Shown: positions 1 through 64,000 of the stretch, one piece after another | Position numbering within the stretch: the stretch's first letter is position 1 | How the letters are laid out: each line of letters begins with the position of its first letter | Assembly (NCBI RefSeq): GCF_003334255.1 | Contig: NZ_QOWU01000012.1 | Reading direction: 5' to 3' (one strand) | DNA length: 64,000 nt | From: Escherichia coli | GTDB taxonomy: Bacteria > Pseudomonadota > Gammaproteobacteria > Enterobacterales > Enterobacteriaceae | Translations under genes and position numbers: made by a program | Notes under the pieces: generated by a model | The model's database searches: none | What the model was told of the DNA's origin: nothing | The model's input: the letters and a program-made list of their open reading frames with translations, nothing else

Positions 1-1526
1 CGGTGGTTGATCATGTCGCCATATTTACGGATCGGCGAAGTCCAGGTGGCGTATGCTTCCAGACCGAGGCCAAAGTGAGGACCGGGTTCAGTGCTAATTT
101 CAGCAAATGACTGGAAGCGACGAATGCGGCTGTCGAGGAAACCAGTTGGTTGCGCGTCCAGTTCACGACGCAGTTTGCAGAAACCGTCCAGCGTGAGCAC
201 TTCTTCGGCATCGACATGCAGACCGTGCGTTTTCAGCAACGCTGCCAGCGCGTCGGCATTCGCCGGATCAAAGCCCATATGCACGTTATAGATGCCAAAA
301 CCGAGCTTATCGCGCAGTACGCGGGCCGCACAAATGTTAGCGGCAATCATCGCTTCTTCGACGATACGGTTGGCAATGCGACGAGGCTCGGCGACGATAT
401 CCAGCACTTCACCTTTTTCACCGAGAATAAAGCGGTAATCCGGGCGATCTTTAAACACCAGTGCGTGGTTATGACGCCACTCGCCGCGGCGTTGGCAAAT
501 TTGCGCTAGCAAACGGACTTGTTCGGCAATTGCTTCACTTTCAGGCTGCCAGTCACCGGTATTTTCCAGCCAGTCAGAAACCTGGTCATACACCAGCTTT
601 GCTTTGGATTCGATGGTGGCGGCAAAGAATTCGATATTATCTTCAATGGTGCCATCAGCGGAGAGCGTCATGCGGCATGCCAGTACCGGGCGGACTTCAT
701 TGGCGCGCAGTGAGCAGAGATCGTCAGAAAGCTCGCGAGGCAGCATAGGGATGTTGAAGCCAGGCAGATAGTTGGTGAATGCGCGAATTTTCGCGGCTTT
801 GTCCAGCTTGCTGCCTTCAGCAATCCACGCGGTTGGATCGGCAATCGCCACAATCAGCTGAAGTTTGTCATCCGGCAACGCCTTAGCGAAAAGGGCGTCA
901 TCCATATCTTCTGTGCTGGCACTGTCGATGGTGACAAAATCCAGCGCGGTCAGATCTTCACGAACCAGACCTTCATCGAGCATTTCGGTAGCGACGCCGT
1001 CTGGTGCTTCTTTTTCCAGATTATGGCGTGCAAGGGTAACCCACCACGGTACAAAGTGATCGTCACCAAAAGTGATGTATTGTGTCAGTTCTGCATAGAA
1101 AGAACGATCGCCTTTCAGCGGATGACGGCGCATTTCGGCAACCGCCCAGTCGCCTTCTTTAAACTCGTGGTTCAGGCCACGGGCTGCGCGGCAAGGAATG
1201 GCGTCTTTTAAGAGTGGATGATCAGGAACGATGGCCAGACGGTCATTTTTGCCCTGAACCTTACCCACGAAACGAGTCAGGAACGGTTCAACCAGTTCTT
1301 CTGGCTCTGCGGATTCACGTTCTTTTTCACTGTGGATCACCGCGATAATTCGGTCGCCATGCATGACTTTTTTCATCTGCGGCGGCGGAATGAAATAACT
1401 TTTTTGCGCGTCGACTTCCAGGAAGCCAAAGCCTTTTTCTGTGGCTTTTACCACCCCTTCAGCGCGTGGCGTCTGGGAATGCAGTTGCTGTTTAAGCTGC
1501 GCTAGCAGCGGGTTGTCCTGAAACAT
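1..1526 (-). CDS. rnb: Ribonuclease II, first ~508 codons; 3' end runs off the left window edge
   Basis: The minus-strand frame is open from ATG (1526-1524) to position 1. My translation begins [29 protein letters not shown], which I recognise as E. coli RNase II. It is not in the ORF track because no stop codon lies in the window. Confidence 0.92.
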
Positions 1527-1593
1527 AATTGTCTATTTTGGTGGCCATTAGAGCGGCTGACAGTTTTACGCGAATCTGTCTGACGCGGCAAGG

Positions 1594-2721
1594 TTAATAT
1601 GTCTCACCCAACGCGATTTTTAAGCGATTTATCCAGCCACACAGCCCGCTCCATACCAGCAGATTAATAATCTGCGTTGATGATTTTTCGTGTTCGAGTA
1701 AAGGGCTGAACTGGGCGGCGCTAAAGCGATCGGGTGCTCGGGTCAGCCATTGTATCGCCTGAACGGTAGCGCGCTCAACAGAATGACGGTCAGCCCATTG
1801 GTTAATTTCATTTTCGCCCTTGCGCATAAGGGTGCTGATTTTTTTATATTCATTTGATGAATCCATACAGGTGGCAAAACAAGCAGGACTGCCATTTATA
1901 CGCGCGCATAACAACGCCGCAAGCTGATTATCCGGCTGTGTATTGCCCCGTGTGCTGTTTAACAACTTTTCGAGAAGGGAAAGTGAAATAGGGTGGAGAG
2001 AGAGTATTTCGGCCAGTTGGCAAAGTTCTGCAGTTGAACTTTTTGTGTGCTCTTCAGGTAGTTTTTCCACCTCATAGCTGCTTCGCCAGCGTAATGATTC
2101 ATCAGCAAACAGTGACGCGTCGGCGTAGTTTTGTATCTCCAGCCCGGGTAACCAGCGTACCGGATGCCCGAGATAAGCCTGAAATGTCGCAATTGTCCGC
2201 GCCTGAAAGCCAATAAAACCAATGATTTGGCTAATGATCACACAGTCCCAGGCAGTAAGACCGACGTCATTCAGATGCTGGCGCGATCGGTTGTCGATAA
2301 TAGAAGGCGAGCTAGCCAGTTGGCGGGCATATTGCGTGATTTGTGCCAACCGATGATTACTTTCCCTGGTGGAATCAGGCCCGGGGAGCGGCGTAAGTCG
2401 CGCCGAATAGTAGTTACATAACCGCTGGACGCCGCAAACCTGAGCAACCGTCAGGGCCGTCGACAAGCGTTCATAAGCGGTGAAGGTCTGTGAACGGGTC
2501 ACGGTAAGCTGGTCAGGGAACAAATCCACTGCAAGAACACGCGCAGGGTCCAGCCATGAAAGGAAGGGGGCCAGCGTTTCTTTTTCAAGGATCACGTCGA
2601 GTAGAAAGGGATCGCTGACCTTTGCGGCTTCCGGGACCAGAGGCAGAACGTCATACTCCGTAGTACTGGATTGCGTTTCATGATACCAGTGGCTTTTGCC
2701 GGTGATGTGGCGTTGTTCCAT
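1594..2721 (-). CDS. yciW: CMD/AhpD-like domain protein YciW
   Basis: ORF track 1594..2799. The internal ATG at 2721 ([15 protein letters not shown]) has AAGGAG 5 nt upstream and gives 375 aa, the K-12 length as I recall it. Confidence 0.85.
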
Positions 2722-2826
2722 GGGCGCTCCTTGGTCGTAAAGGAAATCGTTATCCTGACGCAAGGCGGGAAGGGGAGAAAGACGGATCGGCGATAACAAA
2801 TATCAGAAAGGTATAACAGAGATAAC

Positions 2827-2845
2827 GGGCGGCAGAACGCCGCCC
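2827..2845 (-). terminator. Stem-loop downstream of fabI (GGGCGGC / GCCGCCC, 5-nt loop)
   Basis: Perfect 7-bp GC stem about 20 nt after the fabI stop. The trailing sequence on the minus strand is only partly T-rich. Confidence 0.5.
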
Positions 2846-2864
2846 ATCTTTACCAACAGAACGA

Positions 2865-3653
2865 TTATTTCAGTTCGAGTTCGTTCATTGCAGCAATGCT
2901 GAAACCGCCGTCAACGTGGACCACTTCACCGGAGATACCGGCAGAGAGATCGGAGCACAGGAATGCCGCAGAGTTACCCACATCTTCAATAGTAACGGTA
3001 CGGCGAATCGGGGTAACGGCTTCGCAATGAGCCAGCATTTTGCGGAAGTCTTTGATACCGGAGGCCGCCAGAGTACGGATCGGACCAGCAGAGATGGCGT
3101 TAACACGCACACCTTCCGGACCCATCGCGTTCGCCATATAGCGCACGTTCGCTTCCAGAGACGCTTTTGCCAGACCCATAACGTTGTAGTTCGGGATAGC
3201 GCGCTCAGCGCCAAGGTAGGAAAGGGTCAGCAGGGCAGAACCCGGATTCAGCATGGAGCGGCAAGCTTTTGCCATTGCAACGAAGCTGTAGGAGCTGATG
3301 TCGTGGGCAATTTTGAAGCCTTCACGGGTAACGGCGTTAACATAGTCACCATCCAGCTGATCGCCAGGTGCAAAACCAATAGAGTGTACGAAACCGTCAA
3401 ATTTCGGCCAAACTTTCCCCAGTTCAGCGAACATGGTGTCGATGCTGGCATCTTCTGCAACATCGCACTGCAGAACGATGTCAGAACCCAATTGAGCGGC
3501 AAATTCTTCTACGCGGCCTTTCAGTTTGTCGTTCTGGTAGGTGAATGCCAGTTCAGCTCCTTCGCGGTGCATCGCCTGAGCGATACCGTAGGCGATGGAT
3601 AGTTTGCTGGCAACACCGGTTACCAGAATGCGCTTACCGGAAAGAAAACCCAT
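2865..3653 (-). CDS. fabI: Enoyl-[acyl-carrier-protein] reductase (NADH)
   Basis: 262-aa ORF starting [40 protein letters not shown], recognised as FabI (SDR fold). Confidence 0.97.
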
Positions 3654-3816
3654 AGCTTTAATCCTTATTGTTGATGCTTGTTGTGCCTGAAAATCAGGCG
3701 ATTCGTCGTTTTAGTAAACAGTACGAACAGATAAACGGTTATTATAATCAACCTGGCTGTGAGTAGCTATAGTTGCCAGGTCCGACCGGAGCAGGCTGCG
3801 GCAGGGGGGGCGCTTT

Positions 3817-3858
3817 TCCCCTCACCCTAACCCTCTCCCCAGAGGGGCGAGGGGACCG
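3817..3858. repeat. GC-rich imperfect palindromic repeat (CCCTCTCCCC-AGA-GGGGCGAGGGG core)
   Basis: Inverted repeat read directly at 3831-3854. It resembles a recurrent E. coli intergenic palindromic repeat family, but I cannot name the family with confidence. Confidence 0.55.
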
Positions 3859-4268
3859 TATTGTGCAAATATTGTTACCCCAGCAACAAACAGGCTCATA
3901 CAGCCCCTAACCCTTTCATGGCGATGGCTGGGACGGTTCAGACCTTGCCGAATATTCTCCAGCACCGTCTCCTCATTACAATCAATCTCGTTATTCCAGA
4001 AACGCAGCACGGTCCAGCCCTGCGACTCAAGCCAGCTAGTGCGCCTGGAATCATAGGCAACTGCTAAATCATGCTGCCCACCATCCAGCTCAACGACTAC
4101 ACGCGCCGAGCAGCAAGCAAAATCGAGAATGTAGCTCCCCACTGGATGTTGACGGCGAAATTTGAAATCACTAAAACGTCGGCTGCGAAGATATCGCCAG
4201 AGCTTTCGTTCCTGCAAAGTGAGATTGCGTCTTAAATCACGCGCATTTGATTTAATTTTATCTATCAC
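3822..4268 (-). CDS. ycjD: DUF559 (Vsr-like endonuclease fold) protein
   Basis: 148-codon ORF with a GTG start at 4268, beginning (M)IDKIKSNARDLRRNLTLQERKLWRYLRSRRF, recognised as YcjD. The C-terminal ~30 codons run into the repeat at 3817-3858, so the true stop is uncertain. Confidence 0.8.
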   Translation of the reverse strand: MIDKIKSNARDLRRNLTLQERKLWRYLRSRRFSDFKFRRQHPVGSYILDFACCSARVVVELDGGQHDLAVAYDSRRTSWLESQGWTVLRFWNNEIDCNEETVLENIRQGLNRPSHRHERVRGCMSLFVAGVTIFAQYGPLAPLGRGLG

Positions 4269-4306
4269 CTCATTCTGACAAGATTTAATCTTTTGTCAGA
4301 ATGAGG
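4268..4306 (-). terminator. 14-bp perfect stem-loop between the sapF stop and the ycjD start
   Basis: CCTCATTCTGACAA (4268-4281) pairs with TTGTCAGAATGAGG (4293-4306). There is no clear U tract, so this is a candidate sap operon terminator or RNA stabiliser. Confidence 0.5.
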
Positions 4307-4335
4307 TGAATAATCTGGAAGGAGGATTCAGAAAA

Positions 4336-5142
4336 TTAGCGATCTTTACGCCACGCATCCGCCGTCAATGCCTCGCCAAAATGACCGGCAATCAGCCGTT
4401 TGGTGAGTTCATGCAGCGGCGATGCCAGCACATCCGCGGTGCTGCCTCGCTCGACAACCTCGCCCTGATGCATCACCAGCACCTGGTCGCTAATGTGCTT
4501 CATCATTCCGATATGCTGGGTAACATAAATATACGAAATGCCCTGTTTTTCCTGTAATTCCAGCATCAGATTAATCAACTGCGAACGCATCGACATATCC
4601 AGTGAAGCGAGGGCTTCATCGGCAATAATGACTTTTGGGCGCAATATCAGCGCGCGCGCCAGACCCAGACGCTGTTTTTGTCCGGGTGCCAACATATGCG
4701 GATAGTAACTGACGTGATCCGGTAGCAGCCCAACCATACGCATCGTTTCAATAATCTGTTTGCGACGCTGTTCCGGTTCCAGGTCGGTGTTCAGGCGCAG
4801 TGGAAAATCCAGAATTTGCGAGATACGTTGACGGGGATTCAACGAGGTCGAAGGATCCTGAAAAATCATGCGAATACGCTGACTGCGGAAGGAATAATCG
4901 CCAAAATGCAGTGGATGATCGTCAATCAATAACTCGCCGCTGGTAGGCTCTATCATTCCCGCCAGCATTTTTGCCAGCGTGGATTTACCCGAACCATTCT
5001 CGCCAATAATCGCCAGTGTCTGGCCTTCACGTAGCGTAAAGCTCAAGGGTTTTACCGCTTCTACGGTCTGACGACGAAACCAGCCGGTCCGGTAGCGGAA
5101 CGTTTTACTTAAATTACGCACTTCAAGCAGCGTTTCGATCAT
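4336..5142 (-). CDS. sapF: ABC transporter ATP-binding protein SapF
   Basis: 268-aa ORF with Walker A GENGSGKST and Walker B IIADEALASLD, recognised as SapF. Confidence 0.95.
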   Translation of the reverse strand: MIETLLEVRNLSKTFRYRTGWFRRQTVEAVKPLSFTLREGQTLAIIGENGSGKSTLAKMLAGMIEPTSGELLIDDHPLHFGDYSFRSQRIRMIFQDPSTSLNPRQRISQILDFPLRLNTDLEPEQRRKQIIETMRMVGLLPDHVSYYPHMLAPGQKQRLGLARALILRPKVIIADEALASLDMSMRSQLINLMLELQEKQGISYIYVTQHIGMMKHISDQVLVMHQGEVVERGSTADVLASPLHELTKRLIAGHFGEALTADAWRKDR

Positions 5143-5143
5143 C

Positions 5144-6136
5144 TCACTCTTTCTCCATGTTCAGCGGGAAATGACAGGCATAGAGATGATTTTTCGCCCC
5201 CGTCAAACGTGGCGTCACAATGCATTCTCGTTGTGCATACGGGCAACGTGGCCCCAGACGACAACCAATCGGTAACTGTTCCAGCAGTGGGATAGCGCCG
5301 GGCAGCGTATTGAGGCGACTTTTATGCGGCATCGCGCTGCCGAAGTCTGGTATCGCGCGGATCAGCGCCTGGGTATAAGGATGATGTGGCATCGTCACCA
5401 ACTCCTTACTCGGCGCGGTTTCCACTGTTTGACCGCAGTAAAGCACGTTAATTTTATCCGCCCATTGGCTAAGCATTTGTAAGTCATGGCTGATAAGCAA
5501 AATAGTGGTATTGCTGTTTTGGTTGAGACGCGTCAGCAGGCGAAAGATTTGCGCCTGGGTTGTTGGCTCCATTGAGTTGGTCGGTTCGTCAGCAATCAGC
5601 AGACGCGGTTGATTCGCCAGTGCAATGGCTATCATCACTTTCTGACATTCACCTTCGGTCAACTCATAGGGAAAACTGCGCATCGCATCTTTGTGATCTT
5701 TAATCCCCACGCGGTGCAGCAGTTCAATGGCACGGCGTTTGCGCCAGCCAAAACGCTGCCACCAACGGCCTTTATAGGTCCAGGCTGGGATGTTTTGCAT
5801 CAACTGGCGGCCCACACGTTCTGAAGGGTCAAGACACGACTGCGGTTCCTGGAAAATCATCGACACGTTATGGCCAACCAGTTTGCGCCGTTCGCGTGCG
5901 GAGAGACGCAGCAAATCGATATCATCAAAACGCATACGGTCAGCAGTAACACGCCAGTTATCTTTATTCACCCCACAAATCGCTTTCGCAATCAAACTCT
6001 TGCCGGAACCGGATTCACCAACAAGACCGCGGATTTCACCTTCGGTTAAGGTCATACTTACCCGGTCGACGGCTTTAACCCACTCATCACCGGTTTTAAA
6101 TTCAATGGTCAGGTTACGAATATCGAGTAATGGCAT
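5144..6136 (-). CDS. sapD: ABC transporter ATP-binding protein SapD
   Basis: 330-aa ORF with Walker A GESGSGKS and Walker B LLIADEPT, recognised as SapD. It lies 1 nt from sapF. Confidence 0.95.
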
Positions 6137-7026
6137 TATTCCACCCCCGCAATAATCGCACGACGAACGCCATCGCCAAGGAGGTTAACCAACAACACGC
6201 TAATCATAATTGCCGCACCTGGCAGCATGACAGTCCACGGGGCGACATAAATCAGTTCCAGCGCATCACCGAGCATCGCTCCCCATTCAGGCGAGGGGAG
6301 TTGTGCGCCGAGATCGAGAAAGCCCAGCGCGGCGATATCGAGAATTGCCATCGACAGTGCGCGGGTGATCTCGGTGACCAGCCCGGCGGTGATGTTTGGC
6401 ATCACAGCAAACCAGAGAATATTCAGCGTTGATGCGCCATCCAGACGGGCGGCGATAACGTACTCTTTTTCCAGTTCGTCATGCACCATGCTGTAAATCG
6501 AACGTACCATACGCGGCAGCAATGCCAGCCAGACAGCAAACATAGCGTGGGACAAACTCGGTCCGGCAAACGCTACAACGATAATTGCCAACAGCAGCGA
6601 AGGGATCGCCAGTAAGGTATCCAGAATATGGTTAAGCACCGCTGAGCGGAGGCCGTGTGTCGCCCCGGCGAAGGTGCCCAGTACCAGGCCACAGATCGTC
6701 GCGGCAAGCGTCACCACAAATGCGCCACCCACGGTTGGCGCAGCTCCGCTCAGTAAACGGCTTAAAACATCGCGTCCGAGGTCGTCAGTCCCCAGGAAGA
6801 AAGAAACTTCGCCATAGCGCGACCATGACGGCGGCAATAATTGATAACCGAGAAATTGCTGGTCGATGCCGTAAGGCGCAAACCAGCCGCCAAAAATACA
6901 CAGTACAGCCAGCCCCGCGCAGCCGTACAGGCCGACCATCGCAGAGGCGTCACTATAAAATTTGCGCCAGGCGGTACGCAGCGTGCCCGGCGGGCGCTTT
7001 TCGCTGTATACGCTATCGTAAGGCAT
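6136..7026 (-). CDS. sapC: ABC transporter permease SapC (OppC/DppC-like)
   Basis: 296-aa hydrophobic ORF. Its stop shares 1 nt with the sapD start codon. Recognised as SapC. Confidence 0.94.
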
Positions 7027-7978
7027 ACCATTCCTTATGTTTCAGAGGGTTAGCCATGGCACCCAAAATATCAGAAATCACGTTAACAATAATGACCAGT
7101 GAGCCACACACCATCACTCCGGCGGAAATGGCTGCGTAATCCTGCTGGCGGATGGCGTTAATTAACCAGCGCCCTAAACCCGGCCAGCTAAAAACCATTT
7201 CGGTGATCATCGCCAGCGTCAGCATGGTGGAAAACTGTAAGCCCAGGCGAGGAATAACCGGCGGTAACGCGTTATGCAGAACGTGGCGACGCAAAATAGT
7301 AAAGCGCGACAAACCGCGGGTCGCCGCCGCTTTTACATAGTTCTGGTCATACACTTCGATAGTGCTGATACGCATCAGGCGGATCACTTCAGTTGTTGGC
7401 GCAACCGACAGGGTGATCACGGGCAATATCATATGGCGGATTGCGCTCATGATCATTTCATCCCGCCATGGTGAGTCCGAAAGCCAGGCATCAATCAACG
7501 CAAAACCGGTAATCGGTTTCACTTCGTAGAGCAGATCGAAACGCCCTGAAACGGGCAACCAACCTAGCGTGAGTGAACAAAACAGCGTCAACAGAAGCGC
7601 CAGCCAGAACACCGGGATTGAAAAGCCCAGTAAGGCGATGGCGTTGATCAAGTTATCCTGCCACTTATGGCGCGTAATCCCGGCAATCATCCCCACGGGG
7701 ATGCCAACAATCAGCGCAAAACCGAAGGCGAGGATGCACAGTTCCATCGTCGCCGGGAAGACCTCTTTTAACTGTTCGGCAATCGGTTGACCGTTAATGC
7801 TGGAAACACCAAAATCCCAGTGGATCAGGCCGTTAAACCAGAACACCCAGGCATTCCACAGTGACGCGCCTTGTAACGGCGCATGAGGGGTGAAATAGCT
7901 CAAGCTGAAGCCAACGAAGGTCAGCAGGAACAAGGTGACAATCAATAACAAAATGCGGCGTAAGGTGAAGATAATCAT
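7013..7978 (-). CDS. sapB: ABC transporter permease SapB (OppB/DppB-like)
   Basis: 321-aa hydrophobic ORF overlapping the sapC start by 14 nt. Recognised as SapB. Confidence 0.94.
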
Positions 7979-9618
7979 GGTTTTTTCACCTCATCCTGTT
8001 TCTCGCGATACACCCCAGCAAAGGAGGCGTTACCAAACGGGCTAAGTACCAGACCTTTGATATCGTACCGATAGGCCTGCAAACGCAATGACGACGCCAG
8101 CGGCAAAATGGGCAATTCCTGCGCCAGAATACTCTGCGCTTCGTCATAGGCTTCAATACGCGCCGCCAGCTGCTGCGAAGAGAGCGCCTTACGCAATACG
8201 CTGTCGAATTTCGGATCGCACCAGTGGGCGAGGTTGGTCTGCGAATGAATTGCCGCGCAGCTCAGTAACGGACGGAAGAAACTGTCCGGGTCGTTACTGT
8301 CCGTCGCCCAACCGGATAACGTCAGATCATGGCTCATATCCATCAACCGCGCCTCCTGAAAGCGACCTTCTACCGGCACAATCACCACTTTTACGCCAAC
8401 CTGCGCCATATCCGCCTGAATCAGTTCGGCAGTTTTCAGTGGACTGGGGTTCCACGCCTGCGAACGTGTGGGCACCCACAGTTTCAGCGTTAAATTTTCC
8501 AGCCCCAACGACTTCAACTGTTCGCGCGATTTCGCCGGATTGTATTCAGTAATTTTAGCCTCGTTGTCATAGGCCCACGAGGCGCGCGGTAAAATAGAGG
8601 CCGCCGTTTCAGCCGTACCATAATAGATGGATTGCATCAGGCGCTGGTTATTAATCGCCAGTGCCAGCGCATGGCGGACAGCGGGATTATTTAGCGGCGG
8701 TTTGGCGGTGTTAAATGCCAGATAGGCGACGTTCATCCCAGGACGCAGCGTTAAACGCAAGCGCGGGTCGTCACGCAAAATGGATAGCTGGCTGGCAGCA
8801 GGCCAGGCCAGAACGTCGCATTCCCCGGTCAGGAGTTTCGACAGACGTCCGGTGCCGCCGGAGCCTAAATCCACCACTACCTGCGGCATTAACGGTTTAC
8901 CGCGCCAGAAGTCATCATGACGTTGTAGGCGAATAAATTGCCCGGCGCGGTATTCCGACAACTGATACGGACCGGTGCCGACCGGTTGACGGTCGAGTTG
9001 CTCCTGGCGATCTTCTTTCTCTAACTTCCGGGCATATTCTGCCGACATGACCGAAGCATAATGGGTTGCGAGGTGCCACAAAAAAGAAGCATCCGGCTGG
9101 GCGAGTCGGAACTCAACGGTATGATTATCCAGTTTGCGGACGCTTTTCACGTTATCGGCAAATTGCAGGCTGTCGAAGTAGGGGAAGTTGCTGCCGTTGA
9201 CGTTATGCCACGGGTTGTTGCGGTCAAAAATTCGCTGGAAGGTAAACACCACATCGTCGGCATTCATTTTACGAGTGGGAGTAAACCAGTCGGTTTTTTG
9301 AAACGGAACATCGCGACGCAGGTGGAAGCGATAGGTCGCGCCGTTGTCGAGTACTTCCCAGCTTTCGGCAAGTTCCGGCATCAGGCGATAGGTATAGGGA
9401 TCGACATCCAGCAGTCGATCATAAAACTGGGCGGCAAGGGTATCGACAATTAACCCACTGCTCGCTTTGGATGGGTTAAAGGTGTTGACTTGCCCGCTGA
9501 CGCAATAGACAAAACCGCTGTCGCGGATATCAGCATGCGGGGGAGATTCAGGCGCGGCGATTGCCTGACCACTCACAAGTCCAGCAATCACCAAAAGAGA
9601 CGATAATACCTGGCGCAT
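7975..9618 (-). CDS. sapA: Periplasmic family-5 substrate-binding protein SapA
   Basis: 547-aa ORF with signal peptide [21 protein letters not shown] and a 4-nt overlap with sapB. Recognised as SapA. Confidence 0.95.
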
Positions 9619-9866
9619 AATATTAAGGGATTTTATGTAAAGAGGCTATCTTACTAATATTTAATGACATTTGCCATTACCGTTTGTGTTCAGGGGTCGT
9701 AATGAGGGCCGTGTGGTTGGTCGTTGAACAGGTGACGTCGCCATCTGTTCAACATTCGTACCCGTGATTTCTCTATAACTATAACTCACAGAACAACTTA
9801 GCGAGGAGCAGAGCGGTACGATCGTGAGAAACCCATTAAAGCACGCTGCAGTGCGTGTCATTGTTA

Positions 9867-9897
9867 GCCAGATGCGGCGTGAACGCTTTATCCGGAC
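9867..9897. repeat. REP element
   Basis: GCCAGATGCGGCGTGAACGCTTTATCCGGAC matches the REP pattern GCC(G/T)GATGCG...CTTATCCGG. Confidence 0.75.
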
Positions 9898-9930
9898 AAC
9901 GATACTGACCGATCGTCTGCAATTAAATCA

Positions 9931-10176
9931 TTACTCATTACCCCATTGATTCAAAAACTCTGCGATCTCATCAATGCGTACGGGATTAATCCCCGCTTCA
10001 GCAGCCATTTCATGTTGGGCTTCTTCGCTGATCTCTTCATTGTTCATCAAACGGGTGAGCAGTAACTGGAAGTAGTGGGCCAGCGGTGTGCGTTCAGCCT
10101 CTGCGACAGGCTCTGCGCATTCGGTCGCGTACTCATCGGCAATATCAAAATATTTTAGCGGGATATCGTGGTTCAT
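9931..10176 (-). CDS. ymjA: Small acidic protein YmjA
   Basis: 81-aa ORF starting [39 protein letters not shown], recognised as YmjA. Confidence 0.88.
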
Positions 10177-10309
10177 TATTTGCCCCTGGGGTTAATGCGC
10201 TAAGCATAAGGGCGGATGATAGCACTCGTGATCCGGGTCATACATCTTTTTATAGTTAATGGCGCGGCGCGTTACCCTCAGGCAGGATAATGCGCCGCGC
10301 ATCCGACTA

Positions 10310-11695
10310 TTACGTTTCACTCACCGGCGTTCTGTCACCATCATACAACGGCACTTTGCGATAGCGGCGGATCAGATACCATAAATATGCGCCGCCTAAC
10401 GAAGCCCATACCAGACCGAGTGTCAGTGACGTTGACTCGAGGTTAACCCACAGCACACCCACCGTCAGCGCGCCAACCAGCGGCATCAGCAAATAGTGGA
10501 AGTGATCCTTCCAGCTTTTATTCATTCCTTTACGCCGCCAGAAATGATTAAACACCGACAGATTCACGAAGGTAAACGCCACCAGAGCACCGAAGTTAAT
10601 TAACGCTGTGGCGGTAACTAAATCGAAGAACAGCGCCGACAACGCGACAATCCCGACCATAATGACGTTGAGTGCCGGAGTCCGCCATTTTGGGTGCACA
10701 TAGCCAAACACCCGCTCCGGAAACACATTGTCACGCCCCATCACATACAGCAGACGCGACACGCTGGCATGTGAAGCCAGGCCAGAGGCTAACGTGTTCA
10801 CAAACGTGGTGCAGAGGAAAATCGACTGGAAGAGCTTGCCGCCGACGTACAGCGCAATTTCAGGCAGTGCGGCATCCGGATCTTTAAAGCGGCTGATATC
10901 GGGAAAGAACAGCTGCATAAAGAACGACGCCGCGATAAAGATAACGCCACCGTAGACCGCCGTCAGGAAGATGGCTTTCGGGATCACGCGTGCGGCGTCC
11001 GGCGTCTCTTCCGAAAGCGTGGTCACCGCATCGAAACCGAGGAAGGAGAAACAGACAATCGTCGCCCCGGTAATAATCGGGATCAGGTGCGCGTTCTCGC
11101 TGATAAACGGCTGAAGTGACCAGACGGTGCCAACGCCTTCTCCTTTATGCAGTCCCTGAACTACCAGGAAGATAAACACCACCATGATGGAGATTTGCAC
11201 CAGTACAAACAGGGTATTGAAGTTAGCGACCAGGTTGACGCTCTTCAGATTCGCGGCGGTTAAAATGGCGACGAAGGTTACCACCCACACCCACGGCGGC
11301 ACTTCCGGGAAGAGGGCGGAGAGATAGATTTTCGCCAACAAGACGTTAATCATCGGCAAAAAGAGATAATCCAGCAGCGATGACCAGCCGACCATAAATC
11401 CGACGTGCGGGTTAATCGACTTTTGCGCGTAGGTATAGGCCGAACCGGCCTCCGGAAACTGGCGAACCAGTTTGCCGTAGCTGATAGCGGTAAACAGCAC
11501 ACCCGCCAGCGCCAGCAAATAGGACGCCGGAACGTGACCGTCGCTAATGCCGGAGACAATACCAAAAGTATCAAATACGGTCATCGGCGTGAGATAGGCC
11601 AGACCCATCATCACCACCTGCCACAATTTCAGTGATTTTCGCAGACGGGTTTTGCCGGGTTGCGCAGCAATATTCAGTGGTGAATTAATAGCCAT
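10310..11695 (-). CDS. puuP: Putrescine importer (APC family)
   Basis: ORF track 10310..11749. The ATG at 11695 ([26 protein letters not shown]) has GGAGG 8 nt upstream and gives 461 aa. The protein is a multi-TM APC permease. Confidence 0.92.
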
Positions 11696-11983
11696 AATTG
11701 CTGCCTCCCCTGCGTAATAAGGTTTGCGGTCGTGTCGACCTGAAATCAAACCTGTTTAGCAAGGGAAGCAAAGGGGGCGGAGTCCAGTCAGTAGCAGGAG
11801 GGGCGCATACGCAGCCTCCCTCGCCATGCGGGGATTTAATCATCGGCATCATCTCATTTCCTCGTCACAGTCTTAATCGTTAACGGAAGCCCGTTGCCGC
11901 CCGCGCTCCATAACGCGACATCCGGGAAATGTCTGGATTACCAGCAAATGTCAGGCCTGGCTCCGCTCAGGCCGATGAAACAA

Positions 11984-11995
11984 CCCCGCAAGGGG
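11984..11995 (-). terminator. Short CCCC/GGGG hairpin directly after the puuA stop
   Basis: On the minus strand: TAA-TACCCCTTGCGGGGTTGTTTCAT. The stem is only 4 bp, so at best this is a weak attenuator inside the puuA-puuP transcript. Confidence 0.3.
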
Positions 11996-11997
11996 TA

Positions 11998-13416
11998 TTA
12001 CGCGTTTTTCAACATCCACTCAATTTCTGTTTCTGTGATGAGGCGCTCAAACTGCAACAGCTCATCATTTTTACAGGCGTGATAGACATGGCAGAAGCGT
12101 TCGCCTAAATAGCGGCGCAGGTGATCATTCTCGATAAACTCACCCAGGGCATCGCTCTGGCGAATCGGAAAGGGTAAGCCTTCCTGTTCCAGCCCGTTGC
12201 CTTCGACTTCTTCCTGCAACGGCAGCTCGTTATCAAGGCCATGCAAAATACCGGCAAAAATCGCTGCCATCACCAGATATGGGTTGGCATCGGCACCCGC
12301 CACGCGATATTCCACGCGGTGATTATGACGGTCGCCGCACGGAATACGCAGGGCGACGGTGCGGTTGTTATGGCCCCACGACGCCTGCGTCGGCACATAC
12401 ATTCCCGGCTGGAAGCGGCGATACGAGTTCACGTTTGGTGCCAGCAACGCCATCGACGACGGCATCAGGTCAATCATCCCGGCGAGCATCTTTTTCAGCA
12501 GCGGCGAATCTTCGCCTTCCGCGTCAGAAAGCACGTTCTCGCCACGATTATTTTGCATACTGATATGGATATGCATTCCGCTGCCCGCGTGCTCTTCATA
12601 CGGCTTCGCCATAAAAGTGGCGTGCATCTTATGCTTTTCTGCCATCAGACGCACCAGGCGTTTTAGTGCCAGCGCATCATCGCAGGCTTCCAGCACGTTA
12701 TCAGTATGGTAAAGGTTGATTTCAAACTGACCCGGCGAGGCCTCAGCGACCGCGCCATCTGCCGGAATCAGCTGTAACTGCGCCAGTTCATCAATATCAT
12801 TGAGCACGTCGGCGAAGTGGTTGAGGTTATCAACGGAGTAAACCTGGCTTTGTGTATTGCGGTCATCGGTGCCAGGCGCGCAGGGCGGTTGCAGATACCC
12901 TTCAGCGTCGCGCTGGCGATCCAGTAAATAGAACTCCAGCTCTACCGCTACGACCGGGAACAATCCGCGCTGGCGCAGCTGCTGCCACAGGCGGTTAAGA
13001 ACGTTCCGCGGCTCAACGTCAAAGGGAGCGCCATCTTCATCGACCATGGTCAGGAGCATCTGACCGATAAACTCTGGATCGGCGGCAGAAGGAGTTAAGG
13101 AACCGAGAACAGGAACACAGGTACGATCCGGCTCGCCCATTTCCTGACCCAGACCTGCTTCTTCTACTACGTTGCCCAGAATATCCATTGCAAATACCGA
13201 GGCCGGGAAATAACACCCTTTCTCGAGCTTCTTCAGGCTTGAAACAGGAATACGCTTTCCACGGAAGCAACCATTTAAATCGGTAAGTAAAACATCAACA
13301 TATTGCGTATTCGGGTAGCGCTCCAGGTAGCGTTTCACTTCCTGCGTAAAGGCGCTACCCCGCCTCTCTTCTGACTGCTGAACAAAGTTCTCTACTTCAA
13401 CGATATTGGTTTCCAT
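11998..13416 (-). CDS. puuA: Gamma-glutamylputrescine synthetase (glutamine synthetase family)
   Basis: ORF track 11998..13494. The internal ATG at 13416 (METNIVEVENFVQQSEERRGSAFTQEVKRYL) gives 472 aa. Recognised as PuuA. Confidence 0.93.
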   Translation of the reverse strand: METNIVEVENFVQQSEERRGSAFTQEVKRYLERYPNTQYVDVLLTDLNGCFRGKRIPVSSLKKLEKGCYFPASVFAMDILGNVVEEAGLGQEMGEPDRTCVPVLGSLTPSAADPEFIGQMLLTMVDEDGAPFDVEPRNVLNRLWQQLRQRGLFPVVAVELEFYLLDRQRDAEGYLQPPCAPGTDDRNTQSQVYSVDNLNHFADVLNDIDELAQLQLIPADGAVAEASPGQFEINLYHTDNVLEACDDALALKRLVRLMAEKHKMHATFMAKPYEEHAGSGMHIHISMQNNRGENVLSDAEGEDSPLLKKMLAGMIDLMPSSMALLAPNVNSYRRFQPGMYVPTQASWGHNNRTVALRIPCGDRHNHRVEYRVAGADANPYLVMAAIFAGILHGLDNELPLQEEVEGNGLEQEGLPFPIRQSDALGEFIENDHLRRYLGERFCHVYHACKNDELLQFERLITETEIEWMLKNA

Positions 13417-13459
13417 GATTCTTCGCCTTTGGTTTGTTTTCCGCTCGTTATCAAAGCGT

Positions 13460-13474
13460 AAAATATAATGACCA
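13460..13474. promoter_or_regulatory. Candidate PuuR operator (AAAATATAATGACCA)
   Basis: 14 of 15 nt are identical to the copy at 13632-13646. It matches the PuuR recognition sequence AAAATATAATGAACA as I recall it from the literature. A weaker copy, AAAAATATTGAACA, lies at 13556-13569. Confidence 0.55.
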
Positions 13475-13627
13475 CCATTCGAATCTGTATGCAAACTAAA
13501 TGTTTGTCAAATATTAAATTGAGTTTGCAAAAATGAAAACCCACTGCTAGATTGAAAAAATATTGAACATAAAGGTCATTTAAAGCGCAGTAATGGCGAT
13601 AATTTAGTCCACTTTGTGAGATTGAGC

Positions 13628-14392
13628 ATGGAAAATATAATGAACAATCCGGTTATCGGTGTCGTAATGTGCAGGAACAGGCTTAAGGGTCATGCGACCC
13701 AGACTCTGCAAGAAAAGTACCTGAATGCCATCATCCATGCAGGCGGCTTGCCTATTGCGCTACCACATGCGCTGGCGGAACCGTCATTACTTGAACAACT
13801 TTTGCCGAAACTCGATGGCATTTATCTTCCTGGTAGTCCCAGCAATGTGCAGCCGCACCTATATGGTGAAAACGGCGATGAGCCTGACGCCGATCCCGGG
13901 CGTGATCTTCTGAGCATGGCGATAATTAATGCCGCACTCGAAAGGCGCATCCCCATTTTCGCCATCTGCCGGGGTTTACAAGAACTGGTGGTGGCAACCG
14001 GTGGTTCGTTGCATCGCAAGCTGTGCGAACAGCCTGAATTGCTGGAACATCGGGAAGATCCCGAACTGCCGGTGGAACAGCAATATGCACCGTCGCATGA
14101 AGTTCAGGTTGAAGAGGGGGGATTACTGTCTGCGTTGTTACCTGAATGTAGCAACTTTTGGGTAAACTCTCTACATGGACAAGGGGCGAAGGTCGTTAGC
14201 CCACGGTTGCGTGTTGAAGCTCGCTCGCCGGATGGCTTAGTTGAGGCGGTTAGCGTCATCAATCATCCTTTTGCGCTGGGCGTACAGTGGCACCCGGAAT
14301 GGAACAGTAGCGAGTACGCGCTTTCGCGTATATTGTTCGAGGGCTTTATCACCGCTTGTCAGCACCATATCGCTGAAAAACAGCGACTCTGA
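13628..14392 (+). CDS. puuD: Gamma-glutamyl-gamma-aminobutyrate hydrolase (class I glutamine amidotransferase-like)
   Basis: ORF track 13616..14392. The ATG at 13628 (MENIMNNPVIGVVMCRNRLKGH) gives 254 aa, and a nucleophile-Cys context FAICRGLQ is present. Confidence 0.92.
   Translation: MENIMNNPVIGVVMCRNRLKGHATQTLQEKYLNAIIHAGGLPIALPHALAEPSLLEQLLPKLDGIYLPGSPSNVQPHLYGENGDEPDADPGRDLLSMAIINAALERRIPIFAICRGLQELVVATGGSLHRKLCEQPELLEHREDPELPVEQQYAPSHEVQVEEGGLLSALLPECSNFWVNSLHGQGAKVVSPRLRVEARSPDGLVEAVSVINHPFALGVQWHPEWNSSEYALSRILFEGFITACQHHIAEKQRL
13632..13646. promoter_or_regulatory. Candidate PuuR operator (AAAATATAATGAACA) overlapping the first codons of puuD
   Basis: Exact match to the recalled 15-nt PuuR site, and a near-identical repeat of 13460-13474 at the other end of the divergent puuA/puuD region. 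Confidence 0.55.
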
Positions 14393-14418
14393 CCACTACA
14401 GTTTAAGGAAATGCAAAT

Positions 14419-14976
14419 ATGAGTGATGAGGGACTGGCGCCAGGAAAACGCTTGTCGGAAATCCGCCAGCAGCAGGGGCTTTCACAACGTCGTGCCGCCG
14501 AACTCTCCGGGCTGACTCACAGTGCTATCAGTACGATAGAACAAGATAAAGTCAGCCCTGCCATCAGTACGCTGCAAAAGCTGCTGAAGGTGTATGGTCT
14601 GTCACTCTCGGAATTCTTTTCCGAGCCGGAAAAACCTGATGAGCCGCAGGTCGTCATTAATCAGGACGACTTAATTGAGATGGGTAGTCAGGGTGTGTCA
14701 ATGAAGCTGGTTCATAACGGTAACCCGAATCGCACGCTGGCGATGATCTTTGAAACGTACCAGCCGGGCACAACCACTGGGGAAAGAATTAAGCATCAGG
14801 GTGAGGAAATAGGCACTGTACTGGAAGGTGAAATTGTTCTGACGATTAATGGTCAGGATTACCACCTCGTCGCGGGGCAAAGTTATGCCATTAATACCGG
14901 CATCCCGCACAGTTTCAGTAATACGTCGGCAGGTATTTGCCGAATTATCAGCGCCCATACGCCCACCACGTTTTAA
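14419..14976 (+). CDS. puuR: Putrescine-utilisation repressor (XRE HTH + cupin)
   Basis: 185-aa ORF with the HTH region LSEIRQQQGLSQRRAAELSGLTHSAISTIEQDK. Recognised as PuuR. Confidence 0.94.
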   Translation: MSDEGLAPGKRLSEIRQQQGLSQRRAAELSGLTHSAISTIEQDKVSPAISTLQKLLKVYGLSLSEFFSEPEKPDEPQVVINQDDLIEMGSQGVSMKLVHNGNPNRTLAMIFETYQPGTTTGERIKHQGEEIGTVLEGEIVLTINGQDYHLVAGQSYAINTGIPHSFSNTSAGICRIISAHTPTTF

Positions 14977-14992
14977 TCTTTTTGTTCTGTAA

Positions 14993-15017
14993 GCCGGGTA
15001 AGCGCAATGCGCCCGGC
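14993..15017. repeat. REP-like palindrome (GCCGGGTAAGCGCAATGCGCCCGGC)
   Basis: GCCGGG...CCCGGC inverted repeat read directly, just after the puuR stop. Confidence 0.6.
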
Positions 15018-15034
15018 AATCTATACACAAAATC

Positions 15035-15150
15035 ATTCAAGTTGCATCAAGGCGGCAAGTGAGCGAATCCCGATGAGCTTACTCAGGTAAGTGATTCGGG
15101 GGAGCGAACGCAGCCAAGGCAGAGGCGGCTTGAAGGATGAAGTGTATATA
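15035..15150. repeat. ERIC (IRU) element
   Basis: GCGAATCCCGATGAGCTTAC and GGTAAGTGATTCGGGGGAGCGAACG match the ERIC1R-complement and ERIC2 primer regions (GTGAATCCCCAGGAGCTTACAT / AAGTAAGTGACTGGGGTGAGCG). The element has a long imperfect palindrome. Confidence 0.8.
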
Positions 15151-15250
15151 AAGAATGTCGCCAGAAATAAACGGGCATACGGCCCGGGGATCTCTGCGCC
15201 CTGACGTTCACAAACTGCATATATCTGATAGACGTGAAACAGGAGTCATA

Positions 15251-16738
15251 ATGAATTTTCATCATCTGGCTTACTGGCAGGATAAAGCGTTAAGTCTCGC
15301 CATTGAAAACCGCTTATTTATTAACGGTGAATATACTGCTGCGGCGGAAAATGAAACCTTTGAAACCGTTGATCCGGTCACCCAGGCACCGCTGGCGAAA
15401 ATTGCCCGCGGCAAGAGCGTCGATATCGACCGTGCGATGAGCGCAGCACGCGGCGTATTTGAACGCGGCGACTGGTCACTCTCTTCTCCGGCTAAACGTA
15501 AAGCGGTACTGAATAAACTCGCCGATTTAATGGAAGCCCACGCCGAAGAGCTGGCACTGCTGGAAACTCTCGACACCGGCAAACCGATTCGTCACAGTCT
15601 GCGTGATGATATTCCCGGCGCGGCGCGCGCCATTCGCTGGTACGCCGAAGCGATCGACAAAGTGTATGGCGAAGTGGCGACCACCAGTAGCCATGAGCTG
15701 GCGATGATCGTGCGTGAACCGGTCGGCGTGATTGCCGCCATCGTGCCGTGGAACTTCCCGCTGTTGCTGACTTGCTGGAAACTCGGCCCGGCGCTGGCGG
15801 CGGGAAACAGCGTGATTCTAAAACCGTCTGAAAAATCACCGCTCAGTGCGATTCGTCTCGCGGGGCTGGCGAAAGAAGCAGGCTTGCCGGATGGTGTGTT
15901 GAACGTGGTGACGGGTTTTGGTCATGAAGCCGGGCAGGCGCTGTCGCGTCATAACGATATCGACGCCATTGCCTTTACCGGTTCAACCCGTACCGGGAAA
16001 CAGCTGCTGAAAGATGCGGGCGACAGCAACATGAAACGCGTCTGGCTGGAAGCGGGCGGCAAAAGCGCCAACATCGTTTTCGCTGACTGCCCGGATTTGC
16101 AACAGGCGGCAAGCGCCACCGCAGCAGGCATTTTCTACAACCAGGGACAGGTGTGCATCGCCGGAACGCGCCTGTTGCTGGAAGAGAGCATCGCCGATGA
16201 ATTCTTAGCCCTGTTAAAACAGCAGGCGCAAAACTGGCAGCCGGGCCATCCACTTGATCCCGCAACCACCATGGGCACCTTAATCGACTGCGCCCACGCC
16301 GACTCGGTCCATAGCTTTATTCGGGAAGGCGAAAGCAAAGGGCAACTGTTGTTGGATGGCCGTAACGCCGGGCTGGCTGCCGCCATCGGCCCGACCATCT
16401 TTGTGGATGTGGACCCGAATGCGTCCTTAAGTCGCGAAGAGATTTTCGGTCCGGTGCTGGTGGTCACGCGTTTCACATCAGAAGAACAGGCGCTACAGCT
16501 TGCCAACGACAGCCAGTACGGCCTTGGCGCGGCGGTATGGACGCGCGACCTCTCCCGCGCGCACCGCATGAGCCGACGCCTGAAAGCCGGTTCCGTCTTC
16601 GTCAATAACTACAACGACGGCGATATGACCGTGCCGTTTGGCGGCTATAAGCAGAGCGGCAACGGTCGCGACAAATCCCTGCATGCCCTTGAAAAATTCA
16701 CTGAACTGAAAACCATCTGGATAAGCCTGGAGGCCTGA
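15251..16738 (+). CDS. puuC: Gamma-glutamyl-gamma-aminobutyraldehyde dehydrogenase (NAD(P)-dependent aldehyde dehydrogenase)
   Basis: ORF track 15155..16738. The ATG at 15251 (MNFHHLAYWQDKALSLAIENRLFING) is preceded by AGGAG and gives 495 aa. The upstream extension lies in the ERIC element. Confidence 0.93.
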   Translation: MNFHHLAYWQDKALSLAIENRLFINGEYTAAAENETFETVDPVTQAPLAKIARGKSVDIDRAMSAARGVFERGDWSLSSPAKRKAVLNKLADLMEAHAEELALLETLDTGKPIRHSLRDDIPGAARAIRWYAEAIDKVYGEVATTSSHELAMIVREPVGVIAAIVPWNFPLLLTCWKLGPALAAGNSVILKPSEKSPLSAIRLAGLAKEAGLPDGVLNVVTGFGHEAGQALSRHNDIDAIAFTGSTRTGKQLLKDAGDSNMKRVWLEAGGKSANIVFADCPDLQQAASATAAGIFYNQGQVCIAGTRLLLEESIADEFLALLKQQAQNWQPGHPLDPATTMGTLIDCAHADSVHSFIREGESKGQLLLDGRNAGLAAAIGPTIFVDVDPNASLSREEIFGPVLVVTRFTSEEQALQLANDSQYGLGAAVWTRDLSRAHRMSRRLKAGSVFVNNYNDGDMTVPFGGYKQSGNGRDKSLHALEKFTELKTIWISLEA

Positions 16739-16739
16739 A

Positions 16740-18020
16740 ATGACCGAACATACCAGCAGTTACTACGCCGCCAGTGCGAATAAATATGCACCATTCGACA
16801 CGCTGAATGAGTCAATCACCTGCGACGTTTGCGTGGTTGGCGGCGGCTATACCGGGCTCTCCTCCGCGCTGCATCTGGCGGAAGCGGGCTTTGACGTAGT
16901 GGTTCTCGAAGCCTCACGCATCGGCTTTGGCGCAAGCGGGCGCAATGGCGGACAGCTTGTGAACTCCTACAGCCGCGACATCGACGTGATCGAAAAAAGC
17001 TACGGCATGGACACCGCCCGTATGCTCGGCAGCATGATGTTCGAAGGTGGTGAGATCATCCGCGAACGTATCAAACGTTATCAGATTGACTGCGACTACC
17101 GCCCCGGCGGCCTGTTTGTGGCGATGAATGATAAACAGCTCGCCACACTTGAAGAGCAGAAAGAGAACTGGGAACGCTACGGCAATAAACAGCTGGAATT
17201 GCTGGACGCCAACGCCATTCGCCGTGAAGTAGCCAGCGATCGCTATACCGGTGCGCTGCTGGATCACAGCGGTGGGCATATTCATCCGCTAAACCTTGCC
17301 ATTGGCGAAGCGGACGCCATCCGCCTCAACGGCGGGCGCGTGTATGAACTTTCTGCCGTGACGCAGATCCAGCACACCACGCCAGCCGTTGTGCGAACTG
17401 CCAAAGGTCAGGTGACGGCGAAGTATGTGATTGTCGCCGGGAATGCGTATCTGGGCGATAAAGTAGAGCCGGAACTGGCGAAACGCAGCATGCCGTGCGG
17501 CACGCAGGTGATCACCACCGAACGGCTGTCGGAAGATTTAGCCCGTTCGCTGATCCCGAAAAACTACTGTGTGGAAGACTGTAACTATCTGCTTGATTAC
17601 TACCGTCTTACCGCCGACAACCGCCTGCTGTACGGCGGCGGCGTGGTCTACGGCGCGCGCGACCCGGATGACGTTGAGCGCCTTGTGGTGCCGAAACTGC
17701 TGAAAACCTTCCCGCAGCTGAAGGGCGTGAAAATTGATTACCGCTGGACGGGCAACTTCCTGCTGACCCTGTCGCGTATGCCGCAGTTTGGTCGCCTCGA
17801 TACCAACATCTATTACATGCAGGGCTACAGCGGCCACGGCGTGACCTGTACTCATCTAGCCGGACGTTTGATTGCCGAACTGCTGCGCGGCGACGCCGAA
17901 CGTTTCGATGCCTTCGCCAATCTGCCGCATTACCCGTTCCCCGGCGGGCGCACGCTGCGTGTGCCGTTTACCGCGATGGGCGCGGCGTATTACAGCCTGC
18001 GCGATCGTCTGGGCGTTTAA
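16740..18020 (+). CDS. puuB: Gamma-glutamylputrescine oxidase (FAD)
   Basis: 426-aa ORF with the dinucleotide-binding motif VCVVGGGYTGLSSA. Recognised as PuuB. Confidence 0.94.
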   Translation: MTEHTSSYYAASANKYAPFDTLNESITCDVCVVGGGYTGLSSALHLAEAGFDVVVLEASRIGFGASGRNGGQLVNSYSRDIDVIEKSYGMDTARMLGSMMFEGGEIIRERIKRYQIDCDYRPGGLFVAMNDKQLATLEEQKENWERYGNKQLELLDANAIRREVASDRYTGALLDHSGGHIHPLNLAIGEADAIRLNGGRVYELSAVTQIQHTTPAVVRTAKGQVTAKYVIVAGNAYLGDKVEPELAKRSMPCGTQVITTERLSEDLARSLIPKNYCVEDCNYLLDYYRLTADNRLLYGGGVVYGARDPDDVERLVVPKLLKTFPQLKGVKIDYRWTGNFLLTLSRMPQFGRLDTNIYYMQGYSGHGVTCTHLAGRLIAELLRGDAERFDAFANLPHYPFPGGRTLRVPFTAMGAAYYSLRDRLGV

Positions 18021-18057
18021 TTTCCGATTAACCGTGAAGAGTTAAAAGGTGTGAAAC

Positions 18058-19323
18058 ATGAGCAACAATGAATTCCATCAGCGTCGTCTTTCTGCCACTC
18101 CGCGCGGGGTTGGCGTGATGTGTAACTTCTTCGCCCAGTCGGCTGAAAACGCCACGCTGAAGGATGTTGAGGGCAACGAGTACATCGATTTCGCCGCAGG
18201 CATTGCGGTGCTGAATACCGGACATCGCCACCCTGATCTGGTCGCGGCGGTGGAGCAGCAACTGCAACAGTTTACCCACACCGCGTATCAGATTGTGCCG
18301 TATGAAAGCTACGTCACCCTGGCGGAGAAAATCAACGCCCTTGCCCCGGTGAGCGGGCAGGCCAAAACCGCGTTCTTCACCACCGGTGCGGAAGCGGTGG
18401 AAAACGCGGTGAAAATTGCTCGCGCCCATACCGGACGCCCTGGCGTGATTGCGTTTAGCGGCGGCTTTCACGGTCGTACGTATATGACCATGGCGCTGAC
18501 CGGAAAAGTTGCGCCGTACAAAATCGGCTTCGGCCCGTTCCCTGGTTCGGTGTATCACGTACCTTATCCGTCAGATTTACACGGCATTTCAACACAGGAC
18601 TCCCTCGACGCCATCGAACGCTTGTTTAAATCAGACATCGAAGCGAAGCAGGTGGCGGCGATTATTTTCGAACCGGTGCAGGGCGAGGGCGGTTTCAACG
18701 TTGCGCCAAAAGAGCTGGTTGCCGCTATTCGCCGCCTGTGCGACGAGCACGGTATTGTGATGATTGCTGATGAAGTGCAAAGCGGCTTTGCGCGTACCGG
18801 TAAGCTGTTTGCCATGGATCATTACGCCGATAAGCCGGATTTAATGACGATGGCGAAAAGCCTCGCGGGCGGGATGCCGCTTTCGGGCGTGGTCGGTAAC
18901 GCGAATATTATGGACGCACCCGCGCCGGGCGGGCTTGGCGGCACCTACGCCGGTAACCCGCTGGCGGTGGCTGCCGCGCACGCGGTGCTCAACATTATCG
19001 ACAAAGAATCACTCTGCGAACGCGCGAATCAACTGGGACAGCGTCTGACAAACACGCTGATTGATGCCAAAGAAAGCGTTCCGGCCATCGCGGCGGTACG
19101 CGGTCTGGGGTCTATGATTGCGGCAGAGTTTAACGATCCGCAAACGGGCGAGCCGTCAGCGGCGATTGCACAGAAAATCCAGCAACGCGCGCTGGCGCAG
19201 GGGCTGCTCCTGCTGACCTGTGGCGCATACGGCAACGTGATTCGCTTCCTGTATCCGCTGACCATCCCGGATGCGCAATTCGATGCGGCAATGAAAATTT
19301 TGCAGGATGCGCTGAGCGATTAA
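18058..19323 (+). CDS. puuE: 4-aminobutyrate aminotransferase (PLP, class III)
   Basis: 421-aa ORF starting MSNNEFHQRRLSATPRGVGVMCNFFAQSAENATLKDVEGNEYIDFAAGIAVLNTGH, recognised as PuuE. Confidence 0.94.
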   Translation: MSNNEFHQRRLSATPRGVGVMCNFFAQSAENATLKDVEGNEYIDFAAGIAVLNTGHRHPDLVAAVEQQLQQFTHTAYQIVPYESYVTLAEKINALAPVSGQAKTAFFTTGAEAVENAVKIARAHTGRPGVIAFSGGFHGRTYMTMALTGKVAPYKIGFGPFPGSVYHVPYPSDLHGISTQDSLDAIERLFKSDIEAKQVAAIIFEPVQGEGGFNVAPKELVAAIRRLCDEHGIVMIADEVQSGFARTGKLFAMDHYADKPDLMTMAKSLAGGMPLSGVVGNANIMDAPAPGGLGGTYAGNPLAVAAAHAVLNIIDKESLCERANQLGQRLTNTLIDAKESVPAIAAVRGLGSMIAAEFNDPQTGEPSAAIAQKIQQRALAQGLLLLTCGAYGNVIRFLYPLTIPDAQFDAAMKILQDALSD

Positions 19324-19340
19324 TAGCCCAACGCAATAAT

Positions 19341-19422
19341 GTCTGATGCGCTGCGCTTATCAGGCCTGCAAACGACGTATTGATTATGTATGCCGAATAA
19401 AGCATTCACGCCGCATCCGGCA
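19341..19422. repeat. BIME: two REP elements between the convergent genes puuE and pspF
   Basis: GTCTGATGCGCTGCGCTTATCAGGCCTGCA and TGCCGAATAAAGCATTCACGCCGCATCCGGCA are typical REP sequences in opposite orientation. Confidence 0.8.
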
Positions 19423-19442
19423 AGTTGTATTGCTCAACTTCG

Positions 19443-20420
19443 CTAAATCTGGTGCTTTTTCAACAACGCGCGGAACTGATGATAAGTTAACCCCAGTAAT
19501 TCAGCCGCGCGCTTCTGGTTATATTTCCCTTGTTGCAAACTGAGTTGCAGCAACTCTTTTTCCTGCTGCATCTGAAACTCACGTAAATCCAGCGGCAGTG
19601 TTGGAAGCGAGGTGGTTTCTGAAACGGCGATAGCGTCTTCAGGCGGACGCCGTTTAAAGGGATCAATAATGATGTCATCAAGCGGATAATCGCTGGTGCC
19701 GTGGCGATACACTGAACGTTCCACCACGTTTTTCAATTCACGAATATTTCCCGGCCAACGATAATTCAGCAATGTTTCTCTGGCGCGCTCCGTAAACCCC
19801 GGGAACAGAGGCAGCTTGATTTCCCGACACATCTGGATGGCAAAGTGTTCTGCCATCAACATTATGTCGCTTTCGCGCTCGCGCAGTGGTGGCAGTTGTA
19901 CAACATCAAAAGCCAGTCGGTCGAGCAGGTCAGCGCGAAAAGTGCCTTCATTGACCATCGCCGGGAGATCGGCATTCGTCGCGCATACCAACCGCACATT
20001 CACCTGCAATGGCTGGCTGCCGCCAACGCGCTCCAGTTCACCGTACTCAATCACGCGCAATAATTTCTCCTGCACCATCATCGGTGCCGTAGCGAGTTCA
20101 TCAAGAAATAGCGTACCGCCGTCGGCACGTTCAAATCTCCCTGGATGACGTTTTTGCGCACCGGTAAACGCCCCCGCTTCGTGACCAAACAGTTCGGAAT
20201 CCAGCAGATTTTCATTTAACGCCGCGCAGTTAAGGGAAATAAACGGCCCTTGCCAACGGGAGGAGAGATAATGCAGGCGGCTGGCAATCAGCTCTTTACC
20301 GGTGCCGCGTTCGCCGATGATGAGCACCGGTTTGTCCAGCGGTGCGAGATGCGAAACCTGTTCCAGCACTTCGAGAAAGCTGTTCGCCTCACCAAGTAAA
20401 TTATCTTTGTATTCTGCCAT
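19443..20420 (-). CDS. pspF: Sigma-54-dependent activator of the psp operon
   Basis: ORF track 19443..20435. The ATG at 20420 (MAEYKDNLLGEANSF) gives 325 aa. Walker A GERGTGKE and the GAFTGA loop are present. Confidence 0.94.
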   Translation of the reverse strand: MAEYKDNLLGEANSFLEVLEQVSHLAPLDKPVLIIGERGTGKELIASRLHYLSSRWQGPFISLNCAALNENLLDSELFGHEAGAFTGAQKRHPGRFERADGGTLFLDELATAPMMVQEKLLRVIEYGELERVGGSQPLQVNVRLVCATNADLPAMVNEGTFRADLLDRLAFDVVQLPPLRERESDIMLMAEHFAIQMCREIKLPLFPGFTERARETLLNYRWPGNIRELKNVVERSVYRHGTSDYPLDDIIIDPFKRRPPEDAIAVSETTSLPTLPLDLREFQMQQEKELLQLSLQQGKYNQKRAAELLGLTYHQFRALLKKHQI

Positions 20421-20514
20421 GATGAAATTCGCCACTTGTTAGTGTAATTCGCTAATTCATCCTGGCATGTTGCTGATGATTCTTCAATCAGATCTTTATA
20501 AATCAAAAAGATAA

Positions 20515-21255
<741 letters not shown>

Positions 21256-21308
21256 TAACATCCAGGCGGCGTCCGAACGCGCCGCCGCTCATCGTCTAAG
21301 GAGTACTT

Positions 21309-21533
21309 ATGAGCGCGCTATTTCTGGCTATTCCGTTAACCATTTTTGTGCTGTTTGTTTTACCGATCTGGTTATGGCTGCATTACAGCAATCGTTCTGG
21401 TCGCAGTGAATTGTCGCAAAGTGAGCAGCAGCGATTAGCGCAACTGGCTGATGAAGCAAAACGGATGCGCGAACGTATTCAGGCGCTGGAATCTATTCTT
21501 GATGCAGAACATCCGAACTGGAGGGATCGCTAA
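21309..21533 (+). CDS. pspB: Phage shock protein B
   Basis: 74-aa ORF with one N-terminal TM segment. Recognised as PspB. Confidence 0.95.
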   Translation: MSALFLAIPLTIFVLFVLPIWLWLHYSNRSGRSELSQSEQQRLAQLADEAKRMRERIQALESILDAEHPNWRDR

Positions 21534-21892
21534 TGGCGGGCATTAATCTCAATAAAAAATTATGGCGTATTCCACAGCAGGGCATGGTCCGCGGCGTCTG
21601 CGCCGGGATTGCCAACTATTTTGATGTACCGGTAAAACTGGTGCGTATCCTGGTGGTGCTGTCGATTTTCTTCGGTCTGGCGCTGTTTACCCTGGTTGCT
21701 TACATCATTTTGTCATTTGCGCTTGATCCAATGCCGGACAACATGGCCTTTGGTGAGCAGCTACCTTCCAGCAGCGAATTGCTGGATGAAGTCGACCGTG
21801 AACTGGCGGCAAGTGAAACGCGTTTACGCGAGATGGAACGTTATGTCACTTCCGATACTTTCACGTTACGTAGCCGTTTCCGTCAACTGTGA
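21533..21892 (+). CDS. pspC: Phage shock protein C
   Basis: 119-aa ORF whose start shares 1 nt with the pspB stop. Recognised as PspC. Confidence 0.95.
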
Positions 21893-21900
21893 GGAAAGTT

Positions 21901-22122
21901 ATGAATACTCGCTGGCAACAGGCCGGGCAAAAGGTAAAGCCTGGTTTCAAATTAGCAGGCAAGCTGGTACTTCTTACCGCACTGCGCTATGGCCCGGCGG
22001 GTGTGGCGGGCTGGGCGATAAAATCAGTTGCTCGCCGACCGCTGAAAATGTTGCTGGCTGTGGCGCTGGAACCGCTGTTAAGTCGGGCTGCTAATAAACT
22101 GGCACAGCGTTATAAAAGGTGA
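21901..22122 (+). CDS. pspD: Phage shock protein D
   Basis: ORF track 21889..22122. The ATG at 21901 ([17 protein letters not shown]) gives 73 aa. Confidence 0.9.
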
Positions 22123-22196
22123 GGGGAGTTTCGCAAAAATTGTTAAATCTCAGGCGTATAATGGATGGCAATTTTCATCCATAGAAGGACGCTTAC

Positions 22197-22511
22197 ATGT
22201 TTAAAAAAGGCTTACTTGCTCTGGCACTGGTGTTTTCACTGCCCGTTTTCGCCGCTGAACACTGGATCGATGTTCGTGTTCCAGAGCAGTATCAGCAAGA
22301 GCACGTTCAGGGGGCCATCAATATTCCCCTGAAGGAAGTGAAAGAGCGCATTGCCACCGCCGTTCCGGATAAAAACGACACCGTGAAAGTGTATTGCAAT
22401 GCCGGACGCCAGTCAGGGCAAGCAAAAGAGATCCTTAGCGAGATGGGATATACCCACGTTGAGAACGCCGGTGGCCTGAAAGACATCGCAATGCCGAAGG
22501 TCAAAGGTTAA
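22197..22511 (+). CDS. pspE: Periplasmic thiosulfate sulfurtransferase (rhodanese)
   Basis: 104-aa ORF with signal peptide MFKKGLLALALVFSLPVFA and the rhodanese active-site loop CNAGRQS. Confidence 0.95.
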   Translation: MFKKGLLALALVFSLPVFAAEHWIDVRVPEQYQQEHVQGAINIPLKEVKERIATAVPDKNDTVKVYCNAGRQSGQAKEILSEMGYTHVENAGGLKDIAMPKVKG

Positions 22512-22526
22512 AAGAATTCACCATGA

Positions 22527-22552
22527 GCGGCGCTTATGCGCCGTTTTTTTTT
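22527..22552 (+). terminator. Rho-independent terminator after pspE
   Basis: GCGGCGC-TTAT-GCGCCG stem-loop followed by nine T residues. Confidence 0.85.
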
Positions 22553-22696
22553 CTGTCACACCTTATTTACATCCCCATAGATTATTTGCGTCAGCTCACA
22601 AATACGCTTTTTCCCTGGTAAAAAATGATTTCCTGCGTGACTAAAACCCTTGTGCTCAATTGACAGTTTATTTTCTGCGGAGTAGTCTCTCGTTTC

Positions 22697-22711
22697 ATGG
22701 GACCGCTACCA
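22697..22711. promoter_or_regulatory. LacI-family operator candidate (YcjW site) upstream of ycjM
   Basis: ATGGGACCGCTACCA. The core TGGGACCGCTACCA fits the LacI/GalR pattern TGnnAnCGnTnnCA. An identical 15-mer recurs at 32625-32639. Confidence 0.6.
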
Positions 22712-22723
22712 CGGAAAGGCAAC

Positions 22724-24403
22724 ATGAAACAGAAAATTACGGATTACCTGGACGAAATCTACGGTGGAACATTTACCGCAACTCATTTACAGAAACTTGT
22801 AACGCGTCTTGAGAGTGCGAAACGATTAATTACACAGCGACGTAAAAAACACTGGGATGAAAGTGATGTCGTGTTAATTACCTATGCCGATCAATTTCAC
22901 AGCAATGATTTAAAACCATTACCCACATTTAATCAGTTTTACCATCAATGGCTGCAAAGCATTTTTTCACATGTTCATTTGTTGCCGTTTTATCCATGGT
23001 CATCTGATGATGGCTTTTCGGTAATTGATTATCATCAGGTCGCCAGTGAAGCGGGGGAGTGGCAGGATATTCAGCAACTCGGTGAATGCAGTCATTTAAT
23101 GTTTGATTTTGTCTGCAACCATATGTCGGCAAAAAGTGAATGGTTTAAAAACTATTTACAACAGCATCCAGGTTTTGAAGATTTTTTTATTGCCGTTGAC
23201 CCGCAAACCGATCTCAGCGCCGTCACTCGCCCGCGTGCGTTACCGTTATTAACGCCATTCCAGATGCGCGATCATTCAACGCGCCATTTATGGACCACCT
23301 TTAGTGACGATCAAATTGACCTGAATTACCGTAGCCCTGAAGTGTTGCTGGCGATGGTGGATGTTTTACTCTGTTACCTTGCGAAAGGTGCTGAGTATGT
23401 CCGCCTGGATGCCGTTGGCTTTATGTGGAAAGAGCCGGGAACAAGCTGCATCCATCTGGAAAAAACACATCTGATTATCAAACTGTTACGGTCGATTATT
23501 GATAACGTTGCGCCAGGTACAGTGATCATTACCGAGACCAATGTTCCGCATAAAGACAACATTGCTTACTTTGGCGCAGGCGATGACGAAGCACATATGG
23601 TGTACCAGTTCTCGCTGCCGCCACTGGTGCTGCATGCGGTGCAAAAACAGAACGTTGAGGCGCTTTGTGCGTGGGCGCAAAACCTGACACTACCTTCCAG
23701 CAACACCACCTGGTTTAACTTCCTCGCCTCTCACGATGGCATCGGGCTAAACCCGCTACGGGGCTTGTTGCCTGAAAGCGAAATATTAGAGCTGGTCGAG
23801 GCGTTACAGCAGGAAGGTGCATTAGTAAACTGGAAAAATAATCCCGACGGTACACGCAGTCCGTATGAAATAAATGTGACCTATATGGATGCGTTAAGCC
23901 GCCGTGAGAGTAGCGATGAAGAACGTTGCGCCAGGTTTATCCTTGCCCATGCGATTTTGTTAAGTTTCCCCGGTGTGCCAGCGATATATATTCAAAGTAT
24001 TCTTGGCTCGCGTAATGATTACGCAGGTGTCGAAAAACTCGGATATAACCGTGCGATTAACCGTAAAAAATATCACAGTAAAGAGATAACCCGAGAACTG
24101 AACGATGAAGCTACATTAAGGCATGCGGTATATCATGAGTTGTCGCGTTTAATTACACTTCGTCGCAGCCATAACGAGTTTCATCCGGATAATAATTTTA
24201 CCATTGATACGATTAATTCATCCGTAATGCGTATTCAAAGAAGTAACGCTGATGGTAATTGTCTGACTGGATTGTTTAATGTCAGTAAAAATATTCAGCA
24301 TGTAAATATTACTAATCTGCATGGTCGGGATCTGATTAGTGAAGTTGATATATTGGGTAATGAAATAACGCTGCGCCCCTGGCAGGTTATGTGGATTAAA
24401 TAA
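22724..24403 (+). CDS. ycjM: Glucosylglycerate phosphorylase (GH13 sucrose-phosphorylase-like)
   Basis: ORF track 22697..24403. The ATG at 22724 (MKQKITDYLDEIYGGTFTATHLQKL) gives 559 aa. Recognised as YcjM. Confidence 0.92.
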   Translation: MKQKITDYLDEIYGGTFTATHLQKLVTRLESAKRLITQRRKKHWDESDVVLITYADQFHSNDLKPLPTFNQFYHQWLQSIFSHVHLLPFYPWSSDDGFSVIDYHQVASEAGEWQDIQQLGECSHLMFDFVCNHMSAKSEWFKNYLQQHPGFEDFFIAVDPQTDLSAVTRPRALPLLTPFQMRDHSTRHLWTTFSDDQIDLNYRSPEVLLAMVDVLLCYLAKGAEYVRLDAVGFMWKEPGTSCIHLEKTHLIIKLLRSIIDNVAPGTVIITETNVPHKDNIAYFGAGDDEAHMVYQFSLPPLVLHAVQKQNVEALCAWAQNLTLPSSNTTWFNFLASHDGIGLNPLRGLLPESEILELVEALQQEGALVNWKNNPDGTRSPYEINVTYMDALSRRESSDEERCARFILAHAILLSFPGVPAIYIQSILGSRNDYAGVEKLGYNRAINRKKYHSKEITRELNDEATLRHAVYHELSRLITLRRSHNEFHPDNNFTIDTINSSVMRIQRSNADGNCLTGLFNVSKNIQHVNITNLHGRDLISEVDILGNEITLRPWQVMWIK

Positions 24404-24416
24404 AAAGGAACATCTC

Positions 24417-25709
24417 ATGATTAAATCAAAAATCGTGCTGTTATCAGCACTGGTTTCATGCGCCCTGATTTCAGGCTGTAAAGAAGAAAATAAAACGAAT
24501 GTATCCATCGAATTTATGCATTCTTCGGTGGAGCAGGAGCGCCAGGCCGTTATCAGAAAATTGATTGCCCGTTTTGAAAAAGAAAACCCTGGCATCACCG
24601 TTAAGCAAGTGCCCGTGGAAGAAGATGCTTATAACACTAAAGTCATTACTCTTTCACGTAGCGGTTCGCTGCCGGAAGTGATCGAAACCAGCCATGACTA
24701 CGCCAAAGTGATGGACAAAGAGCAGCTTATCGATCGCAAAGCGGTTGCCACAGTCATCAGCAACGTTGGTGAAGGCGCGTTTTACGATGGCGTACTGCGT
24801 ATTGTGCGTACCGAAGATGGTAGCGCATGGACCGGTGTTCCTGTCAGCGCCTGGATTGGCGGTATCTGGTATCGCAAAGATGTGCTGGCAAAAGCGGGGC
24901 TTGAGGAGCCGAAAAACTGGCAACAGCTGCTGGACGTTGCACAGAAACTGAATGACCCGGCGAATAAAAAATACGGCATTGCGCTGCCTACAGCAGAAAG
25001 CGTGTTGACGGAACAATCCTTCTCCCAGTTTGCGTTATCCAACCAGGCTAACGTCTTTAACGCCGAAGGCAAAATCACCCTTGATACACCAGAGATGATG
25101 CAGGCACTGACCTATTACCGCGACCTTGCTGCCAACACTATGCCGGGTTCTAACGACATCATGGAAGTGAAAGACGCCTTTATGAACGGCACCGCGCCGA
25201 TGGCGATTTACTCCACCTATATCCTTCCGGCTGTGATTAAAGAAGGCGACCCGAAAAACGTCGGTTTCGTGGTGCCAACCGAGAAAAACTCTGCGGTCTA
25301 CGGCATGTTGACCTCGCTGACCATTACCGCCGGGCAAAAGACCGAAGAGACGGAAGCAGCAGAAAAATTTGTCACCTTTATGGAGCAGGCAGACAACATT
25401 GCCGACTGGGTGATGATGTCGCCAGGTGCTGCGCTGCCGGTGAATAAAGCGGTGGTGACTACCGCCACCTGGAAAGACAACGACGTTATTAAGGCGCTGG
25501 GTGAACTACCGAATCAGCTAATCGGTGAACTGCCAAATATTCAGGTTTTTGGCGCAGTAGGGGATAAAAACTTTACCCGCATGGGTGATGTGACGGGTTC
25601 TGGCGTGGTGAGTTCAATGGTGCATAACGTCACCGTGGGTAAAGCCGATCTCTCTACTACGCTGCAAGCGAGCCAGAAAAAACTGGATGAACTGATCGAA
25701 CAGCACTAA
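24417..25709 (+). CDS. ycjN: Sugar ABC transporter periplasmic binding lipoprotein
   Basis: 430-aa ORF with the lipobox LISGC. Recognised as YcjN. Confidence 0.93.
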   Translation: MIKSKIVLLSALVSCALISGCKEENKTNVSIEFMHSSVEQERQAVIRKLIARFEKENPGITVKQVPVEEDAYNTKVITLSRSGSLPEVIETSHDYAKVMDKEQLIDRKAVATVISNVGEGAFYDGVLRIVRTEDGSAWTGVPVSAWIGGIWYRKDVLAKAGLEEPKNWQQLLDVAQKLNDPANKKYGIALPTAESVLTEQSFSQFALSNQANVFNAEGKITLDTPEMMQALTYYRDLAANTMPGSNDIMEVKDAFMNGTAPMAIYSTYILPAVIKEGDPKNVGFVVPTEKNSAVYGMLTSLTITAGQKTEETEAAEKFVTFMEQADNIADWVMMSPGAALPVNKAVVTTATWKDNDVIKALGELPNQLIGELPNIQVFGAVGDKNFTRMGDVTGSGVVSSMVHNVTVGKADLSTTLQASQKKLDELIEQH

Positions 25710-25729
25710 ACCCAGGACAGGAATCCGCA

Positions 25730-26611
25730 ATGAACAGGCTTTTTTCAGGTCGTTCCGATATGCCCTTTGCGCTGCTGCTTCTCGCGCCCAGCTTATTACT
25801 GCTGGGCGGTCTGGTGGCGTGGCCGATGGTGTCGAATATCGAAATCAGTTTTTTACGTCTGCCGCTCAATCCCAACATCGAGTCAATGTTTGTTGGGGTG
25901 AGCAACTATGTGCGTATCCTCTCCGATCCCGGCTTCTGGCATTCGCTGTGGATGACGGTCTGGTATACCGCGCTGGTGGTGGCGGGCAGCACCGTGCTCG
26001 GGCTGGCGGTGGCGATGTTTTTCAACCGCGAGTTCCGCCTGCGCAAAACCGCGCGTTCGCTGGTGATCCTCTCCTACGTAACGCCGTCCATTTCGCTGGT
26101 GTTCGCCTGGAAATACATGTTCAACAACGGCTACGGCATTGTTAACTACCTCGGCGTCGATCTTCTGCATCTCTATGAGCAGGCACCGCTGTGGTTCGAT
26201 AATCCGGGCAGTAGCTTTGTGCTGGTGGTGCTGTTCGCCATCTGGCGCTACTTCCCGTATGCCTTTATCTCGTTTCTGGCGATTTTGCAGACCATCGACA
26301 AATCGCTGTACGAAGCGGCAGAGATGGATGGCGCTAATGCCTGGCAACGGTTTCGTATCGTCACGCTGCCCGCAATTATGCCGGTCCTGGCGACGGTGGT
26401 GACACTGCGCACCATCTGGATGTTCTACATGTTCGCGGATGTTTATTTGCTGACGACCAAGGTCGATATTCTCGGTGTATATCTCTACAAAACCGCCTTT
26501 GCCTTTAATGATTTAGGAAAAGCGGCGGCGATCTCGGTGGTGCTCTTCATCATTATTTTCGCTGTCATTCTGCTGACCAGGAAACGGGTGAACCTCAATG
26601 GCAACAAATAA
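25730..26611 (+). CDS. ycjO: Sugar ABC transporter permease (MalF-like)
   Basis: 293-aa multi-TM ORF, recognised as YcjO. Confidence 0.93.
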   Translation: MNRLFSGRSDMPFALLLLAPSLLLLGGLVAWPMVSNIEISFLRLPLNPNIESMFVGVSNYVRILSDPGFWHSLWMTVWYTALVVAGSTVLGLAVAMFFNREFRLRKTARSLVILSYVTPSISLVFAWKYMFNNGYGIVNYLGVDLLHLYEQAPLWFDNPGSSFVLVVLFAIWRYFPYAFISFLAILQTIDKSLYEAAEMDGANAWQRFRIVTLPAIMPVLATVVTLRTIWMFYMFADVYLLTTKVDILGVYLYKTAFAFNDLGKAAAISVVLFIIIFAVILLTRKRVNLNGNK

Positions 26612-27440
26612 ACGCACACTCAGTCGCATCGGTTTTTACTGCGGGCTGGCGCTGTTTCTCATCATCACGCTGTTTCCATTTTTTGTGATGCTGATGACCT
26701 CGTTCAAGGGCGCGAAAGAGGCGATCTCACTGCATCCTACGCTGCTGCCGCAGCAGTGGACGCTGGAGCATTACGTCGACATTTTTAACCCGATGATTTT
26801 CCCGTTTGTCGACTACTTCCGTAACAGTCTGGTGGTGTCTGTGGTTTCATCCGTGGTGGCGGTATTCCTCGGCATTCTTGGGGCTTACGCGCTTTCCCGC
26901 CTGCGCTTTAAAGGTCGGATGACCATCAACGCCAGCTTTTACACGGCGTATATGTTCTCTGGCATTTTGCTGGTGGTGCCGCTTTTCAAAATCATCACCG
27001 CGCTTGGCATTTACGACACTGAGATGGCGCTGATCATCACCATGGTGACGCAAACTCTGCCCACCGCCGTGTTTATGCTGAAAAGCTACTTCGACACCAT
27101 CCCCGATGAGATCGAAGAAGCGGCGATGATGGATGGCCTCAACCGTCTGCAAATTATCTTCCGCATCACCGTGCCGTTGGCGATGTCCGGGCTGATATCC
27201 GTGTTCGTCTACTGCTTTATGGTGGCGTGGAACGACTATCTGTTTGCGTCGATTTTCCTCTCCAGCGCCAGCAATTTCACCTTACCGGTGGGCCTGAACG
27301 CGCTGTTCAGTACGCCAGATTACATCTGGGGACGGATGATGGCGGCCTCACTGGTGACCGCATTGCCGGTGGTGATTATGTATGCGCTTTCGGAACGTTT
27401 TATTAAGAGTGGTTTGACCGCCGGTGGCGTGAAGGGCTAA
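26598..27440 (+). CDS. ycjP: Sugar ABC transporter permease (MalG-like)
   Basis: 280-aa multi-TM ORF overlapping the ycjO end by 14 nt. Recognised as YcjP. Confidence 0.93.
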   Translation: MATNKRTLSRIGFYCGLALFLIITLFPFFVMLMTSFKGAKEAISLHPTLLPQQWTLEHYVDIFNPMIFPFVDYFRNSLVVSVVSSVVAVFLGILGAYALSRLRFKGRMTINASFYTAYMFSGILLVVPLFKIITALGIYDTEMALIITMVTQTLPTAVFMLKSYFDTIPDEIEEAAMMDGLNRLQIIFRITVPLAMSGLISVFVYCFMVAWNDYLFASIFLSSASNFTLPVGLNALFSTPDYIWGRMMAASLVTALPVVIMYALSERFIKSGLTAGGVKG

Positions 27441-27470
27441 AGCGGCCAGTTTCTTTACAAGGAGTTTTAA

Positions 27471-28523
27471 ATGAAAAAGTTAGTAGCCACAGCACCGCGT
27501 GTTGCTGCGCTGGTTGAGTATGAAGATCGGGCGATTTTAGCTAATGAAGTGAAGATCCGCGTGCGTTTCGGCGCACCGAAACACGGAACGGAAGTGGTCG
27601 ACTTCCGCGCCGCCAGCCCGTTTATTGATGAAGACTTTAACGGCGAATGGCAGATGTTCACTCCGCGTCCGGCAGATGCGCCGCGCGGCATTGAGTTTGG
27701 CAAATTCCAGCTTGGCAACATGGTGGTTGGCGACATTATCGAGTGCGGCAGCGACGTTACCGACTACGCGGTGGGCGACAGCGTATGCGGCTACGGCCCG
27801 CTCTCCGAGACGGTCATCATTAACGCAGTGAATAACTACAAGCTGCGCAAAATGCCGCAAGGCAGCTCCTGGAAAAACGCCGTCTGCTACGACCCGGCGC
27901 AGTTTGCCATGAGCGGCGTGCGCGATGCCAACGTGCGCGTAGGGGATTTTGTGGTGGTGGTAGGGCTTGGCGCAATCGGTCAAATTGCCATCCAACTGGC
28001 TAAACGCGCTGGCGCTTCTGTGGTGATTGGCGTCGATCCTATCGCCCATCGCTGTGATATTGCCCGTCGCCACGGCGCGGATTTCTGCCTTAACCCCATC
28101 GGCACTGATGTAGGTAAAGAGATCAAAACGCTGACCGGCAAGCAGGGTGCCGATGTGATTATCGAAACCAGCGGCTACGCCGACGCGCTGCAATCGGCGC
28201 TCCGCGGTCTGGCTTATGGCGGCACCATCTCCTATGTCGCGTTTGCCAAGCCGTTTGCCGAAGGTTTTAACCTCGGACGCGAAGCGCATTTCAATAACGC
28301 CAAAATTGTCTTCTCTCGCGCGTGCAGCGAACCGAACCCGGATTATCCGCGCTGGAGCCGCAAGCGTATTGAAGAAACCTGTTGGGAACTGCTGATGAAC
28401 GGTTATCTCAATTGCGAAGATTTAATCGACCCGGTGGTGACCTTTGCCAATAGCCCGGAAAGCTATATGCAGTATGTCGACCAGCATCCGGAACAGAGCA
28501 TCAAAATGGGCGTTACGTTTTAA
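27471..28523 (+). CDS. ycjQ: Zn-dependent medium-chain dehydrogenase (D-guloside 3-dehydrogenase)
   Basis: 350-aa ORF with the Rossmann motif VVVGLGAIGQ. Recognised as YcjQ. Confidence 0.92.
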   Translation: MKKLVATAPRVAALVEYEDRAILANEVKIRVRFGAPKHGTEVVDFRAASPFIDEDFNGEWQMFTPRPADAPRGIEFGKFQLGNMVVGDIIECGSDVTDYAVGDSVCGYGPLSETVIINAVNNYKLRKMPQGSSWKNAVCYDPAQFAMSGVRDANVRVGDFVVVVGLGAIGQIAIQLAKRAGASVVIGVDPIAHRCDIARRHGADFCLNPIGTDVGKEIKTLTGKQGADVIIETSGYADALQSALRGLAYGGTISYVAFAKPFAEGFNLGREAHFNNAKIVFSRACSEPNPDYPRWSRKRIEETCWELLMNGYLNCEDLIDPVVTFANSPESYMQYVDQHPEQSIKMGVTF

Positions 28524-28541
28524 TTCAAAGGAATGAAAAAA

Positions 28542-29330
28542 ATGAAAATCGGCACACAGAATCAGGCGTTCTTTCCGGAAAACATTCTGGAGAAATTTCG
28601 TTATATCAAAGAGATGGGCTTCGATGGTTTTGAGATTGACGGCAAACTGCTGGTCAACAACATCGAAGAAGTCAAAGCGGCGATCAAAGAAACCGGTTTA
28701 CCGGTGACCACCGCCTGCGGTGGCTATGACGGCTGGATTGGTGACTTTATCGAAGAGCGTCGTCTTAATGGCTTAAAGCAGATCGAACGCATTCTCGAAG
28801 CGCTGGCAGAAGTGGGCGGTAAAGGTATCGTCGTTCCGGCAGCGTGGGGCATGTTTACCTTCCGCTTACCGCCGATGACTTCACCGCGTAGTCTGGACGG
28901 CGACCGCAAAATGGTGAGTGATTCCCTGCGCGTACTGGAGCAGGTCGCCGCGCGTACCGGAACCGTGGTGTATCTCGAACCGTTAAACCGCTATCAGGAT
29001 CATATGATCAACACCCTCGCCGATGCTCGTCGTTACATCGTCGAAAACAATCTTAAACATGTGCAGATTATCGGGGATTTCTATCACATGAACATCGAAG
29101 AAGATAACCTGGCGCAGGCGCTGCACGACAACCGTGACTTGCTCGGTCATGTGCATATTGCCGATAACCATCGTTACCAGCCGGGCAGCGGCACCCTCGA
29201 TTTCCACGCGCTGTTTGAACAGCTGCGCGCCGATAACTATCAGGGTTATGTGGTGTATGAAGGGCGTATCCGGGCAGAAGATCCTGCCCAGGCGTACCGT
29301 GATTCGTTGGCCTGGTTGCGTACCTGCTAA
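28542..29330 (+). CDS. ycjR: Xylose-isomerase-like TIM-barrel epimerase (3-keto-D-guloside 4-epimerase)
   Basis: ORF track 28533..29330. The ATG at 28542 (MKIGTQNQAFFPENILEKFRYIKEMGFDGFEI) gives 262 aa. Confidence 0.9.
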   Translation: MKIGTQNQAFFPENILEKFRYIKEMGFDGFEIDGKLLVNNIEEVKAAIKETGLPVTTACGGYDGWIGDFIEERRLNGLKQIERILEALAEVGGKGIVVPAAWGMFTFRLPPMTSPRSLDGDRKMVSDSLRVLEQVAARTGTVVYLEPLNRYQDHMINTLADARRYIVENNLKHVQIIGDFYHMNIEEDNLAQALHDNRDLLGHVHIADNHRYQPGSGTLDFHALFEQLRADNYQGYVVYEGRIRAEDPAQAYRDSLAWLRTC

Positions 29331-29339
29331 GAGGTCTTT

Positions 29340-30395
29340 GTGAAAAGTGCAATGACAAGCTCTCCGCTGCGGGTCGCGATAATAGGCGCAGGCCAGGTTG
29401 CGGATAAGGTCCATGCTTCGTACTACTGCACCCGCAACGATCTGGAACTGGTGGCTGTCTGTGACAGCCGCCTTTCCCAGGCGCAGGCGCTGGCAGAAAA
29501 ATACGGGAATGCATCCGTGTGGGACGATCCGCAGGCCATGCTGCTGGCGGTGAAACCTGACGTGGTTAGCGTCTGCTCACCTAATCGTTTTCATTACGAA
29601 CATACCCTGATGGCGCTTGAAGCGGGCTGCCATGTGATGTGCGAAAAACCGCCCGCCATGACGCCAGGTCAGGCGCGGGAAATGTGCGATACCGCGCGCA
29701 AACAGGGCAAGGTGCTGGCCTACGACTTTCACCATCGTTTTGCGCTCGATACGCAACAGCTGCGTGAACAGGTGACCAACGGCGTTTTGGGAGAGATTTA
29801 CGTTACCACCGCCCGCGCCCTGCGTCGCTGCGGCGTTCCCGGCTGGGGTGTCTTTACCAATAAAGAACTGCAGGGTGGTGGCCCGCTGATCGACATCGGC
29901 ATTCATATGCTGGATGCTGCGATGTATGTGCTGGGCTTTCCGGCGGTGAAAAGCGTGAATGCGCATAGCTTTCAAAAGATCGGCACGCAAAAGAGCTGTG
30001 GTCAATTTGGTGAGTGGGATCCGGCAACTTACAGCGTCGAAGATTCGCTGTTTGGCACCATTGAATTTCATAACGGCGGCATTCTGTGGCTGGAAACGTC
30101 ATTTGCACTCAACATCCGCGAACAGTCGATTATGAACGTCAGCTTTTGTGGTGATAAAGCTGGTGCGACGCTGTTTCCAGCACATATCTACACCGATAAC
30201 AACGGTGAATTAATGACGCTGATGCAACGGGAAATGGCAGACGACAACCGCCATTTGCGCAGCATGGAAGCCTTTATCAATCACGTACAGGGCAAGCCCG
30301 TGATGATAGCCGACGCCGAGCAGGGGTACATCATCCAGCAACTGGTGGCGGCGTTGTATCAATCCGCAGAAACAGGGACGCGTGTGGAATTATGA
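29340..30395 (+). CDS. ycjS: Gfo/Idh/MocA-family oxidoreductase (D-glucoside 3-dehydrogenase)
   Basis: 351-codon ORF with a GTG start and the N-terminal Rossmann motif RVAIIGAGQVA. Recognised as YcjS. Confidence 0.9.
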   Translation: MKSAMTSSPLRVAIIGAGQVADKVHASYYCTRNDLELVAVCDSRLSQAQALAEKYGNASVWDDPQAMLLAVKPDVVSVCSPNRFHYEHTLMALEAGCHVMCEKPPAMTPGQAREMCDTARKQGKVLAYDFHHRFALDTQQLREQVTNGVLGEIYVTTARALRRCGVPGWGVFTNKELQGGGPLIDIGIHMLDAAMYVLGFPAVKSVNAHSFQKIGTQKSCGQFGEWDPATYSVEDSLFGTIEFHNGGILWLETSFALNIREQSIMNVSFCGDKAGATLFPAHIYTDNNGELMTLMQREMADDNRHLRSMEAFINHVQGKPVMIADAEQGYIIQQLVAALYQSAETGTRVEL

Positions 30396-32659
30396 CCAGG
30401 CCAGTAACGTTATCAGAACCCCATTTCAGCCAGCATACCCTGAACAAGTATGCATCGCTGATGGCGCAGGGGAACGGCTATCTTGGGCTTCGCGCCAGCC
30501 ATGAAGAAGATTACACGCGCCAGACGCGAGGGATGTATCTGGCGGGGCTGTATCATCGGGCGGGAAAAGGTGAAATCAACGAACTGGTGAACCTGCCTGA
30601 TGTCGTGGGGATGGAGATTGCCATAAATGGTGAGGTTTTCTCGTTATCCCACGAAGCCTGGCAGCGTGAGCTTGACTTTGCCAGTGGCGAATTACGCCGC
30701 AATGTTGTCTGGCGTACCAGCAACGGCTCAGGTTACACCATCGCCAGCCGTCGCTTTGTTTCGGCAGACCAACTGCCGCTCATTGCGCTGGAAATCACTA
30801 TTACGCCACTGGACGCCGACGCGTCAGTGCTGATTTCAACAGGCATTGACGCCACGCAAACCAATCACGGTCGCCAACATCTCGACGAAACCCAGGTGCG
30901 GGTGTTTGGTCAGCATCTGATGCAGGGGAGCTACACCACCCAGGATGGACGCAGTGATGTGGCCATCAGCTGTTGCTGTAAGGTGAGCGGTGATGTGCAG
31001 CAATGCTATACCGCCAAAGAGCGCCGTTTACTGCAACATACCAGTGCGCAGCTTCATGCAGGCGAGACAATGACGTTGCAAAAACTGGTGTGGATCGACT
31101 GGCGGGATGACAGGCAAGCTGCTTTAGACGAGTGGGGCAGCGCGTCGCTTCGCCAGCTTGAAATGTGCGCGCAGCAGAGTTACGACCAACTTCTTGCAGC
31201 ATCAACAGAAAACTGGCGTCAATGGTGGCAGAAACGTCGTATCACGGTAAATGGCGGCGAAGCGCACGATCAGCAAGCGTTAGATTATGCGCTTTATCAT
31301 CTGCGCATCATGACGCCTGCCCACGACGAGCGCAGCAGCATTGCGGCAAAAGGCTTAACCGGCGAAGGCTACAAAGGCCACGTTTTCTGGGATACAGAAG
31401 TATTTTTGTTACCGTTTCATCTGTTTAGCGATCCGACGGTTGCCCGAAGTTTACTGCGTTATCGCTGGCACAACTTGCCAGGCGCGCAGGAGAAAGCGCG
31501 ACGCAACGGCTGGCAGGGCGCGCTATTTCCGTGGGAAAGCGCGCGCAGCGGCGAAGAAGAGACGCCGGAATTTGCCGCCATTAACATTCGCACCGGGCTG
31601 CGGCAAAAAGTGGCCTCGGCGCAGGCGGAACATCATCTGGTGGCCGATATCGCCTGGGCGGTTATTCAATACTGGCAGACCACGGGGGATGAAAGTTTCA
31701 TTGCGCATGAAGGCATGGCGCTACTTCTGGAGACGGCAAAGTTCTGGATTAGCCGCGCGGTGAGAGTTAACGATCGTCTGGAAATTCATGATGTTATTGG
31801 GCCAGACGAATATACCGAACATGTCAATAATAATGCATACACCAGCTATATGGCCCGCTACAACGTTCAACAGGCGCTGAATATTGCCCGCCAGTTCGGC
31901 TGTAGCGACGATGCGTTTATCCATCGCGCCGAAATGTTCCTCAAAGAGCTATGGATGCCAGAAATTCAGCCCGACGGCGTTTTGCCGCAGGATGATTCGT
32001 TTATGGCTAAGCCGGCGATTAATCTGGCGAAATACAAAGCGGCGGCGGGGAAGCAAACCATACTGCTGGATTATTCACGCGCAGAAGTGAACGAGATGCA
32101 GATCCTCAAACAAGCTGATGTGGTGATGCTCAATTACATGCTGCCGGAGCAGTTCTCAGCGGCATCGTGTCTTGCCAATCTGCAATTTTATGAACCGCGC
32201 ACTATTCACGACTCGTCATTAAATAAAGCAATCCACGGCATTGTTGCCGCACGCTGTGGCCTGCTGACCCAAAGTTATCAGTTCTGGCGCGAGGGGACTG
32301 AAATCGATCTTGGTGCTGATCCGCATAGTTGTGATGATGGTATCCATGCTGCCGCAACTGGCGCTATCTGGCTGGGGGCGATTCAGGGTTTTGCCGGGGT
32401 GAGCGTGCGTGACGGTGAATTGCATCTCAATCCGGCGTTACCTGAGCAGTGGCAACAGTTGTCTTTCCCTCTGTTCTGGCAGGGCTGCGAATTACAGGTC
32501 ACTCTTGACGCGCAGCGTATTGCGATTCGAACTTCTGCGCCCGTTTCACTGCGTTTGAACGGTCAGCTTATAACCGTGGCTGAAGAATCTGTTTTCTGTT
32601 TGGGTGATTTTATTTTGCCCTTCAATGGGACCGCTACCAAACATCAGGAGGATGAATGA
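30392..32659 (+). CDS. ycjT: Kojibiose phosphorylase (GH65)
   Basis: 755-aa ORF with a 4-nt overlap with ycjS. Recognised as YcjT. Confidence 0.93.
32625..32639. promoter_or_regulatory. Second copy of the LacI-family operator candidate, inside the 3' end of ycjT
   Basis: ATGGGACCGCTACCA is identical to 22697-22711. It lies 17 nt upstream of the ycjU start. Confidence 0.55.
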
Positions 32660-33315
32660 AACTGCAAGGGGTAATTTTCGATCTGGATGGTGTAATCACC
32701 GATACCGCGCATCTGCATTTCCAGGCGTGGCAGCAGATTGCCGCTGAAATTGGCATCAGCATTGATGCGCAGTTTAACGAATCCCTAAAAGGGATCAGCC
32801 GCGATGAGTCTCTGCGGCGCATTCTGCAACACGGGGGCAAAGAGGGCGACTTTAACTCGCAGGAGAGGGCGCAACTGGCGTATCGCAAAAATCTGCTCTA
32901 TGTCCACTCACTACGCGAGTTGACGGTCAACGCTGTTCTACCCGGCATTCGCTCTTTGCTGGCAGATCTCCGTGCACAGCAGATCTCGGTTGGGCTGGCT
33001 TCTGTCTCCCTGAATTCGCCGACGATTTTAGCGGCGCTGGAGCTGCGCGAGTTTTTCACCTTCTGCGCGGATGCTTCCCAACTTAAAAACTCGAAACCGG
33101 ACCCGGAAATCTTTCTCGCCGCCTGTGCAGGGCTGGGCGTGCCGCCGCAGGCATGTATCGGCATTGAAGATGCGCAGGCGGGCATTGACGCCATTAACGC
33201 CAGCGGTATGCGCTCGGTGGGGATCGGCGCGGGCTTAACCGGGGCGCAATTACTGTTGCCTTCAACGGAATCACTCACCTGGCCGCGGTTATCGGCCTTC
33301 TGGCAAAACGTATAG
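32656..33315 (+). CDS. ycjU: Beta-phosphoglucomutase (HAD superfamily)
   Basis: 219-aa ORF with HAD motif [11 protein letters not shown]. Recognised as YcjU/PgmB. Confidence 0.94.
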
Positions 33316-33328
33316 CAAAGGAATCAAC

Positions 33329-34411
33329 ATGGCTCAGCTTTCGTTACAACATATTCAAAAAATCTACGATAACCAGGTGCATGTGGTGAAGGACTTCAAC
33401 CTGGAAATTGCCGATAAAGAGTTCATCGTGTTTGTCGGCCCGTCGGGCTGCGGTAAGTCGACCACCCTGCGCATGATTGCCGGGCTTGAGGAGATCAGCG
33501 GCGGCGATCTGTTGATCGACGGCAAACGAATGAATGACGTTCCAGCCAAAGCACGCAATATAGCGATGGTGTTCCAGAACTACGCGTTGTATCCGCATAT
33601 GACGGTTTACGACAACATGGCGTTTGGTCTGAAGATGCAAAAAATCGCCAAAGAGGTGATTGATGAGCGGGTGAACTGGGCGGCGCAAATTCTCGGCCTG
33701 CGTGAGTACCTGAAACGTAAGCCGGGGGCGCTTTCCGGCGGGCAACGTCAGCGAGTGGCGCTTGGGCGGGCGATTGTACGCGAAGCGGGCGTGTTTTTAA
33801 TGGATGAACCGCTCTCTAACCTTGATGCCAAGCTGCGCGTGCAAATGCGCGCAGAGATCAGCAAGCTGCATCAGAAACTGAACACCACCATGATCTACGT
33901 GACCCACGATCAGACCGAAGCGATGACCATGGCGACGCGGATTGTGATTATGAAAGACGGGATTGTTCAGCAAGTAGGTGCGCCGAAAACCGTTTATAAC
34001 CAACCCGCGAATATGTTTGTTTCCGGATTTATTGGATCACCAGCGATGAATTTTATTCGCGGCACGATCGATGGCGATAAATTCGTTACGGAAACGCTTA
34101 AATTAACCATTCCCGAAGAGAAATTAGCGGTTCTGAAAACACAGGAAAGTTTGCATAAGCCCATTGTGATGGGAATACGACCGGAAGATATTCATCCGGA
34201 CGCGCAAGAGGAAAATAACATTTCCGCCAAAATTAGCGTGGCAGAATTAACCGGTGCGGAATTTATGCTCTACACCACGGTTGGGGGGCACGAGTTAGTG
34301 GTCCGTGCTGGTGCGTTAAATGATTATCATGCAGGAGAAAATATCACTATTCATTTTGATATGACGAAATGTCATTTCTTTGATGCAGAAACGGAAATAG
34401 CAATTCGCTAA
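33329..34411 (+). CDS. ycjV: Sugar ABC transporter ATP-binding protein (MalK-like), intact
   Basis: Uninterrupted 360-aa ORF with Walker A GPSGCGKST, signature LSGGQRQR, Walker B FLMDEPLSNLD, and a C-terminal MalK-type regulatory domain. Confidence 0.92.
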   Translation: MAQLSLQHIQKIYDNQVHVVKDFNLEIADKEFIVFVGPSGCGKSTTLRMIAGLEEISGGDLLIDGKRMNDVPAKARNIAMVFQNYALYPHMTVYDNMAFGLKMQKIAKEVIDERVNWAAQILGLREYLKRKPGALSGGQRQRVALGRAIVREAGVFLMDEPLSNLDAKLRVQMRAEISKLHQKLNTTMIYVTHDQTEAMTMATRIVIMKDGIVQQVGAPKTVYNQPANMFVSGFIGSPAMNFIRGTIDGDKFVTETLKLTIPEEKLAVLKTQESLHKPIVMGIRPEDIHPDAQEENNISAKISVAELTGAEFMLYTTVGGHELVVRAGALNDYHAGENITIHFDMTKCHFFDAETEIAIR

Positions 34412-34416
34412 ATACA

Positions 34417-34434
34417 GGGGGAAGGCATTCCCCC
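34417..34434 (+). other. Intercistronic stem-loop between ycjV and ompG (GGGGGAA-GGCA-TTCCCCC)
   Basis: Perfect 7-bp stem read directly with no U tract. Its role (RNA stability or partial termination) is unknown. Confidence 0.5.
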
Positions 34435-34455
34435 AGGATAATACAAGGAACAATA

Positions 34456-35361
34456 ATGAAAAAGTTATTACCCTGTACCGCACTGGTGATATGTGCGGGA
34501 ATGGCCTGCGCACAGGCCGAGGAAAGGAACGACTGGCACTTTAATATCGGCGCGATGTACGAAATAGAAAACGTCGAGGGTTATGGCGAAGATATGGATG
34601 GGCTGGCGGAGCCTTCAGTCTATTTTAATGCCGCCAACGGGCCGTGGAGAATTGCTCTGGCCTATTATCAGGAAGGGCCGGTAGATTATAGCGCGGGTAA
34701 ACGTGGAACGTGGTTTGATCGCCCGGAGCTGGAGGTGCATTATCAGTTCCTCGAAAACGATGATTTCAGTTTCGGCCTGACCGGCGGTTTCCGTAATTAT
34801 GGTTATCACTACGTTGATGAACCGGGTAAAGACACGGCGAATATGCAGCGCTGGAAAATCGCGCCAGACTGGGATGTGAAACTGACTGACGATTTACGTT
34901 TCAACGGTTGGTTGTCGATGTATAAATTTGCCAACGATCTGAACACTACCGGTTACGCTGATACCCGTGTCGAAACGGAAACAGGTCTGCAATATACCTT
35001 CAACGAAACGGTTGCCTTGCGAGTGAACTATTATCTCGAGCGCGGCTTCAATATGGACGACAGCCGCAATAACGGTGAGTTTTCCACGCAAGAAATTCGC
35101 GCCTATTTGCCGCTGACGCTCGGCAACCACTCGGTGACGCCGTATACGCGCATTGGGCTGGATCGCTGGAGTAACTGGGACTGGCAGGATGATATTGAAC
35201 GTGAAGGCCATGATTTTAACCGTGTAGGTTTATTTTACGGTTATGATTTCCAGAACGGACTTTCCGTTTCGCTGGAATACGCGTTTGAGTGGCAGGATCA
35301 CGACGAAGGCGACAGTGATAAATTCCATTATGCAGGTGTCGGCGTAAATTACTCGTTCTGA
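34456..35361 (+). CDS. ompG: Outer membrane porin G
   Basis: 301-aa ORF with signal peptide MKKLLPCTALVICAGMACA, beta-barrel alternating pattern, and a terminal YSF. Recognised as OmpG. Confidence 0.96.
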   Translation: MKKLLPCTALVICAGMACAQAEERNDWHFNIGAMYEIENVEGYGEDMDGLAEPSVYFNAANGPWRIALAYYQEGPVDYSAGKRGTWFDRPELEVHYQFLENDDFSFGLTGGFRNYGYHYVDEPGKDTANMQRWKIAPDWDVKLTDDLRFNGWLSMYKFANDLNTTGYADTRVETETGLQYTFNETVALRVNYYLERGFNMDDSRNNGEFSTQEIRAYLPLTLGNHSVTPYTRIGLDRWSNWDWQDDIEREGHDFNRVGLFYGYDFQNGLSVSLEYAFEWQDHDEGDSDKFHYAGVGVNYSF

Positions 35362-35375
35362 TAATGGGCTAAATT

Positions 35376-35450
35376 GCCGGATGCGGCGCGAGTACTTTAT
35401 CCGATCTATAAATGTAGGCCGGATAAGATGCGCTAGCATCGCATCCGGCA
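35376..35450. repeat. BIME: two inverted REP elements between ompG and ycjW
   Basis: GCCGGATGCGGCGCGAGTACTTTATCCGATC and GTAGGCCGGATAAGATGCGCTAGCATCGCATCCGGCA are typical REP sequences. Confidence 0.85.
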
Positions 35451-35471
35451 TTCAGGCAAGGTAGCTGGTAT

Positions 35472-36470
35472 TTATTTCAGCGTCATATGCGTGGCAACGG
35501 TAATATTCTGTGGTGACGGTTTTCCAGAAATTAAGCGGAATAATAACTCGCAGCTTTGTTGACCTAACTCCTGCGTCGGAACATCGATGCCGCCCGGTGC
35601 AGGCGTTAAAATAAATGACAGCGTTTCATTGCTATAACCCACCACCGCTAACTGCTGCGGAATAGCAATATTTTTCTCTGCTGCCGCACGATAAATGCTC
35701 ATTAATTTCAGGCTGTCAGTGGCAAACACCGCCTCAGGCAACGGTGACTGGCTTAATAATTGCCGTGCTGCTTTTAATGCAGTTTCATGGGTATAACCGC
35801 CATCAACAATCCATTCATCACGCACTGCAATATTATGCGCAGCCAGGCTCTGCTTATAACCATTAACGCGATCAACCGAAACATGGACATCAAGCGGAGC
35901 ATGCAGGCAGGCAATATTTTGATGCCCACTTTCAATTAATGCATCGGTCAACGCAATGCTGTCGCCAAAATTATCGGTATCGACAGAATAAACATGGGCA
36001 TATTGACCTTCAACTTTGCCAATCACCACCACCGGAATATCATATTTATCGAGTTGGGCAAAAAATGACTCATCCGCTGGCGAACTGAGCATAATAATGC
36101 CTTTAATCATTTTCTGCTTAATTTTGCTTTCGCATTTTTGCAGATCTTCTGCCGGATTGTGCGACGTTTGTAATATCACGTCGAAACCTTCTTCTTCAGC
36201 TTTGGCGGTGATGGCATGCAAAACTTCAGAGAAAAACGGATTACCCGCCGTAGTTTTGGTCGAACGGGTAGAAATCACCATAATGGCATCAAAACCCGAA
36301 GAGGTCAGCGCGCGGGCCAGCTTGTTTGGCTGATACTGTAATTCTTCAATGGCCCGTAACACTTTTTCGCGCGCTTCCGGGGAGATATTAGTTTGCTTAT
36401 TCAGCACGCGTGATACGGTGGATTTTGATACGCCTGCAACCCTGGCAATATCATAAATAGTAGGGGACAT
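35472..36470 (-). CDS. ycjW: LacI-family transcriptional repressor
   Basis: 332-aa ORF with the N-terminal [27 protein letters not shown]. Recognised as YcjW. Confidence 0.94.
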
Positions 36471-36543
36471 AGGTCAGGAACTCCGTCCGAACGTGAATGC
36501 TGCACATCTTATGGAGTTCGCCGGTCGATGACAACACGGGCAG

Positions 36544-36571
36544 TTGATAATCAATGGCCTGGCCCCCACAT
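36544..36571 (+). promoter_or_regulatory. Sigma-32 (heat-shock) type promoter candidate for ycjX
   Basis: TTGATAA-N13-CCCCACAT compared with the RpoH consensus CTTGAAA-N13/14-CCCCATnT. It lies about 55 nt upstream of the ycjX ATG. Confidence 0.55.
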
Positions 36572-36625
36572 TCATATCCTTACGAATGATTTTTTTTCTG
36601 GTCTTCAGAGCAGCACAGGACAGCA

Positions 36626-38023
36626 ATGAAGCGACTTAAAAATGAACTCAATGCGCTGGTGAATCGGGGTGTCGACAGACATCTGCGCCTCGCTGTAACC
36701 GGACTTAGCCGCAGCGGCAAAACAGCGTTTATCACCGCGATGGTTAATCAGTTGCTTAATATTCACGCCGGAGCACGTTTGCCGCTGTTAAGTGCGGTGC
36801 GTGAAGAGCGCCTGCTGGGCGTGAAACGCATTCCCCAGCGTGACTTTGGCATTCCGCGCTTCACCTATGACGAAGGGCTGGCGCAGTTATATGGCGATCC
36901 ACCCGCCTGGCCAACGCCAACGCGCGGCGTCAGTGAAATCCGCCTGGCGCTACGTTTTAAATCGAATGATTCGCTGCTACGCCACTTTAAGGATACCTCC
37001 ACGCTGTATCTGGAAATTGTGGATTATCCCGGCGAATGGTTGCTCGACCTGCCGATGCTGGCGCAGGACTATTTAAGCTGGTCGCGCCAGATGACGGGCT
37101 TACTCAATGGTCAGCGCGGAGAATGGTCGGCGAAATGGCGAATGATGAGCGAAGGGCTGGACCCGCTAGCGCCTGCCGACGAAAACCGGCTGGCGGACAT
37201 TGCCGCCGCGTGGACCGATTATCTCCACCACTGTAAACAGCAGGGGCTGCACTTTATTCAGCCTGGGCGCTTTGTCTTGCCGGGAGATATGGCAGGTGCG
37301 CCCGCGCTGCAATTCTTCCCGTGGCCGGATGTCGATACCTGGGGCGAGTCCAAACTGGCGCAGGCCGATAAGCATACCAATGCCGGAATGCTGCGCGAGC
37401 GCTTTAATTATTACTGCGAGAAGGTGGTGAAGGGGTTCTATAAGAATCATTTTCTGCGCTTTGACCGCCAGATTGTGCTGGTGGATTGCCTGCAACCTCT
37501 CAACAGTGGGCCACAGGCATTTAATGATATGCGTCTGGCACTGACGCAGCTGATGCAAAGTTTTCACTACGGGCAGCGTACCCTGTTCCGGCGTTTGTTT
37601 TCGCCGGTTATCGATAAGCTATTGTTTGCTGCCACTAAAGCGGACCATGTGACCATCGATCAGCACGCTAATATGGTTTCATTACTGCAACAACTGATTC
37701 AGGATGCCTGGCAAAATGCGGCGTTCGAAGGGATCAGCATGGACTGCCTGGGGCTGGCGTCAGTTCAGGCGACCACCAGCGGCATTATTGATGTTAACGG
37801 TGAGAAAATCCCGGCGCTGCGTGGTAATCGACTTAGCGATGGCGCACCGCTCACTGTTTATCCTGGCGAAGTTCCCGCACGTTTGCCTGGTCAGGCGTTC
37901 TGGGATAAGCAAGGCTTCCAGTTTGAGGCATTTCGTCCGCAGGTGATGGATGTCGACAAACCACTACCGCATATTCGTCTTGATGCTGCGCTGGAATTTT
38001 TAATAGGAGATAAATTGCGATGA
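36626..38023 (+). CDS. ycjX: P-loop NTPase of unknown role (YcjX family)
   Basis: 465-aa ORF with Walker A GLSRSGKT near the N-terminus. Recognised as YcjX. Confidence 0.92.
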
Positions 38024-39081
38024 CCGAACCGTTAAAACCACGTATTGATTTCGACGGTCCTCTGGAGGTCGATCAGAATCCTAAATTCAGGGCGCAGCAG
38101 ACCTTTGACGAAAATCAGGCGCAAAATTTTGCCCCGGCCACGCTCGACGAAGCGCAGGAAGAAGAGGGGCAAGTCGAAGCGGTAATGGACGCAGCGTTAC
38201 GTCCGAAACGCAGCCTGTGGCGCAAAATGGTGATGGGCGGGCTGGCTCTGTTTGGCGCAAGCGTTGTCGGGCAGGGTGTACAGTGGACAATGAATGCCTG
38301 GCAAACCCAGGACTGGGTGGCGCTGGGTGGATGTGCCGCTGGGGCATTGATTATCGGCGCTGGCGTAGGTTCTGTGGTAACAGAGTGGCGGCGCTTATGG
38401 CGCTTGCGACAGCGCGCCCATGAACGCGACGAAGCGCGTGATTTATTGCATAGCCACGGCACGGGCAAAGGCCGCGCATTTTGCGAAAAACTGGCGCAGC
38501 AGGCGGGTATTGATCAGTCGCATCCGGCGCTGCAACGCTGGTATGCCTCAATCCATGAAACGCAAAACGACCGTGAAGTGGTCAGCCTGTATGCGCATTT
38601 GGTCCAGCCAGTTTTAGATGCCCAGGCGCGGCGCGAAATCAGCCGTTCGGCGGCGGAATCAACGTTGATGATTGCGGTCAGCCCGCTGGCGTTGGTCGAT
38701 ATGGCGTTTATCGCCTGGCGCAATCTGCGTTTAATTAATCGCATCGCCACGCTGTATGGCATTGAACTGGGGTATTACAGCCGTTTGCGTCTGTTTAAGC
38801 TGGTATTGCTGAATATCGCTTTTGCCGGAGCCAGCGAACTGGTGCGCGAAGTGGGGATGGACTGGATGTCGCAAGATCTCGCTGCTCGTTTGTCTACCCG
38901 CGCAGCTCAGGGGATTGGTGCAGGACTTCTGACGGCACGACTCGGGATTAAAGCTATGGAGCTTTGCCGCCCGCTGCCGTGGATTGACGATGACAAACCT
39001 CGCCTCGGGGATTTCCGTCGTCAGCTTATCGGTCAGGTGAAAGAAACGCTGCAAAAAGGCAAAACGCCCAGCGAAAAATAA
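38020..39081 (+). CDS. ycjF: Inner-membrane protein of unknown function (UPF0283 family)
   Basis: 353-aa ORF with an ATGA start/stop overlap with ycjX, an acidic N-terminus, and then TM segments. Recognised as YcjF. Confidence 0.92.
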
Positions 39082-39140
39082 TGCAATATCGGGTGCTGAC
39101 CGGATATCTTTACGCCGAAGTGCCCGTTTTTCCGTCTTTG

Positions 39141-39158
39141 TGTCAATGATTGTTGACA
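39141..39158. promoter_or_regulatory. TyrR box (autoregulatory) TGTCAATGATTGTTGACA
   Basis: Perfect 6-N6-6 palindrome matching the TyrR box consensus TGTAAA-N6-TTTACA, about 70 nt upstream of the tyrR ATG. Confidence 0.75.
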
Positions 39159-39228
39159 GAAACCTTCCTGCTATCCAAATAGTGTCATATCATCATATTA
39201 ATTGTTCTTTTTTCAGGTGAAGGTTCCC

Positions 39229-40770
39229 ATGCGTCTGGAAGTCTTTTGTGAAGACCGACTCGGTCTGACCCGCGAATTACTCGATCTACTCGTGCTAAGA
39301 GGCATTGATTTACGCGGTATTGAGATTGATCCCATTGGGCGAATCTACCTCAATTTTGCTGAACTGGAGTTTGAGAGTTTCAGCAGTCTGATGGCCGAAA
39401 TACGCCGTATTGCGGGTGTTACCGATGTGCGTACTGTCCCGTGGATGCCTTCCGAACGTGAGCATCTGGCGTTGAGCGCGTTACTGGAGGCGTTGCCTGA
39501 ACCTGTGCTCTCTGTCGATATGAAAAGCAAAGTGGATATGGCGAACCCGGCGAGCTGTCAGCTTTTTGGGCAAAAATTGGATCGCCTGCGCAACCATACC
39601 GCCGCACAATTGATTAACGGCTTTAATTTTTTACGTTGGCTGGAAAGCGAACCGCAAGATTCGCATAACGAGCATGTCGTTATTAATGGGCAGAATTTCC
39701 TGATGGAGATTACGCCTGTTTATCTTCAGGATGAAAATGATCAACACGTCCTGACCGGTGCGGTGGTGATGTTGCGATCAACGATTCGTATGGGCCGCCA
39801 GTTGCAAAATGTCGCCGCCCAGGACGTCAGCGCCTTCAGTCAAATTGTCGCCGTCAGCCCGAAAATGAAGCATGTTGTCGAACAGGCGCAGAAACTGGCG
39901 ATGCTAAGCGCGCCGCTGCTGATTACGGGTGACACAGGTACAGGTAAAGATCTCTTTGCCTACGCCTGCCATCAGGCAAGCCCCAGAGCGGGCAAACCTT
40001 ACCTGGCGCTGAACTGTGCGTCTATACCGGAAGATGCGGTCGAGAGTGAACTGTTTGGTCATGCTCCGGAAGGGAAGAAAGGATTCTTTGAGCAGGCGAA
40101 CGGTGGTTCGGTGCTGTTGGATGAAATAGGGGAAATGTCACCACGGATGCAGGCGAAATTACTGCGTTTCCTTAATGATGGCACTTTCCGTCGGGTTGGC
40201 GAAGACCATGAGGTGCATGTCGATGTGCGGGTGATTTGCGCTACGCAGAAGAATCTGGTCGAACTGGTGCAAAAAGGCATGTTCCGTGAAGATCTCTATT
40301 ATCGTCTGAACGTGTTGACGCTCAATCTGCCGCCGCTACGTGACTGTCCGCAGGACATCATGCCGTTAACTGAGCTGTTCGTCGCCCGCTTTGCCGACGA
40401 GCAGGGCGTGCCGCGTCCGAAACTGGCCGCTGACCTGAATACTGTACTTACGCGTTATGCGTGGCCGGGAAATGTGCGGCAGTTAAAGAACGCTATCTAT
40501 CGCGCACTGACACAACTGGACGGTTATGAGCTGCGTCCACAGGATATTTTGTTGCCGGATTATGACGCCGCAACGGTAGCCGTGGGCGAAGATGCGATGG
40601 AAGGTTCGCTGGACGAAATCACCAGCCGTTTTGAACGCTCGGTATTAACCCAGCTTTATCGCAATTATCCCAGCACGCGCAAACTGGCAAAACGTCTCGG
40701 CGTTTCACATACCGCGATTGCCAATAAGTTGCGGGAATATGGTCTGAGTCAGAAGAAGAACGAAGAGTAA
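39229..40770 (+). CDS. tyrR: Aromatic amino acid regulator TyrR (AAA+ / HTH)
   Basis: ORF track 39202..40770. The ATG at 39229 (MRLEVFCEDRLGLTRELLDLL) gives 513 aa, with Walker A GDTGTGKD. Confidence 0.95.
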   Translation: MRLEVFCEDRLGLTRELLDLLVLRGIDLRGIEIDPIGRIYLNFAELEFESFSSLMAEIRRIAGVTDVRTVPWMPSEREHLALSALLEALPEPVLSVDMKSKVDMANPASCQLFGQKLDRLRNHTAAQLINGFNFLRWLESEPQDSHNEHVVINGQNFLMEITPVYLQDENDQHVLTGAVVMLRSTIRMGRQLQNVAAQDVSAFSQIVAVSPKMKHVVEQAQKLAMLSAPLLITGDTGTGKDLFAYACHQASPRAGKPYLALNCASIPEDAVESELFGHAPEGKKGFFEQANGGSVLLDEIGEMSPRMQAKLLRFLNDGTFRRVGEDHEVHVDVRVICATQKNLVELVQKGMFREDLYYRLNVLTLNLPPLRDCPQDIMPLTELFVARFADEQGVPRPKLAADLNTVLTRYAWPGNVRQLKNAIYRALTQLDGYELRPQDILLPDYDAATVAVGEDAMEGSLDEITSRFERSVLTQLYRNYPSTRKLAKRLGVSHTAIANKLREYGLSQKKNEE

Positions 40771-40775
40771 GCGCG

Positions 40776-40810
40776 AATATGCCTGATGGTGCAACACCAT
40801 CAGGCATATT
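40776..40810. terminator. Bidirectional terminator hairpin between tyrR and tpx
   Basis: Perfect 16-bp stem AATATGCCTGATGGTG / CACCATCAGGCATATT with a 3-nt loop, lying between the two convergent stop codons. Confidence 0.8.
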
Positions 40811-40813
40811 AAA

Positions 40814-41320
40814 TTATGCTTTCAGTACAGCCAGAGCTGCTTCGTAATCCGGCTCGGTGGTGATTTCATCCACCAGCTGGCTGAAAATCACATTGTCATT
40901 TTCGTCAATAACCACAACGGCACGCGCTGCCAGACCTTTCAGTGGGCCATCAGCAATTGCCACACCGTAGGCTTGCAGAAATTCAGCGTTACGGAAAGTG
41001 GAGAGGGTGATAACGTTGTTCAGACCTTCTGCGCCGCAGAAACGAGACTGGGCGAACGGCAGATCGGCAGAGATACACAGCACAACGGTGTTGTCGATCT
41101 CGGTTGCCAGTTGGTTAAACTTACGTACTGATGCGGCGCAAACACCGGTATCAATACTCGGGAAAATGTTCAGCACTTTGCGTTTACCCGCAAACTGACC
41201 GAGGGTGACGTCAGACAGATCTTTTGCCACGAGAGTAAAAGTCTGCGCTTTGCTACCCGCCTGCGGGATGGAATTGGCGACTGTAACCGGGTTGCCCTGG
41301 AAATGAACGGTTTGTGACAT
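40814..41320 (-). CDS. tpx: Thiol peroxidase
   Basis: 168-aa ORF starting [38 protein letters not shown], recognised as Tpx. Confidence 0.96.
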
Positions 41321-41428
41321 GATTATCTTTCCTGTTTACATATAGTTAACGTCACACCTAGTTTATGCTAACTGTCAATAACACAGCAAACGCTATTTGC
41401 GCTTAATCCGCAGACCACCGCGACAACA

Positions 41429-42378
<950 letters not shown>

Positions 42379-42404
<26 letters not shown>

Positions 42405-43107
42405 GATGCCAGCGCAGCAAGTTTGCCATCGCAAAGAGATATTTTTCGCTGGCTTCGTCGGAGGAGATGGGCGGAAACTCTGCGGTGATGCAATGCAAGT
42501 TGAGATCTGCACACCAACTGCCGAAAGAGCCAGGCGTTTCATAACCGACGCTGGTTACCAGAGGCAATTCAAACGCCTGGGCCAGCCATTCACCTAATTC
42601 GCTGTGTCTGGGATCTTCAATACAGGCCAGTGGATCGTGGAATGAGACCACCCAGGCAGGTTGAATGCGGTGTATAAGCTGGCACAGCGCCTGGGTTTCA
42701 GGTTCTGAGCCAGGTTTGTCACCTGTCAGTAATACGACATCACGTTCTTCAGCGGCGCTGTTCCAGCGATAAACCGTTTCACCTTCCTTCCAGTTCGCCG
42801 CCGGAAAGTTTCTGTTTAAATCCACACCATTAGCATTGGCCCGTAACCCCAGCTGGCAGCCGTCAGGATTCGCACACAGCACCACATGATGGCGGCGCAA
42901 AGAAGGTGTCAACGTCCGCAGAGCACAGGAGAGCGTGACGACCGAAGAGTTTTCATCACCGTGAGTGCCAGCCAGAATCAAACCACTTTCGCGGCTGGCT
43001 GCAGGGGCAGGAAACCAGATTAACGGCGCGCCCAATAATGAACGTCCGTAATGTTCTGTTCCGGGCGGAAATGCGCCGCGTTCGGCGCGTGGGCGGGTTA
43101 CGGTCAT
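42379..43107 (-). CDS. mpaA: Murein tripeptide amidase A (M14 carboxypeptidase fold)
   Basis: ORF track 42379..43167. The ATG at 43107 (MTVTRPRAERGAFPPGTEHYGRSLLG) gives 242 aa. Its 3' end overlaps ycjG by 26 nt on the opposite strand. Confidence 0.92.
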
Positions 43108-43183
43108 GATCGTCTCTGGTTCAGGAAGTATTACAGGCAGTGTTGTGCAAATTTTGCGGATTATCAAATCCTTTTCTTCAACG

Positions 43184-43372
43184 CTATGTCATCGATCTTG
43201 TATCACTTTTTTTGCCGGAAGTTGTTTGCATTTTATTAGTTGGATAGGGTTTGTGGATTTTTGCTGGCTGACGGGCAAATAAAGTTTGTTTAATGGTTTG
43301 CTTATCTGCCAGTTGATTAATCACATGGCGGGCTATCTGACCGCCAGCACCAAGAATCAGTACCTTTTTCAT
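43184..43372 (-). pseudogene. ymjC: N-terminal remnant of an NAD(P)-binding (NmrA/SDR-like) oxidoreductase gene
   Basis: The 62-codon ORF begins with a Rossmann motif, MKKVLILGAGGQIARHV, but is far too short for such a domain. Its last 15 codons are encoded by the repeat at 43203-43233. Confidence 0.7.
43203..43233 (+). repeat. Left copy of a ~30-nt direct repeat (TCACTTTTTTTGCCGGAAGTTGTTTGCATTT)
   Basis: Matches 45650-45679 with one T indel and a CC/AT difference. GGAAGTTGTTTGCATTT (17 nt) is identical in both copies. Confidence 0.85.
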
Positions 43373-43377
43373 GAAAA

Positions 43378-43443
43378 TTATCCCAGATTATTGGCAGCAA
43401 TATGCCAGGCCATATCACTATTGCGGATTTGAATATGTTTCAT
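43378..43443 (-). CDS. ymjD: 21-codon ORF between ycjY and ymjC' (MKHIQIRNSDMAWHIAANNLG)
   Basis: Its ATG overlaps the ycjY stop (TAATG), and GAGGA lies 9 nt upstream. It is too short for the ORF track. I recall a 21-aa YmjD annotated here in K-12, but the assignment is from memory. Confidence 0.5.
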   Translation of the reverse strand: MKHIQIRNSDMAWHIAANNLG

Positions 43444-44363
43444 TACAGAGTTTCCTCAAAGAACGGAGCTAATACTGAAATTGCTTCAGCCACATAGGCT
43501 TTGCCGTCATAAAGATCCATATGGTTTGCGCCTTCAACAATGTGATAGCGTTTATCCTGGCTTGATGCTCGATCGTACAGGTCGTCACTCATCCATTTGC
43601 TCCCTGCCTGGCTGCCCGCCACAATCTGCGTCGGCTGAGTCAGGTACACTTCCGCCATATGGTAAGCATCATAGGTAATAATCTGGTTAAGGCTGCGCAA
43701 AGTAGCGTAACCCGGTGCTGTTGGATACTGCGCGCGAGGGGTGTGGTAATACTCCCAGGCCTGACGCAGTTCTTCGTTCGGCGCATCGGACTCCTTCATT
43801 GGTGCCAGTGGCATAATGGCGTATTCTCCGCTGCTAATATCGCTGGTTCTGGCGTTTGAACCCGCTTCAACGTATGGCAGGGCATCAATAGATTTCACAT
43901 TGTTTTCCCAACCATTACGGAACATCGAACCAATATTGACTGCACTAACGGTACCGATGGCCTTGATGCGGCGATCCTGAATTGCAGCATTGGCTGTATA
44001 TCCTGCACCGGCACAAATTCCCATCGCACCAATTCGGGTATTGTCGACATAAGAAAGCGTTGTCAGGTAATCAATCACGGCACTGACGTCTTCAGTACGA
44101 ATGTATGGGTTTTCTAACTGACGCGGCTCGCCGCCACTTTCACCCTGATAAGATGCGTCATAAGCAATAGTGACAAATCCCTTTTCCGCCAGTTTTTCGG
44201 CATAGGTCCCGGCCGTTTGTTCTTTAACGCCCCCACCTGGGTGAGATACCACAATTGCCGGATATTGACGGGTTTCATCAAATTTTGGAGGAAAATAGAT
44301 CACTGCAGACAAAGAGATGGTTGGATTATTGCTGTTAGTGAAGCTGACTTTATTATTCATCAT
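43443..44363 (-). CDS. ycjY: Alpha/beta-hydrolase (dienelactone hydrolase / S9-like)
   Basis: ORF track 43443..44375. The ATG at 44363 (MMNNKVSFTNSNNPTISL) follows GAGGAACGGA and gives 306 aa. The nucleophile elbow is GICAG. Confidence 0.88.
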   Translation of the reverse strand: MMNNKVSFTNSNNPTISLSAVIYFPPKFDETRQYPAIVVSHPGGGVKEQTAGTYAEKLAEKGFVTIAYDASYQGESGGEPRQLENPYIRTEDVSAVIDYLTTLSYVDNTRIGAMGICAGAGYTANAAIQDRRIKAIGTVSAVNIGSMFRNGWENNVKSIDALPYVEAGSNARTSDISSGEYAIMPLAPMKESDAPNEELRQAWEYYHTPRAQYPTAPGYATLRSLNQIITYDAYHMAEVYLTQPTQIVAGSQAGSKWMSDDLYDRASSQDKRYHIVEGANHMDLYDGKAYVAEAISVLAPFFEETL

Positions 44364-44433
44364 TCCGTTCCTCATGGAGTTGTTGGTTCGTTTTAACGGT
44401 TGGTGATATCACTATAGATATTGATCATTAAGT

Positions 44434-44478
44434 TGATTAGACCCAAAATCATGATTAGACCTATCATTTAAATGATTA
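44434..44478. promoter_or_regulatory. Repeated TGATTAGACC / TGATTA motifs in the ycjY-pgrR divergent region (candidate PgrR operator)
   Basis: TGATTAGACC occurs at 44434-44443 and 44452-44461, and TGATTA at 44473-44478. The middle copy sits in ATGATTAGACCTATCAT (ATGAT-N7-ATCAT, with LysR-type T-N11-A architecture). Confidence 0.45.
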
Positions 44479-44500
44479 ATAGATTGTATGGAGATACTGA

Positions 44501-45400
44501 ATGAAGCGTGAAGAGATCGCTGATCTGATGGCGTTTGTCGTCGTTGCAGAGGAGCGTAGCTTCACTCGAGCAGCAGCCCGCCTGAGCATGGCGCAGTCAG
44601 CTTTAAGCCAGATAGTGCGCCGTATAGAAGAACGATTGGGATTGCGGCTTCTGACCCGAACCACGCGCAGTGTTGTACCCACTGAAGCGGGCGAGCATCT
44701 TTTGTCTGTTCTTGGCCCTATGTTGCATGACATAGATTCAGCCCTGGCATCCCTGAGCGATCTGCAGAACCGCCCATCCGGGACAATACGTATTACTACT
44801 GTAGAACATGCAGCAAAAACGATATTGTTACCAGCAATGCGCACATTCCTGAAATCGCATCCTGAAATTGATATTCAGCTCACCATTGATTATGGTTTGA
44901 CCGATGTCGTTTCTGAACGTTTTGATGCAGGCGTCCGTCTGGGTGGGGAGATGGATAAAGATATGATCGCCATTCGAATCGGGCCAGATATACCAATGGC
45001 TATTGTTGGCTCACCGGATTATTTTTCTCGCCGAAGTGTTCCAACGTCAGTGTCACAATTAATAGATCATCAGGCAATTAATTTGTATCTTCCCACATCG
45101 GGTACAGCAAATCGCTGGAGATTAATACGCGGTGGACGTGAAGTTCGTGTTCGCATGGAAGGTCAGCTTTTACTGAATACGATAGACCTGATCATTGATG
45201 CTGCAATTGATGGGCATGGATTGGCGTATCTACCTTATGATCAGGTTGAGCGGGCTATTAAAGAAAAAAAACTGATACGTGTTTTGGATAAATTCACACC
45301 AGATTTACCCGGTTATCACCTGTACTATCCACACCGTCGACATGCTGGCTCGGCATTCTCATTATTTATAGATAGGCTGAAGTATAAAGGTGCTGTTTAG
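44501..45400 (+). CDS. pgrR: LysR-family regulator of peptidoglycan recycling genes
   Basis: 299-aa ORF with the N-terminal LysR HTH FVVVAEERSFTRAAARLSMAQSALSQIVRRIEERLG. Recognised as YcjZ/PgrR. Confidence 0.92.
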   Translation: MKREEIADLMAFVVVAEERSFTRAAARLSMAQSALSQIVRRIEERLGLRLLTRTTRSVVPTEAGEHLLSVLGPMLHDIDSALASLSDLQNRPSGTIRITTVEHAAKTILLPAMRTFLKSHPEIDIQLTIDYGLTDVVSERFDAGVRLGGEMDKDMIAIRIGPDIPMAIVGSPDYFSRRSVPTSVSQLIDHQAINLYLPTSGTANRWRLIRGGREVRVRMEGQLLLNTIDLIIDAAIDGHGLAYLPYDQVERAIKEKKLIRVLDKFTPDLPGYHLYYPHRRHAGSAFSLFIDRLKYKGAV

Positions 45401-45649
45401 CACTACTTGCTGATACATTAATTTAATTCTTCTCTTAACGTATTCTCAGTTCCTTTCAACGTTTTGGTCATTTTTTATTCTTCGTACAATGGCGACAGAT
45501 GCTGATTATGATACCGAAAACGGGTTTGAACGTGCGAAGCCCGAACGTAGTGTTCGGAGTTCTATGTGCTTTACCGCATTTTGGAGACTATTATTTACAC
45601 TAAATCTGATTTGATATATTGATACTTAAAACATTTGATGCTTCCTTTG

Positions 45650-45679
45650 TCACTTTTTTGATGGAAGTTGTTTGCATTT
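45650..45679 (+). repeat. Right copy of the ~30-nt direct repeat (TCACTTTTTTGATGGAAGTTGTTTGCATTT)
   Basis: See 43203-43233. It lies 58-87 nt upstream of the mppA ATG. Confidence 0.85.
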
Positions 45680-45700
45680 CTTTAAGGCGAAACAAATAAT
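45672..45700 (+). promoter_or_regulatory. Candidate sigma-70 promoter for mppA (TTGCAT-N17-AATAAT)
   Basis: Hexamers and the 17-nt spacer were read directly. The -35 element lies inside the right repeat copy. This is a sequence-only prediction in AT-rich DNA. Confidence 0.3.
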
Positions 45701-45736
45701 TACGCATCAATTTTAATGTCGGTTAGAGGGAAACTT

Positions 45737-47350
45737 ATGAAGCACTCTGTTTCAGTCACGTGTTGTGCGCTGTTGGTCAGCAGCATTTCTCTTTCGTATG
45801 CTGCAGAAGTTCCGAGCGGCACAGTACTGGCAGAGAAGCAGGAGCTGGTGCGCCACATTAAAGATGAGCCTGCGTCGCTGGATCCCGCTAAAGCCGTGGG
45901 CCTGCCAGAGATTCAGGTCATTCGCGATCTGTTTGAAGGTCTGGTGAATCAGAACGAAAAAGGGGAGATTGTCCCCGGCGTTGCGACTCAGTGGAAAAGT
46001 AATGACAACCGTATCTGGACTTTTACCCTGCGCGATAACGCAAAATGGGCGGATGGCACACCGGTAACGGCGCAAGATTTTGTCTACAGCTGGCAACGTC
46101 TGGTGGACCCAAAAACATTGTCGCCATTTGCATGGTTTGCCGCGCTGGCGGGAATCAACAACGCACAGGCGATTATTGATGGTAAAGCTACGCCTGACCA
46201 GCTTGGCGTCACCGCAGTTGATGCCCATACTTTGAAAATTCAGCTTGATAAACCGTTGCCGTGGTTTGTGAATTTAACCGCTAACTTTGCCTTCTTCCCG
46301 GTGCAAAAAGCCAACGTAGAAAGCGGTAAAGAGTGGACGAAACCCGGAAATCTGATCGGCAATGGCGCTTATGTTCTTAAAGAGCGCGTAGTCAATGAAA
46401 AACTGGTCGTGGTACCGAATACCCATTATTGGGATAACGCCAAAACGGTACTGCAAAAAGTGACCTTCCTGCCAATTAATCAGGAATCCGCAGCCACTAA
46501 GCGTTACCTCGCGGGGGATATTGATATCACCGAATCCTTCCCGAAAAATATGTATCAGAAGCTGTTGAAGGATATTCCGGGGCAGGTTTATACGCCGCCG
46601 CAGCTCGGGACCTATTATTATGCGTTTAACACGCAAAAAGGGCCGACGGCAGATCAGCGCGTTCGTCTGGCATTAAGTATGACGATAGATCGCCGCCTGA
46701 TGACCGAAAAAGTATTAGGGACGGGCGAAAAGCCAGCGTGGCATTTTACACCAGATGTTACCGCGGGATTTACGCCGGAACCTTCGCCGTTTGAACAAAT
46801 GAGTCAGGAAGAACTGAATGCGCAGGCAAAAACTTTGTTGAGCGCAGCTGGTTATGGTCCGCAAAAACCGCTGAAGCTGACGCTTTTGTATAACACTTCA
46901 GAAAACCATCAAAAAATTGCGATTGCTGTAGCATCGATGTGGAAAAAGAACCTTGGCGTAGATGTTAAATTGCAAAATCAGGAATGGAAAACCTATATCG
47001 ATAGCCGTAACACCGGCAATTTTGATGTTATCCGCGCCTCGTGGGTGGGGGATTATAATGAACCCTCCACTTTCCTGACATTATTAACGTCAACGCATTC
47101 AGGAAATATTTCACGCTTTAACAATCCGGCATATGACAAAGTTCTGGCCCAGGCATCGACGGAAAATACCGTTAAAGCGCGTAATGCCGATTACAACGCG
47201 GCAGAAAAAATCCTCATGGAGCAAGCACCGATTGCACCAATTTATCAATATACCAATGGACGATTAATCAAGCCGTGGCTGAAAGGTTATCCCATTAATA
47301 ATCCTGAAGATGTGGCGTACAGTCGGACTATGTATATTGTGAAGCATTGA
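45737..47350 (+). CDS. mppA: Periplasmic murein tripeptide-binding protein (OppA paralogue)
   Basis: ORF track 45716..47350. The ATG at 45737 (MKHSVSVTCCALLVSSISLSYA signal peptide) gives 537 aa. Confidence 0.94.
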   Translation: MKHSVSVTCCALLVSSISLSYAAEVPSGTVLAEKQELVRHIKDEPASLDPAKAVGLPEIQVIRDLFEGLVNQNEKGEIVPGVATQWKSNDNRIWTFTLRDNAKWADGTPVTAQDFVYSWQRLVDPKTLSPFAWFAALAGINNAQAIIDGKATPDQLGVTAVDAHTLKIQLDKPLPWFVNLTANFAFFPVQKANVESGKEWTKPGNLIGNGAYVLKERVVNEKLVVVPNTHYWDNAKTVLQKVTFLPINQESAATKRYLAGDIDITESFPKNMYQKLLKDIPGQVYTPPQLGTYYYAFNTQKGPTADQRVRLALSMTIDRRLMTEKVLGTGEKPAWHFTPDVTAGFTPEPSPFEQMSQEELNAQAKTLLSAAGYGPQKPLKLTLLYNTSENHQKIAIAVASMWKKNLGVDVKLQNQEWKTYIDSRNTGNFDVIRASWVGDYNEPSTFLTLLTSTHSGNISRFNNPAYDKVLAQASTENTVKARNADYNAAEKILMEQAPIAPIYQYTNGRLIKPWLKGYPINNPEDVAYSRTMYIVKH

Positions 47351-47361
47351 TGTGATGGGAA

Positions 47362-47389
47362 CTGGCGTTACCCTTGTGCATAACGCCAG
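47362..47389. terminator. Stem-loop between the convergent genes mppA and ynaI
   Basis: CTGGCGTTA (47362-47370) pairs with TAACGCCAG (47381-47389). There is no strong U tract. Confidence 0.45.
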
Positions 47390-47400
47390 TGATGTCTGAT

Positions 47401-48432
47401 TTAGCGACCCTGTTCCGGCGGTGTAATGTTATCCATATACAGCGTCTGGCTGGGGAAGGCAAAGTCCGCGCCGTGTGACTGTACAATATCGATAATCTTC
47501 AAATAAACGTCTTGCTGTGCAGCAAGCCATTCAGCCCATACCGTGGTTTTGGTAAAGCAATAAACCATAATATTCAATGAAGAGTCAGCAAACTGGTTGA
47601 AATAAACCAGTAAGGTTTGTCGCTGGTCGATGGCCGGGTGATTTTTCAGCATCTCACGTACAGCTTCGACAATAACGCCCACTTTTGCCGCATCCTCATA
47701 ACGTAAACCAATGGTCGTGGTAATGCGGCGGTTGGTCATTCGTCCTGGGTTTTCTACGCTGATCGACGAAAACAGCGAGTTCGGTACGTACAATGGACGA
47801 TTATCAAAGGTCGTAATTTTGGTAATTCGCCAGCCAATTTCCGCTACTGTACCTTCGATATTTCTGTCCGGTGAACGGATCCAGTCGCCAATACTGAAAG
47901 GACGGTCGAAATAGAGCATAATCCCGGAAAAGAAGTTACTCAGAATATCTTTACCGGCCATACCGACAGCCAGACCACCAATACCACCAAAGGTCAGCAA
48001 GCCAGAAAGGCTCATGCCGAAATGTTCGCCATAAAGCAGAACAAGCACCACAATAATGGTGATTTTGATGATACGCGACATAATCCGCGCACTGGTGATA
48101 TCGCGACCTTTTTTAATCTGCTGTTTTTCAAACTGATTAATCAGCAGAAATAGCTTAATCGTCAGAATAACCGCAATCAGGGACGTACAGATAAAATCGA
48201 TAACGCCTGGGGTGATAAATTTGAGTTTATAGTTTTCTATAACATAATTAATAATGCTACCAACAGCACTGATAATTATGGTGTAGATTAAAAATTGCAC
48301 CGCATGGAATAAAAATCCTTTTCTTTTACGATTTCCACGGCGAAACCAAAAGCTCATCAGAATCAATGCTGCGCAGCTACCGAAAATAATGACCAGATTA
48401 AGCGCATTATTTGTAAACAGTTCAGCGATCAT
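47401..48432 (-). CDS. ynaI: MscS-family low-conductance mechanosensitive channel
   Basis: 343-aa ORF with N-terminal TM helices and an MscS beta-domain. Recognised as YnaI. Confidence 0.94.
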
Positions 48433-48675
48433 TGTTTTATCAGGCTCCTCCAGATAATTGTCGTCATGCCGGAAACCCCTGGCGGGGCTATTTTACCGCG
48501 ACAATTCATTCAGATCATCAATAGTCAGGGAAGGAAGTAGCAACATTAGCTAACTAATCAATGCGTTGATTGTAAATCCAGCTAAGAGGTGAGGTTTTCA
48601 GAGCAGACAACGGTGAAATGTCATGGTATTGTTACGTTTAGGTAACAAGAAATTTGTCTGCACAAGGATTACATC

Positions 48676-48933
48676 ATGATTATGGCGAAACTGAAGTCAG
48701 CGAAAGGGAAGAAATTTCTCTTTGGTTTGTTGGCGGTTTTCATTATTGCGGCGTCGGTTGTGACTCGCGCGACCATCGGCGGCGTTATAGAACAGTACAA
48801 TATTCCGCTGTCTGAGTGGACGACATCAATGTATGTGATTCAGTCATCGATGATTTTTGTTTATAGCCTGGTCTTTACTGTGTTGCTGGCAATCCCGTTG
48901 GGAATTTATTTCCTTGGCGGCGAAGAGCAGTAA
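48676..48933 (+). CDS. ynaJ: Small inner-membrane protein (DUF2534)
   Basis: 85-aa ORF with two predicted TM segments. Recognised as YnaJ. Confidence 0.9.
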   Translation: MIMAKLKSAKGKKFLFGLLAVFIIAASVVTRATIGGVIEQYNIPLSEWTTSMYVIQSSMIFVYSLVFTVLLAIPLGIYFLGGEEQ

Positions 48934-48942
48934 GTAAAAAAT

Positions 48943-48962
48943 AGGCCCGATAACTCGGGCCT
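48943..48962. terminator. Bidirectional terminator between ynaJ and uspE
   Basis: AGGCCCG-ATAACT-CGGGCCT stem-loop flanked by an A run (48935-48941), which becomes a U tract for the minus-strand uspE transcript. Confidence 0.65.
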
Positions 48963-48982
48963 TGTCAGTTATTGAAGAGTCG

Positions 48983-49933
48983 TTAATCGTCTTCTTCGTC
49001 ATCCAGTTCAACGGGTGTCTGATACTGGTCAGGTTTAATGACCAGCAGGTCGCAGCGAAGATGATCAATCACCTGTTCCGCCGTGTTGCCGAGGAATGCT
49101 GCTGAAATACCGGTGCGTCCGACCGTGCCCAGAACCACAATTCCCGCCTGTAAATGCTCCGCCAAATCAGGAATCACCTCTTCAGGCAGACCTTTTTCTA
49201 CGTGCGTCATGTTTTCATTAATGCCGAATTTCTGCCGCAGAGCTTTCATTGCCAGCAAATGTTGCCCACGAATGGCATCGTTATAAACGCTCGGGTCAAA
49301 TTCCGGCAGTTCAATCGCGATATTAATTGGCGTTACCGGATAAGCGCCAACCAGATGAACTTCGGTATGGTTGACTTGTTCTGCCAGTTCGATCGTCTCT
49401 TTGACCAGTTTTTCATTGAGCGCATTATGATACGGCTCTTCACTGGCGAGATTCACCGCCACCAGCGCCTTGCCTCCTTCCGGCCACGGCTGGTCTTTCA
49501 CCATCCACACCGGGCTTGGGCATTTGCGTAACAGATGCCAGTCCGTTGGCGTAAAAATCACCGCTTCCAGACGGTCATGTTGGTGCGCCATTTTTAGCAC
49601 CAAATCGTGTCCGCCGCTGATCACTTCCTGAATGATGGCTTCGAAAGGACGGTTATGCCAGACCACTTTAATTTCAATGGGAACGCCAGCATTGAGATAA
49701 TATTTTGCCTGCTCGTGGATCCAGGCTGTACGCTGGCTGATGACGCCCTGACGCATAGCGGTACGTTCGTCCGGGGAGAGCAGGGTGGTCATTTCGTATG
49801 AGAAGTCATAGATCGGCAAAAAGGCTTTAATTTTGCCACCAATCCGTTGATGTAAATAAACAGCTCGCCGCAATGCTGGTTGGTCGTCCTGGTTAGGATC
49901 GATAACAACGAGCATGTTCTGATACATAGCCAT
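48983..49933 (-). CDS. uspE: Universal stress protein E (tandem USP domains)
   Basis: ORF track 48983..49960. The ATG at 49933 ([27 protein letters not shown]) gives 316 aa. Confidence 0.93.
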
Positions 49934-50084
49934 ACAGGGTCTCCTTACAACAACTGTCAACGCAGTTTGTAATTAAAAGATTAACCCATATCTGGTGAAT
50001 GAAACAGTGATGAACCTTCTGCCAGATCAATAAATCAGAAAAATTTAATGATATGACAGAAGGATAGTGAGTTATGCGGAAAAA

Positions 50085-50837
50085 TCAGGCAACGTTACGC
50101 GTATGACCAGCAAGCTGGGCCAGCGCATCGTTATTTTCGATGGTGATGTATTTACCTTTGACTGCCAGCATACCGCTTTTCTGGAAGCGACCCAGCAGAC
50201 GGCTGATGGTTTCTACCGTCAGGCCCAGATAGTTACCGATATCGCCACGAGTCATCGTCAGGCGGAATTCACGAGGGGAGAAGCCGCGTTGGGCAAAACG
50301 ACGGGACAGGTTGTAGATGAATGCAGCCAGACGTTCCTCGGCATTTTTCTTCGACAACAGCAGGATCATGTCCTGATCGCCTTTGATTTCACCGCTCATC
50401 AGACGCATCATCTGCTGACGCAGATTCGGCATTTTACCGGACAAATCGTCCAGCGTTTCGAACGGGATTTCACATACCATCGAGGTTTCCAGCGCCTGAG
50501 CGAAGCTCGGGTGATGGCCGCTGCCGATAGCATCAAATCCCACCAGGTCACCTGCTAAATGAAAACCAGTGATTTGCTCGTCGCCTTGCTCAGTGATGGT
50601 ATAACTTTTAATCGTACCGGAGCGGATGGCATAAAGCGATTTAAGTTCATCACCAGCCTTAAACAGCGTCTGGCCTTTCTGAATAGGCTTCTTCCGCTCA
50701 ATGATATTATCAAGCTGATCAAGCTCATGTTCGTTGAGTGTGAACGGGATGCAAAGCTGGCTGATGCTGCAATCCTGGCAATGGATAGCACAACCGCCAG
50801 ACTGAATGCGCCGTATAATTCGCTTTTCCGGGATCAT
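50085..50837 (-). CDS. fnr: Global anaerobic regulator FNR (CRP/FNR family, [4Fe-4S])
   Basis: ORF track 50085..50894. The ATG at 50837 ([30 protein letters not shown]-terminal Cys cluster) gives 250 aa. Confidence 0.97.
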
Positions 50838-50856
50838 AGGTCTGCTCAAGCCGTAA

Positions 50857-50870
50857 TTGATATTTGTCAA
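50857..50870. promoter_or_regulatory. FNR box in the fnr promoter (TTGATATTTGTCAA)
   Basis: Matches the FNR consensus TTGAT-N4-ATCAA at 9 of 10 positions, 20-33 nt upstream of the fnr ATG. This is consistent with known negative autoregulation. Confidence 0.7.
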
Positions 50871-51031
50871 TTTTAACATCTTTTTAGGGAGCAAGTAAGT
50901 CTAAGCAAACCTTAACAGCAGAGAATTCCGATATTAGATGTAAATATATGTCTATCTATTTGAAAAACCTTAAGTTGTTAAGGGTAACTTTACATAAAAG
51001 TGTGAACAAGCTGGCACAAATTGTTTAATGT

Positions 51032-51547
51032 TTACAGCAAAAGATAACCTTCGTGGCGCAATAACCACTCTTTTCGCTGAACTCCGCCTGCATATCCGGT
51101 CATGGTGCCGTTTCGGCCAATAACCCGATGGCAAGGTACTACAATGCTGATGGGATTCGATCCGTTTGCCGCACCAACGGCACGCGCCGCGCCAGGGCGG
51201 CCCAATTGTTCAGCCAGTTGGCCGTAATGCATTACCTGCCCGCAGGGGATAGTGCGTAGTGTTTTCCAGACTTCGCGCTGAAATGGCGTCCCCCCTGTGG
51301 CAGTGGGAAGCGTATCAATAATGCTAAGATTACCGGCAAAATAATCACGAAGCTTGTCGCTTAAACCGCCTGGGTTGGTGGCAGAAATGCGCTCATAGCC
51401 TTCTTTGCGATAATGGATGTTCAGCAGCTGCACCATGCGTTCGCTGTACTCTTCCCATTCAACCGCCCGCAGGCGAAATTGCTCATCGCAAATCACCCAC
51501 AGTGGACCCAGTGGCGTGGCAATTTTTTCTTCAAGTAATCTCAGCAT
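51032..51547 (-). CDS. ogt: O6-alkylguanine-DNA alkyltransferase
   Basis: 171-aa ORF with the active-site motif VPCHRV. Recognised as Ogt. Confidence 0.96.
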
Positions 51548-51557
51548 CCGTTCTCTC

Positions 51558-53084
51558 TTAAGACAAACGTGGGTAAATCCCCGGACCTATCGGCAGACCA
51601 ACAAGATACCACGCCAGCAACATCAGCAGCCATACCACCAAAAAGATAAGCGGATAGGGCAAGACTAACGAATAGTAAGTACCCAGTTTCGCGTCTGGTT
51701 TGTAGCGTTGCAGGAATCCAAGAAACAGTGGAACAAAAGGAGATACCGGCGCTAAAGGCAATACGGATGAGTCGGCAATACGAAAGAGGATTTGCGCAAA
51801 TGCCGGGTGAAAGCCAAGTAGCATAAACATTGGTACGAAAATGGGGGCCAGAATCGACCAGATTGCGGAACCGCTGGCAATAAACATGCATAAGAAAGAG
51901 GAAAGCAACGCCAGACCGACAAACGCCGGGATGCCGCTAAGCCCTGAACTTTCCAGTATATCGGTCAGCCCCACGGCGATGAATTTCCCCATGTTGCTCC
52001 AGTTAAACATGGCGACAAATTGGGCGAGGGGAAAAACCATCACGATAAATCCCGCCATCTCTTTCATCGGTTCAATCATTAAATGCGGTAAATCCGCCTG
52101 ACGTCGAATTGTGCGGGTAGCGATGCCATAAGCCAGCGAAACCACAAAGAAAAAAAGAATGATCAGTGGCACGATACCTTTAATAAAGGGTGATGGCATC
52201 ACGGTGTGATTAATCGGATCGCGCAATATCCCGTTTTCCGGGATCACCATCAGCGCGATCGCAGCAATAAAAAGTAGCGATACGACACCTGCTATGCGTA
52301 AACCAAAACGCTGACTTTCGGTCAATGTCTGCAGTTTCTCATCGCTGTTTCCCTGCCATTGACCTAACCGTGGTTCGATGATTTTGTCGGTTATCAGGCC
52401 GCCAACAATCGTCAGTACGACTACGGAGCTGGCCATAAAATACCAGTTATCAATTACACTGACGTGCATTTGCGGATTGAACGCAGCCGCCGCTTCCGTG
52501 CTGATCCCCGACAGCAACACGTCGGTTGTGACAATCAGTAAATTAGCCGTGAAGCCGCAACCTACGCCTGCAATGGCGGCCAGTAAACCTGCAACTGGAT
52601 GCCTGCCCACCGCCAGAAAAATCAGCGCACCCATCGGTGGCATGATCACTAACGCCGCATCGGAAGAAATGTGGCTGAAAAAAGCAATAAACAGCACCAT
52701 ATAACTGGCGTAGCGGGCATTAACATGCGATGCCATTTTAACCATTAGCGCTGGCAGTAAGCCGACGCGCTCCGCCAGACCGGCACCTAAAACCAGCGCC
52801 AGGATCGCACCAAGTGGAGCAAAACCGCTAAAGTTTTTAATCACATTGGGTAAAAACCAGTGTAATCCTTCCACACTGAGCAGGTTTTTCACCACCACCG
52901 GCGTACCATCGGTCGGGTTTTTCGCACTGACGCCAAAGGCCGACAAAATTGCCGTCGTCACCATGAGTACGATAATCAAATAGATAAAGAGCAAAAAAGG
53001 ATGGGGAACCTTGTTACCAATTCTTTCGACCCAGCCATAGAGCTTCCCGGATTGGGAGGACGACGGTATGGATGACATACTCAT
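51558..53084 (-). CDS. abgT: p-Aminobenzoyl-glutamate transporter (AbgT family)
   Basis: ORF track 51558..53090. The ATG at 53084 ([30 protein letters not shown]) gives 508 aa. The protein is multi-TM. Confidence 0.92.
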
Positions 53085-53120
53085 GGGCATTCCTCGGTTG
53101 TTGTGTTTACGTTGTTGTTG

Positions 53121-54566
53121 TTATTTTAAAGGTGACGGTGTCACGTTTTTCGGGATAGGGCAGTGATACGGTTGCGTGTCCGTTACTTGCTGATGCTCTT
53201 GTAGGCATTCTTGCAATAGCCCTGAATCAATGAAGAGATTGACTGTGGTTGCTGCCATAGTTTTCGCCGCCAGCAGCATTCCTTTATGAGCAATAGATGT
53301 TCGCCCCTGGCTAACCAGTTGCCACGTATGTAGCGGTGTACCGACGGCAAAACAGGGGCTGAAACTCTGGGCAACAGGCAGTTTCCAACTGACGTCGCCG
53401 ACATCAGTCGATGCCGCAAGCACGTTATCGGTGGCGGCATATGGAGCGACTTCATTCGCCAGTACCGTTTCACGATGACGTAGTGCAAAAACCTTGCCGT
53501 TTTCGCCACCGGTTGCGGCGATATTATTCAGACTGTTTTGCCGATCGTTGGGGGTGAGCGTAGCCTGAATTTGTTTCGCAAAAGCCAGTTCTTCGGAGTT
53601 CCATTCTGGGGTACCAAAATGGGATAGGGCCTGGTACATGGCATTTTCTAAGGTGCGATTCGGGAGATAACTGGAACAGGCTTTGTCGAAGCGGCATTCA
53701 ACCGTGGTTTCGGTCATCAATGCCGCACCTTCGGCGATTTTGGCGACCCGATCATAAATATGCTGCACGTCGGTCATTTCGGGGGCGCGGATAAGATAAA
53801 GTACTTCTGCCTGCGCCTGGACCACGTTGGGCGTGATCCCGCCGCTATCTGTGATGGCATAGTGTACGCGCGCTTTTTCAATAATATGTTCGTTGAGGAA
53901 GTTGGTGCCAGTGGTCATCAACGTTACGGCATCAAGGGCGCTGCGTCCCAAATGAGGGGAATTCGCGGCATGTGCTGCGATCCCTTTAAAGCGCCATGAT
54001 GCCTGAATGTTTGCCAGCGTGCGGGTATTGAACATACCGGCAAAGGCTTCCGGGTGCCAGGTGAGTGCCGCATCCACATCATCAAATACCCCCTCGCGGA
54101 CCATGAACGTTTTACCCGAGCCGCCTTCTTCGCCAGGACAACCATAAAAGCGTACTGTGCCGCCTTGCCCATATTGTTCCAGCCATTTCTTGACGGCTAT
54201 TGCAGCGGCAAAGGCGGCGGTTCCCAGCAAATTGTGTCCGCAACCGTGACCATTTTCACCGGGCGTCGCGGATGTAGGTTGCGCGCAACCAGCTTGCTGA
54301 CTTAAACCTGCCAGGGCGTCATATTCTCCCAGCAGGGCGATAACCGGTTTGCCTTGACCAAACGAAGCAATAAAGGCATTTGGGATATTGCCTACGTTGC
54401 GGGTAACGGTGAAGCCTGCAGATTCCAGCGCCGAAGCCAGATGCTCCGCTGACCAGAACTCTTCAAAACGTGTTTCTGGATGATCCCAGATTTGATCGGC
54501 AATATCGGTATAACGTTGGCGATCGGCTTCAATCGCATCGTCGATAAAACGATAGATTTCCTGCAT
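53121..54566 (-). CDS. abgB: p-Aminobenzoyl-glutamate hydrolase subunit B (M20 peptidase)
   Basis: 481-aa ORF starting MQEIYRFIDDAIEADRQRYTDIADQIWDHPETRFEEFWSAEHL, recognised as AbgB. Confidence 0.93.
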   Translation of the reverse strand: MQEIYRFIDDAIEADRQRYTDIADQIWDHPETRFEEFWSAEHLASALESAGFTVTRNVGNIPNAFIASFGQGKPVIALLGEYDALAGLSQQAGCAQPTSATPGENGHGCGHNLLGTAAFAAAIAVKKWLEQYGQGGTVRFYGCPGEEGGSGKTFMVREGVFDDVDAALTWHPEAFAGMFNTRTLANIQASWRFKGIAAHAANSPHLGRSALDAVTLMTTGTNFLNEHIIEKARVHYAITDSGGITPNVVQAQAEVLYLIRAPEMTDVQHIYDRVAKIAEGAALMTETTVECRFDKACSSYLPNRTLENAMYQALSHFGTPEWNSEELAFAKQIQATLTPNDRQNSLNNIAATGGENGKVFALRHRETVLANEVAPYAATDNVLAASTDVGDVSWKLPVAQSFSPCFAVGTPLHTWQLVSQGRTSIAHKGMLLAAKTMAATTVNLFIDSGLLQECLQEHQQVTDTQPYHCPIPKNVTPSPLK

Positions 54567-55876
54567 CAGATACCTCGCGTCCAGGGAAAATTGAGCGAGG
54601 TGCGCGCCAGCGTTTCGACGGCAATAGCGAGAACCTGCTCGTCAAAATCGAATTTTTCGTTGTGGTGACCTGCCGCCAGTTGTGTGCCAAACACCATGTA
54701 GGAGGCTTGCCCTTGATGTTGCTGCACGCGGGCCATCATTAATGTGGCATCTTCGGAACCCGCAGGCGCTTCAACACGTTCAATGGCCTGATTGACCCCC
54801 GCGACCTGAGCCGCCTGACTTTGCAACCATGCGACCCATTGCGGCGAAGGAGAACTGGCGGTAGCTGCACCCATCAGACGAGTTTCAACGCCGACACCAT
54901 ACATGGTTGCTGCGCCCTGAATCGCTTGTTGTGCACGGTCAAAAACATATTGATTAATGACGTCGCTGGCCCCGCGTGTTTCCACTTTCAGCAACGCCGA
55001 GGCAGGAACAACGTTACGGCCGCTTCCTGCCTGCATAACGCCCACGTTTACTCTGGAAGCTCCTTCGCTGTGCGGGGCGATTGCATGCAGTGCAAGAGTT
55101 GCTTGTGCTGCCGCCAACAAGGCATTGTGACCGTCTTCTGGTTTTGCGCCTGCGTGAGCGGCGGTCCCGGTGAAGTGCGCGTCAAATTTGGTGGTTGCCA
55201 TAAAATTATCACTGCCGCACACCACGGTGCCCGCAGGTACGCCAGTGCCAATGTGCACGGCAGTAAAATAATCAACATCATCTACGACACCTGCATCGAC
55301 CATCGCCCGCGCGCCACGCGTACCTTCCTCTGCAGGCTGAAAAATCAGTTTGATGACGCCATGTAGTCCGGACTCGAACTGTTTAAGGGTATGCGCCAGC
55401 CCAAGCCCAATGGCGGTATGCCCATCATGACCACAGGCATGCATCATTCCGGCGTTACATGACGCAAAACCGTCGCGGTAGGGGCGATGGCTGACATCCT
55501 GCTCTTCACTGAGATCCAGCGCGTCCATATCGACACGGAAAGCCATAACTGGACCGGGGCGACCGGTATCCAGGGTGGCGACAATACCAGTGAAACCACC
55601 TTCAAAAGCCGCAATCCATTGTGCTAGCGCACCCTGTTGACGAGCGCGCTCGAATTCGCGTTGTAGAGTGAGTTCATCAGGTAGTCCCATCCGGCTACTT
55701 TCATTAACTACTTCGCGGCCCAGTGCCAGTGAATAGCCGAGCTGCTGCAATTCTTCCGCAACAAGGGTGGCAGTGCGGAATTCCACCCAGCCAGACTCTG
55801 CATAGTGATGAAAATCACGTCGCCAGTGCGATAATTTTGGGGCAAGTGAATTAACAAATTGATTCAAAGACTCCAT
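54566..55876 (-). CDS. abgA: p-Aminobenzoyl-glutamate hydrolase subunit A (M20 peptidase)
   Basis: ORF track 54566..55891. The ATG at 55876 (MESLNQFVNSLAPKLSHWRRDFHHYAESGW) gives 436 aa. Its stop shares 1 nt with the abgB start codon. Confidence 0.92.
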   Translation of the reverse strand: MESLNQFVNSLAPKLSHWRRDFHHYAESGWVEFRTATLVAEELQQLGYSLALGREVVNESSRMGLPDELTLQREFERARQQGALAQWIAAFEGGFTGIVATLDTGRPGPVMAFRVDMDALDLSEEQDVSHRPYRDGFASCNAGMMHACGHDGHTAIGLGLAHTLKQFESGLHGVIKLIFQPAEEGTRGARAMVDAGVVDDVDYFTAVHIGTGVPAGTVVCGSDNFMATTKFDAHFTGTAAHAGAKPEDGHNALLAAAQATLALHAIAPHSEGASRVNVGVMQAGSGRNVVPASALLKVETRGASDVINQYVFDRAQQAIQGAATMYGVGVETRLMGAATASSPSPQWVAWLQSQAAQVAGVNQAIERVEAPAGSEDATLMMARVQQHQGQASYMVFGTQLAAGHHNEKFDFDEQVLAIAVETLARTSLNFPWTRGI

Positions 55877-56051
55877 AACCTTTCCCGTCATCAGTAAAAA
55901 GTGTGACCCGGTTCACGTAGCGATAGTTTTTACTTATCACTAACTGATTTTTCACAGTTTTAACCGTTCATAAATTACCCTGACACAATCATCTGCATTA
56001 AAGTAGATGCCAGTTTCTTTGGTCTGATAAATAACGGTTATCGGTGGCGTC

Positions 56052-56960
56052 ATGGCTTTTCAGGTAAAAATTCATCAAATTCGGGCTTTTGTTGAAGTGG
56101 CTCGTCAGGGCAGCATTCGCGGAGCGAGCCGAATGTTGAATATGTCGCAACCGGCACTGAGTAAATCTATTCAGGAGCTGGAAGAAGGGTTAGCGGCGCA
56201 ACTCTTTTTTCGCCGTAGTAAAGGCGTGACGTTAACTGATGCCGGTGAAAGTTTTTATCAGCACGCCAGCCTTATTCTTGAAGAGCTCCGCGCAGCCCAA
56301 GAGGATATTCGCCAACGACAAGGGCAACTGGCAGGGCAGATTAATATCGGCATGGGGGCCAGTATTTCCCGCAGTCTGATGCCAGCTGTCATATCTCGTT
56401 TTCATCAGCAGCATCCGCAGGTAAAAGTACGCATTATGGAAGGGCAACTGGTGTCGATGATTAATGAATTGCGTCAGGGAGAACTGGTTTTCACCATCAA
56501 TACCTATTATCAGGGACCGTACGACCACAAATTTACTTTTGAGAAATTATTGGAAAAGCAATTCGCGATCTTTTGCCGCCCGGGACACCCCGCCATTGGT
56601 GCCCGTTCGATCAAACAGTTACTGGATTACAGCTGGACAATGCCGACGCCACACGGCAGCTACTACAAACAGTTGAGTGAATTGCTTGACGATCAGGCGC
56701 AAACGCCACAGGTCGGTGTAGTCTGCGAGACGTTCTCAGCCTGTATCAGTCTGGTGGCAAAAAGCGATTTTCTCAGCATACTGCCTGAAGAAATGGGCTG
56801 CGATCCCTTGCACGGACAGGGGCTGGTGATGTTGCCGGTTAGCGAAATTTTACCGAAAGCGGCCTATTATTTGATTCAGCGGCGTGATAGTCGCCAGACA
56901 CCACTGACCGCGTCATTAATCACGCAATTTCGGCGAGAATGCGGCTATCTGCAAAGTTAA
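56052..56960 (+). CDS. abgR: LysR-family regulator of the abg operon
   Basis: 302-aa ORF with the HTH IRAFVEVARQGSIRGASRMLNMSQPALSKSIQELEEGL, divergent from abgA. Confidence 0.93.
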   Translation: MAFQVKIHQIRAFVEVARQGSIRGASRMLNMSQPALSKSIQELEEGLAAQLFFRRSKGVTLTDAGESFYQHASLILEELRAAQEDIRQRQGQLAGQINIGMGASISRSLMPAVISRFHQQHPQVKVRIMEGQLVSMINELRQGELVFTINTYYQGPYDHKFTFEKLLEKQFAIFCRPGHPAIGARSIKQLLDYSWTMPTPHGSYYKQLSELLDDQAQTPQVGVVCETFSACISLVAKSDFLSILPEEMGCDPLHGQGLVMLPVSEILPKAAYYLIQRRDSRQTPLTASLITQFRRECGYLQS

Positions 56961-56967
56961 AACTGCA

Positions 56968-57062
56968 TAAAAAAATAGAGTCTGTCGACATCCGCCAGAC
57001 TCTATAGTACACACAGCAGTGCATCCGCGTCTTAAGTCCGGCATTGTCTCCTCTGCGCCGGT
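56968..57062 (-). ncRNA. mcaS: McaS (IsrA) small regulatory RNA, 95 nt
   Basis: The reverse complement reads ACCGGCGCAGAGGAGACAATGCCGGACTTAAGACGCGGATGCACTGCTGTGTGTACTATAGAGTCTGGCGGATGTCGACAGACTCTATTTTTTTAT. This matches my memory of McaS and ends in a 10-bp terminator stem plus a U run. Its abgR/smrA intergenic position is the same as in K-12. Confidence 0.85.
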
Positions 57063-57068
57063 GACTGT

Positions 57069-57098
57069 GTTATAACGGTTTTAACCTTTAGTTGCCAA
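57069..57098 (-). promoter_or_regulatory. Candidate sigma-70 promoter of mcaS (TTGGCA-N18-TATAAC)
   Basis: The hexamers were read on the minus strand. The -10 element ends 6 nt before the inferred 5' end at 57062. Confidence 0.4.
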
Positions 57099-57289
57099 TT
57101 TTCTTCAGTGACAGATTTCACGAAAATATAAGTTACATTATTAATATCGTGAATGAATAATCATGCATAAGCATTTTGCTTAAAATATCGGCAATATTTG
57201 GAACTTATTACTGGAATTTTGGGTAATACGTTGTTGGACCGACCCGGTCTGGTTATCATATCGCGCTCTTAATTGCGGGAGGATGTAAC

Positions 57290-57853
57290 ATGAACCTTGA
57301 CGACAAATCGCTGTTTCTTGACGCCATGGAAGATGTCCAGCCGCTGAAACGTGCTACCGATGTCCACTGGCATCCAACGCGTAACCAACGTGCGCCGCAG
57401 CGTATCGACACGCTGCAACTTGATAATTTCCTCACCACCGGATTTCTCGACATCATCCCACTAAGTCAGCCGCTGGAGTTTCGGCGGGAAGGGTTGCAAC
57501 ATGGGGTGCTGGATAAGCTGCGCAGTGGTAAATATCCGCAACAGGCGAGCCTGAATCTTTTGCGCCAGCCGGTGGAAGAGTGCCGCAAAATGGTGTTCAG
57601 TTTCATTCAACAAGCCCTGGCGGATGGTTTGCGTAATGTGCTGATTATTCATGGTAAAGGGCGGGAAGATAAATCGCATGCCAATATTGTCCGCAGCTAT
57701 GTGGCGCGCTGGCTGACCGAATTTGATGATGTTCAGGCATATTGCACCGCGCTACCGCATCATGGCGGCAGCGGGGCGTGTTACGTCGCACTACGTAAAA
57801 CGGCGCAGGCGAAGCAAGAAAACTGGGAGCGCCACGCTAAGCGCAGTCGTTGA
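57290..57853 (+). CDS. smrA: Smr-domain DNA endonuclease
   Basis: 187-aa ORF with a C-terminal Smr domain (VLIIHGKG). Recognised as YdaL/SmrA. Confidence 0.92.
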   Translation: MNLDDKSLFLDAMEDVQPLKRATDVHWHPTRNQRAPQRIDTLQLDNFLTTGFLDIIPLSQPLEFRREGLQHGVLDKLRSGKYPQQASLNLLRQPVEECRKMVFSFIQQALADGLRNVLIIHGKGREDKSHANIVRSYVARWLTEFDDVQAYCTALPHHGGSGACYVALRKTAQAKQENWERHAKRSR

Positions 57854-57873
57854 TCTCGAGACGCATCCGCGGC

Positions 57874-59106
57874 TTATGCCGCCAGCACGCGGTTGCGTCC
57901 ATCATTTTTCGCCCGATACAAAGCATCATCTACGCGTTTAAACAGTTCATCGATGCTTTCATTTCCTTCGTGATGCGCCACACCAATGCTGACGGTAAAG
58001 CGTGGTAAGCCCGAAATACTCACTTTTGCCACGCTTACGCGGATAGTTTCAGCCAGCGAAAGCGCGGTATCCAGTGGGGTTCTTGGTAGCAATAAGACAA
58101 ACTCTTCGCCTCCCCAACGAAACACCAAATCGCCTTTGCGAGCGCAACTTTCGAGGGTGCGGGCGAGGGCGCATAACACCTCATCACCTTTAGAATGCCC
58201 ATAGAGATCGTTAATGTGTTTAAAACGATCGGTGTCGATGAGCAACAAGCTGTAATCCTGGGCAATGGCGAGGTGCTGCATTTGGCCTGGTTCCGTAATG
58301 TGATAAAACTGTCGCCGATTCAGTAATCCGGTCATCGCGTCATGGTGGGCAGCATGTTCCAACTGCTCCTCCAGCCGTTTTTGCTCAGTAATATCATGCA
58401 CAATACATAACATGAGCTTGTCGCCATAAATTTCAATCGGCCCGGCATAGGTCTGCACATGACGAGTCGAACCATCCGCCAGTTTATGAACAAAATTCAA
58501 AGGTTTATGACCGCCGGGTAAATGCGAAATTTCATGCATGATAGGCATGACGCGACGCCCGAGCATATTTATTTCCCAGGTATGTTTCTGGCACATCGTT
58601 TCATGGTTATAACCATAGAAATTGAGCGCGGCGAGGTTAGCATCGACGATTTGGCCATCTCGTGAGGGGTCAATCAACAACATTGGTGCAGAGTTAGTCA
58701 GAAAAAAGCGCGCATAAAAACCTTGTTTTTTGCGCTGATAATTTGCCGAGCGACTGGCTTTTAAACCCAGCGTTGCCGGCGCTTCGATACCTTCGAAAAT
58801 AATCACCGGTTCTGTTTCTGTCAGCTCTCGCAAAACAAGCCGACAGCTTAATGCTGTTTCCTCTTCTTTACGCTGAACAGTGAGGATTTCGATAATATCG
58901 TGTTGGTTTTGCAGATCGGAGAGGTATTTCGGCAGTTCTTTTTGTGAGGAGACGGAATAGGGACCGGTTCGTAGCTGACTAAACGTGAGGTCTTGCATCA
59001 ACAGTCGCGCCGCGCTATTGGCATAAATTAACTGTTCCTCAAAGGGCGAAACGATCCAGACAGGACTGGTGAGTAAGTCCAGGGTATTGAAGTTGTGCGT
59101 AATCAT
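57874..59106 (-). CDS. dgcM: Diguanylate cyclase (PAS-PAS-GGDEF)
   Basis: ORF track 57874..59166. The ATG at 59106 (MITHNFNTLDLLTSPVWIVSPFEEQ) gives 410 aa. The active site is GGEEF. Confidence 0.92.
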   Translation of the reverse strand: MITHNFNTLDLLTSPVWIVSPFEEQLIYANSAARLLMQDLTFSQLRTGPYSVSSQKELPKYLSDLQNQHDIIEILTVQRKEEETALSCRLVLRELTETEPVIIFEGIEAPATLGLKASRSANYQRKKQGFYARFFLTNSAPMLLIDPSRDGQIVDANLAALNFYGYNHETMCQKHTWEINMLGRRVMPIMHEISHLPGGHKPLNFVHKLADGSTRHVQTYAGPIEIYGDKLMLCIVHDITEQKRLEEQLEHAAHHDAMTGLLNRRQFYHITEPGQMQHLAIAQDYSLLLIDTDRFKHINDLYGHSKGDEVLCALARTLESCARKGDLVFRWGGEEFVLLLPRTPLDTALSLAETIRVSVAKVSISGLPRFTVSIGVAHHEGNESIDELFKRVDDALYRAKNDGRNRVLAA

Positions 59107-59339
59107 TGAGATCCCGTTATTTTTATCAATTTTTGTTGCTATCCGATCGCAAAAAAGCCACGTCATATGATCAGATAATTCTGATAATGATAGACGCTAT
59201 TTAACACTTCACACGGTTTGTATACGGAAAAGCATTTTGCTTTTTGTATTCAATTTAGACAGAATTTTATTAATCATTTCAGGGTAATGGGGTGATGAGA
59301 TGTTGCGTAACAGGGCCAGAAGGCTAGACTACAAAATAA

Positions 59340-60344
<1,005 letters not shown>

Positions 60345-60390
60345 CAAAAGCAATTTTTCCGGCTGTCTGTATACAAAAACGCCGCAAAGT

Positions 60391-60404
60391 TTGAGCGAAG
60401 TCAA
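60391..60404. promoter_or_regulatory. FNR box of the fnrS promoter (TTGAGCGAAGTCAA)
   Basis: Matches TTGAT-N4-ATCAA at 8 of 10 positions. It is centred about 42 nt upstream of the fnrS 5' end, which is class II FNR geometry. Confidence 0.7.
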
Positions 60405-60439
60405 TAAACTCTCTACCCATTCAGGGCAATATCTCTCTT

Positions 60440-60561
60440 GCAGGTGAATGCAACGTCAAGCGATGGGCGTTGCGCTCCATATTGTCTTACTTCCTTTTTT
60501 GAATTACTGCATAGCACAATTGATTCGTACGACGCCGACTTTGATGAGTCGGCTTTTTTTT
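60440..60561 (+). ncRNA. fnrS: FnrS small regulatory RNA, 122 nt
   Basis: GCAGGTGAATGCAACGTCAAGCGATGGGCGTTGCGCTCCATATTGTCTTACTTCC...GCCGACTTTGATGAGTCGGCTTTTTTTT matches my memory of FnrS and ends in a terminator hairpin plus eight T residues. Its zntB/dbpA intergenic position is the same as in K-12. Confidence 0.88.
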
Positions 60562-60618
60562 GCCTGTTATTTATCAGCGTCTACCCTTTAAGAGTCCACC
60601 CAATGACCGGAGGGAAAT

Positions 60619-60792
60619 ATGACGACACTTATTTATTTGCAAATTCCTGTCCCTGAACCGATTCCTGGCGATCCTGTTCCAGTGCCCGATCCGATCCCTC
60701 GCCCGCAACCCATGCCTGACCCACCACCCGATGAAGAACCGATTAAATTGTCGCATCGTGAGCGTAGATCTGCGAGGATACGCGCCTGCTAA
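60619..60792 (+). CDS. 57-codon proline-rich small ORF immediately upstream of dbpA
   Basis: My translation is MTTLIYLQIPVPEPIPGDPVPVPDPIPRPQPMPDPPPDEEPIKLSHRERRSARIRAC. GGAGG lies 5 nt upstream of the ATG. The ORF is below the 60-aa cut-off of the track, and coding status is unproven. Confidence 0.5.
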   Translation: MTTLIYLQIPVPEPIPGDPVPVPDPIPRPQPMPDPPPDEEPIKLSHRERRSARIRAC

Positions 60793-60821
60793 CTTTGCGT
60801 CGATGACCACGAGAATAGATT

Positions 60822-62195
60822 GTGACCGCTTTTTCTACCCTGAATGTTTTGCCTCCCGCCCAACTCACGAACCTTAATGAGTTGGGTTATTTAACCATGA
60901 CGCCGGTGCAGGCCGCCGCGCTTCCGGCGATCCTTGCCGGAAAAGATGTTCGCGTGCAGGCGAAAACCGGCAGCGGCAAAACGGCGGCTTTTGGCCTCGG
61001 CTTGTTACAGCAAATTGATGCGTCGCTATTTCAGACCCAGGCTTTAGTGCTGTGTCCTACGCGTGAACTGGCGGATCAGGTGGCTGGTGAATTGCGTCGG
61101 CTGGCGCGTTTTCTGCCAAATACCAAAATTTTGACGTTGTGCGGTGGTCAACCGTTCGGTATGCAGCGTGATTCGTTGCAACATGCGCCGCATATTATCG
61201 TGGCAACGCCGGGTCGTTTGCTGGATCACTTGCAAAAAGGCACGGTATCACTGGATGCGCTGAATACTTTGGTGATGGATGAGGCCGACCGCATGCTGGA
61301 TATGGGATTTAGCGATGCCATTGATGATGTCATCCGTTTTGCGCCTGCATCTCGACAGACGCTTCTGTTTTCGGCAACCTGGCCGGAAGCCATCGCCGCA
61401 ATCAGCGGACGAGTGCAACGCGATCCTTTGGCGATTGAAATTGACTCAACAGATGCTTTGCCACCCATTGAACAACAATTTTATGAGACATCCAGTAAAG
61501 GCAAAATTCCTCTGTTGCAACGGTTATTAAGCTTGCATCAGCCATCCTCTTGTGTGGTGTTTTGCAATACCAAAAAAGATTGCCAGGCTGTCTGCGACGC
61601 GCTGAATGAAGTAGGGCAAAGTGCATTGTCGTTACACGGCGATCTGGAGCAACGCGATCGCGATCAGACCCTGGTACGTTTTGCTAACGGTAGCGCCCGT
61701 GTACTGGTTGCGACTGATGTTGCTGCGCGCGGTCTGGATATTAAATCGCTTGAGCTGGTGGTGAACTTTGAGCTGGCGTGGGACCCTGAAGTTCATGTAC
61801 ATCGCATCGGTCGTACAGCTCGTGCAGGAAATAGCGGTCTGGCGATCAGTTTCTGTGCTCCGGAAGAAGCACAGCGGGCCAATATCATTTCTGACATGTT
61901 GCAGATAAAACTTAACTGGCAAACGCCGCCAGCTAATAGTTCCATTGTGCCGCTGGAAGCAGAAATGGCAACGTTGTGTATCGATGGCGGGAAAAAAGCC
62001 AAAATGCGCCCGGGTGATGTTTTAGGTGCACTGACAGGAGATATCGGGCTTGATGGCGCAGATATTGGCAAAATCGCCGTGCATCCGGCGCATGTCTATG
62101 TCGCGGTCCGTCAGGCTGTTGCTCATAAAGCATGGAAACAGTTACAGGGCGGGAAGATTAAAGGAAAAACGTGCCGGGTGCGGTTATTAAAATAA
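60822..62195 (+). CDS. dbpA: ATP-dependent DEAD-box RNA helicase DbpA (23S rRNA hairpin 92 specific)
   Basis: 457-codon ORF with a GTG start and the motifs AKTGSGKT, DEAD, SAT and HRIGRTAR. Recognised as DbpA. Confidence 0.96.
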   Translation: MTAFSTLNVLPPAQLTNLNELGYLTMTPVQAAALPAILAGKDVRVQAKTGSGKTAAFGLGLLQQIDASLFQTQALVLCPTRELADQVAGELRRLARFLPNTKILTLCGGQPFGMQRDSLQHAPHIIVATPGRLLDHLQKGTVSLDALNTLVMDEADRMLDMGFSDAIDDVIRFAPASRQTLLFSATWPEAIAAISGRVQRDPLAIEIDSTDALPPIEQQFYETSSKGKIPLLQRLLSLHQPSSCVVFCNTKKDCQAVCDALNEVGQSALSLHGDLEQRDRDQTLVRFANGSARVLVATDVAARGLDIKSLELVVNFELAWDPEVHVHRIGRTARAGNSGLAISFCAPEEAQRANIISDMLQIKLNWQTPPANSSIVPLEAEMATLCIDGGKKAKMRPGDVLGALTGDIGLDGADIGKIAVHPAHVYVAVRQAVAHKAWKQLQGGKIKGKTCRVRLLK

Positions 62196-62243
62196 TGAAA
62201 TGTTGAATTGCCGGGTGCAAGAGTAAACATCTTATTCGGGATT

Positions 62244-62313
62244 GCCGGATGCGACGCTGGCCGCGTCTTATCCGGCCTCCATAAGAGTAGCCCGATACGC
62301 TTGCGCATCGGGC
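62244..62313. repeat. REP elements between the convergent genes dbpA and ttcA
   Basis: GCCGGATGCGACGCTGGCCGCGTCTTATCCGGCCT is a canonical REP. A second palindrome, GCCCGATACGCTTGCGCATCGGGC, follows it. Confidence 0.8.
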
Positions 62314-62323
62314 GCGATCCTGG

Positions 62324-63259
62324 TTATTTCACTTCAACCACATTCAGCCGTAACTCATCCAACTGATTTTCATCTTCTTCTGGCTGCCAGCCCGCCGGTT
62401 GTAGTGGGATCTCTTCGCGATCAAACGCCAGATCACCCCCGTTAACCACTTCAGAACCGTGGGTAATGCCTTTGAAATCGAACAGGTTGGTATCGCACAG
62501 ATGCGACGGCACCACATTCTGCATCGCGCTGAACATCGTCTCGATACGCCCTGGATAACGTTTATCCCAGTCACGCAACATGTCAGCAATCACCTGACGT
62601 TGCAGGTTAGGCTGTGAACCGCACAGGTTGCACGGAATAATCGGGAACGCTTTTGCATCGGCAAATCGCTGAATATCTTTCTCGCGGCAGTAGGCCAGCG
62701 GACGAATAACGATATGTTTGCCATCATCGCTCATCAGTTTCGGAGGCATACCTTTCATCTTGCCGCCGTAGAACATATTTAAGAACAACGTTTGCAGGAT
62801 ATCGTCACGATGGTGGCCCAACGCGATCTTCGTCGCCCCCAGTTCCGTTGCGGTACGATAAAGGATACCGCGACGAAGGCGAGAACACAGTGAGCAAGTG
62901 GTTTTGCCCTCTGGAATCTTCTCTTTCACGATACCGTAAGTGTTCTCTTCGACAATCTTGTACTCAACGCCCAGCTTTTCAAGATACTCGGGCAGAACGT
63001 GTTCCGGGAAGCCCGGTTGCTTTTGATCGAGGTTAACAGCTACCAGCGAAAAATTGATTGGCGCGCTTTGCTGCAAATTGCGCAGAATCTCCAGCATGGT
63101 ATAGCTGTCTTTACCCCCGGAGAGGCAAACCATGATGCGATCGCCTTCTTCAATCATATTGAAGTCAGCAATGGCTTCGCCCACGTTACGACGCAGACGT
63201 TTTTGTAATTTGTTCAGGTTGTATTGTTCTTTCTTTGTAACTTGTTGATTTTCTGGCAT
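62324..63259 (-). CDS. ttcA: tRNA 2-thiocytidine(32) synthetase (PP-loop ATPase)
   Basis: ORF track 62324..63289. The ATG at 63259 ([24 protein letters not shown]) gives 311 aa. The PP-loop SGGKDS and CxxC motifs are present. Confidence 0.93.
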
Positions 63260-63541
63260 TATATTTTTCTCAAGACCCTTCAGGGGCATATAAGAGGCAA
63301 ATTTTAGTAAAGTACTTACCCAATGTTAAGCGAAAAATATGTAGTTTCTCTTAGTTGAGCATCTTTAAATCGCTGCGTAAGTATCTTAACATTGTTGTTA
63401 ACGTCTATAGTTATTTCACTGATACATGAGTTTAAATTAAAATGTGTTAAAATATTTATTTGGTTTAAGATGATTTTTCTTTATTATGTAGCGGGATTTA
63501 TATCCCATTGTAAAGAAAAGTTGACATTTATTGGGGGTAAC

Positions 63542-63928
63542 GTGAGCGATATTCTGTCATGGATTGAGGTTGGTAAACTTTCAGCTGAAAGGGATGATAA
63601 TCTTGTACATTACTTCTTTGATAATGGGGTGCTTCAAAGCGTAATTAATACTCCATCATCTTTTTTAATTCTTGGAAGAAAAGGTGCTGGTAAAACAGCT
63701 CTTTTTCGTTATCTAACAAATAATCCCAGACAATATCTAAAAGAGAATGAAGTATTAGTATCTTTATCTTTTGAAGACTACAATTGGCGAGTTCATTCTC
63801 TGCTCAGTAATGAATATGCTGCTGAGTCATTAGCATATAAACAGTCTTGGAAATTTGTAATTTTAGTTGAAGTTATTAAGGCTTACTTAAAATATTTAGA
63901 AGAAAAAAGATTAACAATACCTAGGTAA
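63542..63928 (+). pseudogene. 5' fragment (127 native codons) of an unrecognised P-loop NTPase gene, truncated by IS1
   Basis: ORF track 63392..63928. The likely start is GTG at 63542 (GGGGG 6 nt upstream), reading (M)SDILSWIEVGKLSAERDDNLVHYFFDNGVLQSVINTPSSFLILGRKGAGKTALFRYL, with Walker A GRKGAGKT at residues 45-52. The frame is closed by a TAA that lies inside the IS1 terminal repeat. The sequence is AT-rich. Confidence 0.7.
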
Positions 63929-64000
63929 TGACTCCAACTTATTGATAGTGTTTTATGTTCAGATAATGCCCGATGACTTTGTCATGCAGCTCCACCGATT
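63924..64000 (-). mobile_element. insB: IS1, right-end inverted repeat and 3' end of insB; the element continues beyond the window
   Basis: GGTAATGACTCCAACTTATTGATAGTGTTTTATGTTCAGATAATGCCCGATGACTTTGTCATGCAGCTCCACCGATT is the reverse complement of the IS1 3' terminus (...AATCGGTGGAGCTGCATGACAAAGTCATCGGGCATTATCTGAACATAAAACACTATCAATAAGTTGGAGTCATTACC) as I remember it. Confidence 0.93.

Follow-up and report, generated by a model that had tools for sequence, protein, structure and literature searches.

Within the 64-kb stretch of Escherichia coli DNA analyzed here (the window), mpaA (42379..43107, minus strand) and mppA (45737..47350, plus strand) are transcribed divergently and are separated by an inserted block of 2,416 nt (43234..45649), which is the decayed form of a block of about 3,980 nt present in O145:H28-type strains. 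Remnants of an ancestral spacer border the block on both sides. On the mpaA side (43108..43202) this spacer contains the conserved blocks GCAGTGTTGTGCAAA and TATCAAAT, and on the mppA side (45680..45736) it contains the conserved GAAACAAATAATTAC, which covers a -10 region, as well as a ribosome-binding site. The block includes the cassette gene ycjY (43443..44375, minus strand), coding for an α/β hydrolase, pgrR (ycjZ; 44501..45400, plus strand), coding for the LysR-type regulator of the cassette, and between them a divergent ycjY-pgrR control region (44376..44500) with promoter-like sites and the published PgrR SELEX target. A further 249 nt of insert DNA (45401..45649) extend from the stop codon of pgrR to the right end of the block.

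The block is bracketed by two copies of a 30-mer, the left copy TCACTTTTTTTGCCGGAAGTTGTTTGCATTT (43203..43233, plus strand), which has 31 nt on account of one extra T, and the right copy TCACTTTTTTGATGGAAGTTGTTTGCATTT (45650..45679, plus strand). The initial annotation had described a repeat pair in the same orientation sharing an identical 17-mer, and both statements hold, as the 30-mers match at 28 of 30 positions and GGAAGTTGTTTGCATTT is identical in the two copies (43217-43233 and 45663-45679). The left copy has GCC where the right one has GAT, and the T-run also differs in length by one T, the left copy having T7 in the window and T6 in most other strains. A repeat search returns this pair as the longest direct repeat. 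GGAAGTTGTTTGCATTT occurs at only two sites in the window, even if two mismatches are allowed, and at this tolerance shuffled sequences are expected to give 0.06 matches, two matches being reached in none of 100 shuffles. The initial annotation had also raised the question of dispersal, and the 17-mer is not a common dispersed motif, since queries of 42-51 nt find a median of two and a maximum of four places per genome in 5,419 E. coli genomes. Within about 1.4 Mb of enterobacterial loci, the exact 17-mer is confined to the homologous spacer position. A dispersed family of the REP or ERIC type can be rejected given the median of two copies per genome and other occurrences at orthologous positions only. 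The 30-mer contains no significant hairpin or dyad, is devoid of DNA secondary structure, and matches no Rfam family. No paper describing the 30-mer repeat or the mpaA-mppA spacer was found. Both regions are AT-rich and non-coding, and one might think of a chance similarity between two T-rich stretches. However, the shuffle expectation of 0.06 even with two mismatches and the empty sites described below, whose single copy predicts exactly the observed 30-mer pair, refute this reading, the probability of which is practically nil.

A comparison of synteny reveals many genomes in which mpaA and mppA are adjacent and separated by a single 30-mer. Such empty sites exist in about 70 other species of Enterobacteriaceae, including members of Citrobacter, Enterobacter, Leclercia, and Kluyvera, with spacers of 177-203 nt, in a survey that leaves out E. 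albertii, E. fergusonii, S. bongori, and S. enterica subsp. enterica; a search for MpaA homologues groups E. albertii, E. fergusonii, and S. enterica subsp. enterica into a single cluster and so does not resolve them. Within Escherichia, further empty sites are found in E. ruysiae, E. whittamii, and the lineages L010 and L005, and in E. coli itself 174-200 of 5,426 genomes (about 4%) have an empty mpaA-mppA site, precise empty sites being present in several E. coli backgrounds. The left copy continues the ancestral spacer of the mpaA side without a break and matches the single copy of empty-site genomes. Joining the two flanks of a filled allele (L001) through a single copy gives 182 nt that match an empty spacer (L086) at 181 of 182 positions, and on the right side filled alleles have exactly the flank of the empty alleles of E. 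coli. Similarly, the composite of the O145 type equals the GAT-type empty spacer across the 101 nt compared, and an empty site with the exact GAT variant occurs in at least 10 E. coli genomes. In O145:H28 RM9872, the two copies are identical (30/30), in contrast to 28/30 in most strains, and lie 4,009 nt apart; gene conversion could yield such a perfect pair. The first alternative of the initial annotation, according to which the block entered an ancestral divergent mpaA-mppA spacer and left the repeat behind as a duplication scar, is therefore supported by the empty sites and by the 181/182 reconstruction. Neither of the observations that might have spoken against it is made, the 17-mer not being dispersed and single-copy junctions being found in relatives. 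We conclude that the 30-mers are a target duplication generated when about 4 kb of foreign DNA entered the 182-nt divergent mpaA-mppA region in the E. coli lineage.

At the nucleotide level, the insert shares 79% identity with a 5.8-kb cassette that codes for a LysR regulator, two hydrolases, and oxidoreductases. This related cassette is found in at least seven contexts in Klebsiella, Raoultella, Kluyvera, and Enterobacter, among them ICEs and plasmids, and more distant relatives occur in Rhizobium and Agrobacterium. All cassettes retrieved by a plasmid search and from the contexts of PgrR homologues show a divergence of 21% from the E. coli block. Within the insert the cassette is truncated, and unrelated DNA of 94-112 nt and about 250 nt occupies the two ends of the insert, where the GC content falls to 0.37-0.45. 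The end pieces of 94 nt and 249 nt have no match among the sequences fetched. Some RefSeq records call part of the right end piece a 'QueH fragment', a label that has no NCBIfam support and is not upheld here; homologues of the labelled fragment are restricted to Escherichia and Shigella. Two PgrR variants with 94-96% identity (P0001 and P0004) proved to be ordinary E. coli loci. Only an SDR, hydrolases, and the LysR regulator are annotated in the insert; no transposase or recombinase gene is present in or beside it in any E. coli form examined, and no terminal inverted repeat joining its ends was found. These comparisons show that the insert is a truncated relative of a widespread cassette and of foreign origin.

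The initial annotation had placed a 2.4-kb block between the repeats, which is correct for the window, but this is not the original size of the insert, the block being the decayed remnant of about 3,980 nt. Directly beside the left copy lies the junction of a 664-nt deletion (43234..43237) with a 3-nt ATT microhomology, which is present in 2,294 of 5,426 genomes. Strains without this deletion possess an intact SDR gene with the left copy 165 nt downstream. In the ymjC' ORF (43184..43372, minus strand), residues 1-46 derive from the N-terminus of the SDR and match the full-length protein of 212 amino acids, whereas residues 47-57 are encoded by the left copy and residues 58-62 by the spacer. 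The truncation of ymjC at the left copy is therefore real, yet it does not mark an insertion junction, because the ORF ends there owing to a separate, later 664-nt deletion that abuts the left copy. A strain with IS421 (MDR_56) seemed to represent a third event at this junction, but the coincidence arose from the use of the deleted form as query. The ymjD region (43373..43442, minus strand) is what remains after a deletion of about 880 nt in a second α/β-hydrolase gene, with the junction near 43380-43385. The ymjC and ymjD ORFs are by-products of deletions, and pgrR and ycjY, like ymjD and ymjC', are what erosion has left of a single acquired cassette fragment.

A consensus scan detects a promoter-like TTTGCA-18-AATAAT at 45671-45700, equivalent to TTGCAT-17-AATAAT, which ends 37 nt ahead of the ATG of mppA. 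The right copy holds the -35 TTGCAT (45672-45677) together with the upstream part of this predicted mppA promoter, and TTTGCATTTC and GAAACAAATAATTAC are nearly invariant across 71 species. Consensus scan and conservation thus agree with the earlier proposal that the right copy contains the -35 of a plausible mppA promoter. Since the duplication begins about 60 nt ahead of the mppA start site and extends slightly beyond the -35, the right copy and the ancestral right flank would together form a complete predicted mppA promoter, which, judged from the sequence, was not split by the insertion. The left copy, attached to the intact upstream region of mpaA, is probably an inert relic, and in the O157-like strain L002 it carries a change to TTGTAT that breaks the -35. 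No mapped transcription start for mppA or mpaA was found in the literature searched.

An alternative for the two-copy state is that selection keeps both copies as sites of one regulator, PgrR or another one, that co-regulates mpaA and mppA. PgrR is reported to control mpaA and ycjY, the repeats sit in the locus of a LysR regulator as sites of LysR-type regulators (a PgrR box) might, the 30-mer region is conserved across genera, both copies are kept in nearly all block-bearing E. coli genomes, and the left copy lies at its ancestral distance from mpaA. However, the conservation across genera is accounted for by the -35 region of mppA, and PgrR, which came with the insert, cannot explain an ancestral conservation. 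The 30-mer is older than the arrival of PgrR and contains no LTTR-type (T-N11-A) dyad, and its sole partly palindromic stretch, CCGG, differs between the copies, this centre being lost in the right one. In addition, a left copy with a broken -35 exists in L002, and the retention of two copies on a within-species timescale is uninformative about selection. The SELEX peak of PgrR at this locus corresponds to the ycjY/ycjZ spacer only (PMC5934670). A shared binding site, the second alternative of the initial annotation, is without support, as the two-copy state is fully explained by insertion, and we regard it as improbable. A reading of the repeats as attL and attR seems highly improbable. It would require a degenerate integrative element, of which a circular attP form with a core of 17-30 nt integrated at an attB in the mppA promoter and later lost its recombinase gene. 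The identical 17-nt core with imperfect arms is att-like, the ends of the related cassette are sharp and bear hairpins in seven contexts, this cassette abuts fragments of tyrosine-recombinase genes in Kluyvera-type loci (L093 and L095), and precise empty sites exist in several E. coli backgrounds. The locus shares with attL/attR islands, and with those derivatives of them that lack an integrase (CIMEs), an identical core on either side of an acquired block that can be lost precisely. In contrast to such elements, the E. coli insert has no recombinase or transposase gene inside or adjacent to it in any form, and the target is a promoter instead of a tRNA gene or the 3' end of a gene. The ends of the insert differ from those of the cassette, being flanking unrelated DNA of 94-112 nt and about 250 nt, the 17-mer is missing from nine cassette loci, and the 30-mer lacks a hairpin or dyad. 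An attP-like junction, which would join the left arm of the right copy to the right arm of the left copy, was found in 0 of 5,426 genomes with a 110-nt query at a coverage of at least 80%, and the lone attP-like match in a metagenome comes from an ordinary filled locus with a variant left copy. Furthermore, both copies can be wholly target-like, identical at 30/30 positions and equal to an existing empty allele.

Another explanation concerns the place where the duplication arose. Of the 17 nt that immediately precede the right copy, 11 agree with the ancestral spacer (about 65%; p about 0.003, uncorrected), right beside 30 nt matching at 93-100%, and this unevenness would not be predicted by a single recent duplication. 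The right-hand segment may thus derive from an unsampled donor with a homologous but diverged spacer. The filled allele would then have been built in an unsampled Escherichia-like lineage and have reached E. coli by homologous or homology-facilitated illegitimate recombination, the left part of the right copy (GAT and about 17 nt) being mppA-promoter DNA of the donor. Such a transfer is directly visible in Escherichia sp. E1V33 (L008), where the flanks are 10-14% diverged from E. coli and the block only 1-3%, with an imported tract that reaches about 35-60 nt beyond the left copy into the left flank and, at its other end, stops within the right copy. The divergence of 21% between the E. coli block and all sampled cassettes also indicates that the source lineage is not among them. 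On the other hand, GAT also occurs among E. coli empty sites and, in O145:H28, in the left copy. Filled alleles and E. coli empty alleles have an identical right flank, and the 11/17 match becomes marginal if one allows for the free choice of segment length. When the 100 nt preceding the right copy are aligned locally with the ancestral spacer, nothing above chance appears that would extend the repeat, and only the anchored 17-nt stretch is marginal. Assembly in a donor, which merely shifts the origin of the duplication to another host, appears unlikely but conceivable. By comparison with these readings, an account that combines an insertion-made duplication, an unsplit mppA promoter, a relic left copy, later deletions, and recombination through the flanks as a side effect is very probably correct.

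With regard to the mechanism, the insert consisted of a truncated piece of the cassette with about 100 nt and about 250 nt of other DNA at its ends. The deletions of 664 nt and about 880 nt eroded it later, the former ending by the left copy by happenstance. For the duplication itself, our preferred guess is an illegitimate, recombinase-independent insertion of a linear fragment, in which staggered breaks followed by fill-in, or template switching, might produce a 30-bp duplication. As in target-site duplications of insertion sequences and transposons, a single-copy sequence is doubled around the insert, and removal of the insert with one copy restores the site. IS families typically duplicate 2-14 bp of their target, and no IS or transposon family is known to duplicate a target as long as 30 bp. 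In contrast, the duplication comprises 30 bp here, possibly up to 47 bp, no transposase or terminal inverted repeats are present, and the ends of the insert are arbitrary points in a larger cassette. An insertion of the IS or transposon type was rejected on account of these differences. Illegitimate integration of foreign fragments has reportedly been obtained in naturally transformable bacteria in experiments of the de Vries and Wackernagel type. The locus resembles products of illegitimate or homology-facilitated integration in that a random donor fragment without mobility genes is joined at non-site-specific junctions, and in the use of flanking homology for later transfers, as in L008; a clean 30-bp flanking duplication, however, is not the usual hallmark of that process. 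The locus is also similar to the strain-specific islets of a few kb known from E. coli, as most but not all E. coli have a low-GC block of 2.4-4 kb that sister species lack and that deletions have eroded. It differs from them in the nucleotide resolution reached for the two junctions and the empty site and in that the insert lies in a divergent promoter region with neither side destroyed. The repeat pair is an ordinary, clearly resolved scar of gene acquisition rather than a novel regulatory element, and it provides a nucleotide-resolved case of a long (30-bp) target duplication without a recognizable mobility gene.

The anatomy of this well-used K-12 locus is thereby settled as one eroded cassette fragment, and PgrR appears as the resident LysR regulator of a mobile hydrolase/oxidoreductase cassette that landed by chance between two genes of peptidoglycan recycling. 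In all other genera examined, and in about 4% of E. coli genomes, mpaA and mppA operate in the absence of PgrR. The reported control of mpaA by PgrR is probably due to read-through from the ycjY operon and not to an ancestral recycling circuit. Natural pairs of filled and empty alleles could reveal the effect of the insertion on the expression of mpaA and mppA.

The 30-bp repeats and the flanks might allow the block to be lost precisely or to be moved between lineages by homologous recombination. The 30-mer might even be a natural recombination hot spot, at which the pgrR-ycjY block would behave as a reversible and portable module and unrelated islets would preferentially land, an idea that we consider speculative and rather doubtful. 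If it were true, the block would be lost precisely and regained by recombination at or inside the repeats, it would cross the borders of Escherichia species in exchange tracts ending within the repeats, as in L008, and the 30-mer would be more than a passive scar. A preferred landing site is suggested because, in Salmonella arizonae/diarizonae, a cdtABC islet interrupts the spacer inside the 30-mer.

The left copy of the repeat (TCACTTTTTTTGCCGGAAGTTGTTTGCATTT, 43203-43233) and the right copy (TCACTTTTTTGATGGAAGTTGTTTGCATTT, 45650-45679) have the same orientation in the window and form the longest direct repeat that a repeat search detects in the region. The 17-mer common to both copies has no further place in the 64 kb, even if two mismatches are allowed (shuffle expectation 0.06), and the ~30-nt direct repeat with an identical 17-mer described in the initial annotation is confirmed by the sequence and by both searches. 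Genes of the region are ycjG (41397-42404, +), mpaA (42379-43107, −), the truncated ymjC' ORF (43184-43372, −), ycjY (43443-44375, −), pgrR (44501-45400, +), and mppA (45737-47350, +). The queried stretch, 42900-45900, shows 100% identity to E. coli ATCC 8739.

A search for MpaA relatives, with each species represented by one genome, provided 80 loci, in which flanking genes were placed by tblastn. In nearly every locus mpaA lies next to mppA and diverges from it, in genera including Citrobacter, Enterobacter, Leclercia, Lelliottia, Kluyvera, Trabulsiella, Pluralibacter, Scandinavium, and others, and also in Escherichia ruysiae, E. whittamii, another Escherichia lineage (L010), and Escherichia sp. 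MOD1-EC7003. In the empty-site Escherichia loci, the mpaA-mppA spacer comprises 182 nt and contains the 30-mer once, and a contiguous match to the empty site exists in 174 of 5,426 complete E. coli genomes (200 after a second query), e.g., in IAI39, CE10, and ST648 strains. If left flank, left copy, and right flank of a block-bearing strain are joined, 182 nt result, 181 of which agree with the empty spacer of 2014C-3075. It had been proposed that the block was inserted into an ancestral divergent spacer and that the repeat is a duplication scar; the single-copy junctions in other genera and in E. coli, the reconstruction, and the existence of foreign cassette relatives of the block bear this out. 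Queries of 42-51 nt match two places in the median E. coli genome and at most four in any, and the exact 17-mer is confined to the orthologous position across ~1.4 Mb of fetched loci; therefore the repeat is not a common dispersed motif. The feature is a direct-repeat scar left by an islet of horizontal origin, of a known kind and resolved here to the nucleotide, for which no description was found in the searchable literature. Two loci, from Scandinavium manionii (L072) and Citrobacter sp. OP27 (L081), have no mppA within 8 kb of mpaA; their spacer is broken ~75 nt from the mpaA start, left of the expected place of the 30-mer, which is a separate rearrangement.

PgrR homologues at 88-89% identity are encoded in Klebsiella, Raoultella, Kluyvera, Enterobacter, Citrobacter, Salmonella, and Pantoea, some of them on plasmids. 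Their contexts represent one conserved 5.8-kb cassette consisting of genes for an OYE flavin reductase, a short-chain dehydrogenase, an NmrA-type SDR (212 aa), two alpha/beta hydrolases, and a divergent LysR regulator. The sequences around this cassette are unrelated from case to case, an ICE and an arsenic-resistance region being among them, and more distant versions reside on replicons of Rhizobium, Agrobacterium, and Burkholderia. The E. coli insert shows 79% nucleotide identity to the cassette, in a stretch that extends from the spacer behind the NmrA-type SDR gene no further than the pgrR stop codon, and both distal reductase genes are absent from it. For the end pieces of the insert (94-112 nt on the left, ~249 nt on the right) no match was found among the sequences searched, and GC content at the insert edges is 0.37-0.45 versus 0.50-0.56 on the mpaA side. 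Because the similarity to the cassette is partial and both end pieces lack a match, the insert is not a complete mobile unit; it is an arbitrary piece of some donor genome outside those sampled. PgrR regulates a mobile cassette, made up of hydrolase and oxidoreductase genes, which landed between two genes of peptidoglycan recycling.

The cassette itself ends sharply in seven different contexts (in locus L087 at about 2145 and 7950-7981, likewise in loci L090-L095). Both ends bear hairpins, GCGAGAAG/CTTCTCGC and GTCCGCT-N10-AGCGGAC, and have the octamer AAGCGGAC in common; the left flank in L095 holds an additional copy of the right-end hairpin, and fragments of tyrosine-recombinase genes adjoin the right end in the Kluyvera-type loci L093 and L095. 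Such sharp hairpin ends, the extra hairpin, and the abutting recombinase fragments suggest that the cassette is a site-specific mobile unit. In some RefSeq records, part of the right end piece of the E. coli insert, in the pgrR-mppA spacer, is annotated as a partial epoxyqueuosine reductase QueH pseudogene (window 45498-45572; 4643-4717 in the O157-like L002; 8877-8951 in L099 from O145:H28 RM9872). The label has no profile support: no NCBIfam model matches, homologues are short Escherichia and Shigella ORFs only, and it looks like a propagated annotation artefact. A weak RAGATH-10 match within the pgrR coding region (44851-44955, +; 24 bits versus a gathering score of 41.2, E = 0.21) is almost certainly due to chance.

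In most strains the two copies differ, with GCC in the left versus GAT in the right copy. GAT is found in the left copy too in O145:H28 and a further 75 genomes, where the pair is identical at 30 of 30 positions, and an empty site with exactly this GAT variant occurs in at least 10 E. coli genomes on at least three flanking haplotypes. An insertion into a GAT-type spacer, creating a perfect 30-bp duplication, fits these data; a later origin of the identical pairs and the empty GAT alleles, by gene conversion and precise block loss, fits them as well. An IS-type origin of the repeats fails, as there is neither a transposase nor terminal inverted repeats and 30 bp exceed the length of transposition duplications. 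An integrase-type origin is unlikely, given that there is no recombinase, that the insert ends are arbitrary, that none of nine cassette loci contains the 17-mer, and that no attP-like junction was encountered in 5,426 genomes, a single metagenome hit being a left-copy variant. In the best remaining account, a linear fragment would have been inserted illegitimately, with a 30-bp flanking duplication. As a variant of this account, the insertion might have taken place in an unsampled donor lineage from which the allele was imported later. Of the 17 nt upstream of the right copy, 11 agree with the ancestral spacer (p ~0.003 by shuffling, uncorrected for the choice of length), and beyond this stretch alignment detects no similarity to the spacer. 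Identity of ~65% adjoining 93-100% is not what one recent duplication predicts; it leaves room for a filled allele assembled in another lineage.

Among block-bearing E. coli, the block occurs in several forms of different length. The longest, in O145:H28 RM9872, where the starts of the two copies are 4,009 nt apart, contains an intact SDR gene, a frameshifted hydrolase gene, ycjY, and pgrR. Its left end piece has an additional 18 nt, ATGCTGACTTAGATGTAA (L099 5076-5093), compared to other E. coli; with this addition and its 30/30 repeats, the O145:H28 form seems to be the least eroded one. In strain A1_136 the second hydrolase gene is short of ~880 nt, and in the window a further 664 nt are missing, with a 3-nt ATT microhomology at the junction, which is present in 2,294 of 5,426 genomes. 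Because the left end of the 664-nt deletion lies directly after the left copy, ymjC' consists of the first 46 SDR codons fused to a reading of left copy and spacer. It had been noted that oxidoreductase similarity is lost at the left copy; this holds for the window, but what lies at this point is the edge of a deletion that came later than the insertion, not the junction of the insertion itself; in undeleted strains the left copy is intergenic, 165 nt past the SDR stop codon. ymjC and ymjD are deletion artefacts, and in this, together with PgrR as a mobile-cassette regulator, consists the main, interpretive value of the analysis. A promoter-like TCCACA-16-TAAAAT directed toward mpaA (43230-43257, −), a consensus match only, exists solely in the deleted (K-12) form, where its -10 combines the final 4 nt of the left copy with the deletion junction. 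Such matches number 8, this one included, versus 5.5 expected.

Comparison of 71 species reveals four conserved islands in the mpaA-mppA spacer, two near mpaA (GCAGTGTTGTGCAAA and TATCAAAT) and two others, TTTGCATTTC, which is the right half of the 30-mer, and GAAACAAATAATTAC. Since the latter two form TTGCAT-17-AATAAT, ending 37 nt before the mppA start codon, the right copy probably provides the -35 and upstream part of a conserved predicted mppA promoter, in agreement with the initial annotation; no mapped mppA transcription start confirming it was found in the literature searched. Due to the duplication, this predicted promoter would have remained intact despite the insertion. The left copy is still as far from mpaA as in the ancestral spacer and is located upstream of the conserved islands on the mpaA side; it reads TTGTAT in the O157-like L002. 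That the two copies are a shared protein-binding site co-regulating mpaA and mppA, the other explanation offered initially, is unsupported. Within this locus, PgrR binding has been reported for the ycjY/ycjZ spacer only (PMC5934670), ycjZ being pgrR, and a structure search detects neither dyad nor hairpin in the 30-mer, which matches no Rfam family. The 30-mer is also conserved in genera without PgrR, and PgrR cannot explain this conservation because it arrived with the insert.

The flanks in Escherichia sp. E1V33 (L008) differ from E. coli by 10-14% and from E. whittamii by ~3%, and the block is of the K-12-type deleted form with 1-3% divergence (region matching window 43150-45670). The E. 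coli-type tract starts 35-60 nt left of the left copy and ends within the right copy, at TCACTTTTTTG|CCGGAAGTTATTT, the right-hand part being clade-type. As this block is close to E. coli inside diverged flanks, it has passed from one species to another by recombination that involved very short tracts of flanking DNA. This transfer and the presence of empty alleles on several E. coli backgrounds suggest that the insertion can be lost and gained through homologous exchange around the repeats. In Salmonella enterica subsp. arizonae and diarizonae (L023 5449-7677, L027), the spacer contains a 3.1-3.4-kb islet of the cytolethal distending toxin genes cdtA-cdtB-cdtC; its mpaA-side break lies within the 30-mer (in L027 after CCGGA), the conserved mppA -10 block is lost, and there is no flanking duplication. 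In E. coli MDR_56 (L003 6500-7810), an IS421 element has replaced most of the insert together with the right copy and the mppA 5' end, so that mppA is a pseudogene.

Follow-up and report, generated by a model that had tools for sequence, protein, structure and literature searches.

In this study, we believe that ynaL, which lies between the small RNA gene fnrS and the helicase gene dbpA of Escherichia coli, is probably a free-standing small-protein gene and that it doubles as the cistron upstream of dbpA in the E. coli clade, where any cis effect on dbpA would be a side effect. The DNA analysed, referred to below as the window, is one whole stretch of 64,000 nt. The preliminary description of this DNA had offered two roles for the open reading frame (ORF), a leader peptide or a free-standing small protein. 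Of these, the small-protein role has the better support, because ynaL is kept where dbpA is not adjacent and because the tagged protein accumulates in vivo (PMC6001520).

Identification of ynaL and its product

The following features of the window were used to place the gene:
60440-60561, plus strand: fnrS sRNA gene with its intrinsic terminator (Rfam RF01796, K-12 b4699)
60609-60613, plus strand: Shine-Dalgarno (SD) sequence GGAGG of ynaL, 5 nt before the ATG, read from the sequence
60619-60792, plus strand: ynaL coding sequence, 57 codons and TAA (60790-60792), from RefSeq annotation and Pfam PF23677
60793-60821, plus strand: ynaL-dbpA spacer of 29 nt, with the weak SD-like CGAGAA at 60810-60815
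60822-62195, plus strand: dbpA, DEAD-box helicase gene with a GTG start, from the ORF and annotation; the downstream cistron

The ORF at 60619-60792 is the known and genuinely translated small-protein gene ynaL, not a new gene. RefSeq lists it as K-12 b4743, "proline-rich small protein YnaL", and uses the same name in sampled E. coli genomes. Family membership was judged by a full-length PF23677 match above the gathering score together with a position downstream of zntB and fnrS, and both were found: the match scored 136.9 bits against a cut-off of 27, with residues 1-57 on profile positions 1-57. The window protein is identical in sequence to the K-12 product and occupies the same fnrS-dbpA position. 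Compared with K-12 MG1655, 219 mismatches were counted in 4401 nt; the window thus represents a non-K-12 strain of the known family (PF23677, b4743), without differences in the coding sequence and with a stronger SD (GGAGGG before the ATG, against AGAGGG in K-12). The form (T/C)GGAGG is kept in most genera, and weaker forms are the K-12 AGAGGG, AAAGGG in some other Escherichia and GGGAG in the Klebsiella/Raoultella group. YnaL was detected in 2018 by immunoblotting of a chromosomal SPA-tag fusion and by tetracycline ribosome profiling (VanOrsdel et al. 2018, PMC6001520), and the gene has been in the K-12 annotation and Pfam since that description.

The immediate surroundings agreed with what had been described before. 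The ATG at 60619 follows GGAGG by 5 nt, the TAA ends 29 nt upstream of the dbpA GTG at 60822, and the SD-like GAGAA of dbpA is seen as part of CGAGAA. FnrS matched RF01796 with 134.8 bits at 60440-60557; its terminator consists of a hairpin at 60534-60553 and a T-run ending at 60561, which leaves 57 nt between the T-run and the ATG. The predicted sRNA C0343, once placed in this spacer according to the preliminary description, was not recovered: no Rfam family, C0343 included, matched between fnrS and dbpA, and the scan of the fnrS-dbpA spacer returned FnrS alone, even at E <= 10.

The translation matched exactly the 57 residues quoted earlier, with 16 prolines at positions 10, 12, 14, 16, 19, 21, 23, 25, 27, 29, 31, 33, 35, 36, 37 and 41. 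The near-perfect X-Pro alternation was borne out with a single phase slip at G17-D18, and the PPP run lies between D34 and D38. Residues 10-41 hold seven Asp/Glu against one Arg, and the charge of the whole protein, counted on the sequence, is about -1. In the AlphaFold model, the chain is extended and lacks secondary structure (pTM 0.22; local confidence highest over residues 21-40). Reading this predicted chain, we would describe the core as a rod of the polyproline-II type; the predicted structure had no fold usable for a structure search.

Prolines alternating in this way are also found in the polyproline spacer of TonB and in proline-rich antimicrobial peptides (PrAMPs), and YnaL contains the tripeptide PRP at residues 27-29. 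A relation to TonB was rejected, as Pfam TonB_N (PF16031) gave E = 0.68 with 11 bits against 33, and NCBIfam NF008084 gave 20.8 against 315 bits. PrAMPs are strongly cationic, whereas the YnaL core is acidic. The earlier suggestion of a PRP-type peptide that occupies the exit tunnel was dropped, the core charge being of the wrong sign.

Conservation of the proline-rich core

60658-60738, plus strand: proline-rich core of YnaL, codons 14-40 (PIPGDPVPVPDPIPRPQPMPDPPPDEE), with the pattern of peptide-level purifying selection

In total, 80 loci with ynaL upstream of dbpA were collected, of which one was cut by a contig end. The ORF, with its SD and ATG, was intact in 79 of the 79 assessable loci, covering about 15 genera. 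Its length ranges from 43 to 63 codons across relatives, and length changes are confined to the variable N-terminus and the C-terminal end. For 22 core codons compared among 12 genera, the mean pN was 0.139, the mean pS was 0.689 and the median dN/dS was 0.13; the pS of the core equals that of dbpA. Synonymous sites in the core are saturated while the amino acids are kept, and most positions use all four proline codons. This pattern indicates that the core is under purifying selection at the peptide level, and the selected part is the acidic X-Pro repeat (..DPVPxPDPIPRPQPMPDPPP..). DEEPIK, which follows PPP, is conserved as strongly as the residues before it. Codon-level conservation, which the preliminary description had named as a check, showed a coding-type substitution pattern, and the frame disruption in close relatives that it had considered was not seen.

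These results bear on the reading that the ORF is spurious or decaying, having arisen by chance in a C-rich spacer and encoding no product under selection. The gene is small and compositionally biased, and according to the citing passage in PMC6001520, a mass-spectrometry study found zero peptides for any of the small proteins of that paper. However, the frame is intact at every assessable locus and also in Erwiniaceae, dN/dS is low over saturated synonymous sites, the SD is conserved, and the protein was detected by both tag and ribosome profiling. We consider this reading already refuted because of the conservation pattern, and the chance that it holds is negligible. The SPA tag on which the immunoblot relied may stabilise a peptide. 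An overlapping ORF in the +1 frame (60731-60877) was also rejected; it is a by-product, because species that have GAC in place of GAT lack its ATG.

Gene order and upstream signals

60560-60587, plus strand: candidate sigma-70 promoter of ynaL (-35 TTGCCT at 60560-60565, N16, -10 TACCCT at 60582-60587)

Three gene orders were found. In the Escherichia/Salmonella/Citrobacter/Enterobacter/Klebsiella clade, dbpA stands directly behind ynaL, and in the 80 loci ynaL immediately precedes dbpA on the same strand. In Mixta, Phytobacter, Scandinavium and two further loci (L090 and L091), zntB-fnrS-ynaL is followed by a convergent ttcA, and no dbpA was called within about 2.5 kb downstream. In Erwinia, zntB-fnrS-ynaL is followed by ttcA and then by dbpA; there, a terminator-like hairpin comes after ynaL, ttcA has a TATAAT promoter-like site, and a terminator-like site past ttcA and a candidate -10 (TACACT) precede dbpA, which itself has a weak GAGAG and a GTG start. 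The constant upstream neighbour in all three orders is fnrS, and FnrS lies directly 5' of ynaL in 7 of 7 checked loci without a directly downstream dbpA.

The -35-like hexamer of ynaL overlaps the end of the FnrS terminator T-run. A -10-like hexamer stands exactly 16 nt past it in 75 of about 80 distinct loci, as TACCCT or TACGCT in 73 of these 75, while the spacer sequence between the hexamers is variable. The homologous Erwinia site, TTGCCA-17-TATGCT, was found independently by the promoter scan; the E. coli site scores below the scan threshold. From this conservation we infer that TTGCCT-N16-TACCCT is ynaL's own promoter.

The promoter-like site, the SD and the proline-rich core are all kept in ynaL loci without a directly downstream dbpA. 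Such loci have their own conserved C-terminus, DPPPH(R/M), with another DPPP two codons ahead of the stop, so that selection may act on polyproline as such. It is conceivable that dbpA was recently deleted from the loci that lack it, but the distinct conserved C-terminus of these loci is common to Erwiniaceae and Enterobacteriaceae genera. Judged from these sequence comparisons, the acidic X-Pro core predates the direct linkage to dbpA. Because relatives keep ynaL without dbpA directly behind it, ynaL is not simply a dbpA leader peptide.

The polyproline motif and a possible leader function

60721-60729, plus strand: PPP, codons 35-37 (CCA CCA CCC) within DPPPD, a predicted EF-P-dependent stall site

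PPP was present in 169 of 181 cluster representatives (93%) and PP in 176 of 181, and Asp always precedes PPP in the aligned loci. In otherwise intact ynaL genes, the motif is replaced by DPSPD, DPPQ, DPPS or DPPA, and PL also occurs. DPSPD, which has no consecutive prolines, was found in a Citrobacter cluster (P0060, 185 contigs) and in E. albertii. Studies have shown that Asp before PPP promotes stalling and that the strong context is XPPPX with D, R, K, E or Q preceding (PMC4176338). The motif that the preliminary description had pointed to is present: D34-P35-P36-P37-D38 of YnaL has the strong XPPPX context, and its EF-P dependence is a prediction.

The preliminary description had further suggested that such a peptide could be a leader. 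As a dedicated leader, ynaL would sense EF-P or peptidyl-transferase capacity, and the speed of the ribosome at DPPPD would set dbpA translation or mRNA survival. Such a role would suit the co-oriented position directly upstream of dbpA in the 80 loci, the GTG start and weak SD of dbpA, the lack of a detected terminator or sigma-70-like promoter between the two genes, and the invariant dbpA-linked nucleotide blocks at the junction described below. About 18 conserved residues precede PPP, which is within the range of the known length of the ribosomal exit tunnel. DPPP with its preceding, stall-promoting Asp (PMC4176338) is widespread in the representatives, the second DPPP near the stop of members without dbpA may mean that polyproline is selected, and proline codons in leader ORFs are known to respond to EF-P (PMC6460261, PMC5021804).

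Against this, ynaL is under the same selection where nothing co-oriented, or a terminator-like hairpin, comes next, so that it is not inherited only with its target as a stall leader of the SecM, TnaC or MgtL/MgtP type would be. The DPSPD lineages do without consecutive prolines, and the ynaL stop varies in position between 63 nt before the dbpA start and 50 nt after it. Nor was an alternative structure, covariation or sequestration of the start site detected that the position of a ribosome could control. By standard footprint geometry, a ribosome at PPP would cover roughly to 60740, and therefore 60750-60755, the sole conserved pairing partner of the dbpA start, would not be reached. In addition, the residues after PPP are as conserved as those before it. 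We regard a dedicated EF-P or peptidyl-transferase sensor as unlikely, and the dedicated leader as a whole as decidedly improbable on this analysis. What stands of the leader idea is the set of dbpA linkage signals in the E. coli clade, where a cis effect of ynaL on dbpA is plausible.

Among known systems, Salmonella mgtL and mgtP are leader ORFs whose proline codons respond to EF-P or prolyl-tRNA (PMC6460261, PMC5299641). Like them, ynaL is short, is translated, contains proline codons and lies ahead of a co-oriented gene, whose expression could change with EF-P-dependent ribosome speed. Unlike them, ynaL also occurs without its target, shows no switch in place of their defined alternative RNA structures, is much longer, and is conserved as a peptide over its whole core. 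SecM-secA and MifM-yidC2 share with ynaL-dbpA a conserved segment of tunnel length ending at a proline site and a poorly initiating cistron downstream. In contrast, the predicted YnaL stall covers nothing that pairs with the dbpA start, the ynaL-dbpA spacing is not conserved, and some ynaL members have no downstream gene. EF-P has also been shown to keep transcription and translation coupled at polyproline motifs (Elgamal, Artsimovitch and Ibba 2016, PMC5021804). The E. coli locus resembles the configuration in which EF-P loss causes premature termination, namely XPPPX in the first cistron, C-rich RNA and a downstream gene that looks promoterless; the ynaL locus is not named in PMC5021804 or its text supplementary files. 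The literature searched contained no ynaL-dbpA link beyond PMC6001520, and the one paper found on DbpA and EF-P together in E. coli, a growth-phase proteomics study, does not connect them.

The ynaL-dbpA junction

60739-60756, plus strand: invariant block A, CCG ATT AAA TTG TCG CAT, codons 41-46 (PIKLSH)
60766-60786, plus strand: invariant block B, AGA TCT GCG AGG ATA CGC GCC, codons 50-56 (RSARIRA)

Where dbpA directly adjoins, the last approximately 50 nt of ynaL are invariant at every codon position. The synonymous positions of block A are 94-100% identical among 77 distinct loci, and they have diverged in L091, which lacks dbpA (CCGTATAAACTATCGCGG). Block B, in which the codons AGA, AGG and AUA are rare and GAGGA is SD-like, shows 90-100% identity at all three codon positions. 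It is intact downstream of earlier TAG or TAA stops of ynaL in several separate genus groups (for example L017, L041, L058, L069, L070 and L074) and is absent from 7 of 7 checked loci without a directly downstream dbpA. In the spacer, CGAGA is invariant in the alignment of dbpA loci. A basic tail, noted in the preliminary description, is present, but it is largely a by-product: the constraint is mostly at the nucleotide level and linked to dbpA, because the invariance holds where ynaL stops earlier.

The signals between the genes were then compared. The scan of 60300-60950 found no terminator and no sigma-70-like promoter between ynaL and dbpA, which are co-oriented, and manual comparison of blocks A and B with consensus sequences gave no resemblance to sigma-E, sigma-32, sigma-28 or sigma-54 sites. 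The distances from the ynaL stop to the dbpA start were -50, 14, 19, 23, 27-30 and 57-63 nt across genera; over this range of -50 to +63 nt, there is no conserved overlap or short fixed distance of the kind expected from translational coupling. The ratio of C to G over 60640-60759 is about 2:1.

RNA structure hiding the dbpA start was not supported. The E. coli minimum free energy fold pairs GUCGCA (60750-60755) with the GUG region, but the single-sequence fold of the junction had a z-score of 0.03, RNAalifold gave one invariant 6-bp helix at -3.8 kcal/mol with zero covariation, and in 11 genera the opening energy of the dbpA start did not exceed that of controls with shuffled upstream sequence. 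Two further structures, a block B hairpin (UGCG-AGGAUA-CGCG) and a pairing between blocks A and B, were rejected, as C-to-A and A-to-G variants in Kosakonia/Pseudescherichia break both without compensation. A YnaL-DbpA frameshift fusion is blocked by an in-frame TAG 6 nt upstream of the dbpA GTG. Imitation of rRNA or base pairing with it, hairpin 92 (the DbpA target) included, was rejected, as the shared matches were 7-8-mers only (E > 5). A CsrA-type site at the junction was likewise set aside.

The junction can also be read as that of two unrelated neighbours, with YnaL acting in trans and dbpA run by its own signals in the 3' end of ynaL. Blocks A and B would then be a non-consensus promoter, an operator or an mRNA-stability element, and translation of ynaL would be irrelevant to dbpA. 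Whether or not ynaL is translated through them, the blocks are conserved at the nucleotide level, and they occur only together with dbpA. Truncated ynaL ORFs stop 57-63 nt before the GTG, a distance at which reinitiation would be inefficient. Compared with shuffled upstream sequence, the native sequence is not predicted to make the dbpA start region less accessible, and Erwinia dbpA, with its weak SD and GTG, is by gene order translated without an upstream ORF. On the other side stand the results of the promoter scan and of the manual sigma comparison. Moreover, if transcription starts at the ynaL promoter-like site, ynaL ribosomes must affect Rho access at the C-rich stretch. We consider this reading unlikely, with a modest chance of being correct. 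Blocks A and B may act as a non-consensus internal promoter of dbpA, and in that case the operon and the cis effect in our preferred explanation would lose weight.

Proposed role of ynaL

We propose that ynaL would be an old self-contained unit: it has a promoter-like site where the FnrS terminator ends, then a strong SD and an ORF of 43-63 codons. Peptide-level selection and independence from dbpA suggest that YnaL works in trans by binding a partner. In the E. coli clade, ynaL would be the promoter-proximal cistron of a probable ynaL-dbpA mRNA, and its last approximately 50 nt appear to have been taken over by nucleotide-level signals for dbpA expression. In this clade, dbpA is probably influenced in cis by the ribosomes moving through ynaL, which are predicted to require EF-P to pass DPPPD. 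Two routes seem likely: ynaL ribosomes may shield the C-rich leader from Rho, and terminating ynaL ribosomes may be delivered near the weak dbpA GTG. Such a cis effect would be a by-effect of gene order, not the reason why ynaL exists.

A stronger version would hold that, in Escherichia, Salmonella, Enterobacter and Klebsiella, the stand-alone ynaL was captured as a dbpA leader, so that passage through DPPPD, limited by EF-P or peptidyl transfer, and blocks A and B together set the amount of DbpA. We give this a small chance. If true, it would be a feedback from the catalytic quality of the ribosome to a 50S assembly factor, DbpA being a helicase that remodels the peptidyl-transferase region.

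Models of ynaL must explain an acidic X-Pro core that appears to be selected as a peptide and older than the dbpA linkage, a constant place just past the FnrS terminator, and, at the ynaL-dbpA junction, a separate element that is invariant in nucleotide sequence. If ynaL translation does not gate dbpA, YnaL is another conserved small protein without a partner. If it does, it would join a very small number of known controls on DEAD-box assembly factors of bacteria, and EF-P status would be linked to 50S maturation.

Identity and signals of the ORF

The 57-codon ORF ahead of dbpA is a real feature, but it is the already known gene ynaL. The features of its 5' side and start are as follows.

Features around the ynaL start in the window
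60440-60557, + strand: FnrS (Rfam RF01796, 134.8 bits), its T-run ending at 60561, 57 nt ahead of the ynaL ATG
60560-60587, + strand: candidate ynaL promoter, TTGCCT (60560-60565), N16, TACCCT (60582-60587), conserved between the FnrS T-run and the SD
60609-60613, + strand: ynaL SD GGAGG, read directly, 5 bases ahead of the ATG
60619-60792, + strand: ynaL CDS, 57 codons, from sequence reading and the ORF list, with TAA at 60790-60792
60810-60815, + strand: weak CGAGAA before dbpA, read directly
60822, + strand: dbpA GTG start, 29 nt beyond the ynaL TAA

Direct reading agreed with the preliminary description on the GGAGG with its 5-nt gap before the ATG at 60619, on the position just past the FnrS terminator, and on the stop 29 nt ahead of a dbpA start with weak SD-like sequence. 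The translated product likewise had the 16 prolines, the X-Pro alternation (which slips phase once) and, inside it, the Asp-flanked PPP that had been described. The predicted sRNA C0343, once placed in this spacer, was not recovered, since the Rfam search of the fnrS-dbpA spacer gave FnrS as the sole family even at E <= 10.

Whether K-12 annotation lists the ORF had been left as a question, and it does (b4743, YP_009518775.1). The product matched Pfam PF23677 "YnaL-like" at 136.9 bits (cut-off 27). A 501-nt query around ynaL was present in 5393 of 5426 complete E. coli genomes, and "ynaL: proline-rich small protein YnaL" was annotated under it in 29 of the 30 matches listed. Exactly this sequence was listed between fnrS and dbpA by VanOrsdel et al. 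2018, who detected YnaL through a chromosomal SPA tag, noted ynaL as an unidentified positive in tetracycline-inhibited ribosome profiling, and remarked on a possible operon with dbpA (PMC6001520). Apart from that paper, the literature search found nothing tying ynaL to dbpA, EF-P or a function.

The window is not identical to K-12 MG1655 (219 mismatches over 4401 nt), and coordinates aligned to this diverged genome would place the left boundary of the cryptic Rac prophage, with the beginning of intR, at about 63210-64000, just past ttcA. The ynaL SD is also polymorphic at 60609: the window and strain 7/2 have GGAGGG, K-12 MG1655 carries AGAGGG, and some other Escherichia species carry AAAGGG. 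Judged from these sequences, the strength of ynaL initiation probably differs from strain to strain.

Upstream of the SD, the -35 hexamer TTGCCT overlaps the end of the FnrS terminator's T-run. In 75 of about 80 distinct loci the -35-like hexamer is followed, after exactly 16 nt of variable spacer sequence, by a -10-like hexamer, which reads TACCCT or TACGCT in 73 of those 75. The E. coli -10 hexamer has only 3/6 matches and the site falls under the scan threshold; the Erwinia counterpart, TTGCCA-17-TATGCT, was picked up by the promoter scan unaided. We infer that TTGCCT-N16-TACCCT may be the ynaL promoter, and its position would imply a transcription start about 35 nt past the FnrS end.

Conservation of ynaL ahead of dbpA

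dbpA loci were collected from 80 species, one locus from each, with no regard to ynaL. An intact homologous ORF with an SD-like sequence and ATG preceded dbpA in 79 of them, the 80th being cut by a contig end, so the reading frame was intact in all 79 assessable loci. The ORFs were 44-62 codons long, apart from 84-codon forms running into dbpA, and the changes were confined to the variable N-terminus and the C-terminal end. In the Klebsiella oxytoca group (loci L049, L052 and L056), the usual stop is gone and the 84-codon ORF extends 50 nt into dbpA, out of frame with it.

In a codon table of 77 distinct sequences, codons 14-40 (60658-60738) keep their amino acids with synonymous sites saturated and all four Pro codons used. 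For 22 core codons in 12 genera, mean pN was 0.139 against a mean pS of 0.689, with a median dN/dS of 0.13, and the pS of the core equalled that of dbpA. This coding-type pattern shows that the core is under peptide-level purifying selection; that the ORF is spurious is, beside it, extremely improbable.

ynaL without adjoining dbpA

Searched with a profile, 1.84 billion cluster representatives yielded just 33 YnaL clusters, and the family is therefore narrow. The search exposed members with another C-terminus, ...DPxPxPIxDPPPH(R/M). Mixta, Phytobacter diazotrophicus, Scandinavium and two further loci have zntB-fnrS-ynaL followed by convergent ttcA, with no dbpA called within about 2.5 kb downstream. 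In Erwinia the order is zntB-fnrS-ynaL, ttcA, dbpA, all in one orientation, with a TATAAT promoter-like site at ttcA, a terminator-like site after ttcA, a candidate -10 TACACT ahead of dbpA, and a similar weak GAGAG and GTG at dbpA. At one of these Erwinia loci (L088), a GC-rich inverted repeat and five T's right after ynaL were read manually, at a place where the scan listed no such site.

fnrS was directly upstream of ynaL in 7/7 loci checked without dbpA directly downstream. In all three gene orders ynaL follows fnrS with no gene in between, at 32-99 nt past the terminator T-run (window 60440-60792; loci L083, L085, L086, L088, L090, L091 and L093). Its constant partner is thus the FNR-dependent sRNA gene fnrS, together with zntB, and not dbpA. 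Because ynaL loci exist without dbpA directly downstream, ynaL predates and is independent of the immediate dbpA linkage.

YnaL homologues in Erwinia, Mixta and Phytobacter (proteins P0137, P0139, P0140, P0145 and P0146; loci L083-L094) end in DPPPH(R/M) and a stop, which places a second DPPP two codons ahead of termination; several such homologues have a degenerate first motif (DPSPD, DPPF, DPPD). On the zntB side of the window, a 15-codon ORF at 59300-59347, annotated in K-12 as ynaN (b4773), terminates 13 nt upstream of the zntB start; it could act as a leader for this zinc transporter gene.

Invariant blocks at the ynaL-dbpA junction

Invariant stretches at the junction
60739-60756, + strand: block A, CCG ATT AAA TTG TCG CAT, codons 41-46, all three codon positions essentially invariant
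60766-60786, + strand: block B, AGA TCT GCG AGG ATA CGC GCC, codons 50-56, all three codon positions essentially invariant
60810-60814 and 60820-60835, + strand: further invariant stretches beside the blocks

The invariance of both blocks spans about 15 genera. An earlier stop (TAG or TAA, codons 48-51) terminates ynaL ahead of block B in several separate groups (an Enterobacter hormaechei-like group, Lelliottia, Huaxiibacter, Pseudescherichia and Enterobacter sp. kpr-6), and block B is unchanged there. The basic tail of the preliminary description, RSARIRAC, is thus present and conserved, but it largely reflects nucleotide constraint and not YnaL. In the 7 loci checked without dbpA directly downstream, the blocks are missing or degenerate at synonymous sites; at L091 YnaL still ends ..PYKLSRV, but block A has diverged at its synonymous positions. 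On this comparison the blocks travel with dbpA, and they look like a previously undescribed dbpA cis element. Three codons of block B, AGA, AGG and AUA, are rare ones, and the block also includes an SD-like GAGGA.

Other identities for the blocks gained no support: a promoter (promoter scan), a known RNA family (Rfam search), a conserved RNA structure (consensus fold), rRNA-identical or complementary sequence, hairpin 92 included, and an alternative reading frame. A CsrA-type site here would be a tentative lead. A 48-codon +1-frame ORF (60731-60877) crosses the junction; its ATG is absent in species with GAC for GAT at the Asp38 codon, and the invariant blocks account for its apparent conservation.

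Relationship between ynaL and dbpA

The scan found no terminator and no sigma-70-like promoter in the ynaL-dbpA interval. Together with the GTG start and weak SD of dbpA, the constrained junction, the DPPPD motif and a C-rich stretch (60640-60759, with C:G about 2:1, a composition that would suit Rho loading if the RNA were untranslated), this makes a cis link in the E. coli clade plausible. DPPPD is predicted to be a strong context for EF-P dependence (PMC4176338), EF-P preserves transcription-translation coupling at such polyproline motifs (PMC5021804), and the mgtL leader contains proline codons that respond to EF-P (PMC6460261).

The leader-peptide proposal thus holds as far as a plausible cis influence. 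Its stronger form, a dedicated sensor of EF-P or peptidyl-transferase capacity, we consider unlikely. ynaL occurs without the downstream target, and PPP, present in 169/181 YnaL representatives, is replaced by DPSPD, DPPQ, DPPS, DPPA or EPPL in otherwise intact genes, including those of E. albertii and a Citrobacter cluster seen on 185 contigs. The distance from ynaL stop to dbpA start varies from -50 to +63 nt. The E. coli fold has z = 0.03, the consensus fold keeps just one invariant 6-bp helix without covariation, and the predicted opening cost of the dbpA start region is not above shuffled-upstream controls in 11 genera. By standard footprint geometry, a PPP-held ribosome would cover roughly to 60740, short of 60750-60755, the sole conserved pairing partner of the dbpA start.

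Two independent neighbours, with a dbpA element lying inside the ynaL 3' end, would suit blocks that travel with dbpA; we hold this to be a minority possibility, though a better one than the sensor.

The AlphaFold model of YnaL was an extended chain with no secondary structure (pTM 0.22) and its top local confidence over residues 21-40; the N-terminus is variable. Matches to TonB were compositional and far under the cut-off. Core residues 10-41 hold 7 Asp/Glu against 1 Arg by manual count, and this acidic core differs from proline-rich antimicrobial peptides, which are cationic.

We believe that a free-standing ynaL gene that secondarily affects dbpA in cis is the best-supported reading, and a somewhat probable one; the suggestion of a free-standing small protein fared best, given ynaL loci without dbpA directly downstream and the promoter-like site of its own. 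ynaL would then be a small proline-rich protein gene, transcribed from that putative promoter and in existence before dbpA came to lie next to it. ynaL and dbpA probably share an mRNA in the E. coli clade, with ynaL as the leading cistron, and dbpA control sequences would overlap the 3' end of ynaL. Translation of ynaL may plausibly influence dbpA in cis as a secondary role, and if it does, EF-P would therefore do so too.

Follow-up and report, generated by a model that had tools for sequence, protein, structure and literature searches.

The sequence analysed here, called the window throughout, is a stretch of 64,000 nucleotides of Escherichia coli DNA (GCF_003334255.1, NZ_QOWU01000012.1). Toward its end, dbpA on the plus strand is followed by ttcA on the minus strand, after which the G+C content falls steeply (Table 1). 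The segment from 63261 to 63923 is 30.8% GC, versus 50.9% window-wide, the lowest value of all 663-nt stretches in the 64 kb. An earlier note on this DNA, made from the sequence alone, had counted 11 G+C by hand in the 60 nt at 63421-63480 and 21 in the 60 nt at 63601-63660, and both counts are exact. The segment consists of an AT-rich leader and the beginning of a gene for a P-loop ATPase, and it is followed by one end of an IS1 element.

Table 1. Features at the end of the window (positions counted from the first nucleotide of the window)
Feature	Position	Strand	Basis or remark
ttcA, tRNA 2-thiocytidine synthetase	62324..63259	-	ORF list; identical sequence annotated in RefSeq for G1/2 and WP7-S17-ESBL-04
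attL, left copy of a 51-nt direct repeat	63210..63260	.	repeat search on the uninterrupted allele
AT-rich leader of the ATPase gene	63261..63541	+	~27-31% GC; 281 nt
5' fragment of the P-loop ATPase gene, Sll1717 family	63542..63922	+	codons 1-127 of 514
Left copy of the 9-bp IS1 target-site duplication, CAATACCTA	63915..63923	.	G1/2 compared with the uninterrupted allele
IS1 end, first 77 bp of the 768-bp element	63924..64000	-	GGTAATGACTCC... inverted-repeat end; transposase gene on the minus strand, runs past the window

The ATPase reading frame opens at a GTG (63542), with a GGGGG Shine-Dalgarno ribosome-binding site 5 nt upstream. The ORF peptide given in the earlier note, its Walker A motif at residues 45-52 and its interruption by IS1 after 127 codons are all confirmed in the sequence; the motif, GRKGAGKT, lies at nt 63674-63697. 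Native sequence stops after codon 127 (63922), and the frame then reads Arg-stop into IS1, so that the fragment in the window is without the Walker B and sensor motifs, the lid and the C-terminal domain. With Walker A split by IS1 from the remainder of the protein, the gene is dead in this strain, and the copy in this window is a pseudogene.

Two features of the leader had been singled out. The first, an inverted repeat, is real, but it is a perfect repeat of 10 nt rather than 9 (CAATGTTAAG at 63321-63330 and CTTAACATTG at 63385-63394). Inverted repeats of this kind are more frequent in the leader than expected, with four 9-mers observed versus a mean of 0.3 in mononucleotide shuffles. Among other copies of the island, that of Salmonella alone conserves the repeat, and its leader is 86.6% identical; sequence comparison with more distant prophage copies revealed no leader conservation. 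The second, the extended -10-like site TGTTAAAAT, is indeed present at 63445-63453, but such sites occur in this AT-rich stretch at chance level (2 found versus 2.1 expected from shuffles). Since they are equally frequent in shuffled sequence, the site was rejected as evidence for a promoter.

The window from 63261 to 64000 is identical to the same locus in E. coli G1/2, where the sequence continues beyond the point at which the window ends. Positions 63924-64000 are the GGTAATGACTCCAACTTATTGAT end of IS1, an element defined by a length of 768 bp, terminal inverted repeats of ~23 bp and a 9-bp target duplication. In G1/2, the insertion measures 777 bp (768 + 9), its ends are the inverted repeats GGTAATGACTCC... 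and GGTGATGCTGCC..., and CAATACCTA is present on both flanks; RefSeq labels the element in this identical locus 'IS1-like element IS1A family transposase'. The duplication that the earlier note had proposed to seek at the other end of IS1 is thus found, although not with the sequence expected for it: since IS1 begins at 63924, the duplicated nucleotides are CAATACCTA and not AATACCTAG.

The insertion in G1/2 is a simple one, with nothing deleted. Past IS1 come the remaining 387 codons of the ATPase gene, the stump of an integrase gene, attR, uspF and ompN. It had been supposed that the fragment was the first gene of a larger locus, the rest of which lay beyond IS1 or had been deleted. G1/2, identical in sequence, rules out a larger island behind IS1, and so do the intact alleles described below, which reveal an island of one gene. 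The stand-alone P-loop NTPase gene interrupted by IS1, as the earlier note had described it, is confirmed.

The foreign DNA does not start at 63290, as had been suggested, but within ttcA itself, at an exact 26-nt att core, TTGTTCAGGTTGTATTGTTCTTTCTT (63210-63235). This core belongs to a 51-nt direct repeat whose second copy, attR, is found beyond the end of the window; in the uninterrupted allele, it is 2,683 bp away from attL. TtcA begins here with MPENQQV, while the native MSQNQEI is retained at the attR copy (K-12 was also compared); the first codons of ttcA at this locus derive from the integrated element. The 225 bp from the second repeat to uspF are 98-99% identical to the native 5' region of ttcA in Rac-free strains. 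The 5' end of ttcA is the known attL of the Rac prophage, and an N-terminal swap of TtcA of the same kind has been described for Rac (PMC4632033). In addition, the integrase stump, which contains a frameshift, is what remains of the 3' part of a tyrosine integrase gene and has ~88% DNA identity to intR of Rac. Thus, the locus has both marks of a Rac-family element at ttcA, the flanking att direct repeats at the 5' end of the gene and an intR-type integrase, and the earlier surmise of foreign DNA at the Rac site is borne out by the repeat, the stump and the rarity of the segment among E. coli genomes.

Since nothing but the rest of the gene, the integrase stump and the second att repeat lies beyond IS1, the island is a 2.7-kb, one-gene relic of a Rac-family integrative prophage in the ttcA site. 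The integrase is both truncated and frameshifted, and the element is therefore immobile. The relic resembles Rac of K-12 in its attachment at the 5' end of ttcA, in the altered N-terminus of TtcA and in its intR-like stump. It differs in having lost almost the whole prophage and in carrying an extra 1.9 kb between attL and the 3' end of the integrase gene. In K-12 Rac, the start of ttcA and the stop codon of intR are separated by 51 bp; here, the same slot is filled by the AT-rich leader and the ATPase gene. Given the intR-like stump and the filled slot, the ATPase gene is cargo at the attL-integrase junction, and the locus illustrates that such a Rac-type junction is able to hold accessory cargo.

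The segment from 63261 to 63923 was found by megablast in six of 5,426 complete E. coli genomes, each time with 100% identity, and no match was obtained in the other complete genomes of this set. In all six carriers, the gene is annotated 'P-loop ATPase, Sll1717 family', and so was already known to RefSeq under this name. An intact gene of 514 aa is present in the same setting in WP7-S17-ESBL-04, where its protein is WP_197971544.1, and in MB06232. Insertion after codon 127 is found in G1/2 and, judging by the RefSeq annotation, apparently also in G6/7 and G8. In PEC408, the gene has been hit by a second, independent IS1 near codon 271, with its own 9-bp duplication. The anatomy of the island is alike in G1/2, WP7-S17-ESBL-04, MB06232 and PEC408. 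AT-rich targets are preferred by IS1, and the two independent hits may reflect either this preference or a cost of the gene.

In several lineages of Salmonella enterica, the same site in ttcA carries a gene for a 96%-identical protein. Compared between E. coli and Salmonella, the ATPase gene has a nucleotide identity of 92.6% with a dS of 0.375, versus 81.7% and 2.7 for ttcA, 76.5% and 2.2 for dbpA, and 78.0% and 2.3 for uspF; local BLAST alignments give the same picture. These values indicate that the ATPase gene was exchanged long after the split of E. coli and Salmonella. Its dN/dS is 0.04 (0.011 for ttcA, 0.039 for dbpA and 0.027 for uspF); strong purifying selection has kept the gene, even in relics, and its intact copies are functional. 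The locus thus shows that cargo of this kind is able to outlast its prophage under purifying selection.

The intact allele scores 263.6 bits on the NCBIfam model NF047389 (P-loop ATPase, Sll1717 family), with residues 11-503 aligned to positions 2-454 of 454, where the curated cutoff is 75 bits with end-to-end coverage. The 128-aa window fragment alone reaches 75.4 bits. On these scores, the intact protein is assigned to the NF047389 family, for which it is already named in RefSeq. Its next NCBIfam match is NF053860, 'DS41_1 anti-phage protein' (58.6 bits, E 5e-16). DS-41 ('AAA2', WP_033812887.1), a protein of 502 aa, was validated in 2026 as a single-gene system in the DefensePredictor study, in which it protected E. 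coli against Bas63, Bas19 and other phages (PMC13092281). The intact protein is not a DS-41 equivalog: the equivalog cutoff of NF053860 is 370 bits, and true relatives of DS-41 score 391-414 bits. A protein 99% identical to the published DS-41, which obtains 414 bits on NF053860, also passes NF047389 with 97.6 bits, and DS-41 relatives carry the NCBI name 'Sll1717 family'. The link between the two proteins comes from the NCBIfam models, since direct comparison is weak: BLASTP to DS-41 is barely significant and extends little beyond Walker A, and hhalign of the two clade alignments gives a probability of 67% over residues 226-440. By these model scores, the window gene and DS-41 are two distantly related clades of one catalogued family.

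The two clades are alike in several respects. Each consists of a single stand-alone gene of ~500 aa whose product passes NF047389 and carries the motifs GxxGAGK[ST] (Walker A), hhhhD[RK]hDE (Walker B) and [SR]PR[ED]hI. Neither has a recognisable effector domain, and both are patchy across phyla. The island at ttcA likewise holds one gene, and no neighbour family is common to 41 homologous loci. In contrast, the N- and C-terminal regions of the two clades are not demonstrably alike, and the anti-phage phenotype is that of DS-41. That the segment might be related to defence, as the earlier note had thought possible, thus has in the shared family NF047389 a reasonable lead.

Pfam PF24389 (ORC/Cdc6-like) matches the full-length protein with 23.7 bits and the fragment with 25 bits, both short of the 27-bit gathering cutoff; precomputed annotation assigns some homologues to PF24389, and NCBIfam contains weak ORC1-type matches. 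PADLOC on the fragment reports DpdH, which is not convincing. The same is true of its partial match of residues 204-339 of the intact protein to the unvalidated candidate PDC-M28C (E 4e-9); a PDC-M28 system was rejected, since component C alone is matched in part and the island holds no partner genes. A search by sequence against solved structures yielded nothing significant. Literature searches found nothing under the name 'Sll1717' and nothing linking ORC/Cdc6 to defence.

The Salmonella allele, which is 96% identical, was modelled with AlphaFold2, and the model (pLDDT 84.3, pTM 0.83) matches the 'archaeal ATPases' SSO1545 (2fna) and PAB2304 (2qen), Cdc6/Orc1, BrxC, TnsC and MuB, and more weakly STAND proteins and RdrA. 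The protein is thus predicted to have the fold of an ORC/Cdc6-like AAA+ ATPase. In 60 homologues, the Walker A residues G45-T52 are invariant, as are D231, D234 and E235, the FDRIDE of a NACHT-like Walker B, the R274 that follows strand 4, and the MRPRD of the lid. IS1 breaks the gene upstream of Walker B and of the RPRD motif, which leaves Walker A alone in the window. A helical insert of ~140 residues (about residues 80-220) precedes Walker B, and the C-terminal domain, from about residue 375 to 514, comprises roughly 140 residues. Domain searches and the model revealed no nuclease, protease, NADase, TIR or membrane/pore domain in the intact protein. Across phyla, more than 100 residues are invariant, those of the C-terminal region included. 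Such conservation is unusual for a sensor engaged in an arms race.

There are also differences from each of the systems that the model recalls. Identity to ORC/Cdc6 and to the archaeal ATPases SSO1545 and PAB2304 is 10-14%, with the Pfam score below threshold. Between strand 2 and Walker B, the protein has a far larger helical insert than ORC/Cdc6, the Walker B is NACHT-like (DRIDE), and there is no sign of a role at a replication origin. BrxC of BREX and RdrA of RADAR work with partner genes, whereas the ATPase at ttcA is without partners. Finally, the Avs/NLR type of STAND architecture, in which an N-terminal effector and a C-terminal sensor of TPR, LRR or WD40 repeats are fused to the ATPase, is not what is seen; the protein has no such extra domains.

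The intact allele most probably encodes a single-gene immunity protein, comparable to DS-41 of the same family, that would be directed against phages or other mobile elements and carried as accessory cargo by prophages and plasmids. A probability of roughly 0.6 is assigned to this reading. That the intact allele might act in defence is plausible, with DS-41 as its nearest precedent. A multi-gene system was considered and rejected. When all ORFs within 6 kb were clustered, no partner gene was conserved across the 41 homologous loci, and in a Pfam scan of neighbours at 17 further loci, each family occurred in at most 2 of the 138 proteins, which are mostly housekeeping ones.

The contexts of the homologues also bear on a different explanation, namely, that the protein is a cellular ATPase with a housekeeping-like or stress role, which is occasionally mobilised and whose location at ttcA is incidental. 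Close homologues of ~511 aa, the full-length relatives that the earlier note had proposed to look for, are 55-60% identical and come from Planctomycetota, Bacteroidota, Chlorobi, Verrucomicrobia, Vibrio and Pseudomonas. Such identity, together with the more than 100 invariant residues, is what a cellular function would predict. Furthermore, many homologues are solitary among housekeeping genes in environmental bacteria, for example in Flavobacterium, Microvirga and Crateriforma. The sole recurring neighbour is lepA: the gene has a stable place directly downstream of it in five alphaproteobacterial loci, three of them in named marine genera of the roseobacter group. However, the distribution is very patchy for a cellular gene. 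A pattern-limited scan of representative genomes, one for each of 185,579 species, found 53 loci; there are 3,174 representatives among 1.84 billion, and the E. coli carriers are the six mentioned above. The gene has a GC content of ~35% in a 51% genome, and its dS of 0.375, versus more than 2 for its neighbours, makes it clear that it passed between E. coli and Salmonella. In addition, DS-41, a member of the same family, has a proven anti-phage phenotype (PMC13092281), and some relatives are fused to conflict-system domains. A cellular, non-immune role is consequently considered unlikely.

Other copies are found on mobile elements, which leads to the second alternative, that the ATPase serves the element that carries it, for example as a replication initiator or loader like ORC/Cdc6, in partition or maintenance, or by regulating the carrier. 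In Erwinia and in one metagenome, the gene occupies the integrase-proximal accessory slot of lambdoid prophages. In Vibrio cholerae, a copy lies just after zot in a CTX-like filamentous prophage; in Klebsiella, a copy adjoins pifC-pifA on an IncF plasmid; and in Ketobacter, a copy shares an island with Cas1, HEPN-AbiU2 and BrnTA. IMG/VR contains copies on nine viral contigs. All these contexts count in favour of an immunity protein as well; against one counts that tblastn against 50,697 GenBank phage records yielded no relative. Service to an element would fit the mobile carriers, the weak ORC1-type NCBIfam matches and a fold whose nearest relatives, ORC/Cdc6, TnsC and MuB, load or target DNA machinery. 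It does not fit the finding that carrier prophages have replication genes of their own (Phage_rep_O and DnaB in Erwinia), with the gene placed in accessory slots rather than in replication modules. Nor would it explain why many copies sit alone among housekeeping genes with no surrounding element, or why the relics in E. coli and Salmonella kept the gene (dN/dS 0.04) after the element had decayed. This alternative is therefore regarded as quite improbable.

Least probable is a costly or toxic cargo, similar to an abortive-infection or addiction gene, that is counter-selected in E. coli and lost adaptively through repeated IS1 inactivation: two independent insertions with their own 9-bp duplications in a 1.5-kb gene (codon 127, and ~codon 271 in PEC408) and only six carrier genomes would agree with it, but this is the most AT-rich DNA of the region and thus of the kind that IS1 prefers, two carriers have the gene intact, the gene is under long-term purifying selection, and the idea is in any case compatible with defence, abortive-infection genes being typically costly.

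The single-gene immunity protein thus remains the preferred reading. The chief reservations concern how distant DS-41 is, how many of the contexts are housekeeping ones, and how unusually strong the conservation is for an immune sensor.

If the intact allele does defend, a model for how it might act can be formulated from its parts. In this model, the protein would be an ATP-bound switch of the ORC/Cdc6 or STAND type, formed by Walker A, FDRIDE, Arg274 and the RPRD motif, which resembles sensor 2. The helical insert would sit where AAA+ proteins of the initiator clade carry an insert that contacts DNA. A cue from infection would trigger ATP-dependent assembly on nucleic acid, as in ORC/Cdc6, TnsC, MuB and BrxC, and the assembly itself would be the effector, blocking replication or packaging of phage DNA. 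The assembly is cast in this part because the protein has no nuclease, protease, NADase or pore domain. Such a DNA-assembly mechanism without an effector is speculation, read from the fold and motifs alone.

A more general form of the model would extend it to the core Sll1717 clade, as immune ATPases without an effector whose ORC/TnsC-like assembly stops the replication or packaging of phage or plasmid DNA upon recognising an invariant feature of the invading DNA or a conserved host machine. Recognition of an invariant feature, rather than of a fast-evolving phage protein, would explain why the whole protein is conserved, the C-terminal domain included. This form is a long shot; if true, it would represent a logic of defence unlike that of the known STAND systems, in which a sensor is joined to a nuclease, an NADase or a pore.

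For this window, the consequences are small: it holds a pseudogene, already named in RefSeq, in the stump of a decayed prophage. Beyond the window, there is a modest lead, an unusually conserved sister clade of DS-41 that travels as cargo of prophage ends, a filamentous phage and an F-type plasmid. Should the intact allele prove to defend, and its way of acting be shown, an ORC/Cdc6-like ATPase without an effector would enlarge the known repertoire of bacterial immune mechanisms.

Two further observations count in favour of an immunity protein. In PHROGs, the protein has a full-length match to phrog_13260, a family whose function is unassigned. A few distant, longer relatives are fused to a GT4-conflict glycosyltransferase, an EAD7 adaptor or cold-shock domains; GT4-conflict and EAD7 were defined in biological-conflict systems.

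Inspection of the ATPase gene in E. coli PEC408 has revealed that it is broken near codon 271 by an IS1 insertion of 777 bp, a length in which its own 9-bp duplication is counted. This event is independent of the other IS1 insertion in the same gene; consequently, two separate IS1 insertions lie within one 1.5-kb gene that is carried by only six complete genomes. The ttcA island that holds the gene is lower in GC than the three other patches of the window that fall below 40% GC (663-nt windows).

The same ATPase gene is present at ttcA in Salmonella enterica, with 96% amino acid identity and a dS of 0.375, versus >2 for the flanking core genes. Two genes that are absent from this site in E. 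coli follow it there: one encodes a DUF4765 protein of 1,140 amino acids, the other a small protein of the EamA/Multi_Drug_Res type.

More diverged relatives are found in a prophage and on plasmids. A homologue in Vibrio cholerae (55% identity) occupies the end of a CTX-like filamentous prophage adjoining rtxA, ~1.1 kb downstream of zot; this is roughly the position of ctxAB in CTX phage. The conjugative IncF plasmid pKGB1a of Klebsiella variicola carries a copy that is 82% identical, ~1.3 kb away from pifC and from a 735-amino acid P-loop NTPase; this NTPase occupies the position of PifA, the T7-exclusion protein of the F plasmid. In addition, a distant relative (26% identity over residues 215-507), annotated as hypothetical or as an ATP-binding protein, is encoded on more than 100 conjugative or mobilisable enterobacterial plasmids (plasmid matches H11-H31), many of ~50 kb.

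In contrast to the prophage contexts, the site downstream of lepA is a stable chromosomal position. In five alphaproteobacterial loci, homologues with 43-47% identity immediately follow lepA and share its orientation. Three of these loci come from named roseobacter-group genera and the other two from MAGs, one assigned to Paracoccaceae and one an unclassified member of Pseudomonadota. Furthermore, three longer distant relatives (P0300, P0329, and P0390) have added domains: a GT4-conflict glycosyltransferase at the C terminus, a pair of EAD7 adaptor domains, or a cold-shock domain at the N terminus. It is possible that these fusions hint at the target of the stand-alone ATPase.

At the attachment site, the opening codons of ttcA (MPENQQV) are supplied by the integrated element, and the distal att copy retains the native start (MSQNQEI...), now orphaned. 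This arrangement resembles the ttcA/ttcC' pair of K-12 Rac. A 47-nt segment of the integrase stump is also repeated, with 74% identity, beyond the att repeat and immediately upstream of uspF; this repeat may be a trace of an earlier integration at the same site.

Coordinates of the features (L001, E. coli locus with the uninterrupted ATPase allele; other L handles, homologous loci)
Feature	Sequence	Position
Element-supplied ttcA opening codons	window	63236-63259
Orphan native ttcA start, distal att copy	L001	22633-22683
47-nt segment, integrase stump	L001	22068-22114
47-nt segment, second copy	L001	22763-22809
IS1 insertion in the ATPase gene, PEC408	L004	7100-7880
Site of the PEC408 IS1	L001	21092-21100
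Low-GC patch	window	about 22500-24700
Low-GC patch	window	about 45000-45800
Low-GC patch	window	about 48000-48800
Salmonella enterica, ATPase gene and gene that follows it at ttcA	L005-L007	10001-11545 and 12268-15690
Vibrio cholerae homologue	L008-L010	10001-11536
pKGB1a copy	L072	7001-8542
lepA-linked homologues	L040, L041, L044, L045, L052	about 8100-11500
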